Assembly (NCBI GenBank): GCA_964016885.1
Contig: OZ024746.1
Coordinates: 81,964,001-82,028,000, forward strand
Direction of reading: 5' to 3'
Length of the DNA: 64,000 nt
From: Eledone cirrhosa
Taxonomy: Eukaryota
Part shown: positions 1 to 64,000 of the stretch, one piece after another
Position numbering within the stretch: the first letter of the stretch is position 1
Layout: each line of letters opens with the position of its first letter
The notes under the pieces: generated by a model
The model's database searches: none
Told to the model about the DNA's origin: nothing
The model's input: the letters and a program-made list of their open reading frames with translations, nothing else
Position numbers and translations under genes: made by a program

Positions 1-1112
<1,112 letters not shown>

Positions 1113-1312
1113 GAAGGGCGCTGGAAAGTTACTGGCTTTATCACTGCTACAGAGGCCTTTGACCGCTGCAATAAGTGTGTGAATCTGAAGGGGGAATATG
1201 TTGAATAAAATCAATTAACTGATCCTCCTGTATTTTCTTTTATTCAAAGCCAGGAACCTTTCAACACCCCCTCATGTATATATATGACATCAAAGAGAAA
1301 TTAGCCAATTTG

Positions 1313-1380
<68 letters not shown>

Positions 1381-1428
1381 GCATACACACATATAGATTC
1401 TTTGCTTAAACTTTAATCTGTTATTTTA

Positions 1429-1473
<45 letters not shown>

Positions 1474-1817
1474 TACACACATATAGATATACGCGTTCAT
1501 ATATATTTATATATGTATTTATGCATATTCATATGTATGTGTGTATATATGCTTGTACATGTGTGTGCATGTATATACATGGGAAATGATCAGTACAGAA
1601 GTGGTATACTGGGTGAAGCCTTATTCTTTACTAACTATTTTACTGAAGATTGTGAAAAAAAAAAAACGTTTTTTTAAATGTGTTTAATCATAGCGTGAAT
1701 ACTTGTAAAAGAGATCCTTTATAAAAGTACGTATTGTTGAGATATTTGTCACGGAACATAAAATGTTCATACAATTCATGACAAAAGAAAATGAAAATGT
1801 ATCATTTTTCTAGTATA

Positions 1818-2813
1818 TCATGTTGGTATTATGCGTTGAATCTTTTCTTTAATATTGTGGTAAATTTCCAAGAAACCTCGACGAAACATATGATTAGTTC
1901 CAGCATATAAAATTAAGTTGATTCCAAATGTTAAATAATAAGGAATTAACAAGAAGTGTTGTGCTTCCTGCAAAGCTCGCACATCATATGATAAGAAATT
2001 CGTGAAGATTATAGAATAAAATCTTGTTATGTGACTAGGGAGAACCATCACTACAAACACACTTGAAACGATTACCAGTGATTTAGTCAATTTCATTTGT
2101 GTCTTTGATAACAAATTCTGTGTTTTCTCGTGAGGCTGAGATTCCTGTAACCAGTTCATACGTTTCTTTACAGCTCGAACAGCCCAAATTATTCGAATGT
2201 TCATGAAAAGAAGAGCCAGAAATGGTAAAATAAATGTAATTGCAGTATCCATGTATGTTATCACAGCAAGAAGAACAAACAGTTTCTGGCGATACATACA
2301 TTGCTCACGGTTATCAATAGTTGTCGTCCAAAAGCTGGGCATATAAAGAAACACAGTAATGATGCATATTATAAGTGTAGATAGACGAGCTCTTCGTTTT
2401 GTACATATTTGCGTTGCTTTTAAAGGATAGCAAACGACTTTATATCGTTCTATTGTGAATAAAACAGTAAACCACACAGACAAAAAGCCAAATATATACG
2501 AACCAAACACAATGAACTGACACCACGATTGTGTAATATATATCTGTATTCTCATATTCTGAAGCCATGTGCACAAGAGAATTGAAAGAAAACCTGAGTC
2601 TGATAAAGCGAGGGCAGCCATGTATGTGCTCGATGGAAGTTTCTTCATTGCTGTACTGCATGTGAACACAATAAAAGACAGTAAATTTCCTGGTATTCCA
2701 AGAGCAATCAAAACAGGTAAAGCGTAAATATGTAAAGTATCGGTAATATATAAGAACAAACTGGGATTATCAACCAATGTTAAATTTGAAGATAAATTTG
2801 AATGTTCTTTCAT
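1818..2813 (-). CDS. Rhodopsin-family (class A) GPCR, peptide-receptor-like (FMRFamide/TRH/GPR139-like orphan group), 331 aa, intronless CDS
   Basis: Seven hydrophobic segments with class A motifs: TM1 GIPGN, TM2 LALSD, ECL1 W-C, TM3 TIERY, TM5 FILPF, TM6 FVVMVLP, TM7 INLILY. N-terminal N-glycosylation sites NLS and NLT. Confidence 0.93.
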   Translation of the reverse strand: MKEHSNLSSNLTLVDNPSLFLYITDTLHIYALPVLIALGIPGNLLSFIVFTCSTAMKKLPSSTYMAALALSDSGFLSILLCTWLQNMRIQIYITQSWCQFIVFGSYIFGFLSVWFTVLFTIERYKVVCYPLKATQICTKRRARLSTLIICIITVFLYMPSFWTTTIDNREQCMYRQKLFVLLAVITYMDTAITFILPFLALLFMNIRIIWAVRAVKKRMNWLQESQPHEKTQNLLSKTQMKLTKSLVIVSSVFVVMVLPSHITRFYSIIFTNFLSYDVRALQEAQHFLLIPYYLTFGINLILYAGTNHMFRRGFLEIYHNIKEKIQRIIPT

Positions 2814-3013
2814 CTTGCTATCGATTTTCTGTTTAAAATGTTATTTACTGCAGTGCATCAATTAGAAGTTTCTTCTATTCATACATTTGAATGGGCTTTA
2901 TTTCTTTTCTAAATGCTCTTCATGGACAATACATTTCCTCTTTAATGGGATGCAACAGCAAATCAAAAATGATGGAAACGTTCGATATCTGTCCTTTTAT
3001 TTGTTGAAATCTT

Positions 3014-3034
3014 CTGAAATATAAAAGAAAAAGG
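3014..3034 (-). promoter_or_regulatory. Probable splice acceptor for the GPCR coding exon (exon starts at 3013, ~200 nt of 5' UTR)
   Basis: The minus strand reads cctttttcttttatatttCAG|aagatttc: a polypyrimidine tract plus CAG, 200 nt upstream of the ATG. Confidence 0.6.
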
Positions 3035-4685
3035 TTATATGCAAACTTTATTTGCAGAAATTTCTAAAATTTCAGAATACATATTAAATATTAACGAAAG
3101 TGTGAAATAGACGAACAAAAATAAAAATTAAAGAGAGAAAGAGGGGGCATAACATTTTGAATTTAAAAAATGATCTCAGTTAACATAGATTACAGTGAAT
3201 TATATCTAACTCAGTACTATATCAACAGTGGAAATAGGAAAGGTGACATCAATCTCAGCGAGATTTGAACTAAAAACGCAAACGAACGTAACTAAATATC
3301 GCAAGAAATCTTTTTCCTACCTTATGTATATTTTGCCACCCACAGCCGTTTTGAAAAGAAAAATAATAAATAGATTTTTTAGCAAAAAATATAAGCTTCC
3401 GATGAGTCGAATTTGCAAAACAATTTCGATTGTCAACTGAAAACAACTTACCTCCGTCAATTAACAACCGGAAAAATTCAAAGTGTCACTTTTTTATTTG
3501 ATCTTCCTCAAAATCAGAGTTGGAGTTAAAAGAAAGAAATAAGAAAATACTTTGGGGAAATATGATCGTAAATTTGATCGTTCCATCCATGTGTCCTTGA
3601 CTGCTGATGTTGCCATAGAATGTCATGAAATATTGGGTATCAAAACCTATCAAAGACTATCTCTCTTCATGTTTAACAATTTCTGCTTTCCTTCTGGGAG
3701 AAAGAAAATGACAGAAAGTCAGAGAGAAAGTTCAACTCCATTACTCAACTTGTACTTTATATTATCGAACTTAAAAGGATGAAAGGCAAAGCTGACTCCA
3801 GTAGGATTTGAACTCAGAGCGCACAGAGCTGGATCAAATACATTTTTCTGCTTTCGTATTGCTAATGCGATTCAACAAATTTGTTCTTTACATCTCACCG
3901 ACATAGTTCAGTTTTAATGTAGCAAATAAAATGAAGGGATGGAATTATGAAATAAAGTTCGAATTTACAGCAATTCTTTTGCAATATTTCAAGAGCATAT
4001 TTATTTCGAATATATCATAATTCATCTCCTTGTCAGGAATAGGAATGAGATTTTGAGGAAATGTTACCTGTGGAAGACTAGCTTTATGATCTCAAGATAT
4101 GCCGTATGTTACGACGGCGCCACTAATACTCCAACAGGTTCATACATACAGAAATACAGTTCTTTGAATCAACAGAATTAAAACTGCTTGTTGGCGGTGC
4201 TGTATTGGAATGAAAATGAAACAATGACGATGTTATTAAAGTAAAAGTAAAACTGATATAGCGCTTGTTTAAGAAAATTCCTGTCTGTGTTTTTCAGATC
4301 ACTCAATCAAAATAGACAAAGTATATTCCCATTGTTCTAAAGTATAACTGCAGAGCTGTTGGCGACAGAAAAAATATTTCTTAAGCATAAGAAGAAAACA
4401 AATATTTTAGTAAATTATTCTATGAAGTGTTTGAGAATTTTCAATCTGAATATAAATAACGATTTTCTATTTAACCAGCCAATAGGTATGATGGCGAGTA
4501 GGAGGGTTACTCTAATCAATTGAATAGATATATATTCTTCAAACTTATTTGATCAAGACGAAATGATGAAAGACAAAACTGACCAGGTGCGTCTTGATCT
4601 CAGGACATAGAAAAAAGAACATACATATGATAAAGATTTAGCCTGGCATCAAAGAATATCGGTAACATCATAAATAAATATTCTA

Positions 4686-5819
4686 CTAGCTGACGTACCC
4701 AGTTTCGCTCGGGTAAACAGATGATAAAAGAAGACAGGTAAAAGAGAAAATGACTGTATTGGATATTTGTCTGATTACAGTATGAGGCGAGTCCGTGGTG
4801 TCTGTGTGATACAGAAAACAGTAAAAAAAAATGTTCAGATATACCAGATTCTTCGTTGTACCGTTTGTGCATAGTATATGAACAATTCTAGGTGCTCCCA
4901 CCTAGAATAGTGATCTCTAGGAAATGATTCATCTTCTGCTGGACTGTAAAACGTGTATCATTGCATAGACGTGGTTATTCCACGTGTCTCAAAAGGATGA
5001 TGGAAATTCCAATCTTTTATATTATATGTAGATATAGTTATAGATAATTAATATAAAAGATGATGCTCAGCCAGTTCGTCTTCAACCATCGCAGTACGCC
5101 GTCGCTGCTTGGCTCCAGTGTTTCGTTGGCGTTGTTCAGCCAGCTCCTCTTCATTCATGGCGGCACGTCTTCGCCTCTGAAGTTCGGCGTTCCGATGGCG
5201 CTGTTCGGCCCATTTTTCTTCATTCCTGGCTGCACGCCGTCGCCGCTGTAGTTCACTGTTTGATAAAGTCGAATTGATTTTATTATCAGTATTCATTTCG
5301 AGCAATTGTCAAAAAATGACACAATAATAAATATAAAAGATGTCCGTCAATGTAAAAAAAAGGTCCCTATTTACTCCCTTCACAACTTTGTGTATGTTAG
5401 ACTGACAGACAGGCACTCAGAGAGATAAACTGCGTGGCGAACGAATGTGGAACGCCCCACGTACACACACATACACGCATGGAAACGCGCACACGCACGC
5501 AAACTTACACACGCACCCATGCACTTACACACACACACTCACACATTGATAGTTTTTACTTTCTGTGGAACGCTGCACGCACGCACACACACATAAACAT
5601 ACGCGCACGTACATACACACGCACACATGGTAATAGTTACAGAGTTCACTTTGCCTCTGTTACAGCGTTCACTCCCCTCTCACTCCCTCATTGGCATTAT
5701 GCGTATTAATTTAAGTTTGGCGTCGTTGAGGTGGGCGGAGTCGTTTGAAACCTATGAACCAATGATAATCGAGAATTATGACACACGGAATACTGACGTT
5801 GTTGAAATTAATATATAGA
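4686..5819 (-). mobile_element. Non-autonomous Helitron (internal-deletion derivative)
   Basis: Minus strand: A|TCTATATATT...ACCCGAGCGAAACTGGGT hairpin...CTAG|T (5' TC, 3' hairpin plus CTAG, AT target). It retains 23-aa STPR-like repeats (ORF 5048-5305) and a helicase C-terminal remnant (S)RVGAPRIVHILCTNGTTKNLVY near 4830-4905. Confidence 0.85.
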
Positions 5820-6052
5820 TTTATTTAATTTTTTTCCAATAAACATATTAATTCTCGAGCGAAAGAACTGTGTTATACCAGTCTAAATATATTGTGGAAT
5901 TAGTTGTCATTTTACCTTCTGGTTATATATCAACATTGCTTTTCATCATACCTGAGTGAATAAAATATCCGCCTGTTACATTGTTGTCGATTCAATCGAA
6001 ATTAACATTCTCTTACAACTACGTGGCTTTGCAACACAAATTTAGATATACA

Positions 6053-6157
<105 letters not shown>

Positions 6158-7171
6158 ACCTTTCACTATAATTACTTCAAAATAATACAGCTATTTAAAT
6201 TATATATTTTTCATTCAATTTTACTCTTAAACTCTTAGAATTCAGGCTGTCACTTGCAAAGTTACAAAGAATCATGGAGAGAGTCGAAAGATTTTCAAGG
6301 ATTCGTGAATACATGATTGAGTTTATATAAGCATAGATGAACGTGCATGTGTGGATGAAATGAATCTACTTCAGTATTTAGTACATTTGTATATAAGTGT
6401 GTGTGTATGTGGTTTCTTTTAATGAATATATGTGCATATGCCGTTTGAACATAAGCAGTTTTGTGTATATGTTCATACCAAGAAACTCAAAAGCAAATCA
6501 TTGAAATATTTTGTAAACATTTATTATAAAATTGGATTTGGAAAATAAAAGTCTTTGCTTCTTTCTTTTTATAAAAATGAAAAGTATATTTTGAAGCTTT
6601 TATGTCTGTCTGTTAATACAGATTCCAGTGAACCTACGATAATAACTACAAATGGGAATTTGTAGCTAAGATACAAGAGCAAATTCCTCAGTTAACACAC
6701 TATAAATTTTCTCTCCTTTAGACAGCAACGTCTACTATTAACTTCTACATGAACGTAAATAATATACACTCACACACACACGCACACATATATATATATA
6801 TATATATATTTATATGAGAAGGTATATATATATATATACATGTAATAATGTATATACTACTGCAATGCAGTAGGAGTATATAAAGGCAAAAAATGACAAA
6901 TAAAACAAAACAAAATAAAGTTTTTTACACAGTGAAGGTTAGAGTCTTCTTTTTAAATGATAAAAAATGTCTCTCCTACGTACCTATATATATATATATA
7001 TGCATGCATATATATATATATATTCATACATACATGCATATATTTAAACCTAATCCTCTTTTATTTGAAAGAAAGAGAAGAAAAGTGAAAATTATACACA
7101 TCCGCAGGTGGAGAAACGTAATACACATCGGGGGGGGGGGGGGGATACGTATGCTCAGGTGTTCCGCAAAC

Positions 7172-7205
<34 letters not shown>

Positions 7206-7317
7206 GTTTGCGGAACATATATACATTTATATATATACATACATATATATATACATATATACATACATATATATATATATATATATACATATGTATATAT
7301 ATACATATGTATACATA

Positions 7318-7358
<41 letters not shown>

Positions 7359-7393
7359 ATATGTATATATATATGTATGTATATATATAAATG

Positions 7394-7428
<35 letters not shown>

Positions 7429-7655
7429 GTATGTATATATATATATATATATGTATTGTGTGTGTGTGCGCGCGCGCGCGTGTACCTGCATGTGTGTGTG
7501 TGTACGTCTGTGTGTGTGTGTACGTGTGTGTGTGTACGTGTGTGTGTGTACGTGTGTGTGCGTACGTGTGTGTGTGTAGTCTCTTTGTTCCGAATACTTT
7601 TTGCAAAATATTTTGTATAAATTTTGACTTCCGAATACACGCACACACACACAGA

Positions 7656-7703
<48 letters not shown>

Positions 7704-7907
7704 CAGGTAAACTCTAGAGGCATGACACAGTTCAAATGATTGGTTCACTCCATAATTCAATCTTTAGCCTTTATTTTTATTTCATTATTCCTTTGGTATC
7801 AGAAGTTTTCAATATACAACGGAAACCATGTTTATATCCTTCAACTCGAATATATATATATATGCATTTGCATGTGTGTGTGTGTGTGTGTGTGTGTGTC
7901 TCTGTAT

Positions 7908-9246
7908 GTCTGTGTATCGATGTATATGTGTATTTGTATGTATGTATGTCTATCTGTATGTATGTATTTATGTATGTATATATGTATGTATGTCTATCTG
8001 TATGTATGTATTTATGTATGTATATATATATGTATGTCTATCTGTATGTATTTATATATGTATATATATATGTATGTCTATCTGTATGTATGTATTTATG
8101 TATGTATATATATATATATGTATGTCTATCTGTATGTATGTATTTATGTATGTATATATATATGTATGTCTATCTGTATGTATGTATTTATGTATGTATA
8201 TATGTATGTATGTCTATCTGTATGTATGTATTTATGTATGTATATATATATGTATGTCTATCTGTATGTATGTATTTATGTATGTATATATGTATGTATG
8301 TCTATCTGTATGTATGTATTTATGTATGTATATATGTATGTATGTCTATCTGTATGTATGTATTTATGTATGTATATATATATGTATGTCTATCTGTATG
8401 TATGTATTTATGTATGTATGTATGTATGTCTATCTGTATGTATGTATTTATGTATGTATATATGTATGTATGTCTATCCGTATGTATGTATTTATGTATG
8501 TATATATATATGTCTATCTGTATGTATGTATGTATGTATGTATATATGTATGTCTATCTGTATGTATGTATTTATGTATGTATATATATATGTATGTCTA
8601 TCTGTATGTATATATTTATGTATGTATATATGTATGTATGTCTATCTGTATGTATGTATGTATATATGTATGTATGTCTATCTGTATGTATGTATATATG
8701 TATGTATGTCTATCTGTATGTATGTATTTATGTATGTATATATATGTATGTATGTATATCTGTATGTATGTATATATATATGTATGTCTATCTGTATGTA
8801 TGTATTTATGTATGTATATATGTATGTCTATCTGTATGTATGTATTTATGTATGTATATATGTATGTATGTCTATCTGTATGTATGTATTTATGTATGTA
8901 TATATGTATGTCTATCTGTATGTATATATGTATGTATGTCTATCTGTATATATGTATGTATGTATATATGTATGTATGTCTATCTGCATGTATGTATTTA
9001 TGTATGTATATATATATATATGTCTATCTGTATGTATGTATTTATGTATGTATATATATATATGTATGTCTATCTGTATGTATGTATTTATGTATGTATA
9101 TATGTATGTATGTCTATCTGTATGTATGTCTATATGTCTATCTGTATGTATGTCTATATGTATATATGTATTTATGTATGTATATATGTATGTATGTATG
9201 TCTATCTGTATGTATGTATTTATGTATATATGTATGTATGTATGTA

Positions 9247-9326
<80 letters not shown>

Positions 9327-9330
9327 CGTG
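7908..9330. repeat. Compound minisatellite (~40-46-bp unit TGTCTATCTGTATGTATGTATTTATGTATGTATATATGTATGTA) followed by (TG)n
   Basis: Recurring GTCTATCTG and TATTTATG anchors in a (TATG)n background; roughly 30 units. Confidence 0.93.
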
Positions 9331-10859
9331 TGTATAAATGATGCACGAATATGTATGTATGCTTACACGTATCCACACCCGCACATGCTTATAACCTTCT
9401 TTTATTAACGATAGAGAAAATAAACTGACAATTATACACATGCACAACTACATGCACAGCCAAGTGCACAGCCACATGCAAATCCACATACAGAAACACA
9501 TGTAGCACCTCATGCACAGCCAAAGGCACAGGCGGAGGAGAGTAATGAGACTGTTACTATCAACTTCATGGAAGCCTTACGCACAGACGTTCCGAAAATG
9601 TATAATATAGAGAGATTTATCTGAGTCCCAGCTGCTTTATATTATATCAGTAATGTTTCATTCCTGAAGGCAATCTTCAGACAAAGATGGCTCGTAGAAA
9701 TAATTTCAATGTTGTCGCTTGTGGGATATCGTGTTGCGAACTTCGATTCTTTATACTCGGGCAGGTTGTTAGTCAGCTTCCGGCATGATCGCAGTTAACA
9801 TCCGATATCTTAATCTAGTTAGAGTACGTTATTGAAATTGGTGAAGTAAATTTATTTATCATATCAGTATTTTCTAATTAATTCATCCTTCTTATTTGAA
9901 ATCTCTGACGGCCTGAATATGATTTAATATATTTCCTTATCACACATATTTCAAAGAAAGATGCCGTTAAAATATTAACTATTAAATTAATTCTCATTTA
10001 ATAGCTATTTATAAGTAGAAAACAATGAAATTCCTAATCTATGATATAAATAACTATTCATAAAAGATCTATCGCACATACCAATATATTATTTAGTACA
10101 TGGGAGATAGAGCTGGCATTAACATGAACATAAGTCTTTTTGTATCTATGATCAAGGAGGCATTTCAGAATTAATCATAGTATTGTTCGTTGAAGAACTT
10201 ATGAAATTTAATCCTCCGCTCAAACGTAAGTATAGTCAGCTTCTTATATGTTACCTTAAATTCAGACACAGGCAGATATAAACCTGACAGAAGGAAACAT
10301 GAACATCGACAAACATTTTAACCGCCTCATGTTATCTTTAAAATTTCAATCAGCAACACAAACAAAATAATTTCCGACGCATCTTTATATAAAATCATCT
10401 TCTAAAGGAGGGATTTCAAACTCAAGGACTCTAAGGATCCATTATGTCCTGGAGAAGAGGAACAGTGTGCCAAAAGTGTAATTTCCAGCCACCCTCTCTG
10501 CCGCAATAGATCTTTGAAATAAGTCGATGTAGATTTCATAAAACTCTTGTTAAAAATGTTTTTCAAATGTATATAAAATATACAAAAGATTTTATTACAG
10601 TTGTATAAATTTACAGTAGAATAACGTTGCAAATAAGTTTTAAATATATACATAAATAACAACAAATACGTAAATAACATTACAAATAACATGACAAATG
10701 CGTAAATAACACCAAAAATTGCTCGCAATTCATTCAGAAAGACAAACCGTGTATAATAACACAATAATATAAATTCATGAACAAAAATGATAAAGGAAAG
10801 AAAAAAGAAATGAAAAAAAAAAAGGAGGGGGCCTAATTTACCACCAAGTGTGACAGTCT

Positions 10860-11050
10860 GTAACACTTCAGACCTTGGGGGTTAACTGCACACTTTCAGA
10901 CAAGCTAACACGCTCGCAGCATTACCACGGGCGATGGCGAAGCTAAGGCGCTGAAATAACCAGGCATCCTCACGTAAGGCGAGCCGCCAGTGAAGACAAC
11001 AACTTCGCTATAAGCGGCCTAACTCCACCGAACGTCTCGAACTCCACAGA
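10860..11050 (-). mobile_element. CRE-like (RLE non-LTR retrotransposon) 3' end remnant
   Basis: Minus-strand translation FETFGGVRPLIAKLLSSLAARLT...LFQRLSFAIARGNAASVL matches the C-terminus typical of CRE-clade ORFs; disrupted. Confidence 0.7.
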
Positions 11051-11584
11051 TTGGAAAAAATAATTGTTTGATAAGTCCTGGTATTTCCGAATTTTATTCC
11101 GTTCTGTAGCGGAAGCAGTGACCCCCCTCCCCCCCCCAGACACACACATTCACCATGATGTGGGAGGGGGCAAAAGAGTCACTGACTGTGACGTCCCAGA
11201 TGAGACACCTACCTCTCACCCAGCTTTTGATATTGAAGTGAAAGCGACTGAAACATCAAAATACATTCTACCCTGTCCCGGGGAAAACATGGTCAGACTC
11301 CGGCTAATCTTAAAATTGATTATCTGTTTGCATTAGGTTGGCAAGTCAAAATAGTTGAAACAGGCATATTTAGCTTTTACAGAAAAGAAAAACTGTTAGG
11401 TAGATGTTAATAGTCTGAATTATTGTATGATTAATATTTAGATATTAGTTTATTTAGTATGAAATGTCAAGTGTAGCTGAGTTAATGGCGTTACACTGAT
11501 TAATCATTTAACTCCCTCTCAGTCTTAGTCTTTCAATTAATCACAATCGTATATACACCAATATATATAAATATAAATGGATAT

Positions 11585-11838
11585 ATCTTTATTTTATTAT
11601 ATAAATGACTTCTACGGGACTAGAACTGTTTCATTCGTAAGAAATCATCAGGATTTTCCTGATGATTTCTTACGAATGAAAAAGTTCTACTCCTGTAGAA
11701 GTCATTTTAATAATAAAATAAAGATGCCTATAACCTACTAACACATTGACTACTTTTTAAAACTATAGTTATCTCCCAATATACATCGAGGATCCACCTA
11801 AATATACAGTATATACAGAGAGAGATCGGGAATCCACC

Positions 11839-11840
<2 letters not shown>
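11585..11840 (+). mobile_element. Penelope-like pLTR remnant: 70-bp-arm fold-back (11585-11725) carrying a hammerhead core
   Basis: Inverted arms centred at ~11655. CTGATGA(11659)-T-TTC TTAC GAA-T-GAAA...TTCTAC TCCT GTAGAA-GTC. Flanked by TA-rich tracts. Confidence 0.7.
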
Positions 11841-11929
<89 letters not shown>

Positions 11930-13029
11930 TGGGGGAGAGAGAAATAGATAGTGGAAAAATAAGAAAGATTTGAAGGTGCGCCTAATGTTTTTTAATATAT
12001 ACCTGTAACGTTTATCGTACACAACGTAAAATAAATAAATTCCCACCAAAAGAAAAAAAAATACAAATATATTACAGTTTTTAAAGATATACGTACGTTT
12101 TCAGAAACAATCATGATTATTTAAATAGCTTTTATACTTAGCCGGTTTCGCTGGGTAACTTTTCAAACATTTTCATTTTGGTTTGTGTTAAATATATATT
12201 TTTCTACATTTTACTATTTGGTATTTTGAAAATTATGTTCTATATATATATAAGTACACAAACCAACATTATCTCTACGAACATGATATATACTTAGACA
12301 ATGTGGGAGAAGGCTCTCCGACATACAGCACCCTTGGCGCAGTCGCCAAATAGTTTATTCTTAGTTTATTGACAACATTTAATGAAATATATTATTTTTC
12401 ACATTGCCAACTAGGACTTTGAACTGTTTGCTATAAAACCTATTCTTGGCAACATGAATAACCATGGTTTTGCACCTAGAAAGTTCACCTCCATGCCTAG
12501 GTAAGTGATGTTTATGGAAGACCAGCATATACTAGTCTCCTCTGTCTACGCCACCGATGTTGTCCAAAAGAAAGGCAATGGCCGATACAGCTTGGCACCA
12601 GTGACGTTGCAACTCATTTCTACAGCTGAGTGATCTGTCGCAACGTGAAATAAAGTGTTTGCGAAGGGATTACTTTAATTGCACAGCCACACCTACACCC
12701 AATCTGGATGTTCGTAAAGAAGCAAACGTATAGTCTTCAAATGCAATGCAGTATAATTATATTAAACACATTCATATTAATTTAACGTGACAGGTTCCAA
12801 CCTTCAATATAATTTATATATAAATTCAACAAACTAAAGCTGTTATCAAAGGCAATGTTCCCTGCCTTATTTAATGGATTGATCTAACTGTACACATGTT
12901 TCTTATCACATTAAAGCATCCTAAAGATGTTCTTTATCCTAATATAAATTGTTTTAATGCATATTTGCATCGTATTCTTTGCAAAATATACAGCATTCAA
13001 TTTTACTTTATCTAATATATCATTACGCC

Positions 13030-13320
13030 TGGCTTAGTGTATGATGCTCATGATCGTAAGATCCTAAGTTCGATTCCTGACAACGCTTTGTGTCCTTGAG
13101 CAAAACATTTTATTTCTCGTCACTTGACTCCACTAAGCTGGCAAAAATGTACTTGTAATTCAAAATGTTAGTTTTGTCACACGCCGTATCATGCTGAATC
13201 TTTCCAAGAACTACGTTATCGGTGTACCTGTCTGTGGAATGCACAGCTACTTGCACGTTTATTTCATAAGTAGTCTGTTCCGTTTTCCAAACAACTCCAA
13301 CATTCGTCATTGAAATAGGC
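13030..13320 (+). mobile_element. tRNA-derived SINE (CORE-like family)
   Basis: A-box-like TGGCTTAGTG, B-box GTTCGATTCC, then TGTGTCCTTGAGCAA...TTTATTTC. Related copies at ~43900-44045(-), 53890-54295(+) and 59730-59935(+). Confidence 0.75.
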
Positions 13321-13627
13321 TGAGATGCAACACAATACATAAATATAGATACACTGAGGTATATAATTCACTCTACTAAAACATCAGACCAATATTTCAA
13401 CTTATTACTCAACTATTATTTACAAGCCGGGTGAACGCATTGAGGTGGCTTTGATCGTTTATGCATATGTAAAATTATAAGGTGCTGGTTAAATCTATTT
13501 CTAATTATAACACCGCCGTGCCCTAGGCCTAGAGCCCATCACTCTCCCCCCCCCCATTCTTCTGTGACCCTAGAGCCCTTGCCCTTCCCTTCATTTTTCG
13601 TTTTTTAAATATCTGTAGTGTTGTTAT

Positions 13628-13810
13628 TTGGCAGTATCGGTAGAGGGTTGGACGCCATGCTTTTACGCATAGAGTTACGGCCCTTGTTATTCTGAGTTCA
13701 AATCCCGCCGAGGTTAACTTTGCCTTCCATCCTTACGGGGTCGATAAAATAAAGTAACAGTAATGCACTGGGTAATTGCTGGCCTTGTGCCAAAAGTAGA
13801 AACAATTATT
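13628..13810 (+). mobile_element. tRNA-derived SINE with a Meta-like central domain
   Basis: TGGCAGTATCGGTAGAG...GAGTTCAAATCCCGCCGAGGTTAACTTTGCCTTCCATCCTTACGGGGTCGATAAAATAAAG...GGCCTTGTGCCAAAAGTAGAAACAATTATT; many homologous copies in the window. Confidence 0.85.
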
Positions 13811-15245
13811 TGAAATAGATTTGTTTACGATTTTTTTTATAGAAGTGTGAATGAAAATATATGAAGTAAATTTATCTACTTGGATATGTTATAAATAATT
13901 TCTTAATTTTCCACATGATTTCGGTTTAATGATGGATATAACTGGGGGTTGTTTAGTATTTGAATAACACTAATACAAGAACTGAAGCAGTGAAATCAAC
14001 CTAGTAAAGAGCTGTGATGTTAAATCGTATGAAACTTAGTCAAACCGCTACCGTGTGTGCACCAATGGAGTGTGTGCACCAATGGAGACTCTTCGATGTC
14101 AATTGATCTGCTAAACTAACAGCCAAATTCCACCAAATTTCATTTTATTGTCTTGAAACAGAGATGATGCATTGAACAACGTAGTAACAAAAAGACGAGT
14201 TGGTAATGGGTGGAATACCTTTGGTTATAGGTCTGTGTTATCAGAACTGATCTGTGCTAAACAGCATCATATGTTAGAACCAATAACAGTCACCCATAAT
14301 TCGCTACATTCATCAATTTCTTGATCCGAAGTAATGATAATTGTTCGCTCACTTTATAAAGAATTTTCTTCAGATCTCAAACTGGTCTCAGAAAAACAGT
14401 TTTCGTTTAGACGGCTGAAACTAAGCTCATGTGAAATCTGTTGCGTATACACTTTGCACTTGAACAGAGATGGTAGCAATGTAATGGTAGATCTATGGAG
14501 ATAATTTACGTATGGATAAATTGGCGTTGAAGCAGAATAATAAATGAAGCAACTTCTATGTCTTCAGCTATTTGCTAGCATAGGATGTACTACATATAAA
14601 TTGACATTACATTAGTGAGTGTCATTGTTTAAATCATTCAATGGGAAGGAAATGTTAGTTTTGCACAAATAGACACGCATTTATATGTGTTCAACTTTCA
14701 TTTGCTCACTTCGTTACAAAGAAATGCTTCTATTTAGGGAGCGCACAAACCGAAAAATTCCATTAAAATCAATGAAATAAATGTTATCTTTATCTCAAAA
14801 TAAATTAGATGATTCACTAATTACGACAACACGAAGGTTTCTTGCATGTTAAACGAATGGTATGCCTGGTACTATTTTTATTGGCCCCTCAAGGATGAAA
14901 AGCAAAATTAAGGCTCGGTTAAATTCGACCTAAGAATATAAAAACCTGGAAGAAATGCCACAGATCACTTAATCAGACTCTTTAACAATTCTGCCAATCC
15001 AGCGTCATATGAAATTGGCTACTAATATATTTATGTATAACAAACATATATTTAGTCTCGCTGTGACTATTTTAAACTGTGATCAAGTCACAGCTACTTC
15101 ATTATTAGTGCAGGAGCGCTGTGTATATGTAGCTCAGATTTATTCATCATCAACAATACTTTCGCCGAAATAATGAGGTTTTAAAGATAGATTTTGTAAA
15201 AAGGAAAATACAATTTTTGTTGAAAACTAATTTATATACATTATA

Positions 15246-15349
<104 letters not shown>

Positions 15350-15624
15350 CATATCTATACACCTATATATAGGTGTGAAGGTGTGTGTATGTGCACGTTT
15401 GTGTATGGATGGACGAATCGAGCGATCAATCGATAGATGGGTGTAAATTTCTTTCAGGGATTTACATAACCAAGGAACCCTAATAATTAGTGCTTTACAA
15501 AGGAAGACTTTCGATTTTAATCTGCACCGTGATACACTGATGGAATGGCGGTGACCGGAATGGGTTTGACATATATTTACTCAATCAGGGATGTGTTCGC
15601 ACCAGCGTTAATTCAACCATAAAA

Positions 15625-15785
15625 ATAACTGTTTCTACTTTTGGCACAAGGCCAGCAATTACCCAGTACATTACTGGTACTCTATTTTATCGACCCCGTA
15701 AGGATGAAAGGCCAAGTGAACCTCGGCGGGATTTTAACTCAGACCGTAAAGCATGGCGTCCGACTCTCTACCGATACTGCCAATC
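15625..15785 (-). mobile_element. SINE copy (same family as 13628)
   Basis: Reverse complement of the 13628 consensus, with an internal deletion. Confidence 0.85.
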
Positions 15786-16124
15786 CATAAAAATAACAAC
15801 CTTTGTTTATACGAGCCAATAGACACGCTTACGATGTCGCAAGATATGCTAGAAATAGCAGCCAAACCTCTCTGAAAAAAAGGAAGGAATTATTGGATAA
15901 TGTAGTTTGCGATAAGTAATTAAGTAGTGTTAACATAGTTAATTATTACAAATAATTAATAATTACCTATTATCGATATCTCAACTAAACTATGCTTAAT
16001 CGATGAGATCATGATAATACGAAAACATACCTCTACTAAACAACTATAAGTATTAATGTGGTGTGGTAAATAAATATATATATATATACACACCAAGTCC
16101 GTACACAATGAAACCACACTCCCA

Positions 16125-16440
16125 GTGTCACTGCCGCTCTCCTCATCTCTCACTATTATAAACAAATAGGGACCCACGCGTTGCCCGGCAGACAGAATAG
16201 AGAAAGCGTTTCCCCGGAGGATGGGGGGGGGGGGAGTCGCGCTGGAAGAGTTATTCCAGCTCGTGAAGCTCACACTTGCGTAGGGAGGTGGTCTTGGGGC
16301 CAAGCACACCAGAAATCTCCACTGCTACGGGCTCGACCGCAAAACTGTCGGAGAGCGACCGATATTTGGAAAGTTTACCCTCATCAGCCGGAAGTGCAGC
16401 AAAGCCTGGATTAGTAGCTGACTGTACCAGGTTGCCACTG
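16125..16440 (+). repeat. Unclassified GC-rich interspersed repeat (likely retrotransposon fragment)
   Basis: Shares GACAGAATRGAGAARGCGTTTCCCCGGAGGA...CGCGCTGGAA...CACCAGAA with 63520-63630 and 63835-64000. Confidence 0.65.
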
Positions 16441-16442
16441 GA

Positions 16443-16508
16443 TTAATTAATTAAAATTAATTAATTAAAATTAATTAATTAAAATTAATTAATTAAAATT
16501 AATTAATT
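16443..16508. repeat. (TTAATTAATTAAAA)n 14-bp tandem repeat
   Basis: About 4.5 copies read directly. Confidence 0.9.
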
Positions 16509-16584
16509 CTTTTTTTATGCGGATACTCTCTGTAAATTAAAAAGAAAATAGAGAATAAACCAAAGCATAATCTATGTCTGAAAA

Positions 16585-17000
16585 GACGGTTTCCTTTCCC
16601 AGCTCGAGTCAGCAGAGCTAGACAGAGGGGACGGCAAAAGGCCAGACGGCATGACAATTTTCCGGTTCCGCAAGGATAGACTCCTCATCTGGTATATCAC
16701 ATACTGTGACACCTACTCAAATGGCAACCTGGTGCGAACAGCTACCAGCCTAGACTCTGCTGCCCACCAAGCCGAAGCGAGCAATCTGTCTAGGTATCGG
16801 CTTCTCTCGGATAGGTTTGTGGTAGAGCCTGTAGCAGTGGAAACGTCTATACTCACTGCTAGCGGAGCGGAGTTGTCCGCCCGCATGTACGAGCCCCGCA
16901 AGGTGGAGTGATTGTTCCAGCGCGTCTCCCTCGCCGTCCTCCGGAGTAATGTATTCTCGATCCTGTCGGCTGAGACGCAGAGGCGGGCGGTAAGTTACTT
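16585..17000 (+). mobile_element. CRE-like non-LTR retrotransposon 3' fragment (restriction-like endonuclease)
   Basis: Translation LESAELDRGDGKRPDGMTIFRFRKDRLLIWYITYCDT...EPVAVETS...LFQRVSLAVLRSN, a PD-(D/E)xK-type RLE with the CRE-like signature. Confidence 0.82.
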
Positions 17001-17750
17001 TGTAGTGGAGGATACTCGTTCCGACGTCATTTTATCTTCAATTCAAAACAGGAAATGGTTGGTTTCTCACTGAATGTATTCTAATAGAAAACAAAATTTC
17101 AATTTATTACGGATGAAAATCCTAGATTATGAAATATATTATACATTGCCAGTGCAAAGGGAATTATATTTACATACAAAAAACACTGCAGATGTACATA
17201 CCCTAATCCTTATTATTTTTAGATTAACATTTCTTTTTTTTTCATTTTTTTAATATAAATTCTAAAGACCCGTAAACAGGTGACTGGAAGGTTTTTAGAG
17301 TTTTACTAATACCTCGCTACAAGGAATAAGAAGCTCTCGGTGATGGTTATAGTGTTTTACAAATGATAGATCCGGGTTACTAGAACGAAGTCCACTTAGG
17401 TACATTTTTAAAGCTCCAGGGAAATCATTGGTTACGTTGAGCATGTATTTTAGGCGACAGTTATATAATTACCAGCTTTTAGATACCGAGTAGATAGAAT
17501 CATTACGACATCGGATAGAGTGCTTACTGCAATCTGAATTCAAATGCCAGCACTACCAGCTTTGCTTTCAGCCTTTACAGGTTGATAAGAGCCTATCAGC
17601 CCAACACTGAGATAGATTCGTCCTTCATATTTCTTTGTCATATATATCTAAAAAGGTTTTCTGAATACACAAGCCGAAACCGCTTGGCGCCGCAGTTGGG
17701 ATTTTACATATCTCTCTCACCCCACCCCCACCACCCCTCACCCTCTCTGC

Positions 17751-17801
<51 letters not shown>

Positions 17802-18137
17802 TTGGAAGAGGGTAGTTCTCAGAGGCTGAGATCTCTCAGTATGTACTAATGTAGTGTCGAACACAGTGGAGGTAACTTCCCGAAGATGTGTTTTTAGCAG
17901 ATATTTCAAAAATGTTAGGCGTGAATTTCTTATTTATAATTAATCTTATTTAAATGTCTGATATTTTTCGAGCAGCCTTAAATCTGATTTTGAAACATAT
18001 GCGTGTATGTATGTACCTCAGTATCTCTCCATGAATTTCTCTGTAACTTTTCCACCCTCTCCTCTCTCAATATGTATATGTATATATATATATATATATA
18101 AACATTTACACACACATACACACACACATATATGTAC

Positions 18138-18170
<33 letters not shown>

Positions 18171-18197
18171 TTTATATGCACATACACACTCATATAT

Positions 18198-18238
<41 letters not shown>

Positions 18239-18521
18239 TTTATATGGACATACACACACATATATATATGTAAATGGAGAGAGATAATTTTTTTAGTATT
18301 AAGTAGAATCGAACAGTGTAATGTTTTAATGTTCTGCTCTCGAAGGAAATGCTTTCTATTTATAGCTGAGATGCGCATGACTAAACAACCATCAGCAGGT
18401 GAGTAGAAGTTCTTTCGTTTTCGATTTTTCTTCTTTTAAAGAATTTTCATCTAATATATGTAAGTGTGTGTGTGTGTGTGTGTGTGTGTTCGCGCGTTTA
18501 TCTGTCTGTGTGTAGTGCCTT

Positions 18522-18555
<34 letters not shown>

Positions 18556-18610
18556 TATATATATGTATATATATATATATATGTACGTGTATATATATAT
18601 ATATATGTAC

Positions 18611-18683
<73 letters not shown>

Positions 18684-18701
18684 GAGATATATATGTTCGT
18701 G

Positions 18702-18785
<84 letters not shown>

Positions 18786-19192
18786 AATATATATAGATAA
18801 TTTAATATATCAACTAACATAAGCGCACAGATGCACGCCCATGCCAGCAAATACACAGGTTATGTCATAGTACCTAGGTGGTTCAATGCAGGAGAATGCA
18901 GAACAATAATATAAAGGACGTAAAATAAGAAAATATTTTTTAAAAAAAATTTTAAAAAAATTTTTTACTTACTTAAATTTTCACTCCAACTAATTAGTTT
19001 CTGCACCCATTCCTTCTAACTAGCCTCTGTGTCACGTGATTGATTCTTTAGAATCGGCCATTTGACTTGAAGCAGTGAGAATTTCGGTACATAGAATCCA
19101 GTCCTCGCAAGCTGTTCGATCTACCGAATTATTATTATTTTTATATGAGCCGCCAGTGTCCGCGCATTGCCTGGAGACTTAACTGAGAATAG

Positions 19193-19274
19193 ACTCCCTG
19201 ATGACGCAATGAATTCTCGACAGTTGGATTACGTAACTGTCTTTATCCCATTGCAGAAACTAATTAGTTGGAGT
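19193..19274 (+). ncRNA. Type I hammerhead ribozyme, copy 1
   Basis: Stem I ACTCC/GGAGT; core CTGATGA; stem II GCAATG/CATTGC plus GACAGTT/AACTGTC; GAAA; palindromic stem III CTAATTAG; predicted GUU cleavage after 19269. Confidence 0.88.
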
Positions 19275-19749
19275 GAAAATTTAAGTAAGTAAAAAATTTT
19301 TTTTAAATTTTTTTTAAAAAATATTTTCTTATTTTACGTCCTTTATATTATTGTTCTGCATTCTCCTGCATTGAACCACCTAGGTACTATGACATAACCT
19401 GTGTATTTGCTGGCATGGGCGTGCATCTGTGCGCTTATGTTAGTTGATATATTAAATTATCTATATTTATCTCCAAATCACTGATTTGTCGAGCAAACTT
19501 GTCAAAAGCACTTCTAAAAAAATTTTTTTTGGGGTGTTAGTAGGCGTCAGTCATCTTACCATCCCATTCCTTCTAACTAGCCTCTGTGTCACGTGATTGA
19601 TTCTTTAGAATCGGCCATTTGACTTGAAGCAGTGAGAATTTCGGTACATAGAATCCAGTCCTCGCAAGCTGTTCGATCTACCGAATTATTATTATTTTTA
19701 TATGAGCCGCCAGTGTCCGCGCATTGCCTGGAGACTTAACTGAGAATAG

Positions 19750-19831
19750 ACTCCCTGATGACGCAATGAATTCTCGACAGTTGGATTACGTAACTGTCTT
19801 TATCCCATTGCAGAAACTAATTAGTTGGAGT
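19750..19831 (+). ncRNA. Type I hammerhead ribozyme, copy 2
   Basis: Identical to copy 1; predicted cleavage after 19826. Confidence 0.88.
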
Positions 19832-20307
19832 GAAAATTTAAGTAAGTAAAAAATTTTTTTAAAATTTTTTTAAAAAAATATTTTCTTATTTTACGTCCTT
19901 TATATTATTGTTCTGCATTCTCCTGCATTGAACCACCTAGGTACTATGACATAACCTGTGTATTTGCTGGCATGGGCGTGCATCTGTGCGCTTATGTTAG
20001 TTGATATATTAAATTATCTATATTTATCTCCAAATCACTGATTTGTCGAGCAAACTTGTCAAAAGCACTTCTAAAAAAAATTTTTTTTGGGGTGTTAGTA
20101 GGCGTCAGTCATCTTACCATCCCATTCCTTCTAACTAGCCTCCGTGTCACGTGATTAATTCTTTAGAATCGGCCATTTGACTTGAAGCAGTGAGAATTTC
20201 GGTACATAGAATCCAGTCCTCGCAAGCTGTTTGATCTACCGAATTATTATTATTTTTATATGAGCCGCCAGTGTCCGCGCATTGCCTGGAGACTTAACTG
20301 AGAATAG

Positions 20308-20389
20308 ACTCCCTGATGACGCAATGAATTCTCGACAGTTGGATTACGTAACTGTCTTTATCCCATTGCAGAAACTAATTAGTTGGAGT
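20308..20389 (+). ncRNA. Type I hammerhead ribozyme, copy 3
   Basis: Identical to copy 1; predicted cleavage after 20384. Confidence 0.88.
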
Positions 20390-20467
20390 GAAAATTTAAG
20401 TAAGTAAAAAATTTTTTTAAAATTTTTTTTAAAAAATATTTTCTTATTTTACGTCCTTTATATAAAT

Positions 20468-20501
<34 letters not shown>

Positions 20502-20553
20502 ATACACGTACATATATATATACATATATATATTCATATATATACATATACAT

Positions 20554-20648
<95 letters not shown>

Positions 20649-20746
20649 TCCCGGGTTCAATCGGGTGTAACCACAGTTAGTAAGGATCATTTCTTTTGAA
20701 TGAAACAGTCCGAATCCTGTAGAAGCCATTTCTGTATTAAACATGT

Positions 20747-20817
<71 letters not shown>

Positions 20818-20979
20818 GTGTGTGTGTGTATCTATATGTGTGTGTGTGTGCGTATTTGTTTAATAAAATATGTGATTGCATTAAAGTTAAATTTATTAAA
20901 ATCTTTTGATTTCTTATTCTGTTTTTTCTTTTCTTTTTCTTTTGGTCTGGTACAGACAAAGGGATTGTACTCATGGCTT

Positions 20980-21570
20980 CCGTAGGCCCTCCAAGACCCG
21001 TGAGATTGACGCCGCCATTAACGTTCCTTTTGAACAGTTGCAGGGAATTCCAGAGAGTTCAAGTTTTGGGAAGGAAAATCAGACGACACAATTTAGTGTG
21101 AGTTGAGCGTGGAGAGAATATTGATGACAAGCGAAGGCTATGGCACAGAGAGTAGAGTAGACCAGGCATTGACAACCTTTTTCAAGCAGTGGGATGTGGC
21201 TTATCATATGGTGGGTCGCACTACTAAAACATTCAAGACAATCTTTGAATTAGGCGTGCCGTTCAGAAAGCCAAACGCGTCACATGCAGCTCGCAGGCCG
21301 CAGTATGCCCATGACTGGAGTAGACACAAGCCTGAATAGTACGAGATACACGTATAAATTGCTTCCACAATATTTAAACGGAACAACTGAAACGTAAGTC
21401 ACCGTTAAGGATGTTAGTTCTGACGAGGAACTCTGGTTCGTTATCATTGGCGGAGCACAATATGGGCAAATGGTCAGCGCCGAAGTAACATTCAGTGACA
21501 TGTAAACGTGTGGGATCACCATGGACATACAAGTCCTCATGACCTTCACAAGGCCACTAAACGGAGTTGT
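20980..21570 (+). pseudogene. Degraded LINE ORF1-like fragment (tentative)
   Basis: GC-richer island; broken translation YKLLPQYLNGTTET*VTVKDV...GAQYGQMVS resembles L1/Tx1 ORF1 RRM segments. Confidence 0.35.
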
Positions 21571-24178
21571 TTCCTGTAGCAGAGAGGCAGTAACTTGGCA
21601 GAGTCATTAGAACATTTGGGTAGAATGCTTTGCAGTATTCACTCCGGCTTTCTGCGCTCTGAGTTCAAATACCATTAAGTTCAACTTTGCCTTTCCACCT
21701 TTCGAGGTCGACAAAAAAAACTACAGGGTCAATTCTTCCTCTGTATCTCTTCATCACCCCCCCCCCCCTCTCTCTCTCCTTCATTGAAAGAAATGGACAC
21801 CATGTTCAGACATGGAGAGGGGAAAGGTTCCGCCAGGTTTATAATGCCCAAGATACACGAGGAAATACGGGTACATACATGCATACATGCATACATACAT
21901 ACATATATACATGCATGCATATATGCATACACACATACATACATACATACATGCATACACACATACACACATGTATACATACACACACATACATAGGTAC
22001 ATACATAGGTACATACATGGTGGCTGCCAACTCGTTTTCGAGTACGACCACTACTTTATATCCATGTAGGAGAACCCCTACCGATGCGCTGAACGAGTGT
22101 GACTTTTTAGTCCAGCCAGCGACTTGAAAACTCTGGTATAAACACTACACTTGTGACAATTATTGTCACATAGTGCTGGGCCCGTGGTACCATGTGACGA
22201 CAAGTGCAGAGACATCTCCAGATATAAAGCAATGCCTGTGCCGTGAAGCTTTTATAGTGAGCAAAGGCACTGCACAAAGCCAGTCCCACTCTCTTAACCA
22301 AGATGATATTTACCAAAAAGAAGAACAAGTCAACATCATTGGATATCCATCAGGGTTGCAGGTGTTATATCAGAGTTTTCCTTCTCCTAGAAATCTGCCT
22401 TGACAAAGGCTAAGGGGTCATCTCTCCCGGATATACATACATACATACATACATACATACATACATACATACATACATTCGTGCATACATACATACACAC
22501 ATACACACTACATACATACATACTTTGTAGTAGGCGGTAACAGTATCCCCCCCCCGCTCTCCATAGATCATCTGGTAATAAAAGTAATTTCAGCGCTTTC
22601 TGTTTATGAGATTTTAAAAAAGGAAAACAAGAGTAATAAACCATAGAGACTACTGCTTCTAATGAGACTAATTAATGATGCATATCAAATGCATCAGAAA
22701 TTTCCAAACGAGACACAGTTGGGAAAATAAATTCGATCAGATTATAAAAATACAAAAAAAAAAATGATCGGTTAATGATGTTTATAATTTACATGCCAAC
22801 AAATTGCAGAATTTGGAATGTTTGCGTAATAAATATTGTGGGGGAGATCTGTTTAAAATAAAATCTTGCTTTTACACACTCCGTATTCTATTATATATTT
22901 GTATAATTATGCTATATATTTCTGAGAGTGAAACGAATTCTAAAGTGAAGGAAACAGAACTAGTCATGTAATACTCTTTGCCTTTCATCCTTACGGGGTC
23001 GATAAAATAAAGTACCAGTAATGTACTGGGTAATTCCTGGCCTTGTGCCTAAAGTAGAAACAATTATTTGAATAAACAAATACATTCACTTTATTTTGTG
23101 TACCGATTACTTTGCTTTCAACTGTAGTTCTCTCTGTACTTAAACGAGAACATACACACTCACGCCCATACAGTGATATGAGAGTATTTAAATTTTGGTC
23201 AACTTCGCATTCACCCCATCATCGTCACGCACTGATGTTGGTTTAAACGACTACCCCATCCCCCTCTCCGAAAGGAATCTATCAAATTCCCAGGTGATTG
23301 TTGACAAAATCAGTAAAGTAATAGATTCAGTAGAGAGTTCTCACTTCAAATCCAACCGTGATGACTTCTCCATATAAACTTCCGCTCTGGTTACAACCAT
23401 TTCCTGTAATATACTGCAGTCATCTTATCAATGCCACTCTCCTACAAGTTTGTTGTATAACCGAAGGTTAACTTTGATTGTAAAGATGTATCATTCAAGG
23501 CATTCTATTCATGATCATATTGGATAATATCCTTTCTTGTTTAAAACAGTAAGGTTTAATTTTGGGGAGATCTATTTGCTATTTCTAGAAGGGCAAACAA
23601 AAACGCAGACGCTTCTTTGTTTCGGTATCACTGTTTAAATGTAGAGAGAAGCAAGTATTTAGCAACTTATGGCCATACCTCATTGCTATTTAAAAAAAAG
23701 GAACAAGTTCGTTAATAATCTGCATCTTGCTACTCACATTATCAATTGTAACGTTGATGACAGTTGTTTACAGAGATTCAAAATTTAATTTTTTTTTCTT
23801 TTCCAAATCTTTGTTGTCTTCTCTTCTATATCGTTGTAATAAAAATCCTTGTAATGCAAAGAAAATCGTTTTAAAATTCAGCATCACTGAAAAAGCAAAA
23901 TACTACAAAGCATGCAGCATCAAATGAAATTTGTGTTTAACCAGGAAGCAGAAAATTCTAATTATCTCTACAAATATCCTAAGTATAGGGTGAATTTTTT
24001 TATATCTTTCTAACGGGAAAATGAAGTTTGCATCATTTAAAGAAATCGGATTAAAAGTTAAATTTAGACCAATATACTCATCCCCACAGCCACTACCATT
24101 CTGTCCACTCTATCTTAAACCCCCCCCCCCCTCCTATGTCTTCTCATATTTGTACTGTTTCTGCTATTGAATTTTAGT

Positions 24179-24216
24179 TCTTGTCTGATGGCTCTGTGAA
24201 ACTCCAGAGTAATAAG
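24179..24216 (+). ncRNA. Degenerate minimal type I hammerhead
   Basis: TCTTGT-CTGATGG-CTCTGT-GAAA-CTCCAGAG-TA-ATAAGA. Stem I pairs, but the core has A9->G and stem II is collapsed. Confidence 0.55.
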
Positions 24217-24614
24217 ACTCACAATTTAGCCTTAATAAAGCACCCGTAAGTACTGGGGTCGATTTAATCAACTTCCCCCATCTCCTTCAAATTGCTGGCC
24301 TTGTGCCTATGAGAGAAATCATTTTTATTAATATCATCATGCAAGATTAACTGGCTTCTTATGAAGTTGCATCTCATGAGAGGTTTTTCGAGTCTTTTAA
24401 TGATAGGAAGCCAGCGCTATTATGAAAAGCAATGCGTTGCCCAGTCCAGGAATTAAACCAGTGACCTTATTGGCGGTGAGTCGAACACCCTAACCACTAG
24501 TACACGCGTCGGAGGTTCCATGTTGCATATTTTCCAAATTTCTATATTTTCCAAATATATAACAAATTTAGATGACAGATAAAAGTTCTTAAATCGTTTA
24601 ATTCTTTACAATTG

Positions 24615-24668
<54 letters not shown>

Positions 24669-24805
24669 TGTGTATGTGTGTGTTTATGCGTGTTTGATAC
24701 AACCATATAGTTACTTCCTACTTGTGTTATATATATATATATAACACAAGTAGGAAGTAACTATATGGTTGTATCAAACACGCATAAACACACACATACA
24801 CACGC

Positions 24806-24850
<45 letters not shown>

Positions 24851-25280
24851 CAATTGTAAAGAATTAAACGATTTAAGAACTTTTATCTGTCATCTAAATT
24901 TGTTATATATTTGGAAAATATAGAAATTTGGAAAATATGCAACATGGAACCTCCGACGCGTGTACTAGTGGTTAGGGTGTTCGACTCACCGCCAATAAGG
25001 TCACTGGTTTAATTCCTGGACTGGGCAACGTATTGCTTTTCATAATAGCGCTGGCTTCCTATCATTAAAAGACTCGAAAAACCTCTCATGAGATGCAACT
25101 TCATAAGAAGCCAGTTAATCTTGCATAATGATATTAATAAAAATGATTTCTACCATAGGCACAAGGCCAGCAATTTGAAGGAGATGGGGGAAGTTGATTA
25201 AATCGACCCCAGTACTTACGGGTGCTTTATTAAGGCTAAATTGTGAGTCTTATTACTCTGGAGTTTCACAGAGCCATCAG

Positions 25281-25284
<4 letters not shown>
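24181..25284. repeat. ~1.1-kb near-perfect palindrome (arms ~555 bp) centred on (TA)7 at ~24735
   Basis: 24181 TTGTCTGATGGCTCTGTG... mirrors ...CACAGAGCCATCAGACAA 25284. About five substitutions and a TA-length difference between the arms. Confidence 0.95.
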
Positions 25285-25354
<70 letters not shown>

Positions 25355-25900
25355 CAGATTTGGAAGCCAAATCAAGTAAAAAAAATGGATTTCATAAAAC
25401 CATAGTTTTATTATATTTTTCTCGAATCTTCGATAAAATATTCCTTTTAAAGAGAAGAAAAGATAACTGATAAATAGATTAGTTAGAATAAGCAGGACAA
25501 ATAATTCTTGTCGGAGACCTATAGAACGATTGAGATTGTTCAACGTTGTAGAAGCAATCGCTATAAAATTCCAATACAGCGTCATTCAGAACTTCCTGGT
25601 TAATTTGACCAGTGAAGTCTTTCAATAGTTTACCATCACAAAGGTGATGAAACAATCGGTTCCATAGAAAATAAAAAAAAAAATTAAAGAAGCATCATAC
25701 TTCAACCACACGCTTAGGTGACATTTCAATCAATGTGATAAAATTTGAAGAACTATAGAAACAAAAAAAAAAAAAAGAATAAAACGAAACAAAAAAATGC
25801 ATAAAACTGTTATTTTGTTTATTAAATGCATTATTTTGGCTTCTGAATCCGCACACACACACATATATATGCACATACATATATATACACATATATATAC

Positions 25901-25949
<49 letters not shown>

Positions 25950-26069
25950 TATTCATTAGTTAAGCAAAGCAAGACCACAAATTTCACAAGGAAGATATTA
26001 TTAAAAGATTGTCAACATATTTTAGTTTGATGTAAGGAATGTAGAGAATAATAATAATAATATTAATAA

Positions 26070-26258
26070 TAATTGTTTCTACTTTAGGCACAAGGCCAGC
26101 AATTATCCCAGTACATTACTGGTACTTTATTTTATCGACCCCGTAAGGATGAAAGGCAAAGTTAACCTCGGCGGGATTTGAACTCAGATCGTAAAGGGAC
26201 GTAACTATGCTGGAAAGCATAATCCAACCCTTCACCGATACTGCCAATTCACCGCCCT
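26070..26258 (-). mobile_element. SINE copy (13628 family), near full length
   Basis: Reverse complement of the consensus, flanked by similar TAATATTAATAAT tracts. Confidence 0.87.
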
Positions 26259-26775
26259 TATAATATTAATAATAATAATGTCCGTTTACAATTGTTTCGC
26301 TACTCCATATAATATTTCTGGATCAGATGACTATATATCATAATTGATCTGGTTCAGTTGAAAATAATTAACATATTTAAAAGACAGAGCGGCTCATCGG
26401 AACTTCAAAGGAATATAAATTAAAATAATGAGAGAATGTTACATAATATAATGTTCCATATATTGGTTTTTACTATGGTGTCTTGGTTGCATCAGTTGTC
26501 AGCCATAATAAAGCAGTATTCATCTGTCGAGGCTGCATTGTGTGAGATCTGCCTATGGGTAACAAGATGGCTGCCAAAGGGCATATTTACCTTACTAATT
26601 AGAGGGTGGTTTCAGGGGAAGTAACTCCTCGAGAGATTAGAAATTGTGGGTGTTTATAGTTAAGTGCTAATTTTTAAATTTTTTGAGAGACAATGTAGGG
26701 GAGGTAACTTATAATTATCCAAGTTGTTCATAGCAATTTAACTTATTAGCTACAAGTAAAAATGGGGCTACATGA

Positions 26776-27035
26776 CTAAGTTGGGTCAAATATTCTATTG
26801 GCGAAGGAATTAGCCCTTCGATGTTGACAGCTAATAGTTACCTCCGTTCTATCGTTAATCGGTAGAGGTCGTGATAGAGTTATGTAATATGCTTCCGTAA
26901 TATAGAGATCACAAGATTTTCTTCGTCCATTGAACGGTTGGGCCCTAGCCACGATATCCCATTTTAGTGAGTGTTGAATGTTGTTTAATTTAAGGTTTTT
27001 AATGAGCCTAGCTAGCGATGTCGAACATCTGTTGC
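26776..27035 (-). mobile_element. Penelope-like element GIY-YIG endonuclease C-terminal fragment
   Basis: STSLARLIKNLK...LKWDIVARAQPFNGRRKSCDLYITEAYYI...INDRTEVTISCQHRR matches the PLE motif W.I...A.P(Y/F)....CxLC..E...I....LN.R.E....CxH. Confidence 0.8.
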
Positions 27036-27059
27036 TAGGGTCTCTCTCTCTATATATAT

Positions 27060-27175
27060 ATAGGAGAAAGTATGACCCAGTGGTCATACTTTCTCCTATT
27101 ACCCACTCTACTACCCTAAGTATTGAGTACTCTTGTGTGTTATGGTCCATCTGGTTCCTTACCACAACTCTTCCG

Positions 27176-27180
<5 letters not shown>
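27060..27180 (+). mobile_element. Short PLE-type terminal remnant with hairpin; homologous to 56949-57132
   Basis: Hairpin ATAGGAGAAAGTATGACC-cagt-GGTCATACTTTCTCCTAT, followed by TACCCACTCTACTACCCTAAGTATTGAGTAC shared with 57055 onward; between TA tracts. Confidence 0.7.
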
Positions 27181-27228
<48 letters not shown>

Positions 27229-27386
27229 GTTATGCAAGAAATGCTTAGGATTATCCTGAATGCAGTAATGGTTAATTACTACACTAGATAGAGTCGACGT
27301 ACGGTGAGGGGTTACTCAACGAGTTACAAAAGAACAGTTAAAGAAACTTGGTTTCCGATTCTTCTATATTCCGGTGTGTAGATAAA

Positions 27387-27616
27387 GAGTGATTAATAAA
27401 ACAGATAGACATTATAAAAAGGTAATTTATTCCAAGTGTTTACAAATATTTCTTTAGTAGTTACACAGCCTAGTCATGCTATATGCAAATTGGTAGTTAT
27501 TAATTTGCAGATACTCAATTTTCAAATGCTGTTCGTACCACCAATTCTTCAGAACGAATATAAACACTTGGAATGAATTACCTTTTCATGATGTCTACCT
27601 GTTTTATTAATCATTC
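27387..27616 (-). repeat. Inverted repeat (27387-27442 / 27561-27616) enclosing a decayed hammerhead-like motif
   Basis: ~56-bp arms with ~5 mismatches. Minus strand CTGAAGA-ATTGGTG...CAGCATTT-GAAA-ATTGAG-TA at ~27512-27552. Confidence 0.6.
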
Positions 27617-27617
27617 C

Positions 27618-27755
<138 letters not shown>

Positions 27756-27792
27756 ATACTTTGGGAGGGTCATGTTGCCTAATTCAGAAACG

Positions 27793-27831
<39 letters not shown>

Positions 27832-27953
27832 TGTATGCATAGTATATTTGCCAATATACCGTATGCTTAATTAAAAACATTTTGAAGACCTTACGCTATC
27901 ATTTTTAAAGTAGTGACTGTCACTTACTTCTTTTTGGCGAAAGAAGGCAGAGA

Positions 27954-27995
27954 AGCTAACAGTCTGTTTCATGCTGTTTGGCAATCATCAGAGCT
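27954..27995 (-). ncRNA. Minimal type I hammerhead ribozyme
   Basis: Minus strand: AGCT-CTGATGA-T-TGC CAAACA GCA-T-GAAA-CAG A CTG-TT-AGCT. Stem I is extended by GGCGGAAGAGAGCAG/CTGCCTTCTTTCGCC (27936-28015). Lies in a ~300-bp island between (TA)n tracts. Confidence 0.82.
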
Positions 27996-28129
27996 ACGTA
28001 CTGCTCTCTTCCGCCGAAAATTATAGAAGCTGGATTCTTATAGAATGCCAGTAATAATCAGGAGCTGATTATACAGAGCGATTGCCGGTCCAGCAAAAAC
28101 TAAGTATTAGGATTGGTGCTCTGAAATAG

Positions 28130-28167
<38 letters not shown>

Positions 28168-28536
28168 CATTTGAAAAGGTAACGCACTAGAGAGAGATAC
28201 AGTAGAGTCTATGGCTCCGTTAATGTATCATGATATATATATATATATGATATTAAAACAATGGTTATTATAAAAACATTTAATAAATTTTATGACCAAC
28301 CAGAAAAGAAAGAAATTCATTTTTGGAAGAATAGCTCACCGGAGTCCAATTGAATTCAAATAATTTACCTTAATGCTTTTATATACCAGGGGAAGAAATA
28401 TTCTAATTTCGTAAGCGAAGCTGTAAACAAAAATGTTTGAAATATAAGGAAAACGTTAAAATTATGGAAGCTTAAAATAGTAGTTAAGTGATATAATATT
28501 TATGTTCCGTAACTATAGATATTTCGCAAAATATAA

Positions 28537-28771
28537 CAGGGGCGGTGGAAGCATTTCTGAACTGGGAGAGGGGTCAATTTAGTTAATTTAGTTGTAGTAA
28601 TTAGTTTAGGTCTTTGCTCTTTAAAATGGTCGATATGCGATAAACATAACATGTACATAAATTGTAGCGCATATCCAAATAGATGTGTGTTTTGGTAGTT
28701 TGGAGCGAAAAATATAATTATTGGTGGGGATCATGGCCTCGCTTCCCTTTCCTCACACATCCACCACCCTT
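28537..28771. mobile_element. hAT-like MITE
   Basis: Starts CAGGGGCGGTGG and ends CCACCACCCTT; highly similar to 49060-49301. Confidence 0.7.
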
Positions 28772-28872
28772 ACATATATATGTAATGTAAAAAAAATAAT
28801 GCTCTGCACCCTTTCCTAAAGGGTTGATATATCGAGCTTCTCCACATTTGGTAATAAACTGAATATATATAT

Positions 28873-29025
28873 ATATTGATTTATTATGGCTATTGGCGAG
28901 CTGCGTTACTCTAAAGTTTCACCTGCACACTCACAGGATCATCAGTCATGTCTGATGATCCTGTAAGTACGCAGGTGAAACTCCAGAGTAACGAGGCTCA
29001 TCACTTAACCATAATAAATGAATAT
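28873..29025 (+). mobile_element. PLE-type fold-back with a hammerhead core on both arms
   Basis: CTGATGA(28952)-T-CCTGT AAGTAC GCAGG-T-GAAA-CTCCAGAG-TA. The left arm gives the same motif with CTTTAGAG (consensus palindrome CTCTAGAG). Confidence 0.8.
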
Positions 29026-29483
29026 TTAAACTCTACTTCGGTATTGAGTTTTCATTCTTACGTCCATCAATAATTATTTTATTTTACATAAAAAAAAAAC
29101 ATTATATACGACAAAAAAAGAACATTACACGAAATCCCATATTACCAATTTCCCAAGCCCCCCACCCCCATTCCCACACTTCCTATTATTTGGGACCCTC
29201 TTTATCCTTTCTCTCAACCATCAAATTCCTCCCATCTCTATATCTAACATACAAAACACTCCCCCAATCCCCCTCTTTATATCAATCATCTCCACTCCAA
29301 ACTCTCACCCTCGCCATCTCGACCAAACTGTCTCGTAATCGTTCTTTCTCTATCCGTCACAAACTCCCCCTTCTATATCTTTTACGATACTGTCTCTCCC
29401 AATCACCCTCTCTATATTTAGCAATATTTATCCCTTCTAACTCCCCCATTATATCTACAAGCATTGAAATCTACACATCTCTA

Positions 29484-30217
29484 TAGTAGCTGAACTCATC
29501 AGGTTGCCTCTAGAAAATATGTAACAACATATAGCATCCCAGATGAGGGGCCTACCACCGCGGAATGGGAAGATTGTCATGCTGCCTGGCCTTTTGCAGT
29601 CTCCTCTGTCCAGCCCTGCTGGCTCGAGTTGGGAAGGGAAGCATGCGCCGTTCAGGCCCATGATTTATGCTCACGTTGAGAGCAACATGGCGGGCGAGGC
29701 GTGCAGCACTGTAACGGCATGACAGTGGATGGAGATCGAAAGAACTCAGAGAGGAATCGCAGCAGCATTTGTGAATCTCACAGTTCCAGAAGCCGATCCT
29801 CAAGGAAACACCGATATGCAAGCAGTCGCTATCAAGCTGAGTGCAAATTGCAATTAAGGGTACTGCTTTTAGCCAGGCACCACTGTGGGGTTGGGAGGCC
29901 GAGCGGAAACATTCCAGACGGTGGTGGTTGAGCGGGCGCACAAGCCTGTCTGAGGTCATGTTGCACTGGATGGCATCCCATTTGTTTTGGGGGAACTGGG
30001 ACTGTACGGAGTGGAGAGGGGAACGGACGTTCACAGGGTGGAGGCCGAGCTGGTTCCATGTCCCGTATCCGCCTCGTGTTCCTCGATCACAGTACGTTCA
30101 GTTGTGATGTGGAGAATCATGGTGATGAGAACACGGCAAGAGGTAACCGACGAAAGAAAAGCCTACAGAGCCAGCGAGACCGTAGACCAAGGCCGCCATG
30201 TCAGACGGGTAAGGTGA
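29484..30217 (-). mobile_element. CRE-like non-LTR retrotransposon fragment (thumb, CCHC zinc knuckle, RLE), frameshifted
   Basis: LPV*HGGLGLR; PHSGAWLKAVP...IGVSLRIG...CCC...HPLSC...RHVALN; LEPAGLDRGDCKRPGSMTIFPFRGGRPLIWD. Homologous to 16585-17000. Confidence 0.87.
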
Positions 30218-30364
30218 ATTGATGAAGAAAGTATCTCATGTTATCGAGTTTTAAACGCCAAATTAATTTAGCTAAGGAAGTAGAGTTTGTTACGTTTTCA
30301 TTCTTAAAAGAATATAAATGCGAAATATCAACTCATTCGAACTTCTTTTATATATAGATGGGTA

Positions 30365-30457
<93 letters not shown>

Positions 30458-32134
30458 AGAAAAGAAAATATACATTCATGCGAAAAAGAAAATTTTCTGA
30501 AGAAAGTTTTAAATTTCATAATCCGAGCGTCTAAAATCCAACATTCATTCCACCGGTAAATTTAATCACAATTTCCTTACTTAACTAACTCTTCCATTTA
30601 ACCATCAACAAAAATGTTTAAATACCACATTATGTTGTTTGCTTTAAGCTACCACTTATTAAATCAACACTTTCCTATTTGGGAAATTAGATCACTGAAG
30701 TTCAAATTCAACGTGATTATACCATGGGCTTGCCTAAAGTACCACTGATTGTAAAACTATATCTGTATTATATCCGTATTTCTGCAGTGTGTGCTACTCA
30801 TTAAATTCGAACAAATGAGATCTTCAGCTAATATAATTGATTTAACATTTTCCTTATTCTTGTTTCTATTCACTCCAGACAAATGCAATATTGTTGCCGC
30901 GTTAAAAGTATTTAATTCCATTCAAACTGTATTTAGTTTTACTAGATTTTCGATGGCATTACACGTTATTGTTCTTACAATGATCCAACTATATTTATGT
31001 TGTGTTGGTTGTTTTTGAACAAATGCATAACATTGATGTGATATTTCGATTCTCACAATAATAACACGAAGAGAAACAATTAGAATTTATAAGCAAATGA
31101 TAATCTGTTTCTTACAAGTAGAGCATTAGAGTGAACATCATTTGGTATTGTCAACAGCACAAAGTCACAATTACTGTATATATCAAGGAAACAATACTGT
31201 ATCTAACTCTCTTTAAACTTAAACACCATGCTGTTAAAACCTTGAAATCGGTTATACGAGTTAGCCAATCACTGATTATCTCACACGTGACAAATAAGAT
31301 TGACGAAGTACTTCTGAATACGAAACAAAATATTTCCAAGAAATTCTCATAATGCACCACATAAAAGTAACATATCCAAAACTTTTTCAAAGCCAGAAAA
31401 TACTCGACCACAAACAGTTGAGAATTCTCTACAAACCATAATGTGATACTGATCAACGTCTATCACAGTTATTCTACTATACTGACGAACATCCTATACC
31501 ACACTGAATGGAAACGATCGGACTAATAGATTAGAACTCACAAATACATTACAACCTCTAAACACAGATGCACTGTTTCTTCACTATATTTTACTGCTAC
31601 TACAATGGTCTCTGTTCCTGAAAATTCTGTAACTGTCTACCACTGCAACCCAATATTACTATACATACATGTTTTTCTTCTTCTCGTCATCTACAGTAGA
31701 ATGCTCTCCCACCCACTCTGCTCATTCTCTTCTTTTCCTAGTTGCTTTCTCTTTCACAAGCTATATCATTCTGTGTCTTAACATTATTAAATTTGTTACC
31801 CTCAATCAGTTAACCAATATTGCTTCGATTGTTCAATTTAAATTATTTATAATGACTCAACTCTATAAAATGTTTGCCTTTCATGCTCTCTTAACTATAA
31901 ATCTACCGTATTTGACAGGCAAAATTACGAAACTAAGAGAGAGAGAGGGTGGGGGGGGAGAGAGGGAGAGAGAGAGAGAGCAATATTTGAATGTATCGCT
32001 TAGTTTTAAATTATTGGCTGTGATTAAATCGAGACAAGATTCTCCAGACAGAAATATTTATTTATGGTCAAGTAAGTAAATTAGACTACCTCAAGCATAT
32101 TTGCTTTAATCTATTTCTATATACATATATATAT

Positions 32135-32230
<96 letters not shown>

Positions 32231-33799
32231 GAAGACGATGCAGGGATTCAATAACACAAACTCTTATTAGTTTCACGCTTATTGAAAAATAAAAATGAAT
32301 GTAACAACGTATCTTTTTTTTTACTGCATTAATATCCATACCAACATGTGACGCATACATACTGAGGTTGACTCAGCATCGATATATTTATATATTTATT
32401 GCCAAAGAGACCGAATTAAAAGCTGGGAGGTGAGTGGTTTGCTTTCTATCACTGATGCAATGTTTTCTTTGGTCAAGTCATTTTACTCTCTAAGACTGCA
32501 TCTACCGAGTTCTAAACAGATACTATGACGAGTATATATAATTCACCGATTGACGCTTACATTTGTTGAGTTAAAGTCCTGTGTTCAGTTCCTTACAAGG
32601 AAAACTACATGTGTAGACTAGGTTTATTTCCTTATATTTATCGCGACGAAACGAAAGTTGTGCCTAAGTTCTATGGATCTTTCGTATTCTGAAAAGCAAA
32701 GGATTAATAATACTCAATGCGCATGTCATTGGTATGATCGAAAGTTCTAAGCATACGCTACTTCAACTATTAAAGACTAAGCCGTCGCTACTCATTACAA
32801 ATCAAAACAGCAAAAGGAATCATTTGGAAGAAGAAATGCAAAATATAATTTGACAATAAATTTCGCCCTTCTGAGGTCGATGAAAAATAAGAACTTGTGT
32901 TGATCATTCGACTATACATCACAAGTCTAATGAATGACACCAGTTATATGATAGAATAATGCAGTTTAAATACAATAAAAACTACAGATAGCAAAATGAA
33001 AAACGTGTCTGGCATTACGCAGTGTGTATGTGATTAATTATACAAGGTAGTTAAAAGTCTTGCTTGTTAAAGATAAGCCTTACGCACCCAATTGTAGCTA
33101 TTTAATATAATTCACAAACGTTTTGCCGAGCTGAAATTTTGGATTTAAGTCATCATAGCGCTAAGATAAGATAAAGAAACCTCACTCAGTGCCTTATTCA
33201 TTGAATATTCTTAAATATCATCCAATATTGGCCGGTTATTAGTTTCCAAAGCCTTTAGCAATGAAAGTAAAGTCAAATGGTAATATATGAACGCGAAACA
33301 TCAACACAAATTTAACTCGTCTGAATCCTATCTCTCGTCTTTGGCACATATCGTTGACTGAAAAAAGAAATTTCACCATCTCTTAATTTTGAATTCAATA
33401 TTATGAATATTTTAATCTAATTTCATCACAGAGAAAAGAATGAATGATCTTAAGAATTCTAAAATCATTAAAACATCCAAAGAGTAATTAAAACAAACAC
33501 TATAAGGTTTCAATTGTGAATTTAAAATATCTAATCATATTGAATTATTGAAAATTAGCCCTTTTATGTTACCTTACCCGGGTTTAATGACAACTAAAAT
33601 AATTATAATTTATTACATTTAGGATAAATTGCTCTAAAAATGTTAGCAGTCTTCAGTTCATCTAGGAATGATGATTCACTCAAAATTGTTGCATATAAGC
33701 CCATAAGATGATGGTTTGAATTGAGTTCGCGTAAAGAGAATGAAACACGAAAGCTAAAATAAAAATGTCACTCATACATTAATGTTCACACACACGTAT

Positions 33800-33886
<87 letters not shown>

Positions 33887-34065
33887 TATTTTCCGTAGTG
33901 TTGTAATATAAATTCCAATGAAATGATAGTTGATAATAACATTGAAATATTGAATGTCTACATAACTAATACTTTGTCGATAGCAGCTGTTTTCAGGTTA
34001 TGTAACTGTTATAGAAACACGTGTCAATAAATTCCTTCTTAACTAAACTGTATCCATTAAAATCC

Positions 34066-34135
<70 letters not shown>

Positions 34136-34137
<2 letters not shown>

Positions 34138-34484
34138 TGAAATGAAATAACAAGGACGATTGTTTACTCCTTCATTACGTTTATTGGTTGGTGACGCGCG
34201 TTTCGCCACTGATCAGCTCAAGGTTCGATCTGTATCGATCTATCCAGACTCTGTAATCCGCGGCTCGTCAGACCCCTTATAATGGTAATGGAAAAATTAG
34301 AGATCGAATCTTGAGCTGATCAGTGGCGAAATGCGCATCACCAACCAATAAACGTAATGAAGGAGTAACCAATCGTCCTTGTTATTTTATTTCACTATAA
34401 TACACTCTGCCTAGGTCTACACCTCGACACTGAAGTGAACCTAAACATCGAGTGCTCACCCGGGTGAACCTACAGTAATTCCAA

Positions 34485-34486
<2 letters not shown>
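34136..34486. mobile_element. PLE-type pLTR remnant with 96-bp inverted arms (34136-34231 / 34301-34396)
   Basis: Arms are reverse complements with ~5 mismatches; flanked by (TA)n(GA)n and (TG)n(TA)n. Confidence 0.8.
34190..34274 (-). ncRNA. Type I hammerhead ribozyme with a long stem II
   Basis: Minus strand: GGT-CTGACGA-GCCGC G GATTA...TGATC A GTGGC-GAAA-CGCGCG-TC-ACC. Canonical core, GUC triplet, palindromic stem III. Confidence 0.82.
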
Positions 34487-34563
<77 letters not shown>

Positions 34564-34564
<1 letters not shown>

Positions 34565-34754
34565 GAGCGTAGGCTGAAAAGTTCATAAGCTAACTATGGA
34601 GTGATATTGGATCTGTGAAATTTTGCATGCATTCATTTCAACTCTTATAAATAACTGCATTGTTTTTTCCAGAGACTATGTCGAAAAATACACCTCATTC
34701 GGTCATTCCATGAGAATGTTTTGATTAACTGATGAACTTTTCAGTCGACCCTCG
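34564..34754. mobile_element. Tc1/mariner-type MITE
   Basis: TA|CGAGCGTAGGCTGAAAAGTTCAT ... ATGAACTTTTCAGTCGACCCTCG, imperfect TIRs. Confidence 0.75.
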
Positions 34755-35299
34755 TGTGTGAACATGTTTAATATTACTTTACTTCCAATATTGAATACTT
34801 TTTATCTATTGTTTCTCGTCATTGTAAAATTTATAGCTTCTCTGTTTCGTTTAATTAATTTATTAAAAGTTGATACTTGCGATACCAAATTTGCCAACTA
34901 ATTTCCTATAGTTAATACAAGCTCTGTTCTGAAGCTATATTTTCATTGTATTAAATAGATGAAATACTTCTTAACTGTCTCGTAATTCGTCACAAATTAA
35001 CCCCCCAGTCTCTCCCAGAGAATCACTGAGATAATGGATAGTGTTCGAACAAGTAATCAGTATGACGATTATCTCTTAAATCTAGCGTATAAGTGTTACC
35101 GGAACTCTAATTCATGGAATATAATATTTTAATGATTTAGCTTAACGATAGATTTGTAAATGTCAATGAACTAAACTAATGATAACTTTGTAAATTATGT
35201 CGTAGATTTAATGTTAATAATCAGTGTAGACAATGCACCACTTTAGCCTATTTCTAAGTGTTGTTTTGTTCTTTTGTTGGTAAAGTTTCTTGAACAAAG

Positions 35300-36395
35300 T
35301 ATCTTGATGCTAGAAGGGGCGGGTTCCACTGGTCAAGCGATCCATTTGCTGTCAACACCCGCTGCGTGGAGGGCTGATTATGCCGTGGCTAATGATGCTC
35401 AAATATGCGCTTAGGCTACGACATCTCAAACACTTCCTTGGTGGTGAACAAGTGGGTCAAGCGAAGACCGAGATGAAGCACTTAGAAACTGGAATGTCTG
35501 CAAGCACTCAAAGACCTCAGCTAATCGGGCAGTACGATCAGTGAAAACTCCACATTGGCGTTCTATAGAGGGTTTGTGGAGGGTTAAGAGCGACGACTTC
35601 CTTAGGGAGACTCTGGACGTCGATGAAAATCAACTACCCAATCTTTTCTGAAGAACTTTCGGACCAGTGCCCATGGACTACCCCCAGAAATCCCTGGCCT
35701 GGGAGTGCTACTGGGGAGCACTGCCAGCTTGAGATAAACTCTACAGGCATGGAAGTGTCGACATCCAAGCCTGTCCGAGATGCACGCAGGGTGACGAAAG
35801 CATCGTACACGCACTCGTCCAGTGTCCGAGCGTTGCTGACTTGTGAATTTATGTCGAACACCTGTTTTCACGTGTAGGACGGATCCGGCTATCAGCTGAG
35901 TCCACCGTGAAGATTGCCCCGCCGCATTCCTTTCACCGAGAAGGGCAGGCAATGACGAAACAGGTCATGTAGTGGACTTGTCTAAAAGACTGACGACAAG
36001 CATTTTCCTCTTCGACGAACGCCTGATTAACTTTTTCATATTTCATTTAAAGAGGAAAATCAGGAAAATCAGTTTGTTGAAAGATGGACGAGGGAGGCGA
36101 GCATGGTCCGAGTGAATGAGCCTGCTCTGAATAAGCGCCTGTAGAACTGGGAAAGGCACTTGCCCTGGTGGTCAGGTTCACTGCTGCTTTTTGTGGGCTT
36201 TCTCCATGCGTGACACTTGAAAGTCCCTCCCCCCCTATTGGGGAATTTACTTTGTTTGAATCTGTTTTCTATATCTCGTGATATGAACTTTTATACGCTA
36301 TAAACTCACACTACTTTTTCCGTCTTGTTCTGTCTGTACCATCCGATGATTTCTCCATAACTTCGACATCTGCCACAATTAGCAAAAGAAAGAGT
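35300..36395 (+). mobile_element. L1/Tx1-type LINE ORF2 3' end (zf-RVT) plus 3' UTR, disrupted
   Basis: VPLVKRSICCQHPLRGGLIMPW; SLAWECYWGALPA*DKLYRHG...CPRC...ESIVHALVQCP (CCHC); followed by a T-rich 3' UTR. Confidence 0.83.
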
Positions 36396-37345
36396 AAATT
36401 AATTAAAACTAATCGATGAAAAATAGCGATCAATTATGATTCCTCAAATATACTAGTATAGTTATATAATTGGCGTGGAAATAGAGAATGACACAGAATA
36501 ACTATCTTTCTTTGGCTATTTTCCTTCTAAGTTTGTAGTCACAGTGTAACTAATATATGGCAATTGAAATAATTTGGTGTTGTAACTATAATATTATAAA
36601 TGAGTATTGAAAATGTTATTAGCTAGTGTAAATGTCAGTATTTATTAATAATCTATTGGTGTGCACTGTAGAGCAAGCAGTAAAATCCTGCCAATTCGAA
36701 GCTACTGTGATGTTTCCATTCCCGTTTGAAAGTCATTTCACTTCACTTACGATGTTAACGATTTTGGAGAAAAAAAGTATAAATGTTACATTCACCATTT
36801 CCTCCTCATATAAAATAGATGGCTTTTGTTAGCTTTTTGGATTGAATCCAAAGAACCCATTATCTATAAAATAAAAAGCAGAATCCGAGAAAATTAGTAG
36901 TGCTCTGCATTGATAAAAATATTTAGAAATGGTAGTAAACTTGTTTATACACTGAAGTGGAGATAAGAGTTCTGACAAAATGCTTTGCTCGAAACGTTAG
37001 TAGTTTTGTTCTCCCACCCACACCCCTCCAACCCCCCATTCACATGTAAGTAAACGAAAACTTTGGCATACGTTAATCTATATTTACATGCTTTTTTGAT
37101 TTTGATATTTTCTGTCTATATTTTCATTGAGATGTCCAATATATTAGTGACCTTCTGTTTGACATTTCTACTCTTTCATTGCTGAGTTCAGAAACTACAG
37201 TTAGGGATTAGATGTGAGTGAAGCTCTCGTGAATTAGTTATCTTTGCTTATATTCTACCCGATAGAGGCTTTGGCATAAGTTAATCCATGTTTATATAAG
37301 TTCTCTTTTCATTGAGATATTCAGTATATTAGTGACAAATAACCT

Positions 37346-37389
<44 letters not shown>

Positions 37390-37417
37390 AGGCTATTTGT
37401 ATATATATATATATATA

Positions 37418-38523
37418 CTAGCAGCAGGACCCGGTGTTGCACGGGGTAGGAAACGTGAAATAGCAACACGCATATGCAAAGATTAAGGAATGTAGCTGTG
37501 TACTTTTTGAATTCCCTTATTCTCAGGGAATGATTGTTCAGCTACAGGAAACGTAGAGCACCAGCAGGCCTGAATCGTGAAACATCTGCATGCATGTGCA
37601 AAATCTGAAGAAAATCACCCTAAAAAAGGCCTTGTGTGCGTTCACATGTAGCCCTTAAAAGGATTTTGTGTGCGTTCACTGGCAGCCCTTAAAAGGAATT
37701 TGGTTGCAAATCCTTAAAAGGATTTGTTCAAACGCCTTAAATTGTCGCGCCAATTGTCAACCAACGGAGGGTTTCTTCTCTGGGAGTGTTCACCTTAAAC
37801 CAAAGGAAACAGACTTTTTGTTAAGAAATAAAAGTAAAAGTAAACCAGACTTGTTAAAGAAATAGCGATAACGTACCTACGTCCTCGCTGTTGCGCTTAT
37901 AATACTGTTATATCGGATGACAAAAGGGGTCTTAGTAGAAGTAGCACAGACGTGAATTTTACGGTGTCAATAACACGGCAACGTACACATGCCTCGGATT
38001 TGTGCGTGATGAAATCACGAAGCGTCAACAGGGCGCCGGCAAAAAATTTAAAGTCCTCCTCATTTCCTCAATCCCCCGAAAATGGCCCTGCTTAAAAGTA
38101 AGTAAGTGTTGTGTCCTCTGTTAAATAAACCAAATTTTTAACGAAATATTATACGCTACCTACAATGTTTAAGTACCGTTTATATTGAAAATGAAAATGG
38201 CATGTAACGCCCAATACTAATTCGTAAATTTCCTAGAAACCATTCATGGAATCGAAAATGTGTCCACAGTAATGCGAGGGGACTAACTAATGTGTGCTGC
38301 AAAGTTCGAGGAAATCGGCTGGATTATCTTTAAGTTACGCCTCAAAAAAGCCTAAAAATGCCTTTAAAATGCGGTTTTTCGCCTAATGCGGCCCTAGAGC
38401 GAAAAAAGTTAAAATCCTTTTAGCCCATTGCACTTCAAGAAATATAAGAAACGCATGGGTAGAGTTTCAAAAAAATTGGTCGGGTACTTCTCGAGTTTAA
38501 GGGATTTACACAGACAGACATCC

Positions 38524-38530
<7 letters not shown>
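37418..38530 (-). mobile_element. Non-autonomous Helitron
   Basis: Minus-strand 3' end CCCGTGCAACACCGGG hairpin...CTAG|T at 37418. The 5' region ...AGAGGATGTCTGTCTGTG merges into (TA)n. Confidence 0.75.
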
Positions 38531-38610
<80 letters not shown>

Positions 38611-38984
38611 ATTTATGTTCATACACGGAACAAAATCACTGCCTAAGATTTCAAGGCCCAATATTGACCAGAATGTAAGAAGGATCAAGTAAATCTAGAA
38701 TGAAATTGTTTGAATTTACTAACATTCCCAAGCGCACAATGTTTCTTTAACTGACTACTGAAACCTTTTTGTAGAATGGAATATCAGATAATGCCTATTA
38801 AAGTATGCGAGCAACCTATCTCTTATATTATAAAGCAATACGTTTTCAAGATATCTGAATAAGTGATTTAAAAATTGATCTCTAAAGATAATTTAACCGA
38901 TTTTCTCTACTAATGTTTATACTATTACTAGTGTGGATATTTGCTTTGGAACAAACACATTTCAAATTTCAAATAATGTTTTCT

Positions 38985-39393
38985 AACATAGACACAGGGC
39001 CTTCAATTTGAGGAGAGGAAGGAGGTTGATTATATTATATTATGATCCAATTATGATTGGTACCTTATTTTGTTTACTTTGAAAGGATGACAGGTAAAGT
39101 TGACCTCGGCGGGATTTGAAATTAGAACGTAAAGGTCCGTAACTAAAAGCGACAAGACATTTTGTCTGACGTTCTAACGATTCTTCCAACTCCCTCCCTT
39201 CAAGTTTTAAATAATTGTTTTTACTTTTGGCACAAGGCCAGTAATTATCCCAATATATTACTGGTACTTTATTTTATCGACCCCGTAGGGATGAAAGGCA
39301 AAGTTAACCTCGGCGGGATTTGAACCCAGACCATAAAGGGCCGTAACTCTTTGCTGCAAAGTATGGCGTCTGACCCTCTACCGATACTGCCAA
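38985..39393 (-). mobile_element. Two tandem SINE copies (13628 family; one older, one younger)
   Basis: CCTCGGCGGGATTTGAA B-box complements at ~39104 and ~39308. Confidence 0.82.
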
Positions 39394-40544
39394 TATAATG
39401 AAATGTATACATCTCGCCTACAATTTGCAAAAATTCAAAAGCAACATCAATCGTCACCTTCTCTGTCCTTGAATTATGTCCTCTTTGTCTTGTCATATAA
39501 CCACATGCCTTTTAGTGGCTTTATTGATTGCTTGGAGTGAGTAAATTTTAAAAATATATATACAAATACAATAGTTACATTTGCAAACGCTCATTTGTAT
39601 GTTCATTTTCATACATATTTTAAATTGTAGTTATTATTTTGAATGGAAGAGACGTGACTGAAATAAATCTGCTCTAATTATAAAGACGAACAGTAACAGT
39701 CCTTTCTATTTTAAGAAAAAAGTTTAGAAACATTTTGTAGCAAGTTGAAACAAATTATCTCAAATACTCGATTATTGATGCCTTAATTTGTATATTTACA
39801 TTTAAATTGCTTTCATAAATACACAAATAGCATGTTTCTCCCCGAAACATAACCACTAGAGTGTAACAAGTGCAATCATATGCATAATGCCATTAGAAAC
39901 ATTTGACAACCTAATATTGTTCTTGTTATTTTAGATATTAAAAAGAAAACGACAGATTCTTAGGGAATTCTTTAACATAAAAGAGTACATATGCTAGGCG
40001 ACATTCAAATCAGATTTGGTCGAATGAAGATTGTGTTTTATTGTCCATAACATTTAAATCAATATTTTTTCTTTAAGTTTAGAGAATTAAAAAAAAACTT
40101 TTGTATATTCTAATCAAAATTTAAATCGATTATCGTTTCTTGCATGCAGTTATTATATTAATTCATTTATTTTTGTTATTTTAACTATTTAGGTAAAAAA
40201 TAGTGTATGCATAACATATGCACATATACACACATACACATACATGGACCTGTAAATTCTGGTGGAATCTTACGGACACAGTAGTGACAGGGACATGTTG
40301 AATATAGTGGAGACCATTCCCTCTCCAAGTCAGAACAAAAATGATTTTCCAGAGAAGGAGAAAGAGTGATAAAGAGAAAATGAGAAAGAGAAATAAACGA
40401 ATCAACCCCAGTATTGACACTTTTTATCGACCTCCAATGATTGAAAAACAATATTAACCAGATATTAACCAGAGCCGGAACGAATGCCAAAAAGCATAAT
40501 ATCTAACGTTCTAACAACTCTGTAAATTCGGTACACGCACAAGT

Positions 40545-41412
40545 ATATACCGGTGGACCAATCATGTTCAAACTTGGCATGTCAGTTCCTTAGACTCAGA
40601 AATAGGTTTTCCTCACATTTGGACCTATATCCATTCGTTTATAAGTTAGTTTGTCTGTTTGTCAAGCTGTGATCATAGTGACATTGGAAGCTGCAAGCAA
40701 ACAATGCCACCGAAAAATAGACTTTGATTTTGGAAGAAAGTCTCATAAAGCTATGACAAAGTAGCTACAAAGGGAAAGTGAAAGTGAAGAACAACGACAA
40801 GAAAAACAACAGCAAAATATAGGCTAAATGAATCAGAAGAACAAAGATCAAAAAGCCTTGCTGGTGATAACACAAGGAAAGCAAGTATTCATCAAGAGGA
40901 ATTAGATGTATGAAACTACAACACAAAACAGAGGAGATGAATCAGATTCACCAAAGACCATCAAGACCTCAACAACAAAGAATAAGAAGTGCACAGGATA
41001 GACAGGAGGAATCAGAGGAACAAAGATCAAATAGGCTTGCTGAAGATAGGGCAATGAAAGCAACTATTCGTCAAGAAGAATCAGATGTAAGATAGTCATC
41101 AAGACAGCAAATGCTCTATTGAGCAGCTTAAAGGCAACATGAGGAATCTGAAGCTCAAACAACTAAAAAGCTATGGGAACAGAGAGCAAAAACAAAAGAT
41201 TTACGATTTTAAAAGGTTTCCGAGTGGAACTTTGCTGCTTTTGGTTACAATCTACATCAAGACTATACCTTAGAACGTTTAATTCGAATTTGCTCAATGA
41301 AAAAATGTTGTCCAAATTCTGGTGTTAAAAATGGAATGGTGAGTCAACTGGATTGTGCTATTTAAATTGAAAGATTAAGTTCAAACTATTATCTGAACCC
41401 CCAGAATCCTTG
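40545..41412 (+). mobile_element. Helitron N-terminal coding remnant (STPR-like repeats plus zinc finger)
   Basis: RQEESEEQRSNRLAEDRAMKATIRQEES repeats, then ICSMKKCCPNS...NGESTGLC...KIKFKLLSEPPESL, resembling the Helitron CxxC..GE...CC..GK..L..PP motif. Confidence 0.72.
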
Positions 41413-41561
41413 TGTATTGCAAGTTTGATATACCAGTGCTTTCGTTAACTATAAACACGTATAATTCTTCATATAGATTGTGGATACTGTCAAAATATAC
41501 ACACCCACACACACACACACACACATACATTTATACACATACATACACACACATGCGCGCG

Positions 41562-41592
<31 letters not shown>

Positions 41593-43030
41593 ATACACAT
41601 ATATATATATATATTGTATGTGTGTGTATGTGTGATATTGTGTTCTTGAACAGTTCGTGTAATTCACGTGACGTCCGCTATGTTGATATGGTTGTCACAC
41701 ACTAGTTAGTCTGTAGACAAACAAATTAGAAGAAGCGATGACGTCGATAGAAAGCAGGTTCAAATAGTCTATCACCACATAGGATTAATTGTTTGAACAA
41801 ATTGGGTACATAAAACCCTAATACCTGCCTTAACCTGAACGACTGCGCTATCATTACGCCAAAGTGGGACTGGCCAACTGAATTGATTTATAACTGCTAA
41901 AGCAATTTTCCAACTCTGTTCAATCGAAAGTGGAATGAAGCGATGCTGGAAAGCCTAATTTAAGTAGATTAAAATTTTGAGATTTACAATTATATATGTA
42001 GCCGATCTCTCGGACTTTTGCGAAGCGCTGAAGTGAAAAAGCCAATACAAAGAGTGGTGTGTTCATGCATGGGGGTATTATAAAAGAACTTATAAAATAG
42101 AGTGACGACCCTTAAAGACAGAAAAAGAAGTTGCCATCGGCCGCTACAATTTACATTTTAGCAAATTTAACTAGAACATTTTATCGTTTAAATGAATGGT
42201 TAAAGATGAAGATGATTCAATGTGTTTTTGTTTTTGTTTATTTTATGCATATATTTTTGGTAAAGAATTTAACCGATGGTTATGGCCGCTTGATTAAGAA
42301 AGTAAACGTATTGAATTATACGATAAAGAAGTTAATCATATAACTGCAGTATGTTCGTTGGTTTGCTTTTAACATCTTCGTTAACAACTATGTAGATCAG
42401 GGGTCTCAAACATAAGGACTCAAAAGTGCAATTATGTCCTAGGGCAAGGCACAGCAGGCCAAAACTGAGATAGTGGGGTGGGGTATGATTTTCACCATTT
42501 ATAATGCTAATCTGTAATACAACTGATAAGCTACTGTTTTGTTTCCATCAAAATAAATACGTATATGATAGTTAGTGAGATATGTAAATTAGTACAAAAT
42601 GTAGGGAACAAAAATTTCACTTTTAATAAATTTGTTTTTATCCATTTTATTGTATTTCAATAAATTATAATAAATTGTACTATAAATATTTTTAAACAGT
42701 GAAAACAAAAGCAAGGTTTTATCCTTTACCGCTGTTACAAAATACAAATATTCCCACGTTTCTTGAAAACTTCAATTCTCTTTAGTAATCCCTTTTTTTT
42801 AATGAACATTGTCGATGGCTGATCTTAAATTGATTATCTGTTTGTATTAGGTTGGCAGATGAAGTTTAATACTGATGATGTTGCTGCAGCAAAAATATGG
42901 AAGTGGTGATGGACAAATTATCAAGTTTTAGGAAAATATTAATCACGAAAATTGTTCTGAAGTAGGCCATAGAAAAGTATAATAGTTTGCAGGCCAGTGG
43001 CCAAAAGCTAAGTAACCTACTGCTATATGT

Positions 43031-43510
43031 CTTCTTCTTCTTCTTCTTCTTCTTCTTCTTGGGAACGCCATGGAGGCAGAACCCCCATACACGCCTTCCG
43101 GAGAGTCCTATCAGAAACAACTGTCACCCATTGATCCGGCTGGATTCCCAAAAGACACCAACCGAGCTCATGAATGTTATCCAACCGTCTTGCTCAAGGT
43201 CTATCTCTGGGTCTCTCGTTGGTTGGCTTTGTCCGTAAAATCTGTCGAGTAATTATTTCCTTAAACATTCTAATCCCATGTCCGTAGTATCGTAGCTGTG
43301 ATCTCTCGGTTCGAAGAAGAGGTGGCTCTACCTGGAGCAACTCCTTGGTCTCCGAACTACGCACCCTACCGAGTGATGTTATTCCAAAGACCCTTCGGAG
43401 GAACCCCATTTCGACCACTTGTATTCGCGATAGTATTACTCAAGATTCATAACCATAGGTAAGAGTAGGCACGAACATCGAATTGAAGATGTTGATTTTG
43501 GCTTTTACAC
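43031..43510 (-). mobile_element. RTE-clade LINE 3' end with (GAA)n tail
   Basis: EMGFLRRVFGITSLGRVRS...QLRYYGHGIRM...RPRDRP; (GAA)10 tail at 43031-43060. Confidence 0.88.
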
Positions 43511-43859
43511 CTACTACTGTGTGTTTACTGTTATAAATCTCTACTCTGTTACTAACTTTGACACTGTCATGTTAACGTATCTATATGAAATTAAATTTGT
43601 TCACAAAAGAAGTGTCACCTGCTCGAATGTTTGAGAATATTATCGAATCAAAATTTGCGTGTCTAAATTATATGTACACAGTTACGAATATTTTCGATCT
43701 GTTTTGACAGGTCTAAAGCAGATTTGATTGGTTGAAAAATACAGGCTAGGATATATTTCAGTCGAAAACAACATTTGGCTTCACAGCAACACATTTCAGA
43801 ACAGAAAGATACCGAGATTAAATCCTCCAAACTGGTAAATCTACCCCCAGCACACACAC

Positions 43860-43901
<42 letters not shown>

Positions 43902-44044
43902 TGCAACTCATTTCTACTGCTATGTAAAGTGGAACAACGTTGTGTTCTTGAGCAAGTGTCTTGCTCAAGGACACAACGCATCGCCCGGTCCGGGAATCGA
44001 TCTCACAACCTCACTATTGTAAGCCCAATGCTCTAACCACTAAG

Positions 44045-44464
<420 letters not shown>

Positions 44465-44518
44465 ATATATATAAATATATACATATATATATATAAATAT
44501 ATACATATATATATATAA

Positions 44519-44553
<35 letters not shown>

Positions 44554-44568
44554 CGAAAATACAATATA

Positions 44569-44611
<43 letters not shown>

Positions 44612-44625
44612 GAAAATACAATATA

Positions 44626-44677
<52 letters not shown>

Positions 44678-44678
44678 A

Positions 44679-44926
44679 TGTCCATAATTTATCTCTACAA
44701 TAACCACCATTGATAAGTGTATGCTCCAGCGCACATGGTCAGACGTTGAGTATCGTCTAGATATCTTGTGTACAACCAAAGGAGCCCATATTGAAGTGTT
44801 CTGATGGTTTTAATAAAACTTTATTTGTTCACCTATCTTTTCCAATAAATCCTGTAGAGTTATCTTCATTTGCTCATTTTTTTCTAAATTTGTCAAATTG
44901 TACAGATAATTTATGGACACCTTGTA
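44679..44926 (+). mobile_element. Tc1/mariner deletion derivative with transposase C-terminus
   Basis: ITTIDKCMLQRTWSDVEYRLDILCTTKGAHIEVF*; TIR remnants TGTCCATAATTTATCT / AGATAATTTATGGACACCTTG|TA. Confidence 0.78.
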
Positions 44927-45694
44927 AATTATATATACACATACACGCGCACACACACACACACATGCACACACAAACGCCCCCACACACACATACACAC
45001 ATACATATGTATATAGAGAGATAGAGGAGAGAGACAGAGAGAGGGGGAGGGAGAGCCATGTATTCACGAAGCCCAGAATGCTGTTGTCCCAAAAATATAT
45101 TATATAAAAAGTTATCTTACTTAAAATTTCGGTTTTGTGCGAAGCCATGTTATAGGACTGAAGAATATAAGATATACAGTATGAGTAGTAGACGTATATA
45201 TGCAATAATACTGTACACCATTCTTAAATACTTTAACATAAAGTACTGTAAGCAAAAATAGATTCATTCTTAGTTTTAATTCCAGTTATTTACACAGGAC
45301 AGTTTGCATTACATAGGCAAATATTTGTCTTTTGTATATTCCACAATAATACATTATGTATAACTTGACAAACACCTTTATATTTGCTACTATAAGGAAT
45401 CTCATGACTAAGAAGTTTTCTTTGCATTTACTGATGCTCAACAATCATTTAACCACGATCGATTTCTGATGCGACTTTAAAAATTTGATTTATCTTGCTC
45501 AATACAATATGTCTTCAAAAGAAAGGAATAAAAAAATATGGTGTAAAATTACCTGCGGTGTTGCTTGTTATGAAAAAAATGATTTATTTTTTCCCATTAC
45601 ATAATTTCTAGAGATAGGGAGATTATTATTTCATAATTACATTGGATGTATAGTAGTAAAACTGATATACATTCTTAGGATATTTGTACAAAAC

Positions 45695-45787
<93 letters not shown>

Positions 45788-45972
45788 TATTAGAAAGTGA
45801 ACGTTTTTTTTACAAAATAAAAAAAAACGAGATGTCCTACACGAGTATAAGGAAAAAAGATGAAATCGAAAATGCAACTGGAGTCTTTTTTTTATTATAT
45901 ATTTATTTGGTTCCTTTACCGTTTTCGCAGTTCTTGTGCTTTTCAAAAGTAGAATTGAGATGGAGGGTTTGT

Positions 45973-46019
<47 letters not shown>

Positions 46020-47385
46020 TTAGTTATACTATTTATGGTTATGTAAATACAAAACCTTAAGCAGTTGTAAGTATTTTACACACACCCTAAATACCAGTAA
46101 GTTAAGTAGCTCAATGTAAAAACATCAGATGATTTACAGAGCAGTTATATGATTGTACCTATTAATATAAATGTAATCTCGAAGTGTGTACTGCCACTCT
46201 AAATTCTGTAATGAATGTTGACCCACAATGTTTGAATATGTATCAATGTTTGAATATGTGTTGGTATGTCTCTCGGCTGAAAAGGAGGTCATATAACTGT
46301 CCATGCATTAATAAATTGCTCCGAAGAATCCAAACCTCGGTTTGGAGGAAACAGCTGTAAGCACAATAATGTTTTGAACTGTTCTTTGATTCTTATATTT
46401 CATATATATATATATATATCGTGTAGCTCTTTTATTGGTTAGTTAATTTTGTTGGCTACTGCAGAGTACTGTAGTTGTTGGTGGTATCGTTATCCCTATC
46501 AGTATGTATGCCTTATTCTACAAGAAATGTTTTGGTCATATAGTTGGTGTAATAGTGTTGTGTAATAGACAAGTCCTCTGTGTTTCGTGGATTGTTAGTG
46601 TCGATTGGGATTTCTTATTCTTATATATATGATGGGCTTCTGCACATTTCCGCCTGCCAAATTCAATCACAAAGCACTGTTGGTAAAGTACACTTGCCCA
46701 AGGTACTACGTAGCAAGACTAAACAAGAAAATAACTCCTTAACCGCACAGACATGACTGATCCTATCGCACAACTACGAATATGTGTAACGTTTTTTTAA
46801 ATGGCACAAGTCTAGTAATACAGGAGGAGTTATAAAGTCGATTATATCGTCTCAAGGACTTAACTGGTATTTTATTTGATCGACCACGGAATGATGAAGA
46901 GCAAAGTTGACTTCGACAGGATTTGAACTCAAAAGGAAACAAGCAAGAACAAATACTGCTAGGCATTTGTCCGCCGCTCTAACAACTCTGCCAATCCACC
47001 GCACTTGTATCTTTTTTTAATGAACAGTAAATGAATTATTTCTTTATTTGAAGCAATATATTACATTGTTAAGTAAATATAAATTAAGTGTCCTATTCAA
47101 TGCCAAAATGCTATGAACCATAAGCTATCTAGTCTCTTATCTAATCAGCCAGATCATTTTTCAGTTTCTTTTATAATTATTGTTTTACAATTTTGTTTCT
47201 AGTTACAGTTTAAGGAAAAAAACGAAGAACATTTTTCTAATAGTTTTCTTTTTAAAGTTATAAAATGATTTATGAAAGAATTAACTTTAGTTATTAAATT
47301 TAATCCAAATTATAAATAAGCAATAAGCAATAAGCATTATAAAATGTATTATTCCCGCTCAAACTGTTTCTCTCTCTCTCTCTCC

Positions 47386-47416
<31 letters not shown>

Positions 47417-47418
47417 GA

Positions 47419-47452
<34 letters not shown>

Positions 47453-47622
47453 TGCTATATATATATATATATATATACTCTTTTACTCTTTTACCTGTTC
47501 CAGCCATCAGGCTGAGGCCATGCTGGGGCACAGCCCTTGATATATATAATTAAAACGAGCCAGACAATTAGGTATCGCCTAGGGTCGCCGATGTGTGTGT
47601 ATGTATATATATATATATATAT

Positions 47623-47708
<86 letters not shown>

Positions 47709-47851
47709 TGTGTGTGTGTGTGCGTGTATCTATGTAAGTATGTATGTTTCTAATAATTTTCTTTTTAAAAGGTTACAAAATTATTTATGAAAGAATTAAC
47801 CTTATTCATTAATTTAATCAAAATTATGAATGAGCAATATAAAATATATAT

Positions 47852-47918
<67 letters not shown>

Positions 47919-48597
47919 ATATATTATTTATATATAGATAGGTATGTGTGTATGTATGTATGTATGTATGTATGTATGTATGTATGTATGTATGTATGTA
48001 TGTATGTATGTATGTATGTATGTATATATGTATGTATGTATGTATTGGGTGCCATCATTAATATATAAGGCTTATGTATCTCAGTTTTTCTTTTTCTCTT
48101 GCTCTCTCTCCCACTTCCACTCCCTCTTCTTACACACACCCCTCTCTCTCTCTCTCTGTCCTTTGTCCCAACCCACGAATTTATAAATAATCTAATATTT
48201 TTTTTTTGTTATGGACATAATCAATTATATTCCGAGTGCCTTAACTTCTCTTTGAGCGCTTTTATTCATTATACACGGACCAATTATCTTCGACAGTAAT
48301 CAGTAATAAACAGTCTGAGATCTATGAGTGCTATGTCAAAAACAATTTGTTAAAATAATTCAACACACTTAGAAATTACTTTAGAAACTTTATAACTACA
48401 AACATGACTAGAATTGCCTTGTGGTTAGAAGAATACATTTACAGTATTGTTGCCTTTTACCTTCAAATTCATTGTATTATAGTTACTCTATTAGTAAACT
48501 AGTGGTAGGTATTAGAGATGGTGGAGATCCTGGTCTGGGGTTCCATCCTAGTCAGAATCTACACTAAGGGTGGGGGGGTATCACACATTTAAAAAAA

Positions 48598-48940
48598 AGG
48601 CGGTGGATTGGTTGAATCGGTAGATCGTCGGACATCATGCCTCGTGGCAGAGGGTTACGGCACTTTACGTTCAAATCCCGCCGAAGTTAGCTTTGTCTTT
48701 CATCCTTTCAGGGTCGATAAAATAAAGTACCAGTCTCGCACTGGAGTCGATTTAATTGACTTTCCCTTTCCCCCAAAATTATTGGCCTTGTGCCTAAATC
48801 AGAAACCGTTATTATTGGCAGGGTCGTAAGTGCGTCGGACAAAATGCTTTGCGAAATATCTTTACGGCCCTTTATGTTCTGAGTTCAAATATTCGTCGAA
48901 CATCAAATTTGTCGTTCATTCTTCTGGGGTTGATAAGTGC
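48598..48940 (+). mobile_element. Two adjacent SINE copies (13628 family)
   Basis: GTTCAAATCCCGCCGAAG...TTTCATCCTTTCAGGGTCGATAAAATAAAGTACCAG; a second degraded head starts at ~48815. Confidence 0.8.
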
Positions 48941-49059
48941 CAATGTAAGAAATAAATATTAGTGTCGTTGCTGTTGTTGTTGATGCGACATTCAAGTGAA
49001 CGAGCGTTTTTGAGATTGCTCTGCAAGACTTAGTTAATGAAAGAAATGTTTGTTATATT

Positions 49060-49301
49060 CAGGGGCGGTGATAACATTTTTGAATTGAGGGGGGTGGGGA
49101 CAAATTTATTTCGAAAATTTAGTTGTAGTGATTAGTTTAGCTCTTTGCACTCTAAAATTGTGAGAAAACTTCGATATGCGATAAACATAACATGTACATA
49201 TATTGTAGCGCATATCGAAATAGATGTGTGTTTTGGTAGTTTGGGGAGAAAAATATAATTATTGGGGGTGGGGCATGGCGCCCCCAATTCCACCGCCACT
49301 G
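49060..49301. mobile_element. hAT-like MITE (same family as 28537)
   Basis: TIRs CAGGGGCGGTG / CACCGCCACTG; internal identity with 28537-28771. Confidence 0.75.
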
Positions 49302-49879
49302 ATACTTTATTAAAGAAAAGCTTGTTATAAAAAAGGGATTTTCGAAACATTTGGACATCTACCTCAGTACCAGTGTAGGAATAGAGGCTTCTCTTTTAGA
49401 TATGTGTTTTATTTTGTTCTACTTGTTATTTACTAGTTATTCAAAATGGCTTCTTCTTTAAGGGTAGCAGTAAAAGGTGCTAGCAACAAACAAGGTAGCA
49501 CCGAAAGATTTGGATAAACATTTTGAAAACAATAACACTTTTTAAAAAGACAAACAAGAAAAAAGGAAATGAACACATTTGTAGAAACAGTTACAGCAAG
49601 TATTTACAATTTCCATAACGTTACTACCAATAACAACAAATTGTCTAGCTTTGCTAATCAGAGAAAGGTGATCGATATAGTTTACACTTGAAAAGAAAAG
49701 AGGATGAGAGATGTATATTACAAACGACAACACCTCGTTACATAAGGAATTGATTGAGAATTGAATAAGAAAGTGAGTAAAATACCTTTGTTTCTTAGAA
49801 AACAAAATAATGACCTATAAGCAAACAAATAAATTCTAACCGATATATGACACGATATATTTTCCATTAGTCGGAGTAT

Positions 49880-50730
49880 GTATGGAAGTTTGTGCCTAGA
49901 TTTTAAGATCGAAGATGAAGTGAGGTTACATGTGGAGTTGGTGTGTTACAAACCTGCTCACGGCCTAGCACCATAATGTATGAGGATACGAAACACAAAT
50001 GTCACAAGATATGCTGCTGGCCATTGGTTCCTCGACACCTTTACGACATAATATAAGATGATGGTGAGCGTGGAACTGACGCGAAATAACGCATGGCCTG
50101 GTCAGGTCTGTATAGATATGCAAATTCTTTACCTAGACTAACCCATTCCAGAGCTATAGCCCATTGTGAGGGCAGAAAGGAAAGTAATTTTACTGGTAGT
50201 GCAGGGTAGAAAACCTAGTTGCTATACATGTGACAGTAAGAGCCACTTGTGGACTATAAGCCAAGAGAAGATGAAACTGCAGAGGGGGAAGAGAGCGGTG
50301 GCCAGCAATAGATGTATCAATAAGAATAGACGGTCTCGGAAATTAAGAACAGCGAAAACATTGCCTCGTCCTCAGTGGCAGAAGCCGGAGACAAAGAAGG
50401 TGAGGGGCTTCTTTCCAGGTGTACTATTCTATCAGTTTCTGACTTTGGGTAGCAGATGGAGACAGGAGAATGGTGGCAAATTGTTGAATGAAGAGAGCAG
50501 GAAAAGAGGAAGAAACACAGAGAAAATTATTCGTGCCCAGGCTGAATAACAGCAAGTTCCAAGTGACACCATGAGATACACGGTTCTTTGAATCTCCAAG
50601 GAAGAATTCATGGATCATCTGAACGACTTGAGGGAGGATGCAAGAGTGATCTGCTCATCGAGGAGTCAGTATGCAACTGTTAAGTATTTTATCAGCATTG
50701 GCACCAAGGTCATTTTTGTAGCAGTCGTAA
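49880..50730 (+). pseudogene. Degraded LINE (L1/Tx1-like) ORF1 with zinc knuckle
   Basis: ILLVVQGRKPSCYTCDSKSHLW resembles VVEGRxPxCxxCxxxGHL. Confidence 0.55.
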
Positions 50731-52363
50731 CTCAAAACTGAGGAAAAACAAACTGTATACTCTGAAGCCATTAGTTCAACATATCAATGTCTATGAAGCC
50801 TCATTGACTTTTTAAAATAATTCTGTTGCAAAATTTCTTTCAATCGTATATTCCTCTATTTTAATTCTAGTAAAGAAAGACTGATCGACAACATATTCTA
50901 AGCTCATTGTTTCATGCATCAACCAGCATCATTAATTTAAATGTATTTATGATAATATCCCCGCTTGATAAATAATGACTTGCTTTTGTGTTCAGCTACA
51001 TAAATATTCAATTTCAGTTGTGTTGTTATAAATTTTGAATTGAATGATTATAGCAAAAGAGAATCAAAGAAAAAACAACTATTCAAAAATTCATTTTATC
51101 TCTTAATTTCTTTAATTATTTGACTTATGAGTAAAGAGTATGATATTGTTTGATGTTAATTCTCTTCTCAAATTCATGGCATTCATAAGAAAAATGTTAA
51201 TAGGATTATGGTCTTCATTATTTATTATATATGATAGTGTGCGTTTTATATAATAAATAATGAAGACCACATATATGATAATGTTCATTTCTTGACGTGA
51301 ACGATACAGAAAGGCAGGTGCGAGACCGCCAGCGATGGCGGGCATTGATAGACCTGGTCGGCTCTACACACGATGATGCTTCTGGAATTGCTGGCCTAAG
51401 ATTAAATCGAGCGAGAGCAAGAAGAAGTGTCCGTCTGTTCCAGTGACTAGTGTTGCAATTCAATTTAATTTCCCTTCCTTTTCCGTTTTCATAACCACAA
51501 AAGACACTTGCATTTTATACAATAACATTTAATAGTTATGACATTTCCGCCTTTTCCAAGAATTAATGATATCAGAAAAGTGAAATCATATTCCCGATTA
51601 CTTTATATCGTTTGCCCACGATATAGATAAAATACTGTTTAAAGAGCCTTTAATTAGTCGCACAACCCACTAGAAATAGCAGCGAAATCTCTCCCAAAAC
51701 ACATCATGTATTGCTTAAAAAAACGAAAGGCATGCTAACTAGTATAATTCTAGATATACTATTTAGTTATCTTTGTTCCGATATATTCATAATCCCATTG
51801 TTAAAAATCAAAATAGTAGCATAAAATAGTAGCATAAAATAGTAGTATAAAATTGGAGAGCAAGATTAGTTTTCTGATAGAAGATGTTTAGACTATGTGA
51901 ATATAAGCATCTGATAGAGATATCGAATGATTGGGATGGTATATTACATTCATAAGACCTTTTAGAGAATTTTGAATGGAAATGAAATCCAATCGGATGG
52001 ATCGTAGGAACATTCTAAAAAAAATTGTTTTTTATGTAGAGATGCAAAGGAGAGCAAATCCGTATGATTGAGCTAATTACTCTCTCTCTCTCTCTCTCTT
52101 TCTCTCTCTATCTCTCTCTATCTATCTATCTCTTTCTTTCTCTCGATTTATTGTTTATTGTCAAACGCCTGAATACGAGACGAAAGCTTCAACAGGGATA
52201 AAAACTGGTTCGCACACTCAGTTTGTCGGAAGAAATAACCATTCTACTGATCACCTGTAGTAACAACGCGCACTGCGTAATTAGATTTACACCATGTTGT
52301 ATTTAAACAAGCGTGAATATTAAAAGAAAACAGATTAAACTCTAAAACTGGAAATCTCTCTGC

Positions 52364-52398
<35 letters not shown>

Positions 52399-54361
52399 CA
52401 TATTTATCTATTTATCTACATATCTAGCTATCTATTTTAGTTACTTATTATTAAACAGCGTTTCATGTCAAAGATTAATTTATACATCTATGACCAAAAA
52501 AATAAACAAATAAAACTAGGATTGTTTTGATGGGGGTATATAAATCGAAGTGGTTATTAGATTGATAAGTGGAGCGTGAAAAGTAATTAATAAATGTTAT
52601 ATTGATCAATAAAATAGCAATTACACTCTTTAAAAAATGTTGTGTCAACCGTAATATTAAATTCCTCTAAGAGATATCTGAAGTGCTGGAGAGCAAAATG
52701 CAAGATACTAGTAAATCTAAACAGTGAAGAAGTTTCAATCTCACTGCTTTCGCGATATCATTTACGTTACTATTCCCCTAATGTTGTCGAGAAAACTGTG
52801 AATTTTACGACGTTATGCTTCCTTTCCGAAAATTGAATCACGTTTATTTTAAGTCAAAAACAACCAATGGAAATTCAATGTCTTTCTATTTAAACATTAG
52901 ATTTTTAAGGAAAGAGAAATAAATTAAAATAACACCCAAGCATTTCTCCTGAACTTGATTCGCAGGTTCAATTCTATGTGTGGTGTATGTTCGTCTATAT
53001 TTTTTCTTTGTTTTTCTTTGTGGGGTGGGGAGTGTAAATAGGCCAGAGGCTTTAGATATACAGGAGAACTGAAATGGGGAATTCTGTTATCATTTCTCAA
53101 ATTTATTATCACTTCCAGATAATAGGAGTCATTTCAATCAAGAATCGAAACCGGATGACATATACAAGTTCAACAGGGCTAGTCAATATGTAACACATTT
53201 TGTTTCAGGATCATTTCCCCATATTGTGTGTTTTCGAAGGCTTCTTTCACTGGTCATTTGACTCAGAAAAGTAACAAGTAATAGGTTCCGGGAATCGATC
53301 TCAGAACCTCACGATTGTGAATCCAACTCTCTAACCACTAAGTCATGCGATTTCACACACACACACACACATGTATATATATATAGAGAGAGAGAGAGCG
53401 AGAGAGAAGAGACAGAGAGAGAAAATTCATCTAGATACATAAGTATAAACATGCATTTATGGTGTCTATTCTTTACCAAAAATTAGGTAAATTTTGTATA
53501 TTTACTCTTCACACTTCTAATTATATATATATATATATATATATTCAAAAAAGAAAGAGAGGAAGAGAGAGAGGGAGAAAGATGCGTATATCTTTTACCA
53601 GTGTATATTGGCGAAGAATAAAAACACCGGCGAGAAACCGGAAAAAATCTGTGCTTTAGGAACGAATTCTCTTGAGATAATGTTTATATTCTGGTTGTCA
53701 GTGTGATGATACTCAAACTATTGTTCACTAATTGACGATATCAAATAAATAAATGAAATAAAACCTTTACGTGATCTACAAATGCTAGGTCTCACAATCT
53801 CTGAAGACTTCTAATAGAAGTTACACATGTTTAACATAGCCATGATTTCATAACAAATAAAAGGTTTCTGGTTCTTCGTATAAAATACGTTAGGCGCATG
53901 ACTGAGTGGTAAGTGTGTTGGACGTACGATCATAATGTTGTGGGTTCGATTTCTGGACAAATTTGTGTTTTCTTGTGCAAAACACTTCATTTCACGTTGT
54001 TCCAGGTTACACAGCTGGCAAATTAGTAGCAGCAGTAGCATAGAGTTCAACCCTGCGGTGGACTGGCGTCCTGTGCAGGGGGGGGGGGGTCGTCTTGTAC
54101 TTTCAGTCGCATAACATCACGGAGACCATGATAAACACCGGACTGATGAGCGGACTGACTGCGTTATGTCCTTGAGCAAGGCACTTTATTTCACGTTGCT
54201 CCTTCTACCTGGAGTTGCGACCGATAGATAGTGTTAGCAACTGGAAAGACCAACGGAAACATTGTTTCCTCGGTCCGATTTGACGAAAGTCGATCGCTAA
54301 AAAATAAAAAATATATATATTATATATATATATATGTGTATATTATATATATGTATATATG

Positions 54362-54393
<32 letters not shown>

Positions 54394-54468
54394 ATAATAT
54401 ATATATATATATATTATATATATATATTATATATATATAATATATATATATGTTATATATATATAGTA

Positions 54469-54539
<71 letters not shown>

Positions 54540-54774
54540 TATATATATATTATATATATATTATATATATATATATATTATATATATATATATATAAATC
54601 AGGAAAGAAGAGTGACACGGTTTGCTATACAAAGAAGGTTTTTAATCTCATTGCTGACAATTGTTTCTCTGAACTGGTAGGTCTAGAGATCGCTACCCGC
54701 TTATTTTCACGTTACTCGATCACCAATACAAAGTTATAACCAGTCAATTCACCGGAGTATATATATATATATAT

Positions 54775-54995
54775 ATATTTATTAAAATAACAGATTAAAG
54801 TTTAAGCAAAGAATCGCTGCTTTCACCCTTAACGGGATCTTCTGAAACTCAGAAGATCCCGTTAAGAGTGAAAGCAGCGATTCTTTGCTTAAACTTTAAT
54901 CTGTTATTTTAATAAATATTTCCTCTACGGTTCTTATATATTTGATATATATTTATCCTTATCGAGCCCTCTTTGGATTTTAGTCTTCAAATTTA
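54775..54995 (+). mobile_element. PLE-type fold-back (54775-54919) with a decayed hammerhead-like core
   Basis: 71-bp arms with 1 mismatch; CAGAAGA-T-CCC GTTAA GGG-T-GAAA. 54879-54919 recurs at 1396-1436. Confidence 0.7.
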
Positions 54996-55026
54996 TTATT
55001 ATTAACATACATACATACATACATAC

Positions 55027-55504
55027 ATTAGTGAAAAGGAGAATATTTATGCAGAACTGATGAGAAATCTGCAGATACTCCATCCTGATTACACCTTCAG
55101 ATTTATGCCTGTGATTATTGTGGCACTGGGATATGTTAGTAACTGCCTCAATACAAATCTCGAGAAGCTAGGCTTCACAGGAACAGAAAGAACACAAATA
55201 GTTATGAAACTACAAGTACAATCCATTAATGGAACAGTAAAAATATGTAAAACATTCCAAAAATTTTGCATCTAATAACTCCATGTACACATGTACAGAT
55301 ACAAAGCATATACACATGCACACATACAACTCACAAACATACACATCCACACATAGAATAACATCCATATCTACACATGCATGCATACATACATATCTAC
55401 CTAGTTGATGTTGTGTAAATTCCAATGAGAGAGTCTTGTGTCTATGTTAGAAACCGACTCTCTCTCTATTGGTAACACTTTGTGAAATTATAAAACGAGC
55501 AGAA
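55027..55504 (+). mobile_element. R4/Dong-like RLE non-LTR retrotransposon 3' end inserted in (CATA)n
   Basis: ISEKENIYAELMRNLQILHPDYTFRFMPVIIVALGYV...LEKLGF matches the RLE C-terminal EKxxKYxEL...PxxxGALG motif; (CATA)n on both sides. Confidence 0.78.
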
Positions 55505-56884
55505 CATACATACATACATACATACATACATACATACATACATACATACATACATACATACATACATACATACATACATACATACATACATACATACATA
55601 CATACATACATACATACATACATACATAAAACAAACAATAAAACAAGTCTCGTTAAAGTTTAATGTCTCATAGTTAGATCGTTATAGAACCGTGCATCCG
55701 TGCATTGATAATTGAACAAGAATATAGGATAGGCAATTCATATCCTGTTGTAACGTTATGTTGTGGTGTGACTAAGTACAAATGTTATCTATTTAGAATA
55801 ATATTCTTCTTCTTCTTCTCCCCTCCTCTTCTTCTCCCCCCCCCCTCCTCCTCCTTTTAATGCTAATGAGAAAATCAAGTCTTAGTTTATAGTCAAGGGA
55901 CAAAAATGTTTCATTTTTATTGAATCTCATCAGTATAGAATAGTCTACTCAGGCCTGCTGTGATCAATTGAAGAATGTTTGTTTTACATATTGAAATTTT
56001 CTGAGTAAGATTGTTTTGCGTACGCCTTTCAGAACATTATTCTTTAATATATTTCTCTAATTTCATGGCATTGATCTACTGTAGTTATTTCCCTTAGATC
56101 ATTTTATTTTCAATTAAGAAGATAATGAGTAAATATTGCTCAATATATATTAAATAACATTTTTTATGTACCATAGCTGATATCGTATAAGCTAGAATTA
56201 TCTTACCAAAAGGTGGCGAATTGGCAAAGTCGTTAGAACGTCAGAATGCTTGTGGTATTCGTTTTGGGCTCTCTGGTGCTCTGAGTTCGGAATACGCAGA
56301 GATAAACTTTACCTTCCAACCCTTTCGAGGTCGATAAAACAATATCAGTCCAGTATTGAGATCGAATATTTTTTTTTCTACATCTCTAACCGAGGATATA
56401 AATTCTTAACACCTTGGTACTTTATTAACTGGGACTCTCACGAGGAAAAGTCAATACAAATAAATATTATCTTCTCTGCAAATGAATGATGTTGGTACAA
56501 TAATGATACAACATGGCTATGCCTATTTTCTTTAACTAATCACTCGAATTATCATTATAAAAGTTTATGTTGCAAGTGCAGGCGACAAATTAGCAGAGTC
56601 GTTAGAACATCGGATAGAATGCTTTATGGTATTCATTCCGGCTCTCTGGTCCCGGAGTTCAAATCCCGTCATGGTCAACTTTCGAAGTCGATAAAAAGTA
56701 CCAGTCTACTACTGAGGTCGATTCTTCCTCTATATCTCTCTCTTATTTTCTCTCTTTCACTTTCTATCTTTCTCTAGAAGAAATCTGGTGTAATCAGGTC
56801 TGGAGAGGGATGGGATCCCCAGGCTTAAATTGCCTAAGAAACGCCATATATCAACACGGCGCCCCTTCGACTATATCAGGAGTT

Positions 56885-56948
<64 letters not shown>

Positions 56949-56953
<5 letters not shown>

Positions 56954-57131
56954 AACGAGTAGGACCCCGACGGCTGAGCTCAAGCCGTTTCGACGTCCAG
57001 AATTAGCCGTCGAAACGGCTTGAGCTCAGCCGTCGGGGTCCTACTCGTTCCTATTACCCACTCTACTACCCTAAGTATTGAGTACTTTGGTGCGTTATGG
57101 TCCACCTGGTTCCTTACCACATTTCCTCCGT

Positions 57132-57132
<1 letters not shown>
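56949..57132 (+). mobile_element. PLE-type fold-back (56949-56995 / 57008-57054) carrying the 3' half of a hammerhead
   Basis: Perfect 47-bp arms; GAAA-CGGCT TGAGCTC AGCCG-TC (GUC ending at 57034). The CUGANGA half is absent. Flanked by (TA)n. Confidence 0.75.
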
Positions 57133-57162
<30 letters not shown>

Positions 57163-59571
57163 CAAGTTGAATTTCTCAAGAAGAATTTACTTTATTACAT
57201 ATTAAATTAGGATCATATATTAAACGATTTGTGGCATTTAAGTGGCGTGATTTCCGAGTTTAAATCCCACTCTATCGATGTTTGCCCTTCATCTTTCTGT
57301 AGTAAAAGGAAAACAAAGAGAAATGTTTAGCATACTAGTGTATTGTTGTAAAATGGCATTGTTAAAATGGACATTGTTTGGATGAAATATATTTTCGAGG
57401 ACTTTATTGATATAGTTTACGTATTTGATATATATATAGAAGTGCCAACATCGATTTGTTTCATTCTCTTATTTGGGAATGTACATTTTAGTTGCTGTCA
57501 AATAAATTGCAGTTTTGCGATTGATAATAGGATTGCATGTCAGAACCGCTCTTTTTCAATGCTAAATTCAAATTTCATCCGACCTTTTCGGTATAAAGCT
57601 TATCTTTATGTCAAAATGTAAATTGGAATCCTATGATGAGCCAAGAAACGGTGATGGAGTATCGAATCAACATGATCATTTATGAATGACTGCAGAAAAT
57701 TTGAAAGATACAAATTGAAACCTAATAGTGACTCAGATTTGGACAGATATGAACATTTTTTAAAACATATTATGATGCCCTTTATTAAATGAATAGAAGC
57801 AAATCTGTTTTATTAGATTTTAAGATTACCAAGTTTCGGGTTACTTATAATTCGTGTACCAGTAGGAAAGGAGTTACCGACGTTTTGGGCAAAGTTTTGG
57901 CGTAGAAGAGTGGGGAAGAAAAGTAGTAAGAGAGGCAAACGAAGAGAATTTGACAGGTGAGATGTAACAAGAACGAACCTGACGAGAGCGAGAAGGACTG
58001 GTCAGTTTAAGGCAGATAGAGATGTTTTTTGATCATATCTGTGACCACAATAAGACGTTTACCGAGAGCAGTATGCACAGACACAGACACATACAGAGAT
58101 CAATATACACACAAACATACATACGGTTAATCGTTGTACTTACACACCAATATTTGTAATGGTGGGGAGTGATTGCACACCCACACGGACAGTGATGACT
58201 GTGCTAACAGATCGCATGCTTTCGCTTACAGACACTCACAAACTGAATAATATTAAATATGATATAAAAAATGAACTTAAAATAACACAAACAAAATATA
58301 AATAAAGATAAAAGGCATTGTTATAGAAGCTTTCTGCATAATGCACCTGCATAAAGTCAAGTGGAGTGGGATAGGATTAAGGACAATAAAAAAAAAAGAG
58401 AAACGTTTATTCAGAGATCTTCCGTGAGTTTTAGGATATTTTGTTTTGTCTTTTTAGTTACTATTATGTATTATGTATTCTCAACTCTCAACATTCAGGC
58501 AGATCTTTTCGTTCGTCCGTGATTGATGAGTGGGTTTCAAGTACATTAGCTGAATGCCACTTCCTAACCAAGATGTAGTGCGAATTCTGATAAACCCCCG
58601 CTTTGTTTTTAACTTCACAATGAACACATAGAGCAAAACTTATTCTAAACTATCTTGCTCTACTTCAACTGTTTCATCATTACATACACATAGTCGCCAT
58701 TTTTTAAACTTCTCCGCTCAATGCAAATCGACAAAGCTTTGACAGTTTTCACTCATCTCCTTTACTTTACGGGAAAAACCAACCAGGCTGCGAAGGAGGA
58801 AAGCCCAGCGTAAAGTAGTTTACTGGTTTTGTTGCTGAAAGCCAACAGCAGTTATGAGAAATGAAGTCATTCATGAACGAAAGCAAATGTATCTGTAAAT
58901 CTTCCATTTATCAGCCGCTTTGAGTGATTTACGCAATATTTTGGGGGTGGCTATGTACAAAGGACATAGAGACTTAGGAGATGTATTGTGCATGAAATGG
59001 ACTTATACATGTATATATACGGAAACCTCTTCCAACCTGCCAAATATCAACCTATCACTCTCATGTCTAGTATTTTAAAGATAATGGAATCAGTCAGAAA
59101 TAGCCATATTTTTATGAATTATAGTTATTTACACTTTAAATGATATTCAATAGGGTTTATTTAGGGTCATATCTGCCGAAAATTTAATCTTCTACATCAC
59201 ACACTTATTGAATGGTAGAATACCTGTTAAAACGCTCTACTTATGATATGGCACTCTAATACAGTGGTGCTCAACCGGGGTCCATACAAGAATGATGGAG
59301 TCCACACACAAAAAAGTAAATTGAGGGTACCAAGTTGTATTTTAGAGACCCATGAATTTTTTTTATTTCAAAGAAAATATCTTAAGCTTTAGAGAAATAA
59401 AACAAATTAAATTAAAAAAAAAAAAAAAAAAAGCAATTAACCAAAGCAGTTCGTTAAAAAATGACCCAGGAATTAATAGAAATCAAAAGAAATGATACTG
59501 GAGAAAAACAATAACAGAATCAGTGTATGTATATTATATATGTATATATACGTAGATGTATATATATATTT

Positions 59572-59609
<38 letters not shown>

Positions 59610-59635
59610 TAGAAAGAGTCTAGACTCTCTCATTC

Positions 59636-59709
<74 letters not shown>

Positions 59710-59732
59710 TATGTATATGTATATATATATAA

Positions 59733-59940
59733 AGGTGCGTGGTTAGATAATTGGATTTGCAATTGTGAGGTTGTGAGTTCGATTCCCGGACCAGGCGATG
59801 CGTTATGTCCTTGGGCAAGACAATTTATTTCACTTTGCTCCTTCTACCTGGAGTTGCGACCGATAGATAGTAGTAGCAATTGGAAAGACTAATAGTGGCA
59901 ACATTGCTTCCTCGGTATGATTTGACGAAAGTCAATCGAA
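59733..59940 (+). mobile_element. tRNA-derived SINE (CORE-like)
   Basis: GGTGCGTGGTTAGATAA...GAGTTCGATTCCCGGACC...TGTCCTTGGGCAAG; 3' part is nearly identical to 54160-54295. Confidence 0.8.
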
Positions 59941-60023
59941 TCTCGATATATAAATATATATATGTGTCTGTGTGTAAATATACATACATACATACACATA
60001 CATGTAATCACATACACACTCAT

Positions 60024-60059
<36 letters not shown>

Positions 60060-60060
60060 T

Positions 60061-60129
<69 letters not shown>

Positions 60130-60186
60130 GGGTGTGTGTGTGTACATGTATGTGTATGCATGTTTGTATATTTACACATATATATG

Positions 60187-60223
<37 letters not shown>

Positions 60224-61730
60224 GAACTGATTATTCTTTCTTTGATTTTATTATTTTCATATATATTTATTTCTTATTTTATTTCTTATTCATTGTCTAA
60301 AGAATTTAGTTGTCAAAGTTTATGTGCAATAAATTGGTTATACTTCTATTATACACAATCTTTTATACAATAGTTTTTAACAATTTGTTATGCAATTCGT
60401 AATAATATTTAATTATAAAATACAATAGGATTTTTAAAATTGGCTCTGGGGGGTTCACCAGAGTAAAATATGAATCAAAGAGGTCCATAAGGTTCATAAG
60501 TGAACAAAGGCTGACAGCCACCTCTCTAATCAATGTTCTATGAATTCTAGAATACATCAAGCATCTGTTTCGGGTTTGTAGGGAAAAATAATGATAATTA
60601 TGTGACATTTCGTCTCTTATCAATTTTATTTAAGTTATATTTGCTTTCTGTATTTAAGGTTTTGGCTTTACCAAACTAAAGTTAAACGTCACTCTCAAAG
60701 CCCTGAAAATGACAACGAAGAAATTCTCGTTTATTTTGTTTGTGTATTTCTTACGGATACACATGTAGCTCATAATACTCAAGCTGGAAATTAAAAAAAC
60801 AACTAGCTATAAATTCAAAATGCCAAGAGTTTATTCTTTATTTAAAGCCCACATCATACATAACATTAACAAAGCTGATTTGTATTGTAAAATCTGTATT
60901 TGACAAGTGATGAGGTTAATATTATGGTAGTGGCATTCCTTCCTGTAATACACTTCATCTATTCCTTTTGCACAGAAAGATATTTCGTTAAATTACATGA
61001 CAAAGTACTTAAGTAGTGATTATTTTTTTAATTGCTTCTAGAAACGTTAGAAAATAAAATGGACCAATTTAGTTGCTTTTTAGTTATTCAAATCTCATTA
61101 AATTTTTTTTGAATATCTCTGAAGATACGCTCAGTTGCAGAGAAAATTAGAAAATTGAATTATTTGAAAATTTTAGCTGCTATGAGGGAAATATTCTGGA
61201 AAATAATACAATTACGAATTTAATGCAAATATTTCTCTAACTGTTAGTAATAATAAAGAGTAATTACATAGTGAACTAAAATCATGGTTGAAATCTTTAC
61301 ATTAACCATGCCAATTCTCACGAGAAAGAAATGAATATCTCACAATCTTATTTCTCTCTTCTATAATTCTTATAAATTTGAAGAATTATGTTTGCACATG
61401 AAATCAATAAATGATGTTTAATGCTTAGAGTATAAAACCAATCTAAATTGGCGTTTAAAATACTATTAGTTCGTGACTCATATCATATCTCTACAAACAA
61501 GTATGGAAATAATTCTAAGACGTTTCACTCTTATTCGGAATCTGCAGGATTATAATCGCACTAAATCTTACAGTGTAAGTGGTTGAATCATATACACATA
61601 ATTGTATATTTGTTGAAGATAATTGTTTAAATGTCATGCGCCATCTGCGTGATGAATGATGGTTAAATAGGTGAATGACTGTTAAGTTAATACTCGGAAT
61701 ACTAAAAAAAAGTGAAAGTAATATAAAATA

Positions 61731-61931
61731 CAGGGTGGGCCAAAAGTCACTTCCTATTAAAAAAAATAATAATTTTTTTTATTATTAAAATATTGTATAC
61801 TTGTTTCTTTCAGAAGTTGAATAAACGTAAGATACAATTATGGAACACTCTCCAAGAAAAATTAGTTTTATGTTAATTTGTGATGTTTTATTAATAAGAT
61901 ATAGCTAAGAAGTGACTTTTGGCCCACCCTA
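61731..61931. mobile_element. Tc1/mariner-type MITE with TA target duplication
   Basis: TA|CAGGGTGGGCCAAAAGTCACTTC ... GAAGTGACTTTTGGCCCACCCTA|TA, 23-bp TIRs. Confidence 0.88.
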
Positions 61932-63191
61932 TATAAAATTATAAAAGATTACGTTAGCAGTGGTATTGTGAATCACAAAGCGTTCTCGCCCTCCAACTTA
62001 GTAGCTTCGGCCATAAACTGAGTCCTTGCCATTCCTTCCGTTTTCTGTTTTTCTTTCTTTTTCTCTTTTTTCTTTTTATTTTCCTTTTCTAAATTTTCTT
62101 TTTTTCTTTTTCTATAAAACTGTATTTACATGATATTATTACACATCAAGCAGAATTAAACCTTCAGCGAGTTGAGGCCATGAATCGACTTAGTTTCTTA
62201 TCTATATCTATTCAGTAACTTTCTTTTCATTCTTTTACTGACTTTAGATATTGGTGCAGTACAGCTATACTGAAGCACAACTTTCAATGATTTAGTCAAT
62301 CATATCGATTCCAGTACTTATTTAAGTGTACATCGTTTACTGATCTCTGTTTGTCGAACAGCTAGGTTGCGAGACATAAAGGGATACAACAAAAACAGCA
62401 CTAGTTATTAGACTAGTATAAACATAAAGAGATGGATCCCCTCCATGTAAGTATATGTATGTATATAATGGGCTCCATCATAGTTTCTGTCTACCAAATT
62501 CCGCTCATAAGACGTTGGTTAATCTGAGGCTATATTAGAAGACACTTATCCATAATCTCAACAGTTGAATCGAACTCGGAACCACGCCATTAAAGGCAAA
62601 CGTCTTAACTACACAGTCATTTCTATACCTATTATCTTAGTATTGTAGTAAGGCTATTGAATACTTCTTTAGTTTTCAATGCTCCATTGTGTTCAATTTG
62701 AATATAATTCCCCGCTTGGTCTTTATGGAAAGTGAAATGCTTTGCAAAGCATAATCAATATTTGTTTTAATAAATATGTTATAAGACTGAGACTGCCAGT
62801 CGATCTAAACAATAAGACTAAACAAGATGTATGTTTTCAAATCCAACAAGGAGACATATTTCTTTCATTCTTAACCGTAATAAGCAGCTACACGAATCCA
62901 AATTTCATCTTCTCACTACCGGCTTCCCCTCACATTCAAACATTCTATAAAACATCAATCCAACTGCCTTCGCTGTGAAAACCACAGAGATACTATGGGA
63001 CAGTGAAAGAAGTTTAACACGATCAGTTAGCCGTGTAGACTTACTGCCAGTTGTCAAGCAAATCATACTCCACCATCTTAAAATAGGAAGCACTTATTCA
63101 GATAATGAAAATGCAAGTCTTACTTTCTAATGTAATATGATCGAAATTAAGCTTCTATTTCTAGCAGCTCGGATGATCACATAGAGCCTGC

Positions 63192-63251
<60 letters not shown>

Positions 63252-64000
63252 TCACACACATATCTTAGTAGAATACTAGGCCTTTCCCTGATGAAAAGTA
63301 AATATATATGTATCATAATAATTTTTAATGTAGGGATATAAGTATTTGTTTTTTTATGTAAGAAATCTAATTTCATATTAGTTTGATATGTAATGTTAAC
63401 AGCAATCATAGCAGCAGCAGCATATGAGATTATAGTTGACGTAGTTATTTTAACTGCGTGTTTTGTAAAGCTTTTTACAATTTATTGGGCATCAGGTCTG
63501 AAGACAGAGGAGCCGAACTCCCACTGCTCCATCTCTCTTCCCTCCCCCATCTCTTACTATTATGAGCAAATGAGCGGACAAAATGGAGAAGGAGTTTCCC
63601 CGGAGGATGGTAAGGGAGATGGTAAGGGAAGAGGCATTATTATTTATTTCCAAAATAAATAATATACCATTCTTGTGTCTAATGCATTGTGTTACATACA
63701 TGCATAATGTATTATACTCAATATGAACACTTCAGATAGAAAAGTTCACAATGTTTGTGTCAACAAAGATAATACGCCATTAATGTGGATATAAGTTGTA
63801 ACGATGAAAGAATGGTATTTAACTAGGGTATTGGTACGCGATGGGGCCCACCCACAGCCCCAGCGGACAGAATGGAGAAGGCGTTTCCCCGGAGGACGGC
63901 AAGGGGAGACGCGCTGGAAAAGCCACTCCAACTCGCGGGACACACCTGCAGCTGGCCAGCTGAGCGCCTATGGTGGGGCCGAGGACACCAGAAGTTTCCA

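Follow-up and report, generated by a model that had tools for sequence, protein, structure and literature searches.

How a non-coding sequence came to stand in tandem copies beside an inverted piece of itself, inside a simple (TA)n repeat, is the question raised by a 1,673-bp insert at 18791-20463 of the window, the 64,000-nt stretch of Eledone cirrhosa DNA analysed here. The insert is bounded on both sides by (TA)n tracts; within it, an inverted arm of 215 bp meets 2.6 tandem units of 557/558 bp head-to-head. It is very probably a non-autonomous non-LTR retrozyme that was moved in trans by a Neptune-like Penelope-like element (PLE), and the full cycle proposed below is likely to be the best explanation of its structure.

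Measured from one predicted cut to the next, the units are 557 nt (19270-19826; unit position 1 is 19270) and 558 nt (19827-20384) long, and they differ by five substitutions and one indel. The right arm (19006-20463) covers 2.6 units in 1,458 bp, and the left arm shows up as a 99% match of 18787-19005 to the reverse complement of 19252-19470. The unit has 36% GC, the longest stop-free frame in the tandem arm has 52 codons, no ORF was found in this arm, and a tblastn comparison of a PLE protein with the window gave no match. The insert does not hold the RT and GIY-YIG ORF between pLTRs of an autonomous PLE; its tandem unit, non-coding, low in GC and some hundreds of bp long, is that of a non-LTR retrozyme. 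A target-site duplication (>4 bp in retrozymes) is unreadable within (TA)n. An initial annotation had described the non-coding unit repeated about 2.6 times in (TA)n with few differences, the inverted 215-bp partial copy on its 5' side and predicted cuts after 19269, 19826 and 20384. All of this was reproduced, the cuts agreeing with hammerhead cores recomputed here (starts at 19198, 19755 and 20313). The parts of the insert are the following.

18525..18790, no strand: left (TA)n target tract
18791..19005, minus strand: inverted left arm, unit 540-557 followed by 1-197, with the 3' half of the hammerhead only; its 3' end is putative priming site B
19005..19006, no strand: head-to-head junction of the two 5'-truncated arms, 0-1 nt overlap
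19006..19269, plus strand: 5'-truncated unit (positions 294-557)
19185..19274, plus strand: hammerhead copy 1, predicted cut after 19269 (GUU); stem I 19193-19197/19270-19274, core 19198-19204, extra C 19205, stem II 19206-19211/19249-19254 with internal loop and distal hairpin, extra A 19255, GAAA 19256-19259, palindromic stem III; candidate pseudoknot of strand 19185-19189 with 19214-19218 in the stem II internal loop
19270..19826, plus strand: full unit 1, 557 nt, predicted monomer or circle
19344..19348, plus strand: site A motif TATAT, internal copy (unit 75-79)
19353..19376, plus strand: conserved hairpin starting 5 nt past site A (unit 84-107)
19402..19451, plus strand: long covarying hairpin of the A-to-B "tail" (unit 133-182)
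19462..19466, plus strand: site B motif TATAT, internal copy (unit 193-197)
19471..19493, plus strand: conserved hairpin starting 5 nt past site B (unit 202-224)
19742..19831, plus strand: hammerhead copy 2, predicted cut after 19826
19827..20384, plus strand: full unit 2, 558 nt
20300..20389, plus strand: hammerhead copy 3, predicted cut after 20384
20385..20463, plus strand: last piece of the right arm (unit 1-79), whose 3' end is putative priming site A
20464..20645, no strand: right (TA)n target tract

Each tandem unit carries a type I hammerhead with core, three stems and covariation. Read 5' to 3', the 5-bp stem I is followed by CUGAUGA and one added C; next comes the 6-bp stem II, which carries an internal loop and a distal hairpin; after it stand an added A and GAAA, and a palindromic stem III leads to the cut site, GUU. 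Its conservation was surveyed along the chromosomes at the first 60 loci of a list of 63 clusters; these 60 contained 104 3' cores, 82 of them with a 5' core. The extra C precedes G10.1 and the extra A follows C11.1 in 81 of these 82 complete copies; in these two bases the core departs from the canonical form. CUGAUGA is intact in 75/82. Since an intact 3' core was the basis for picking loci, the conservation of that half of the hammerhead is partly due to the choice itself; stem II played no part in the selection. Its second pair is Watson-Crick in all 82 copies (C-G in 37, U-A in 29 and A-U in 16). In the covariation test, which used 38 of the 57 distinct motifs, 96.4% of stem II cells were paired, and both sides had changed in 75 cells compared with 23.7 after shuffling, a value reached in 0/500 shuffles; slid controls came nowhere near it. 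This strong covariation indicates that the hammerhead fold is under selection.

Scanning with Rfam, as the initial annotation had proposed, returned no hammerhead for 4 kb or for the 121 nt alone, with matches only microsatellite-driven or due to chance; this layout is thus one that Rfam misses. The layout is related to that of PLEs, whose minimal hammerheads are marked by a short helix I, a long helix II, a base added 5' of G10.1 and a palindromic helix III (PMC4209133). Compared with the forms described there, the window copy adds a second extra nucleotide, after 11.1, has a stem II region of 51 nt that includes an internal loop and a distal hairpin, and has a candidate pseudoknot reaching from the 5' flank into the stem II loop. 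In this PLE-like form with a long interrupted stem II, it is unlike the hammerheads of other metazoan retrozymes in the accounts available. The putative pseudoknot would pair GAGAA, conserved on the 5' side of stem I, with UUCUC, which is conserved in the loop of stem II; its five pairs are 96% paired, with a change on both sides in one sequence only. A second retrozyme family, described below, has a different complementary pair at the equivalent position. Pseudoknots between stems I and II are a known hammerhead device (PMC3088659).

Self-cleavage after GUU is what this architecture predicts. Stem III has a computed energy of 0 kcal/mol in the monomer and -11.4 kcal/mol in a dimer, and so weak a palindromic stem III suggests that cleavage may depend on dimerisation or on a protein. 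The GUU triplet is weaker than GUC. Weak cleavage, as dimers, has been described for PLE hammerheads (PMC4209133), and eight of nine Xenopus retrozyme dimers were reported to be uncleaved in vitro. The predicted fold of the linear monomer beat 100/100 shuffles (z -3.67). In the linear fold of 19270-19826 the 3' strand of stem I closes stem I; in the predicted circular fold it pairs with unit 295-300, a re-pairing that could shield a circle against re-cleavage.

The unit is dispersed, present in high copy number and found as monomers to multimers, as in retrozymes. In genome assembly G000 (3.0 Gb), an exact 20-mer of the 3' core occurs in at least 9,366 copies (5,000, probably a capped count, plus 4,366; reversed control, 0 and 0), well beyond chance, and a 34-mer specific to the young subfamily occurs in 1,940 (control, zero). 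A 286-bp piece gave 543 candidates in the same assembly; the 40 that were scored were all 100% identical and lay on four contigs. Across subfamilies, identity to the window unit lies between about 72% and 100%, and 53 complete units were 522-571 nt long. A single-locus repeat, an outcome that the initial annotation had allowed for, does not fit these counts. Contigs of the public sequencing run X1 contain nearly the whole unit, including the tandem joint, at very high depth, although they may not be independent of the assembly; in runs X4-X6 the unit appeared as one to three contigs only, at depths of 2-5 save for one short piece.

These data bear on the most mundane reading, in which a satellite confined to this place, a duplication or an error of assembly carries a motif that resembles a hammerhead by chance. 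The low-complexity surroundings and the lack of an Rfam match would suit it. Thousands of dispersed copies with fixed ends, the covariation and the X1 contigs with the family and its tandem joint, with the reservation just given, all speak against it, and it is refuted by the copy number together with the end rule described next, leaving it an extremely improbable account. At three loci (L047, L063 and L168), separate inserts of different subfamilies were found adjacent to each other within one (TA)n region.

Arms of this family have variable 5' ends, and their 3' ends are fixed at one of two sites, A (unit position 79) or B (unit position 197), that is, 79 nt and 197 nt past the predicted cut. 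Each site is a TATAT that merges into the (TA)n of the target and lies 5 nt upstream of a conserved hairpin. Between A and B sits a long covarying hairpin (15 of 53 units aligned), a candidate RT-binding element. A TA run of at least 10 nt adjoins 128 of 132 A or B ends by hand count.

The main set of insertions comprised 84 loci: 60 in order, 23 distinct young loci and the window. It contained 59 head-to-head inserts, of which 47 had both ends at A or B, and all 47 combined one A end with one B end, A/A and B/B being absent; the window insert is of this kind, with B on the left and A on the right. The remaining head-to-head inserts comprised seven with another end and five cut by the locus edge. 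At 15 further loci, picked for unit number or orientation, the A/B pairing held in 10/10, one insert being cut off and four single-armed. The rule was additionally run as a prediction test with exact end patterns, which gave 289 matches for the A end and 787 for the B end. On contig C1, up to 362.9 Mb, A was paired with B in 28/28 head-to-head pairs, 15 of them new and the others overlapping with earlier loci; there was no A/A and no B/B, and two other neighbouring pairs were not head-to-head. The inverted piece noticed at the outset is real but no stray copy: it is a second arm with a priming event of its own, and its end lies at the other fixed site. The insertions combine a microsatellite target, 5' truncation, tandem and inverted copies and a tail on one end only, the insertion signature of PLEs.

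Self-priming, or folding back, on an antisense template has been hypothesised to explain such arms in Penelope elements of rotifers (PMC3846280) and might apply here; at one locus (L180) both arms do stop at unit position 272, as at a fold-back junction. Fold-back would mirror one arm, whereas each arm here has its own fixed end site, the junction positions of the two mostly bear no relation to each other, and arm lengths are uncorrelated (rho -0.16, p 0.29), which makes this origin very unlikely. Two arms primed separately at A and B is the reading we retain. The overlap at the junction is 0-5 nt in 33 of the 59 head-to-head inserts.

Priming through a TATAT match alone was considered and rejected, since the other TATAT motifs of the unit (178-183 and 430) are almost never used as ends; one arm at L047 ends near unit 183. 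Variable (TC)n runs of up to 20 and more repeats lie between the B end and (TA)n at 13 loci (L040, L041, L044, L045, L054, L055, L058, L061, L066, L078, L079, L081 and L085), and internal copies have two or three. These runs could reflect re-copying by the RT at initiation, which may be telomerase-like, or later microsatellite growth.

What template the two arms were copied from can be read from variants. Among 42 multi-unit loci, non-majority alleles were fixed over all units of an insert in 144 locus-site cells. By comparison, there were 84 differences within inserts: 68 seen nowhere else, 10 in the chimeric locus L056 and six scattered. Doubleton alleles were confined to one locus in 33 of 88 cases, and such pairs make up 1.1% of all pairs. 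At L167, 17 variants are present in every full unit of both arms, and at L166 the arms reach 3.3 and 5.8 units. Among older pairs, the within-locus distance was smaller than that to the nearest other locus in only 14/27 and 15/26, in a cruder test that includes two loci with two separate inserts and the chimera. L056 (2335-3215) is the only chimeric locus among the 42; its array joins two subfamilies, and the switch appears to lie inside a unit, not at the cut.

The copying also ran through the predicted cut. Breaks just upstream of the cut site were found in 7 of 165 copies, compared with 8/142, 1/97, 3/121, 3/113 and 5/166 at control sites. A frequent start of arms at the cut site, which would have been a hint of linear templates, was rejected: an automated count, in which some ends were mis-anchored, gave 2/116, and the controlled count gave no excess. 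One haplotype per insert together with read-through thus points to a single monomer sequence, read as a continuous loop in both arms and copied repeatedly from both cut DNA ends. That this template was circular is probable; repeated jumping on a linear monomer, or later homogenisation, are possible alternatives to a circle.

Two other templates were weighed against the circle. If the PLE had copied an uncleaved linear multimer transcribed from an existing array, with the hammerhead in a minor role, read-through of the cut site would be expected equally well, and the anole PLE does use unprocessed RNA and tolerate hammerhead mutants in vitro (PMC11167929). Against this, lineage variants are fixed in all units, and differences private to a unit are found elsewhere in only 6/72 (outside L056), so that a monomer bottleneck is passed in each cycle; moreover, arms reach up to 5.8 units although linear copying can only shorten arrays, and the covariation of stem II reflects selection on the ribozyme. 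An uncleaved multimer is unlikely on these grounds. The second candidate, a cleaved linear monomer from which the RT makes multimers by repeated jumps from its 5' end to its 3' end, would impose an equal monomer bottleneck, would require the ribozyme and would let two variants meet in one array, as at L056. It would also be expected to stop arms preferentially at the cut site, which they do not do, and arrays are nearly always of a single haplotype in both arms, with the L056 switch apparently inside the unit; we consider it as improbable as the multimer and retain the circle.

An enzyme of the required class is present in the same genome. G000 holds 10,597 GIY-YIG candidates (PF01541); among eight ORFs scanned, five matched both RT and GIY-YIG, two RT only and one GIY-YIG only. 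One locus, L111, has 1.1-kb direct repeats, (TA)n ends and the U3-A8 hammerhead variant described in PMC4209133, and it carries the linker cysteine motif that marks the Neptune/Nematis clades (PMC8557442). The local autonomous families carry this motif and appear Neptune/Nematis-like, with the clade assigned from it only. The L111 family (L111, L112 and L146-L165) is a very young RT and GIY-YIG PLE family with many open frames: 67 scored copies showed 98-100% protein identity, 52 of them without stops. Related proteins numbered 825, and none of the 120 listed is named as a PLE.

The same insertion signature recurs in these elements. Across 23 loci of the L111 family, A/B pairing was found in 8/8 two-armed inserts with both ends called by motif; two more inserts fit by coordinates and one more was not callable. 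At L113 and L121, likewise, the two arms end at different sites. The class of the partner, a PLE with RT and GIY-YIG, is therefore well supported. An autonomous PLE with the same hammerhead, which the initial annotation had proposed to seek, was not found among 40 PLE loci screened, a small part of the 10,597: none gave a family-specific match, and the matches of the unit there were low-complexity or separate inserts of the unit family itself. Comparison of the unit with L111 pLTR DNA showed no similarity (score 39, shuffles up to 68).

A second retrozyme family, with a unit of about 460 nt and 3,189 candidates, was identified at L112 (6510-7419, G000:C5) and at L131-L145. It also has a long interrupted stem II and a candidate pseudoknot, its arms end at unit 86 and 191, and it follows the A/B rule in 6/6 (14 distinct loci). 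Homology to the window unit was rejected (score 69 versus a shuffle maximum of 75), and the two have a short motif and the layout in common, no more. More hammerhead families lie near GIY-YIG loci (L101, L114-L121, L124, L127 and L128), many of them with unpaired bases at the foot of stem II.

From these results we propose the following cycle. A tandem copy would be transcribed, and the hammerhead would cut after GUU, probably as a dimer through the palindromic stem III or with the help of a protein. The resulting monomer of about 557 nt would be ligated into a circle, as has been demonstrated for other retrozymes, which RtcB circularises (PMC7229834). A PLE RT-endonuclease would then cleave both strands of (TA)n, and the DNA 3' ends would prime at the UAUAU of sites A and B; the two sites and their strict pairing are observed, and a pair of enzymes is the presumed agent. 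Each RT would travel round its template for the fraction of a lap to about 5.8 laps seen in the inserts, passing through the cut site as the inserts show, and the truncated cDNAs would join head-to-head, with the overlap, mostly 0-5 nt, observed at the junctions. Where one end fails, a single arm would be left.

A two-ended RT complex of this kind has biochemical parallels. The purified anole PLE cuts and extends both strands, has two internal start sites and is predicted to be a dimer (PMC11167929). The same work also counts against the model, because the hammerhead was dispensable there (mutants were still inserted) and the RT started without target homology; the starts of the window unit do match the target, via TATAT. 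More specifically, but only tentatively, an asymmetric RT-endonuclease pair may cut both (TA)n strands and assign the two ends to different sites, A and B, on one and the same circular RNA, with both RTs rolling and the two cDNAs priming each other's second strand. If true, a single mechanism of this sort would account for the tails, tandem copies and inverted repeats of PLEs, whether autonomous or not.

With metazoan non-LTR retrozymes, as described in PMC7229834 and bioRxiv 10.64898/2026.07.22.740005, the family shares tandem non-coding units with a type I hammerhead in each, GC below 50%, no ORF, thousands of copies and co-occurring PLEs. The unit, which the initial annotation thought long for a metazoan retrozyme, falls within the 51-972 bp of published families (bioRxiv 10.64898/2026.07.22.740005; Li, Clavereau and Pollet 2026), and it is longer than the circles of 170-400 nt that have been demonstrated experimentally (Cervera and de la Pena 2020, PMC7229834; bioRxiv 10.64898/2026.07.22.740005). 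No pLTR relative of the window unit was found, whereas 21 of the TEs matched by Xenopus retrozyme families are reported to be PLEs. The accounts of metazoan retrozymes cited here were not found to describe fixed A/B ends, arms joined head-to-head or a single haplotype for each insert.

The insertions resemble those of EN+ PLEs (Neptune/Nematis) in their (TA)n target, 5' truncation, partial tandems and 5' inverted copy, in having a tail at just one of the ends, and in a pair of internal sites where the RT starts (PMC8557442, PMC3846280, PMC11167929). Unlike the EN+ PLEs described there, the window unit has no ORF, and its tail is 118 nt compared with the 30-40 bp reported. MRC1-type PLEs of Chlamys are similarly non-autonomous and form multicopy head-to-tail inserts, but as described they generally share 3' sequence with an autonomous partner and mostly lack hammerheads (PMC8557442). 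Judged by its sequence, the window insert appears to behave as a non-autonomous PLE while fitting every mark of a non-LTR retrozyme that can be examined at this level. The earlier suggestion of a retrozyme-like element mobilised by PLEs is borne out by thousands of dispersed copies, covariation, PLE-type ends and co-active PLEs that share the signature.

Inverted inserts are also known from L1 twin priming, in which the second target strand primes on the RNA and an inversion results. In that process the position of the second site varies and there is no overlap between the arms; the window family uses fixed sites for both, and its two arms are copies of one sequence, in many cases extending beyond a single lap.

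The link of retrozymes to PLEs and the circle model have already been published, and PLE-driven, circle-templated spread of animal retrozymes has been proposed, not shown, in these sources (PMC7229834, PMC4209133, bioRxiv 10.64898/2026.07.22.740005). A one-ended tail on inverted inserts has likewise been described (PMC3846280, PMC8557442), so the A/B rule sharpens a known trait. In the literature covered, with Repbase, Dfam and older PLE reviews outside it, the rule was not found quantified or tied to a model of one template and two starts. The window family was not found in the same literature; the supplements of bioRxiv 10.64898/2026.07.22.740005 may list similar families, and the main text of PMC13282606 contains neither "hammerhead" nor "ribozyme".

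The A/B pattern bears on how PLEs, the sister group of telomerase RTs, copy RNA into DNA, and the origin of tandem, inverted and tailed PLE inserts is regarded as an open question (PMC8557442). The family offers thousands of natural insertion products that obey a near-exceptionless rule, and young open-frame PLE copies in the same genome are candidate enzymes, so that a 557-nt RNA, one protein and a (TA)n target would suffice to put the model to the test.

Elsewhere in the window, a 1.1-kb palindrome at 24181-25284 is 98% perfect, and its centre is a TA run near 24735. A further short hammerhead of type I, with its core at 27991, lies in a (TA)n-flanked segment on the minus strand (27830-28130) and is unlike the 557-nt family. 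In addition, a 340-codon open frame on the minus strand (1821-2840) matches the rhodopsin-family GPCRs (PF00001, E 1.3e-27).

Follow-up and report, generated by a model that had tools for sequence, protein, structure and literature searches.

The window (the whole 64,000-nt stretch of Eledone cirrhosa DNA that was analysed) contains an insertion in which a unit carrying a hammerhead motif is repeated head to tail. The positions of these elements, and of the other features of the window, are given in Table 1.

Table 1. Features of the window and their positions
Feature	Position	Strand	Remarks
ORF, rhodopsin-family 7TM receptor	1821-2840	-	single ORF; PF00001, E 1e-27
33-nt stretch	18366-18398	+	400 nt upstream; between splice-acceptor-like and donor-like sequence
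Whole insertion in (TA)n microsatellite	18787..20463		inverted 5' arm and 2.6 head-to-tail units
Inverted, 5'-truncated arm, 219 nt	18787..19005	-	unit positions 248-466; stops at long 3' end point
Tandem array	19006..20463	+	557-558 nt units; stops at short 3' end point
Conserved block GTCACGTGATTGATTCTTT	19031..19049	+	no internal-branch change
Distal stem I, 5' strand ACUUA	19177..19181	+	partner UAAGU 19286-19290
Predicted pseudoknot, 5' strand GAGAAU	19185..19190	+	
Stem I, ACUCC / GGAGU	19193-19197 / 19270-19274	+	5 bp; 5 or 6 bp across subfamilies
Core C3-A9, CUGAUGA	19198-19204	+	
Extra base C	19205	+	A or U in other copies
Bipartite stem II	19206..19254	+	IIa 6 bp, 7x7 internal loop, IIb 7 bp, 9-nt loop
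Stem IIa, GCAAUG / CAUUGC	19206-19211 / 19249-19254	+	begins at G10.1-C11.1
Predicted pseudoknot, 3' strand AUUCUC	19213..19218	+	inside stem II internal loop
Stem IIb, GACAGUU / AACUGUC	19219-19225 / 19235-19241	+	closed by 9-nt loop
Extra A between C11.1 and G12	19255	+	
GAAA	19256-19259	+	G12-A13-A14, stem III and U17 span 19256..19269; predicted cut after 19269
Palindromic stem III ACUAAUUAGU	19259-19268	+	U16.1-U17 at 19268-19269
GUAAGU	19285..19290	+	overlaps distal stem I partner
Short 3' end point of insertions	19341..19358	+	~+79 from cut
Long 3' end point of insertions	19445..19485	+	~+201 from cut
Second hammerhead copy, identical	19734..19847	+	core 19755
Third hammerhead copy, identical	20292..20405	+	core 20313
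Neptune-like PLE 3' end	26400-26290	-	terminal repeat hammerhead-like: stem II ~95 nt, core CCGAUGA, palindrome ACAAUUGU
Endonuclease tail of the same PLE	27045-26779	-	
Hammerhead-like motif	34271-34194	-	long stem II, palindrome ACGCGCGU; inverted-repeat insertion between TA repeats
Truncated family D terminal repeat	46321-46358	+	core CCGAAGA (C at position 4); A.G at stem II base

The unit has a G+C content of 36%. A search of it for ORFs found none, the longest stop-free stretch being 52 codons. The motif is a type I hammerhead, with the CUGANGA...GAAA...UH core (at 19198 in the first copy, with a predicted cut at 19269/19270) at a three-way junction and stem I open. The helices and loops that the first-pass annotation had listed were all recovered, and they are real beyond chance, as judged from folding, genomic matches and covariation. 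The fold z score was -3.5 for 19190-19275, with none of 200 shuffles as good, and a weaker -2.0 for the whole 110 nt (8 of 200 shuffles). An Rfam search of the motif gave no hammerhead match at the gathering score nor at E<=10.

Stem I was 4-6 bp long in 65 of the 73 copies that we aligned. The annotation had extended it through ACUUAA/UUAAGU; the distal pairing is indeed conserved, but as ACUUA/UAAGU (paired in 97% of cells), and the register first proposed has a broken pair in 62 of the 73 copies. A search of these copies for compensatory change in both distal registers found none.

The hexamer GUAAGU, which we take to be 5' splice-site-like, lies ~10 nt after stem I in this family (family A) and in family C of the same genome, and may be a splice donor, introns being possible in PLE repeats. 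If the 33-nt stretch upstream were a host exon, the array would lie sense in an intron.

Core-flanking bases and covariation among copies

In the first-pass annotation the usual G10.1-C11.1 pair was replaced by C.A. We observed instead that G10.1-C11.1 was kept in 73 of 73 aligned copies, and that the C and the A are extra bases outside it, forming a standard pair in none of these copies. Among the first 100 matches listed, the base after A9 was C 90 times, A 8 times and U twice. The extra A before G12 was 99% fixed, with another base in just 28 genomic pattern matches. Since the extra A is constant and the base that faces it is variable, the two do not amount to a specific C.A pair. In type I hammerheads C11.1 stands directly before G12; here the extra A intervenes in all but those 28 matches. 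Two explanations of a C.A step were considered and rejected. An origin by CpG decay of a C-G pair is at odds with there being only 28 copies without the A, all scattered, and a required C.A pair does not agree with a 5' base that can be C, A or U, the A cases being one subfamily sequence type.

The base after A9 corresponds to the extra nucleotide known from PLE hammerheads (available text of PMC4209133). An extra A in front of G12 recurs in families B and C, which are unrelated but belong to the same genome; in the autonomous family D, most copies among the matches listed show an A.G step at this place. As far as the sequences go, the extra A is one rare core insertion.

The annotation had named covariation across genomic copies as a check of its helices, and these proved to be conserved, with stem II covarying and stem III invariant. 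Genome-wide, 3,114 matches had a different stem IIa (reversed control, 0), and 1,816 had N7 other than U (control, 37). Among the 73 aligned copies, pair 2 of stem IIa occurred as G-C, U-A, A-U and C-G and was mismatch-free in every copy, pair 5 took two Watson-Crick forms, and five of the six counted pairs of stem IIb changed on both sides. Over stems IIa and IIb together, 171 cells were changed on both sides, a number reached by 0 of 500 shuffles and compared with at most 37 in slid controls. The tree placed the stem II changes as separate steps along a subfamily ladder. This alignment and its tree omit mutant-selected copies, 5'-truncated copies and families B-D.

Stem III is invariant, and there is therefore no covariation evidence for it inside family A. 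The 49 variants of its loop were scattered, none of them compensatory, and one compensatory stem III case (L109) was seen among the matches of a separate search. We also examined 62 full units, the most divergent of them 68% identical to the window copy. The sites of the core, the extra A and stem III, 23 in all, were without exception free of internal-branch change, as against 59% of 517 sites (~6e-6 if sites are independent); this set kept mutant-selected copies, which inflated the terminal changes at two sites. Strict catalytic positions with a free N7 are the pattern expected if there were selection on catalysis, and on these comparisons the motif is real, conserved and probably functional. 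The block GTCACGTGATTGATTCTTT may be an internal promoter element.

Probable pairing of stem II with stem I, and the stem III palindrome

A strand 5' of stem I, GAGAAU, is complementary to AUUCUC in the internal loop of stem II. Complementarity alone is weak evidence, since a chance match to the flank reached 6 bp in 3% of shuffles and 5 bp in 15%. We therefore looked at the third pair of this putative helix, which genome-wide was G-C in 8,511 matches, A-U in 685, G.U in 236 and A.C in 80, with 0 in the controls; the 9,512 matches are the sum of four pseudoknot patterns, and a few may count twice. Where the 5' side had A, U stood opposite in 90% of such copies; the A.C mismatch class was at the level of scattered decay, and the G.U intermediates were present in tandem arrays. 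The G-C to A-U swap had one origin in the 73-row tree (a 15-row clade, support 99/97; L169 lies outside the tree), and because of this the counts are not independent events. The third pair thus appears to record one compensatory event together with an amplified wobble intermediate.

The sixth pair was unpaired in 43 of 73 aligned copies. The distant family C locus L146 retains GAGAAA/UUUCUC with 6 bp, and the family C locus L139 is without the 5' strand in register. By sequence there are at least 4 bp of Watson-Crick pairing, with covariation, between the loops of stems I and II, which is the mark of pseudoknotted hammerheads. The helix has a duplex energy of -4.3 kcal/mol. The second strand of the internal loop (UUUAUCC) was rejected as a partner of the 5' flank, with which it forms just 3 bp.

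It is likely, from these observations, that the internal loop of stem II and the sequence flanking stem I on its 5' side pair as a pseudoknot. Stem II is likely bipartite because the internal loop replaces loop 2 and stem IIb closes the docking loop; stem IIb varies in length and sequence between copies. A 5-bp helix I and a 6-bp helix II with loop pairing have been described in type III hammerheads, and the spacing here is the same (available text of PMC7936874). This loop-loop pairing, missed by the first-pass annotation, would be a well-supported new structural feature. Our literature search turned up no account of the family, nor of any type I hammerhead that docks via a stem II internal loop; subscription papers, Repbase, figure images, preprint supplements and Lunse et al. 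2017 may contain precedent.

The palindromic stem III had been described as strained within a hairpin and able to pair between two copies, and the energies bear this out, at +1.5 kcal/mol for the hairpin alone and -9.0 kcal/mol for the two-copy duplex. The monomer and dimer energies given here omit the loop-loop pseudoknot pairing. In the monomer, an inactive fold, with CUGAU of the core paired to one half of the palindrome, was preferred by 2.5 kcal/mol over the active one; for the 15 copies with N7=C it was ahead by just 0.2 kcal/mol. The double hammerhead came to -45.8 kcal/mol as against -38.8 for two inactive monomers, which is 7 kcal/mol better. The idea that cleavage may need a dimer of adjacent units is hence favoured by the energies, but it is neither new nor an established requirement, the N7=C copies being nearly unbiased. 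A palindromic helix III that goes with dimer activity has been described as the rule in hammerheads of PLEs and amphibians (PMC4209133, PMC7229834 and PMC6765202, as far as their available text goes), and in one preprint 8 of 9 tested dimers did not cleave (10.64898/2026.07.22.740005, available part). On the modelled energies, we lean towards a dimer that would cleave faster than the monomer.

The same element, with the same pseudoknot, could nevertheless cleave as a monomer, if the loop-loop helix stabilised the active fold and a 3-bp stem III hairpin formed. We consider this rather unlikely. The inactive fold leads by only 0.2-2.5 kcal/mol with the pseudoknot helix uncounted, pseudoknots speed hammerhead cleavage by orders of magnitude (PMC3088659), and the retrozymes of coral and mussel have monomer cleavage rates of ~0.8 and ~0.1 per min (PMC7229834), both sources as available in part. 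Most older insertions are also single, since a same-strand neighbour was found at 2 of 24 older-subfamily loci compared with 14 of 18 of the youngest. Against monomer cleavage, the stem III hairpin alone is unstable, its self-complementary loop AAUU is unchanged across subfamilies, and other families in the genome have different perfect palindromes (ACCGCGGU, ACAGCUGU, ACAAUUGU). In family B (L134-L145; rare) the palindrome is in most cases imperfect, and the usual sequence is ACCUUUGGU. Family C (L139 4001, + strand; L146 4092, - strand) is rare too, with the palindrome ACCGCGGU and a bipartite stem II.

Copies, insertion ends and a candidate partner

Across the genome there are ~9,500 pattern matches, which fall into many subfamilies. 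Searching the same genome at the DNA level returned 803 candidates, of which 40 were scored, all 100% identical. A pattern search of metagenome and viral contigs gave no match. We classed 125 of 134 array ends at two points, 61 short and 64 long; the ends were placed by a rough script, and a few 'long' ends in fact continue. Junctions into TA repeats accounted for 86 of the 91 located. The insertions are 5'-truncated, often with an inverted arm. The predicted circle is highly paired (z -3.8 over 40 shuffles). Rolling-circle copying of one template and multimer copying were compared by the distances within arrays (mean 4.2), which overlapped those between young arrays; one of these comparisons left overlapping loci unmerged.

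Tandem, non-coding, low-G+C units with a type I hammerhead in each are the organisation of non-LTR retrozymes, and the fixed 3' ends, optional tail, 5' truncation, inverted arm and microsatellite target are those of PLE-mobilised sequences. The array is, very probably on these features, a retrozyme-like element. Young copies that are dispersed, with 3' ends that are fixed and 5' arms that are inverted, indicate retrotransposition and not unequal crossover, and they speak against the units being satellite-like DNA-level copies. We regard this reading, and that of detached terminal repeats of an autonomous PLE, as unlikely. In support of detached repeats, Xenopus retrozymes match PLE terminal repeats (10.64898/2026.07.22.740005, available part), and PLE fragments abut units in L063 and L207. 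On the other side, none of the ~150 loci inspected, out of thousands, had a PLE ORF with the family A hammerhead in its terminal repeat; units follow units there, and no same-strand endonuclease ORF lies upstream of them. PLE neighbours are moreover expected, since PLEs are dense in this genome (41,711 Neptune-like candidates).

The units joined to PLE ORF fragments lie at L063 1047-1125 and L207 2402-2410, by template switching or nested insertion. The Neptune-like family adjoining L063 was rejected as a parent, having a different terminal-repeat hammerhead and no DNA similarity to the unit, and the RT fragments beside L051 and L207 were set aside as flanking or fused sequence.

The 4.2-kb tandem unit of family D contains an ORF of 819 aa; the family has two 3' ends and TA targets, and its hammerhead had 2,699 genomic matches. 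The ORF is intact in L221 (693-3149, + strand) and L222, whose near-identical tandem units suggest a recently active autonomous family. Its cysteine linker is presumably of the Neptune type, which is described in PMC8557442 (available part). The look-alikes of family D in a protein atlas have RT, GIY-YIG and HTH_animal domains, and the PLE proteins were assigned by such look-alikes and by sequence motifs; Pfam and PDB sequence searches left these proteins unclassified. The motif at the short 3' end of family D was identical at 16 of 18 positions to three of the five family A loci compared, and at 13 of 18 to the window copy. Local alignment of families D and A was significant for two of four subfamilies, the likeness being limited to short end motifs. 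These likenesses are suggestive of family D as the best partner candidate. That a Neptune-like PLE mobilises family A seems to us fairly probable.

Together, these analyses have led us to favour, with moderate confidence, a type I hammerhead in a non-autonomous Penelope-like retrozyme, in which stem II would dock on stem I and cleavage would take place in a tandem double hammerhead. The array would be transcribed into a multimer, and pairing of GAGAAU with AUUCUC would keep stems I and II parallel, stem IIb just closing the docking loop. Neighbouring units would exchange stem III and stem I strands and be cut after GUU. A Neptune-like PLE reverse transcriptase would then copy the unit-length or circularised RNA, or else the uncut multimer, beginning 79 or 201 nt downstream of the cut, with insertion into (TA)n.

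A different role for the fold, mainly as a scaffold for PLE protein binding or processing, with weak or protein-dependent cleavage and insertions from uncut multimers, is in our judgement unlikely. It would account for insertions that cross the cut site for up to four units, although circular templates would also yield multi-unit insertions. Two extra bases flank G10.1-C11.1, and in the predicted homodimer U17 can pair with A14. In vitro cleavage by PLE hammerheads is slow (PMC4209133), and one such hammerhead depended on protein and could be dispensed with for insertion in vitro (PMC11167929; both as available in part). The strict conservation of the catalytic positions, with N7 free, argues against a scaffold and is consistent with the self-cleaving retrozyme that we favour.

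The analysis adds a natural family, with ~9,500 copies, in whose subfamilies compensatory changes can be read, among them a path from G-C through G.U to A-U in the putative loop-loop helix. Copies of family A offer a means of asking if a tertiary pseudoknot and dimer cleavage can go together in one PLE-type hammerhead, and in what way the core accommodates an additional nucleotide in front of G12. The family would also exemplify PLE-driven retrozyme mobility in an invertebrate, whose genome holds an intact element as candidate partner. Hammerheads with a long stem II form a class that standard models miss, escaping both Rfam and short-spacer descriptors.

Comparison with known hammerheads and retrozymes

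The comparisons below refer to those parts of the cited papers that were available. Much of what the first-pass annotation had listed as unusual, namely the palindromic stem III, dimer cleavage, the GUU site and the extra base after A9, is already described for PLE hammerheads (PMC4209133), and the new part is the likely docking of the stem II internal loop on the flank of stem I. The element is mostly of a known kind, a PLE-type hammerhead in a retrozyme, and the dimer idea is known. A distinct architecture, with kissing internal loops, a stem II of at least 13 bp after an N.A step, and a pseudoknot and stem III swap that would make cleavage depend on tandem units, is conceivable, and we put it forward only tentatively.

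The minimal type I hammerheads of PLEs share with family A the consensus CUGANGAH G...C GAAAN palindrome NU H, the extra base after A9, G10.1-C11.1, a helix I of 4-5 bp and a palindromic helix III with a proposed dimer (PMC4209133). The marks of this class, a base between A9 and G10.1, the G10.1-C11.1 pair and a palindrome over 15.2-16.2 and loop 3, are all found here. U17 of the GUU site is common among them, in ~24 of 56 rows as counted from extracted text. They have a simple helix II hairpin and an ill-defined loop 1, whereas here stem II is bipartite with a predicted pseudoknot. AGAAA occurs in one of the 56 rows of the 2014 supplement, by text order the Cotesia bracovirus PLE, which provides a precedent for the extra A before G12; here it is the rule. 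Stems II 40-100 nt long are seen in several PLE families of this genome, and some of the 'half cores' of PMC8557442, where PLE hammerheads were called absent, could thus be such motifs.

In the pseudoknotted hammerheads of Perreault 2011 (PMC3088659) and in the HDV-like type III hammerheads of toad and termite (PMC7936874), it is a terminal loop that serves as the partner in helix II, and the hammerheads are type III or microbial. The hammerhead of family A differs in being type I, in having the stem II internal loop as the partner, and in the presence, besides the predicted pseudoknot, of a palindromic stem III and of two additional bases next to the core. A further topology is that of the PK hammerhead in PMC11300833, where the pseudoknot replaces helix II.

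Metazoan non-LTR retrozymes share with the array its non-coding, low-G+C tandem units with a type I hammerhead in each, a highly paired predicted circle and a proposed dependence on PLEs (PMC7229834; 10.64898/2026.07.22.740005). The unit of 557 nt compares with 170-400 nt in the former source and lies within the 51-972 nt of the latter. Those retrozymes have a canonical core, in contrast to the PLE-type core, short dispersed arrays, inverted arms and two fixed 3' ends seen here, where circles are predicted. Neptune-type EN+ PLEs and Poseidon PAc share 5' truncation, partial tandems, an inverted 5' copy, an optional 3' 'tail' from two reverse-transcription starts and microsatellite or AT-rich targets (PMC8557442; PMC11167929). 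The tail is ~120 nt here and ~170 nt in family D, compared with 30-40 nt in Neptune-type PLEs, and the family A unit is distinguished from these elements by having no ORF.
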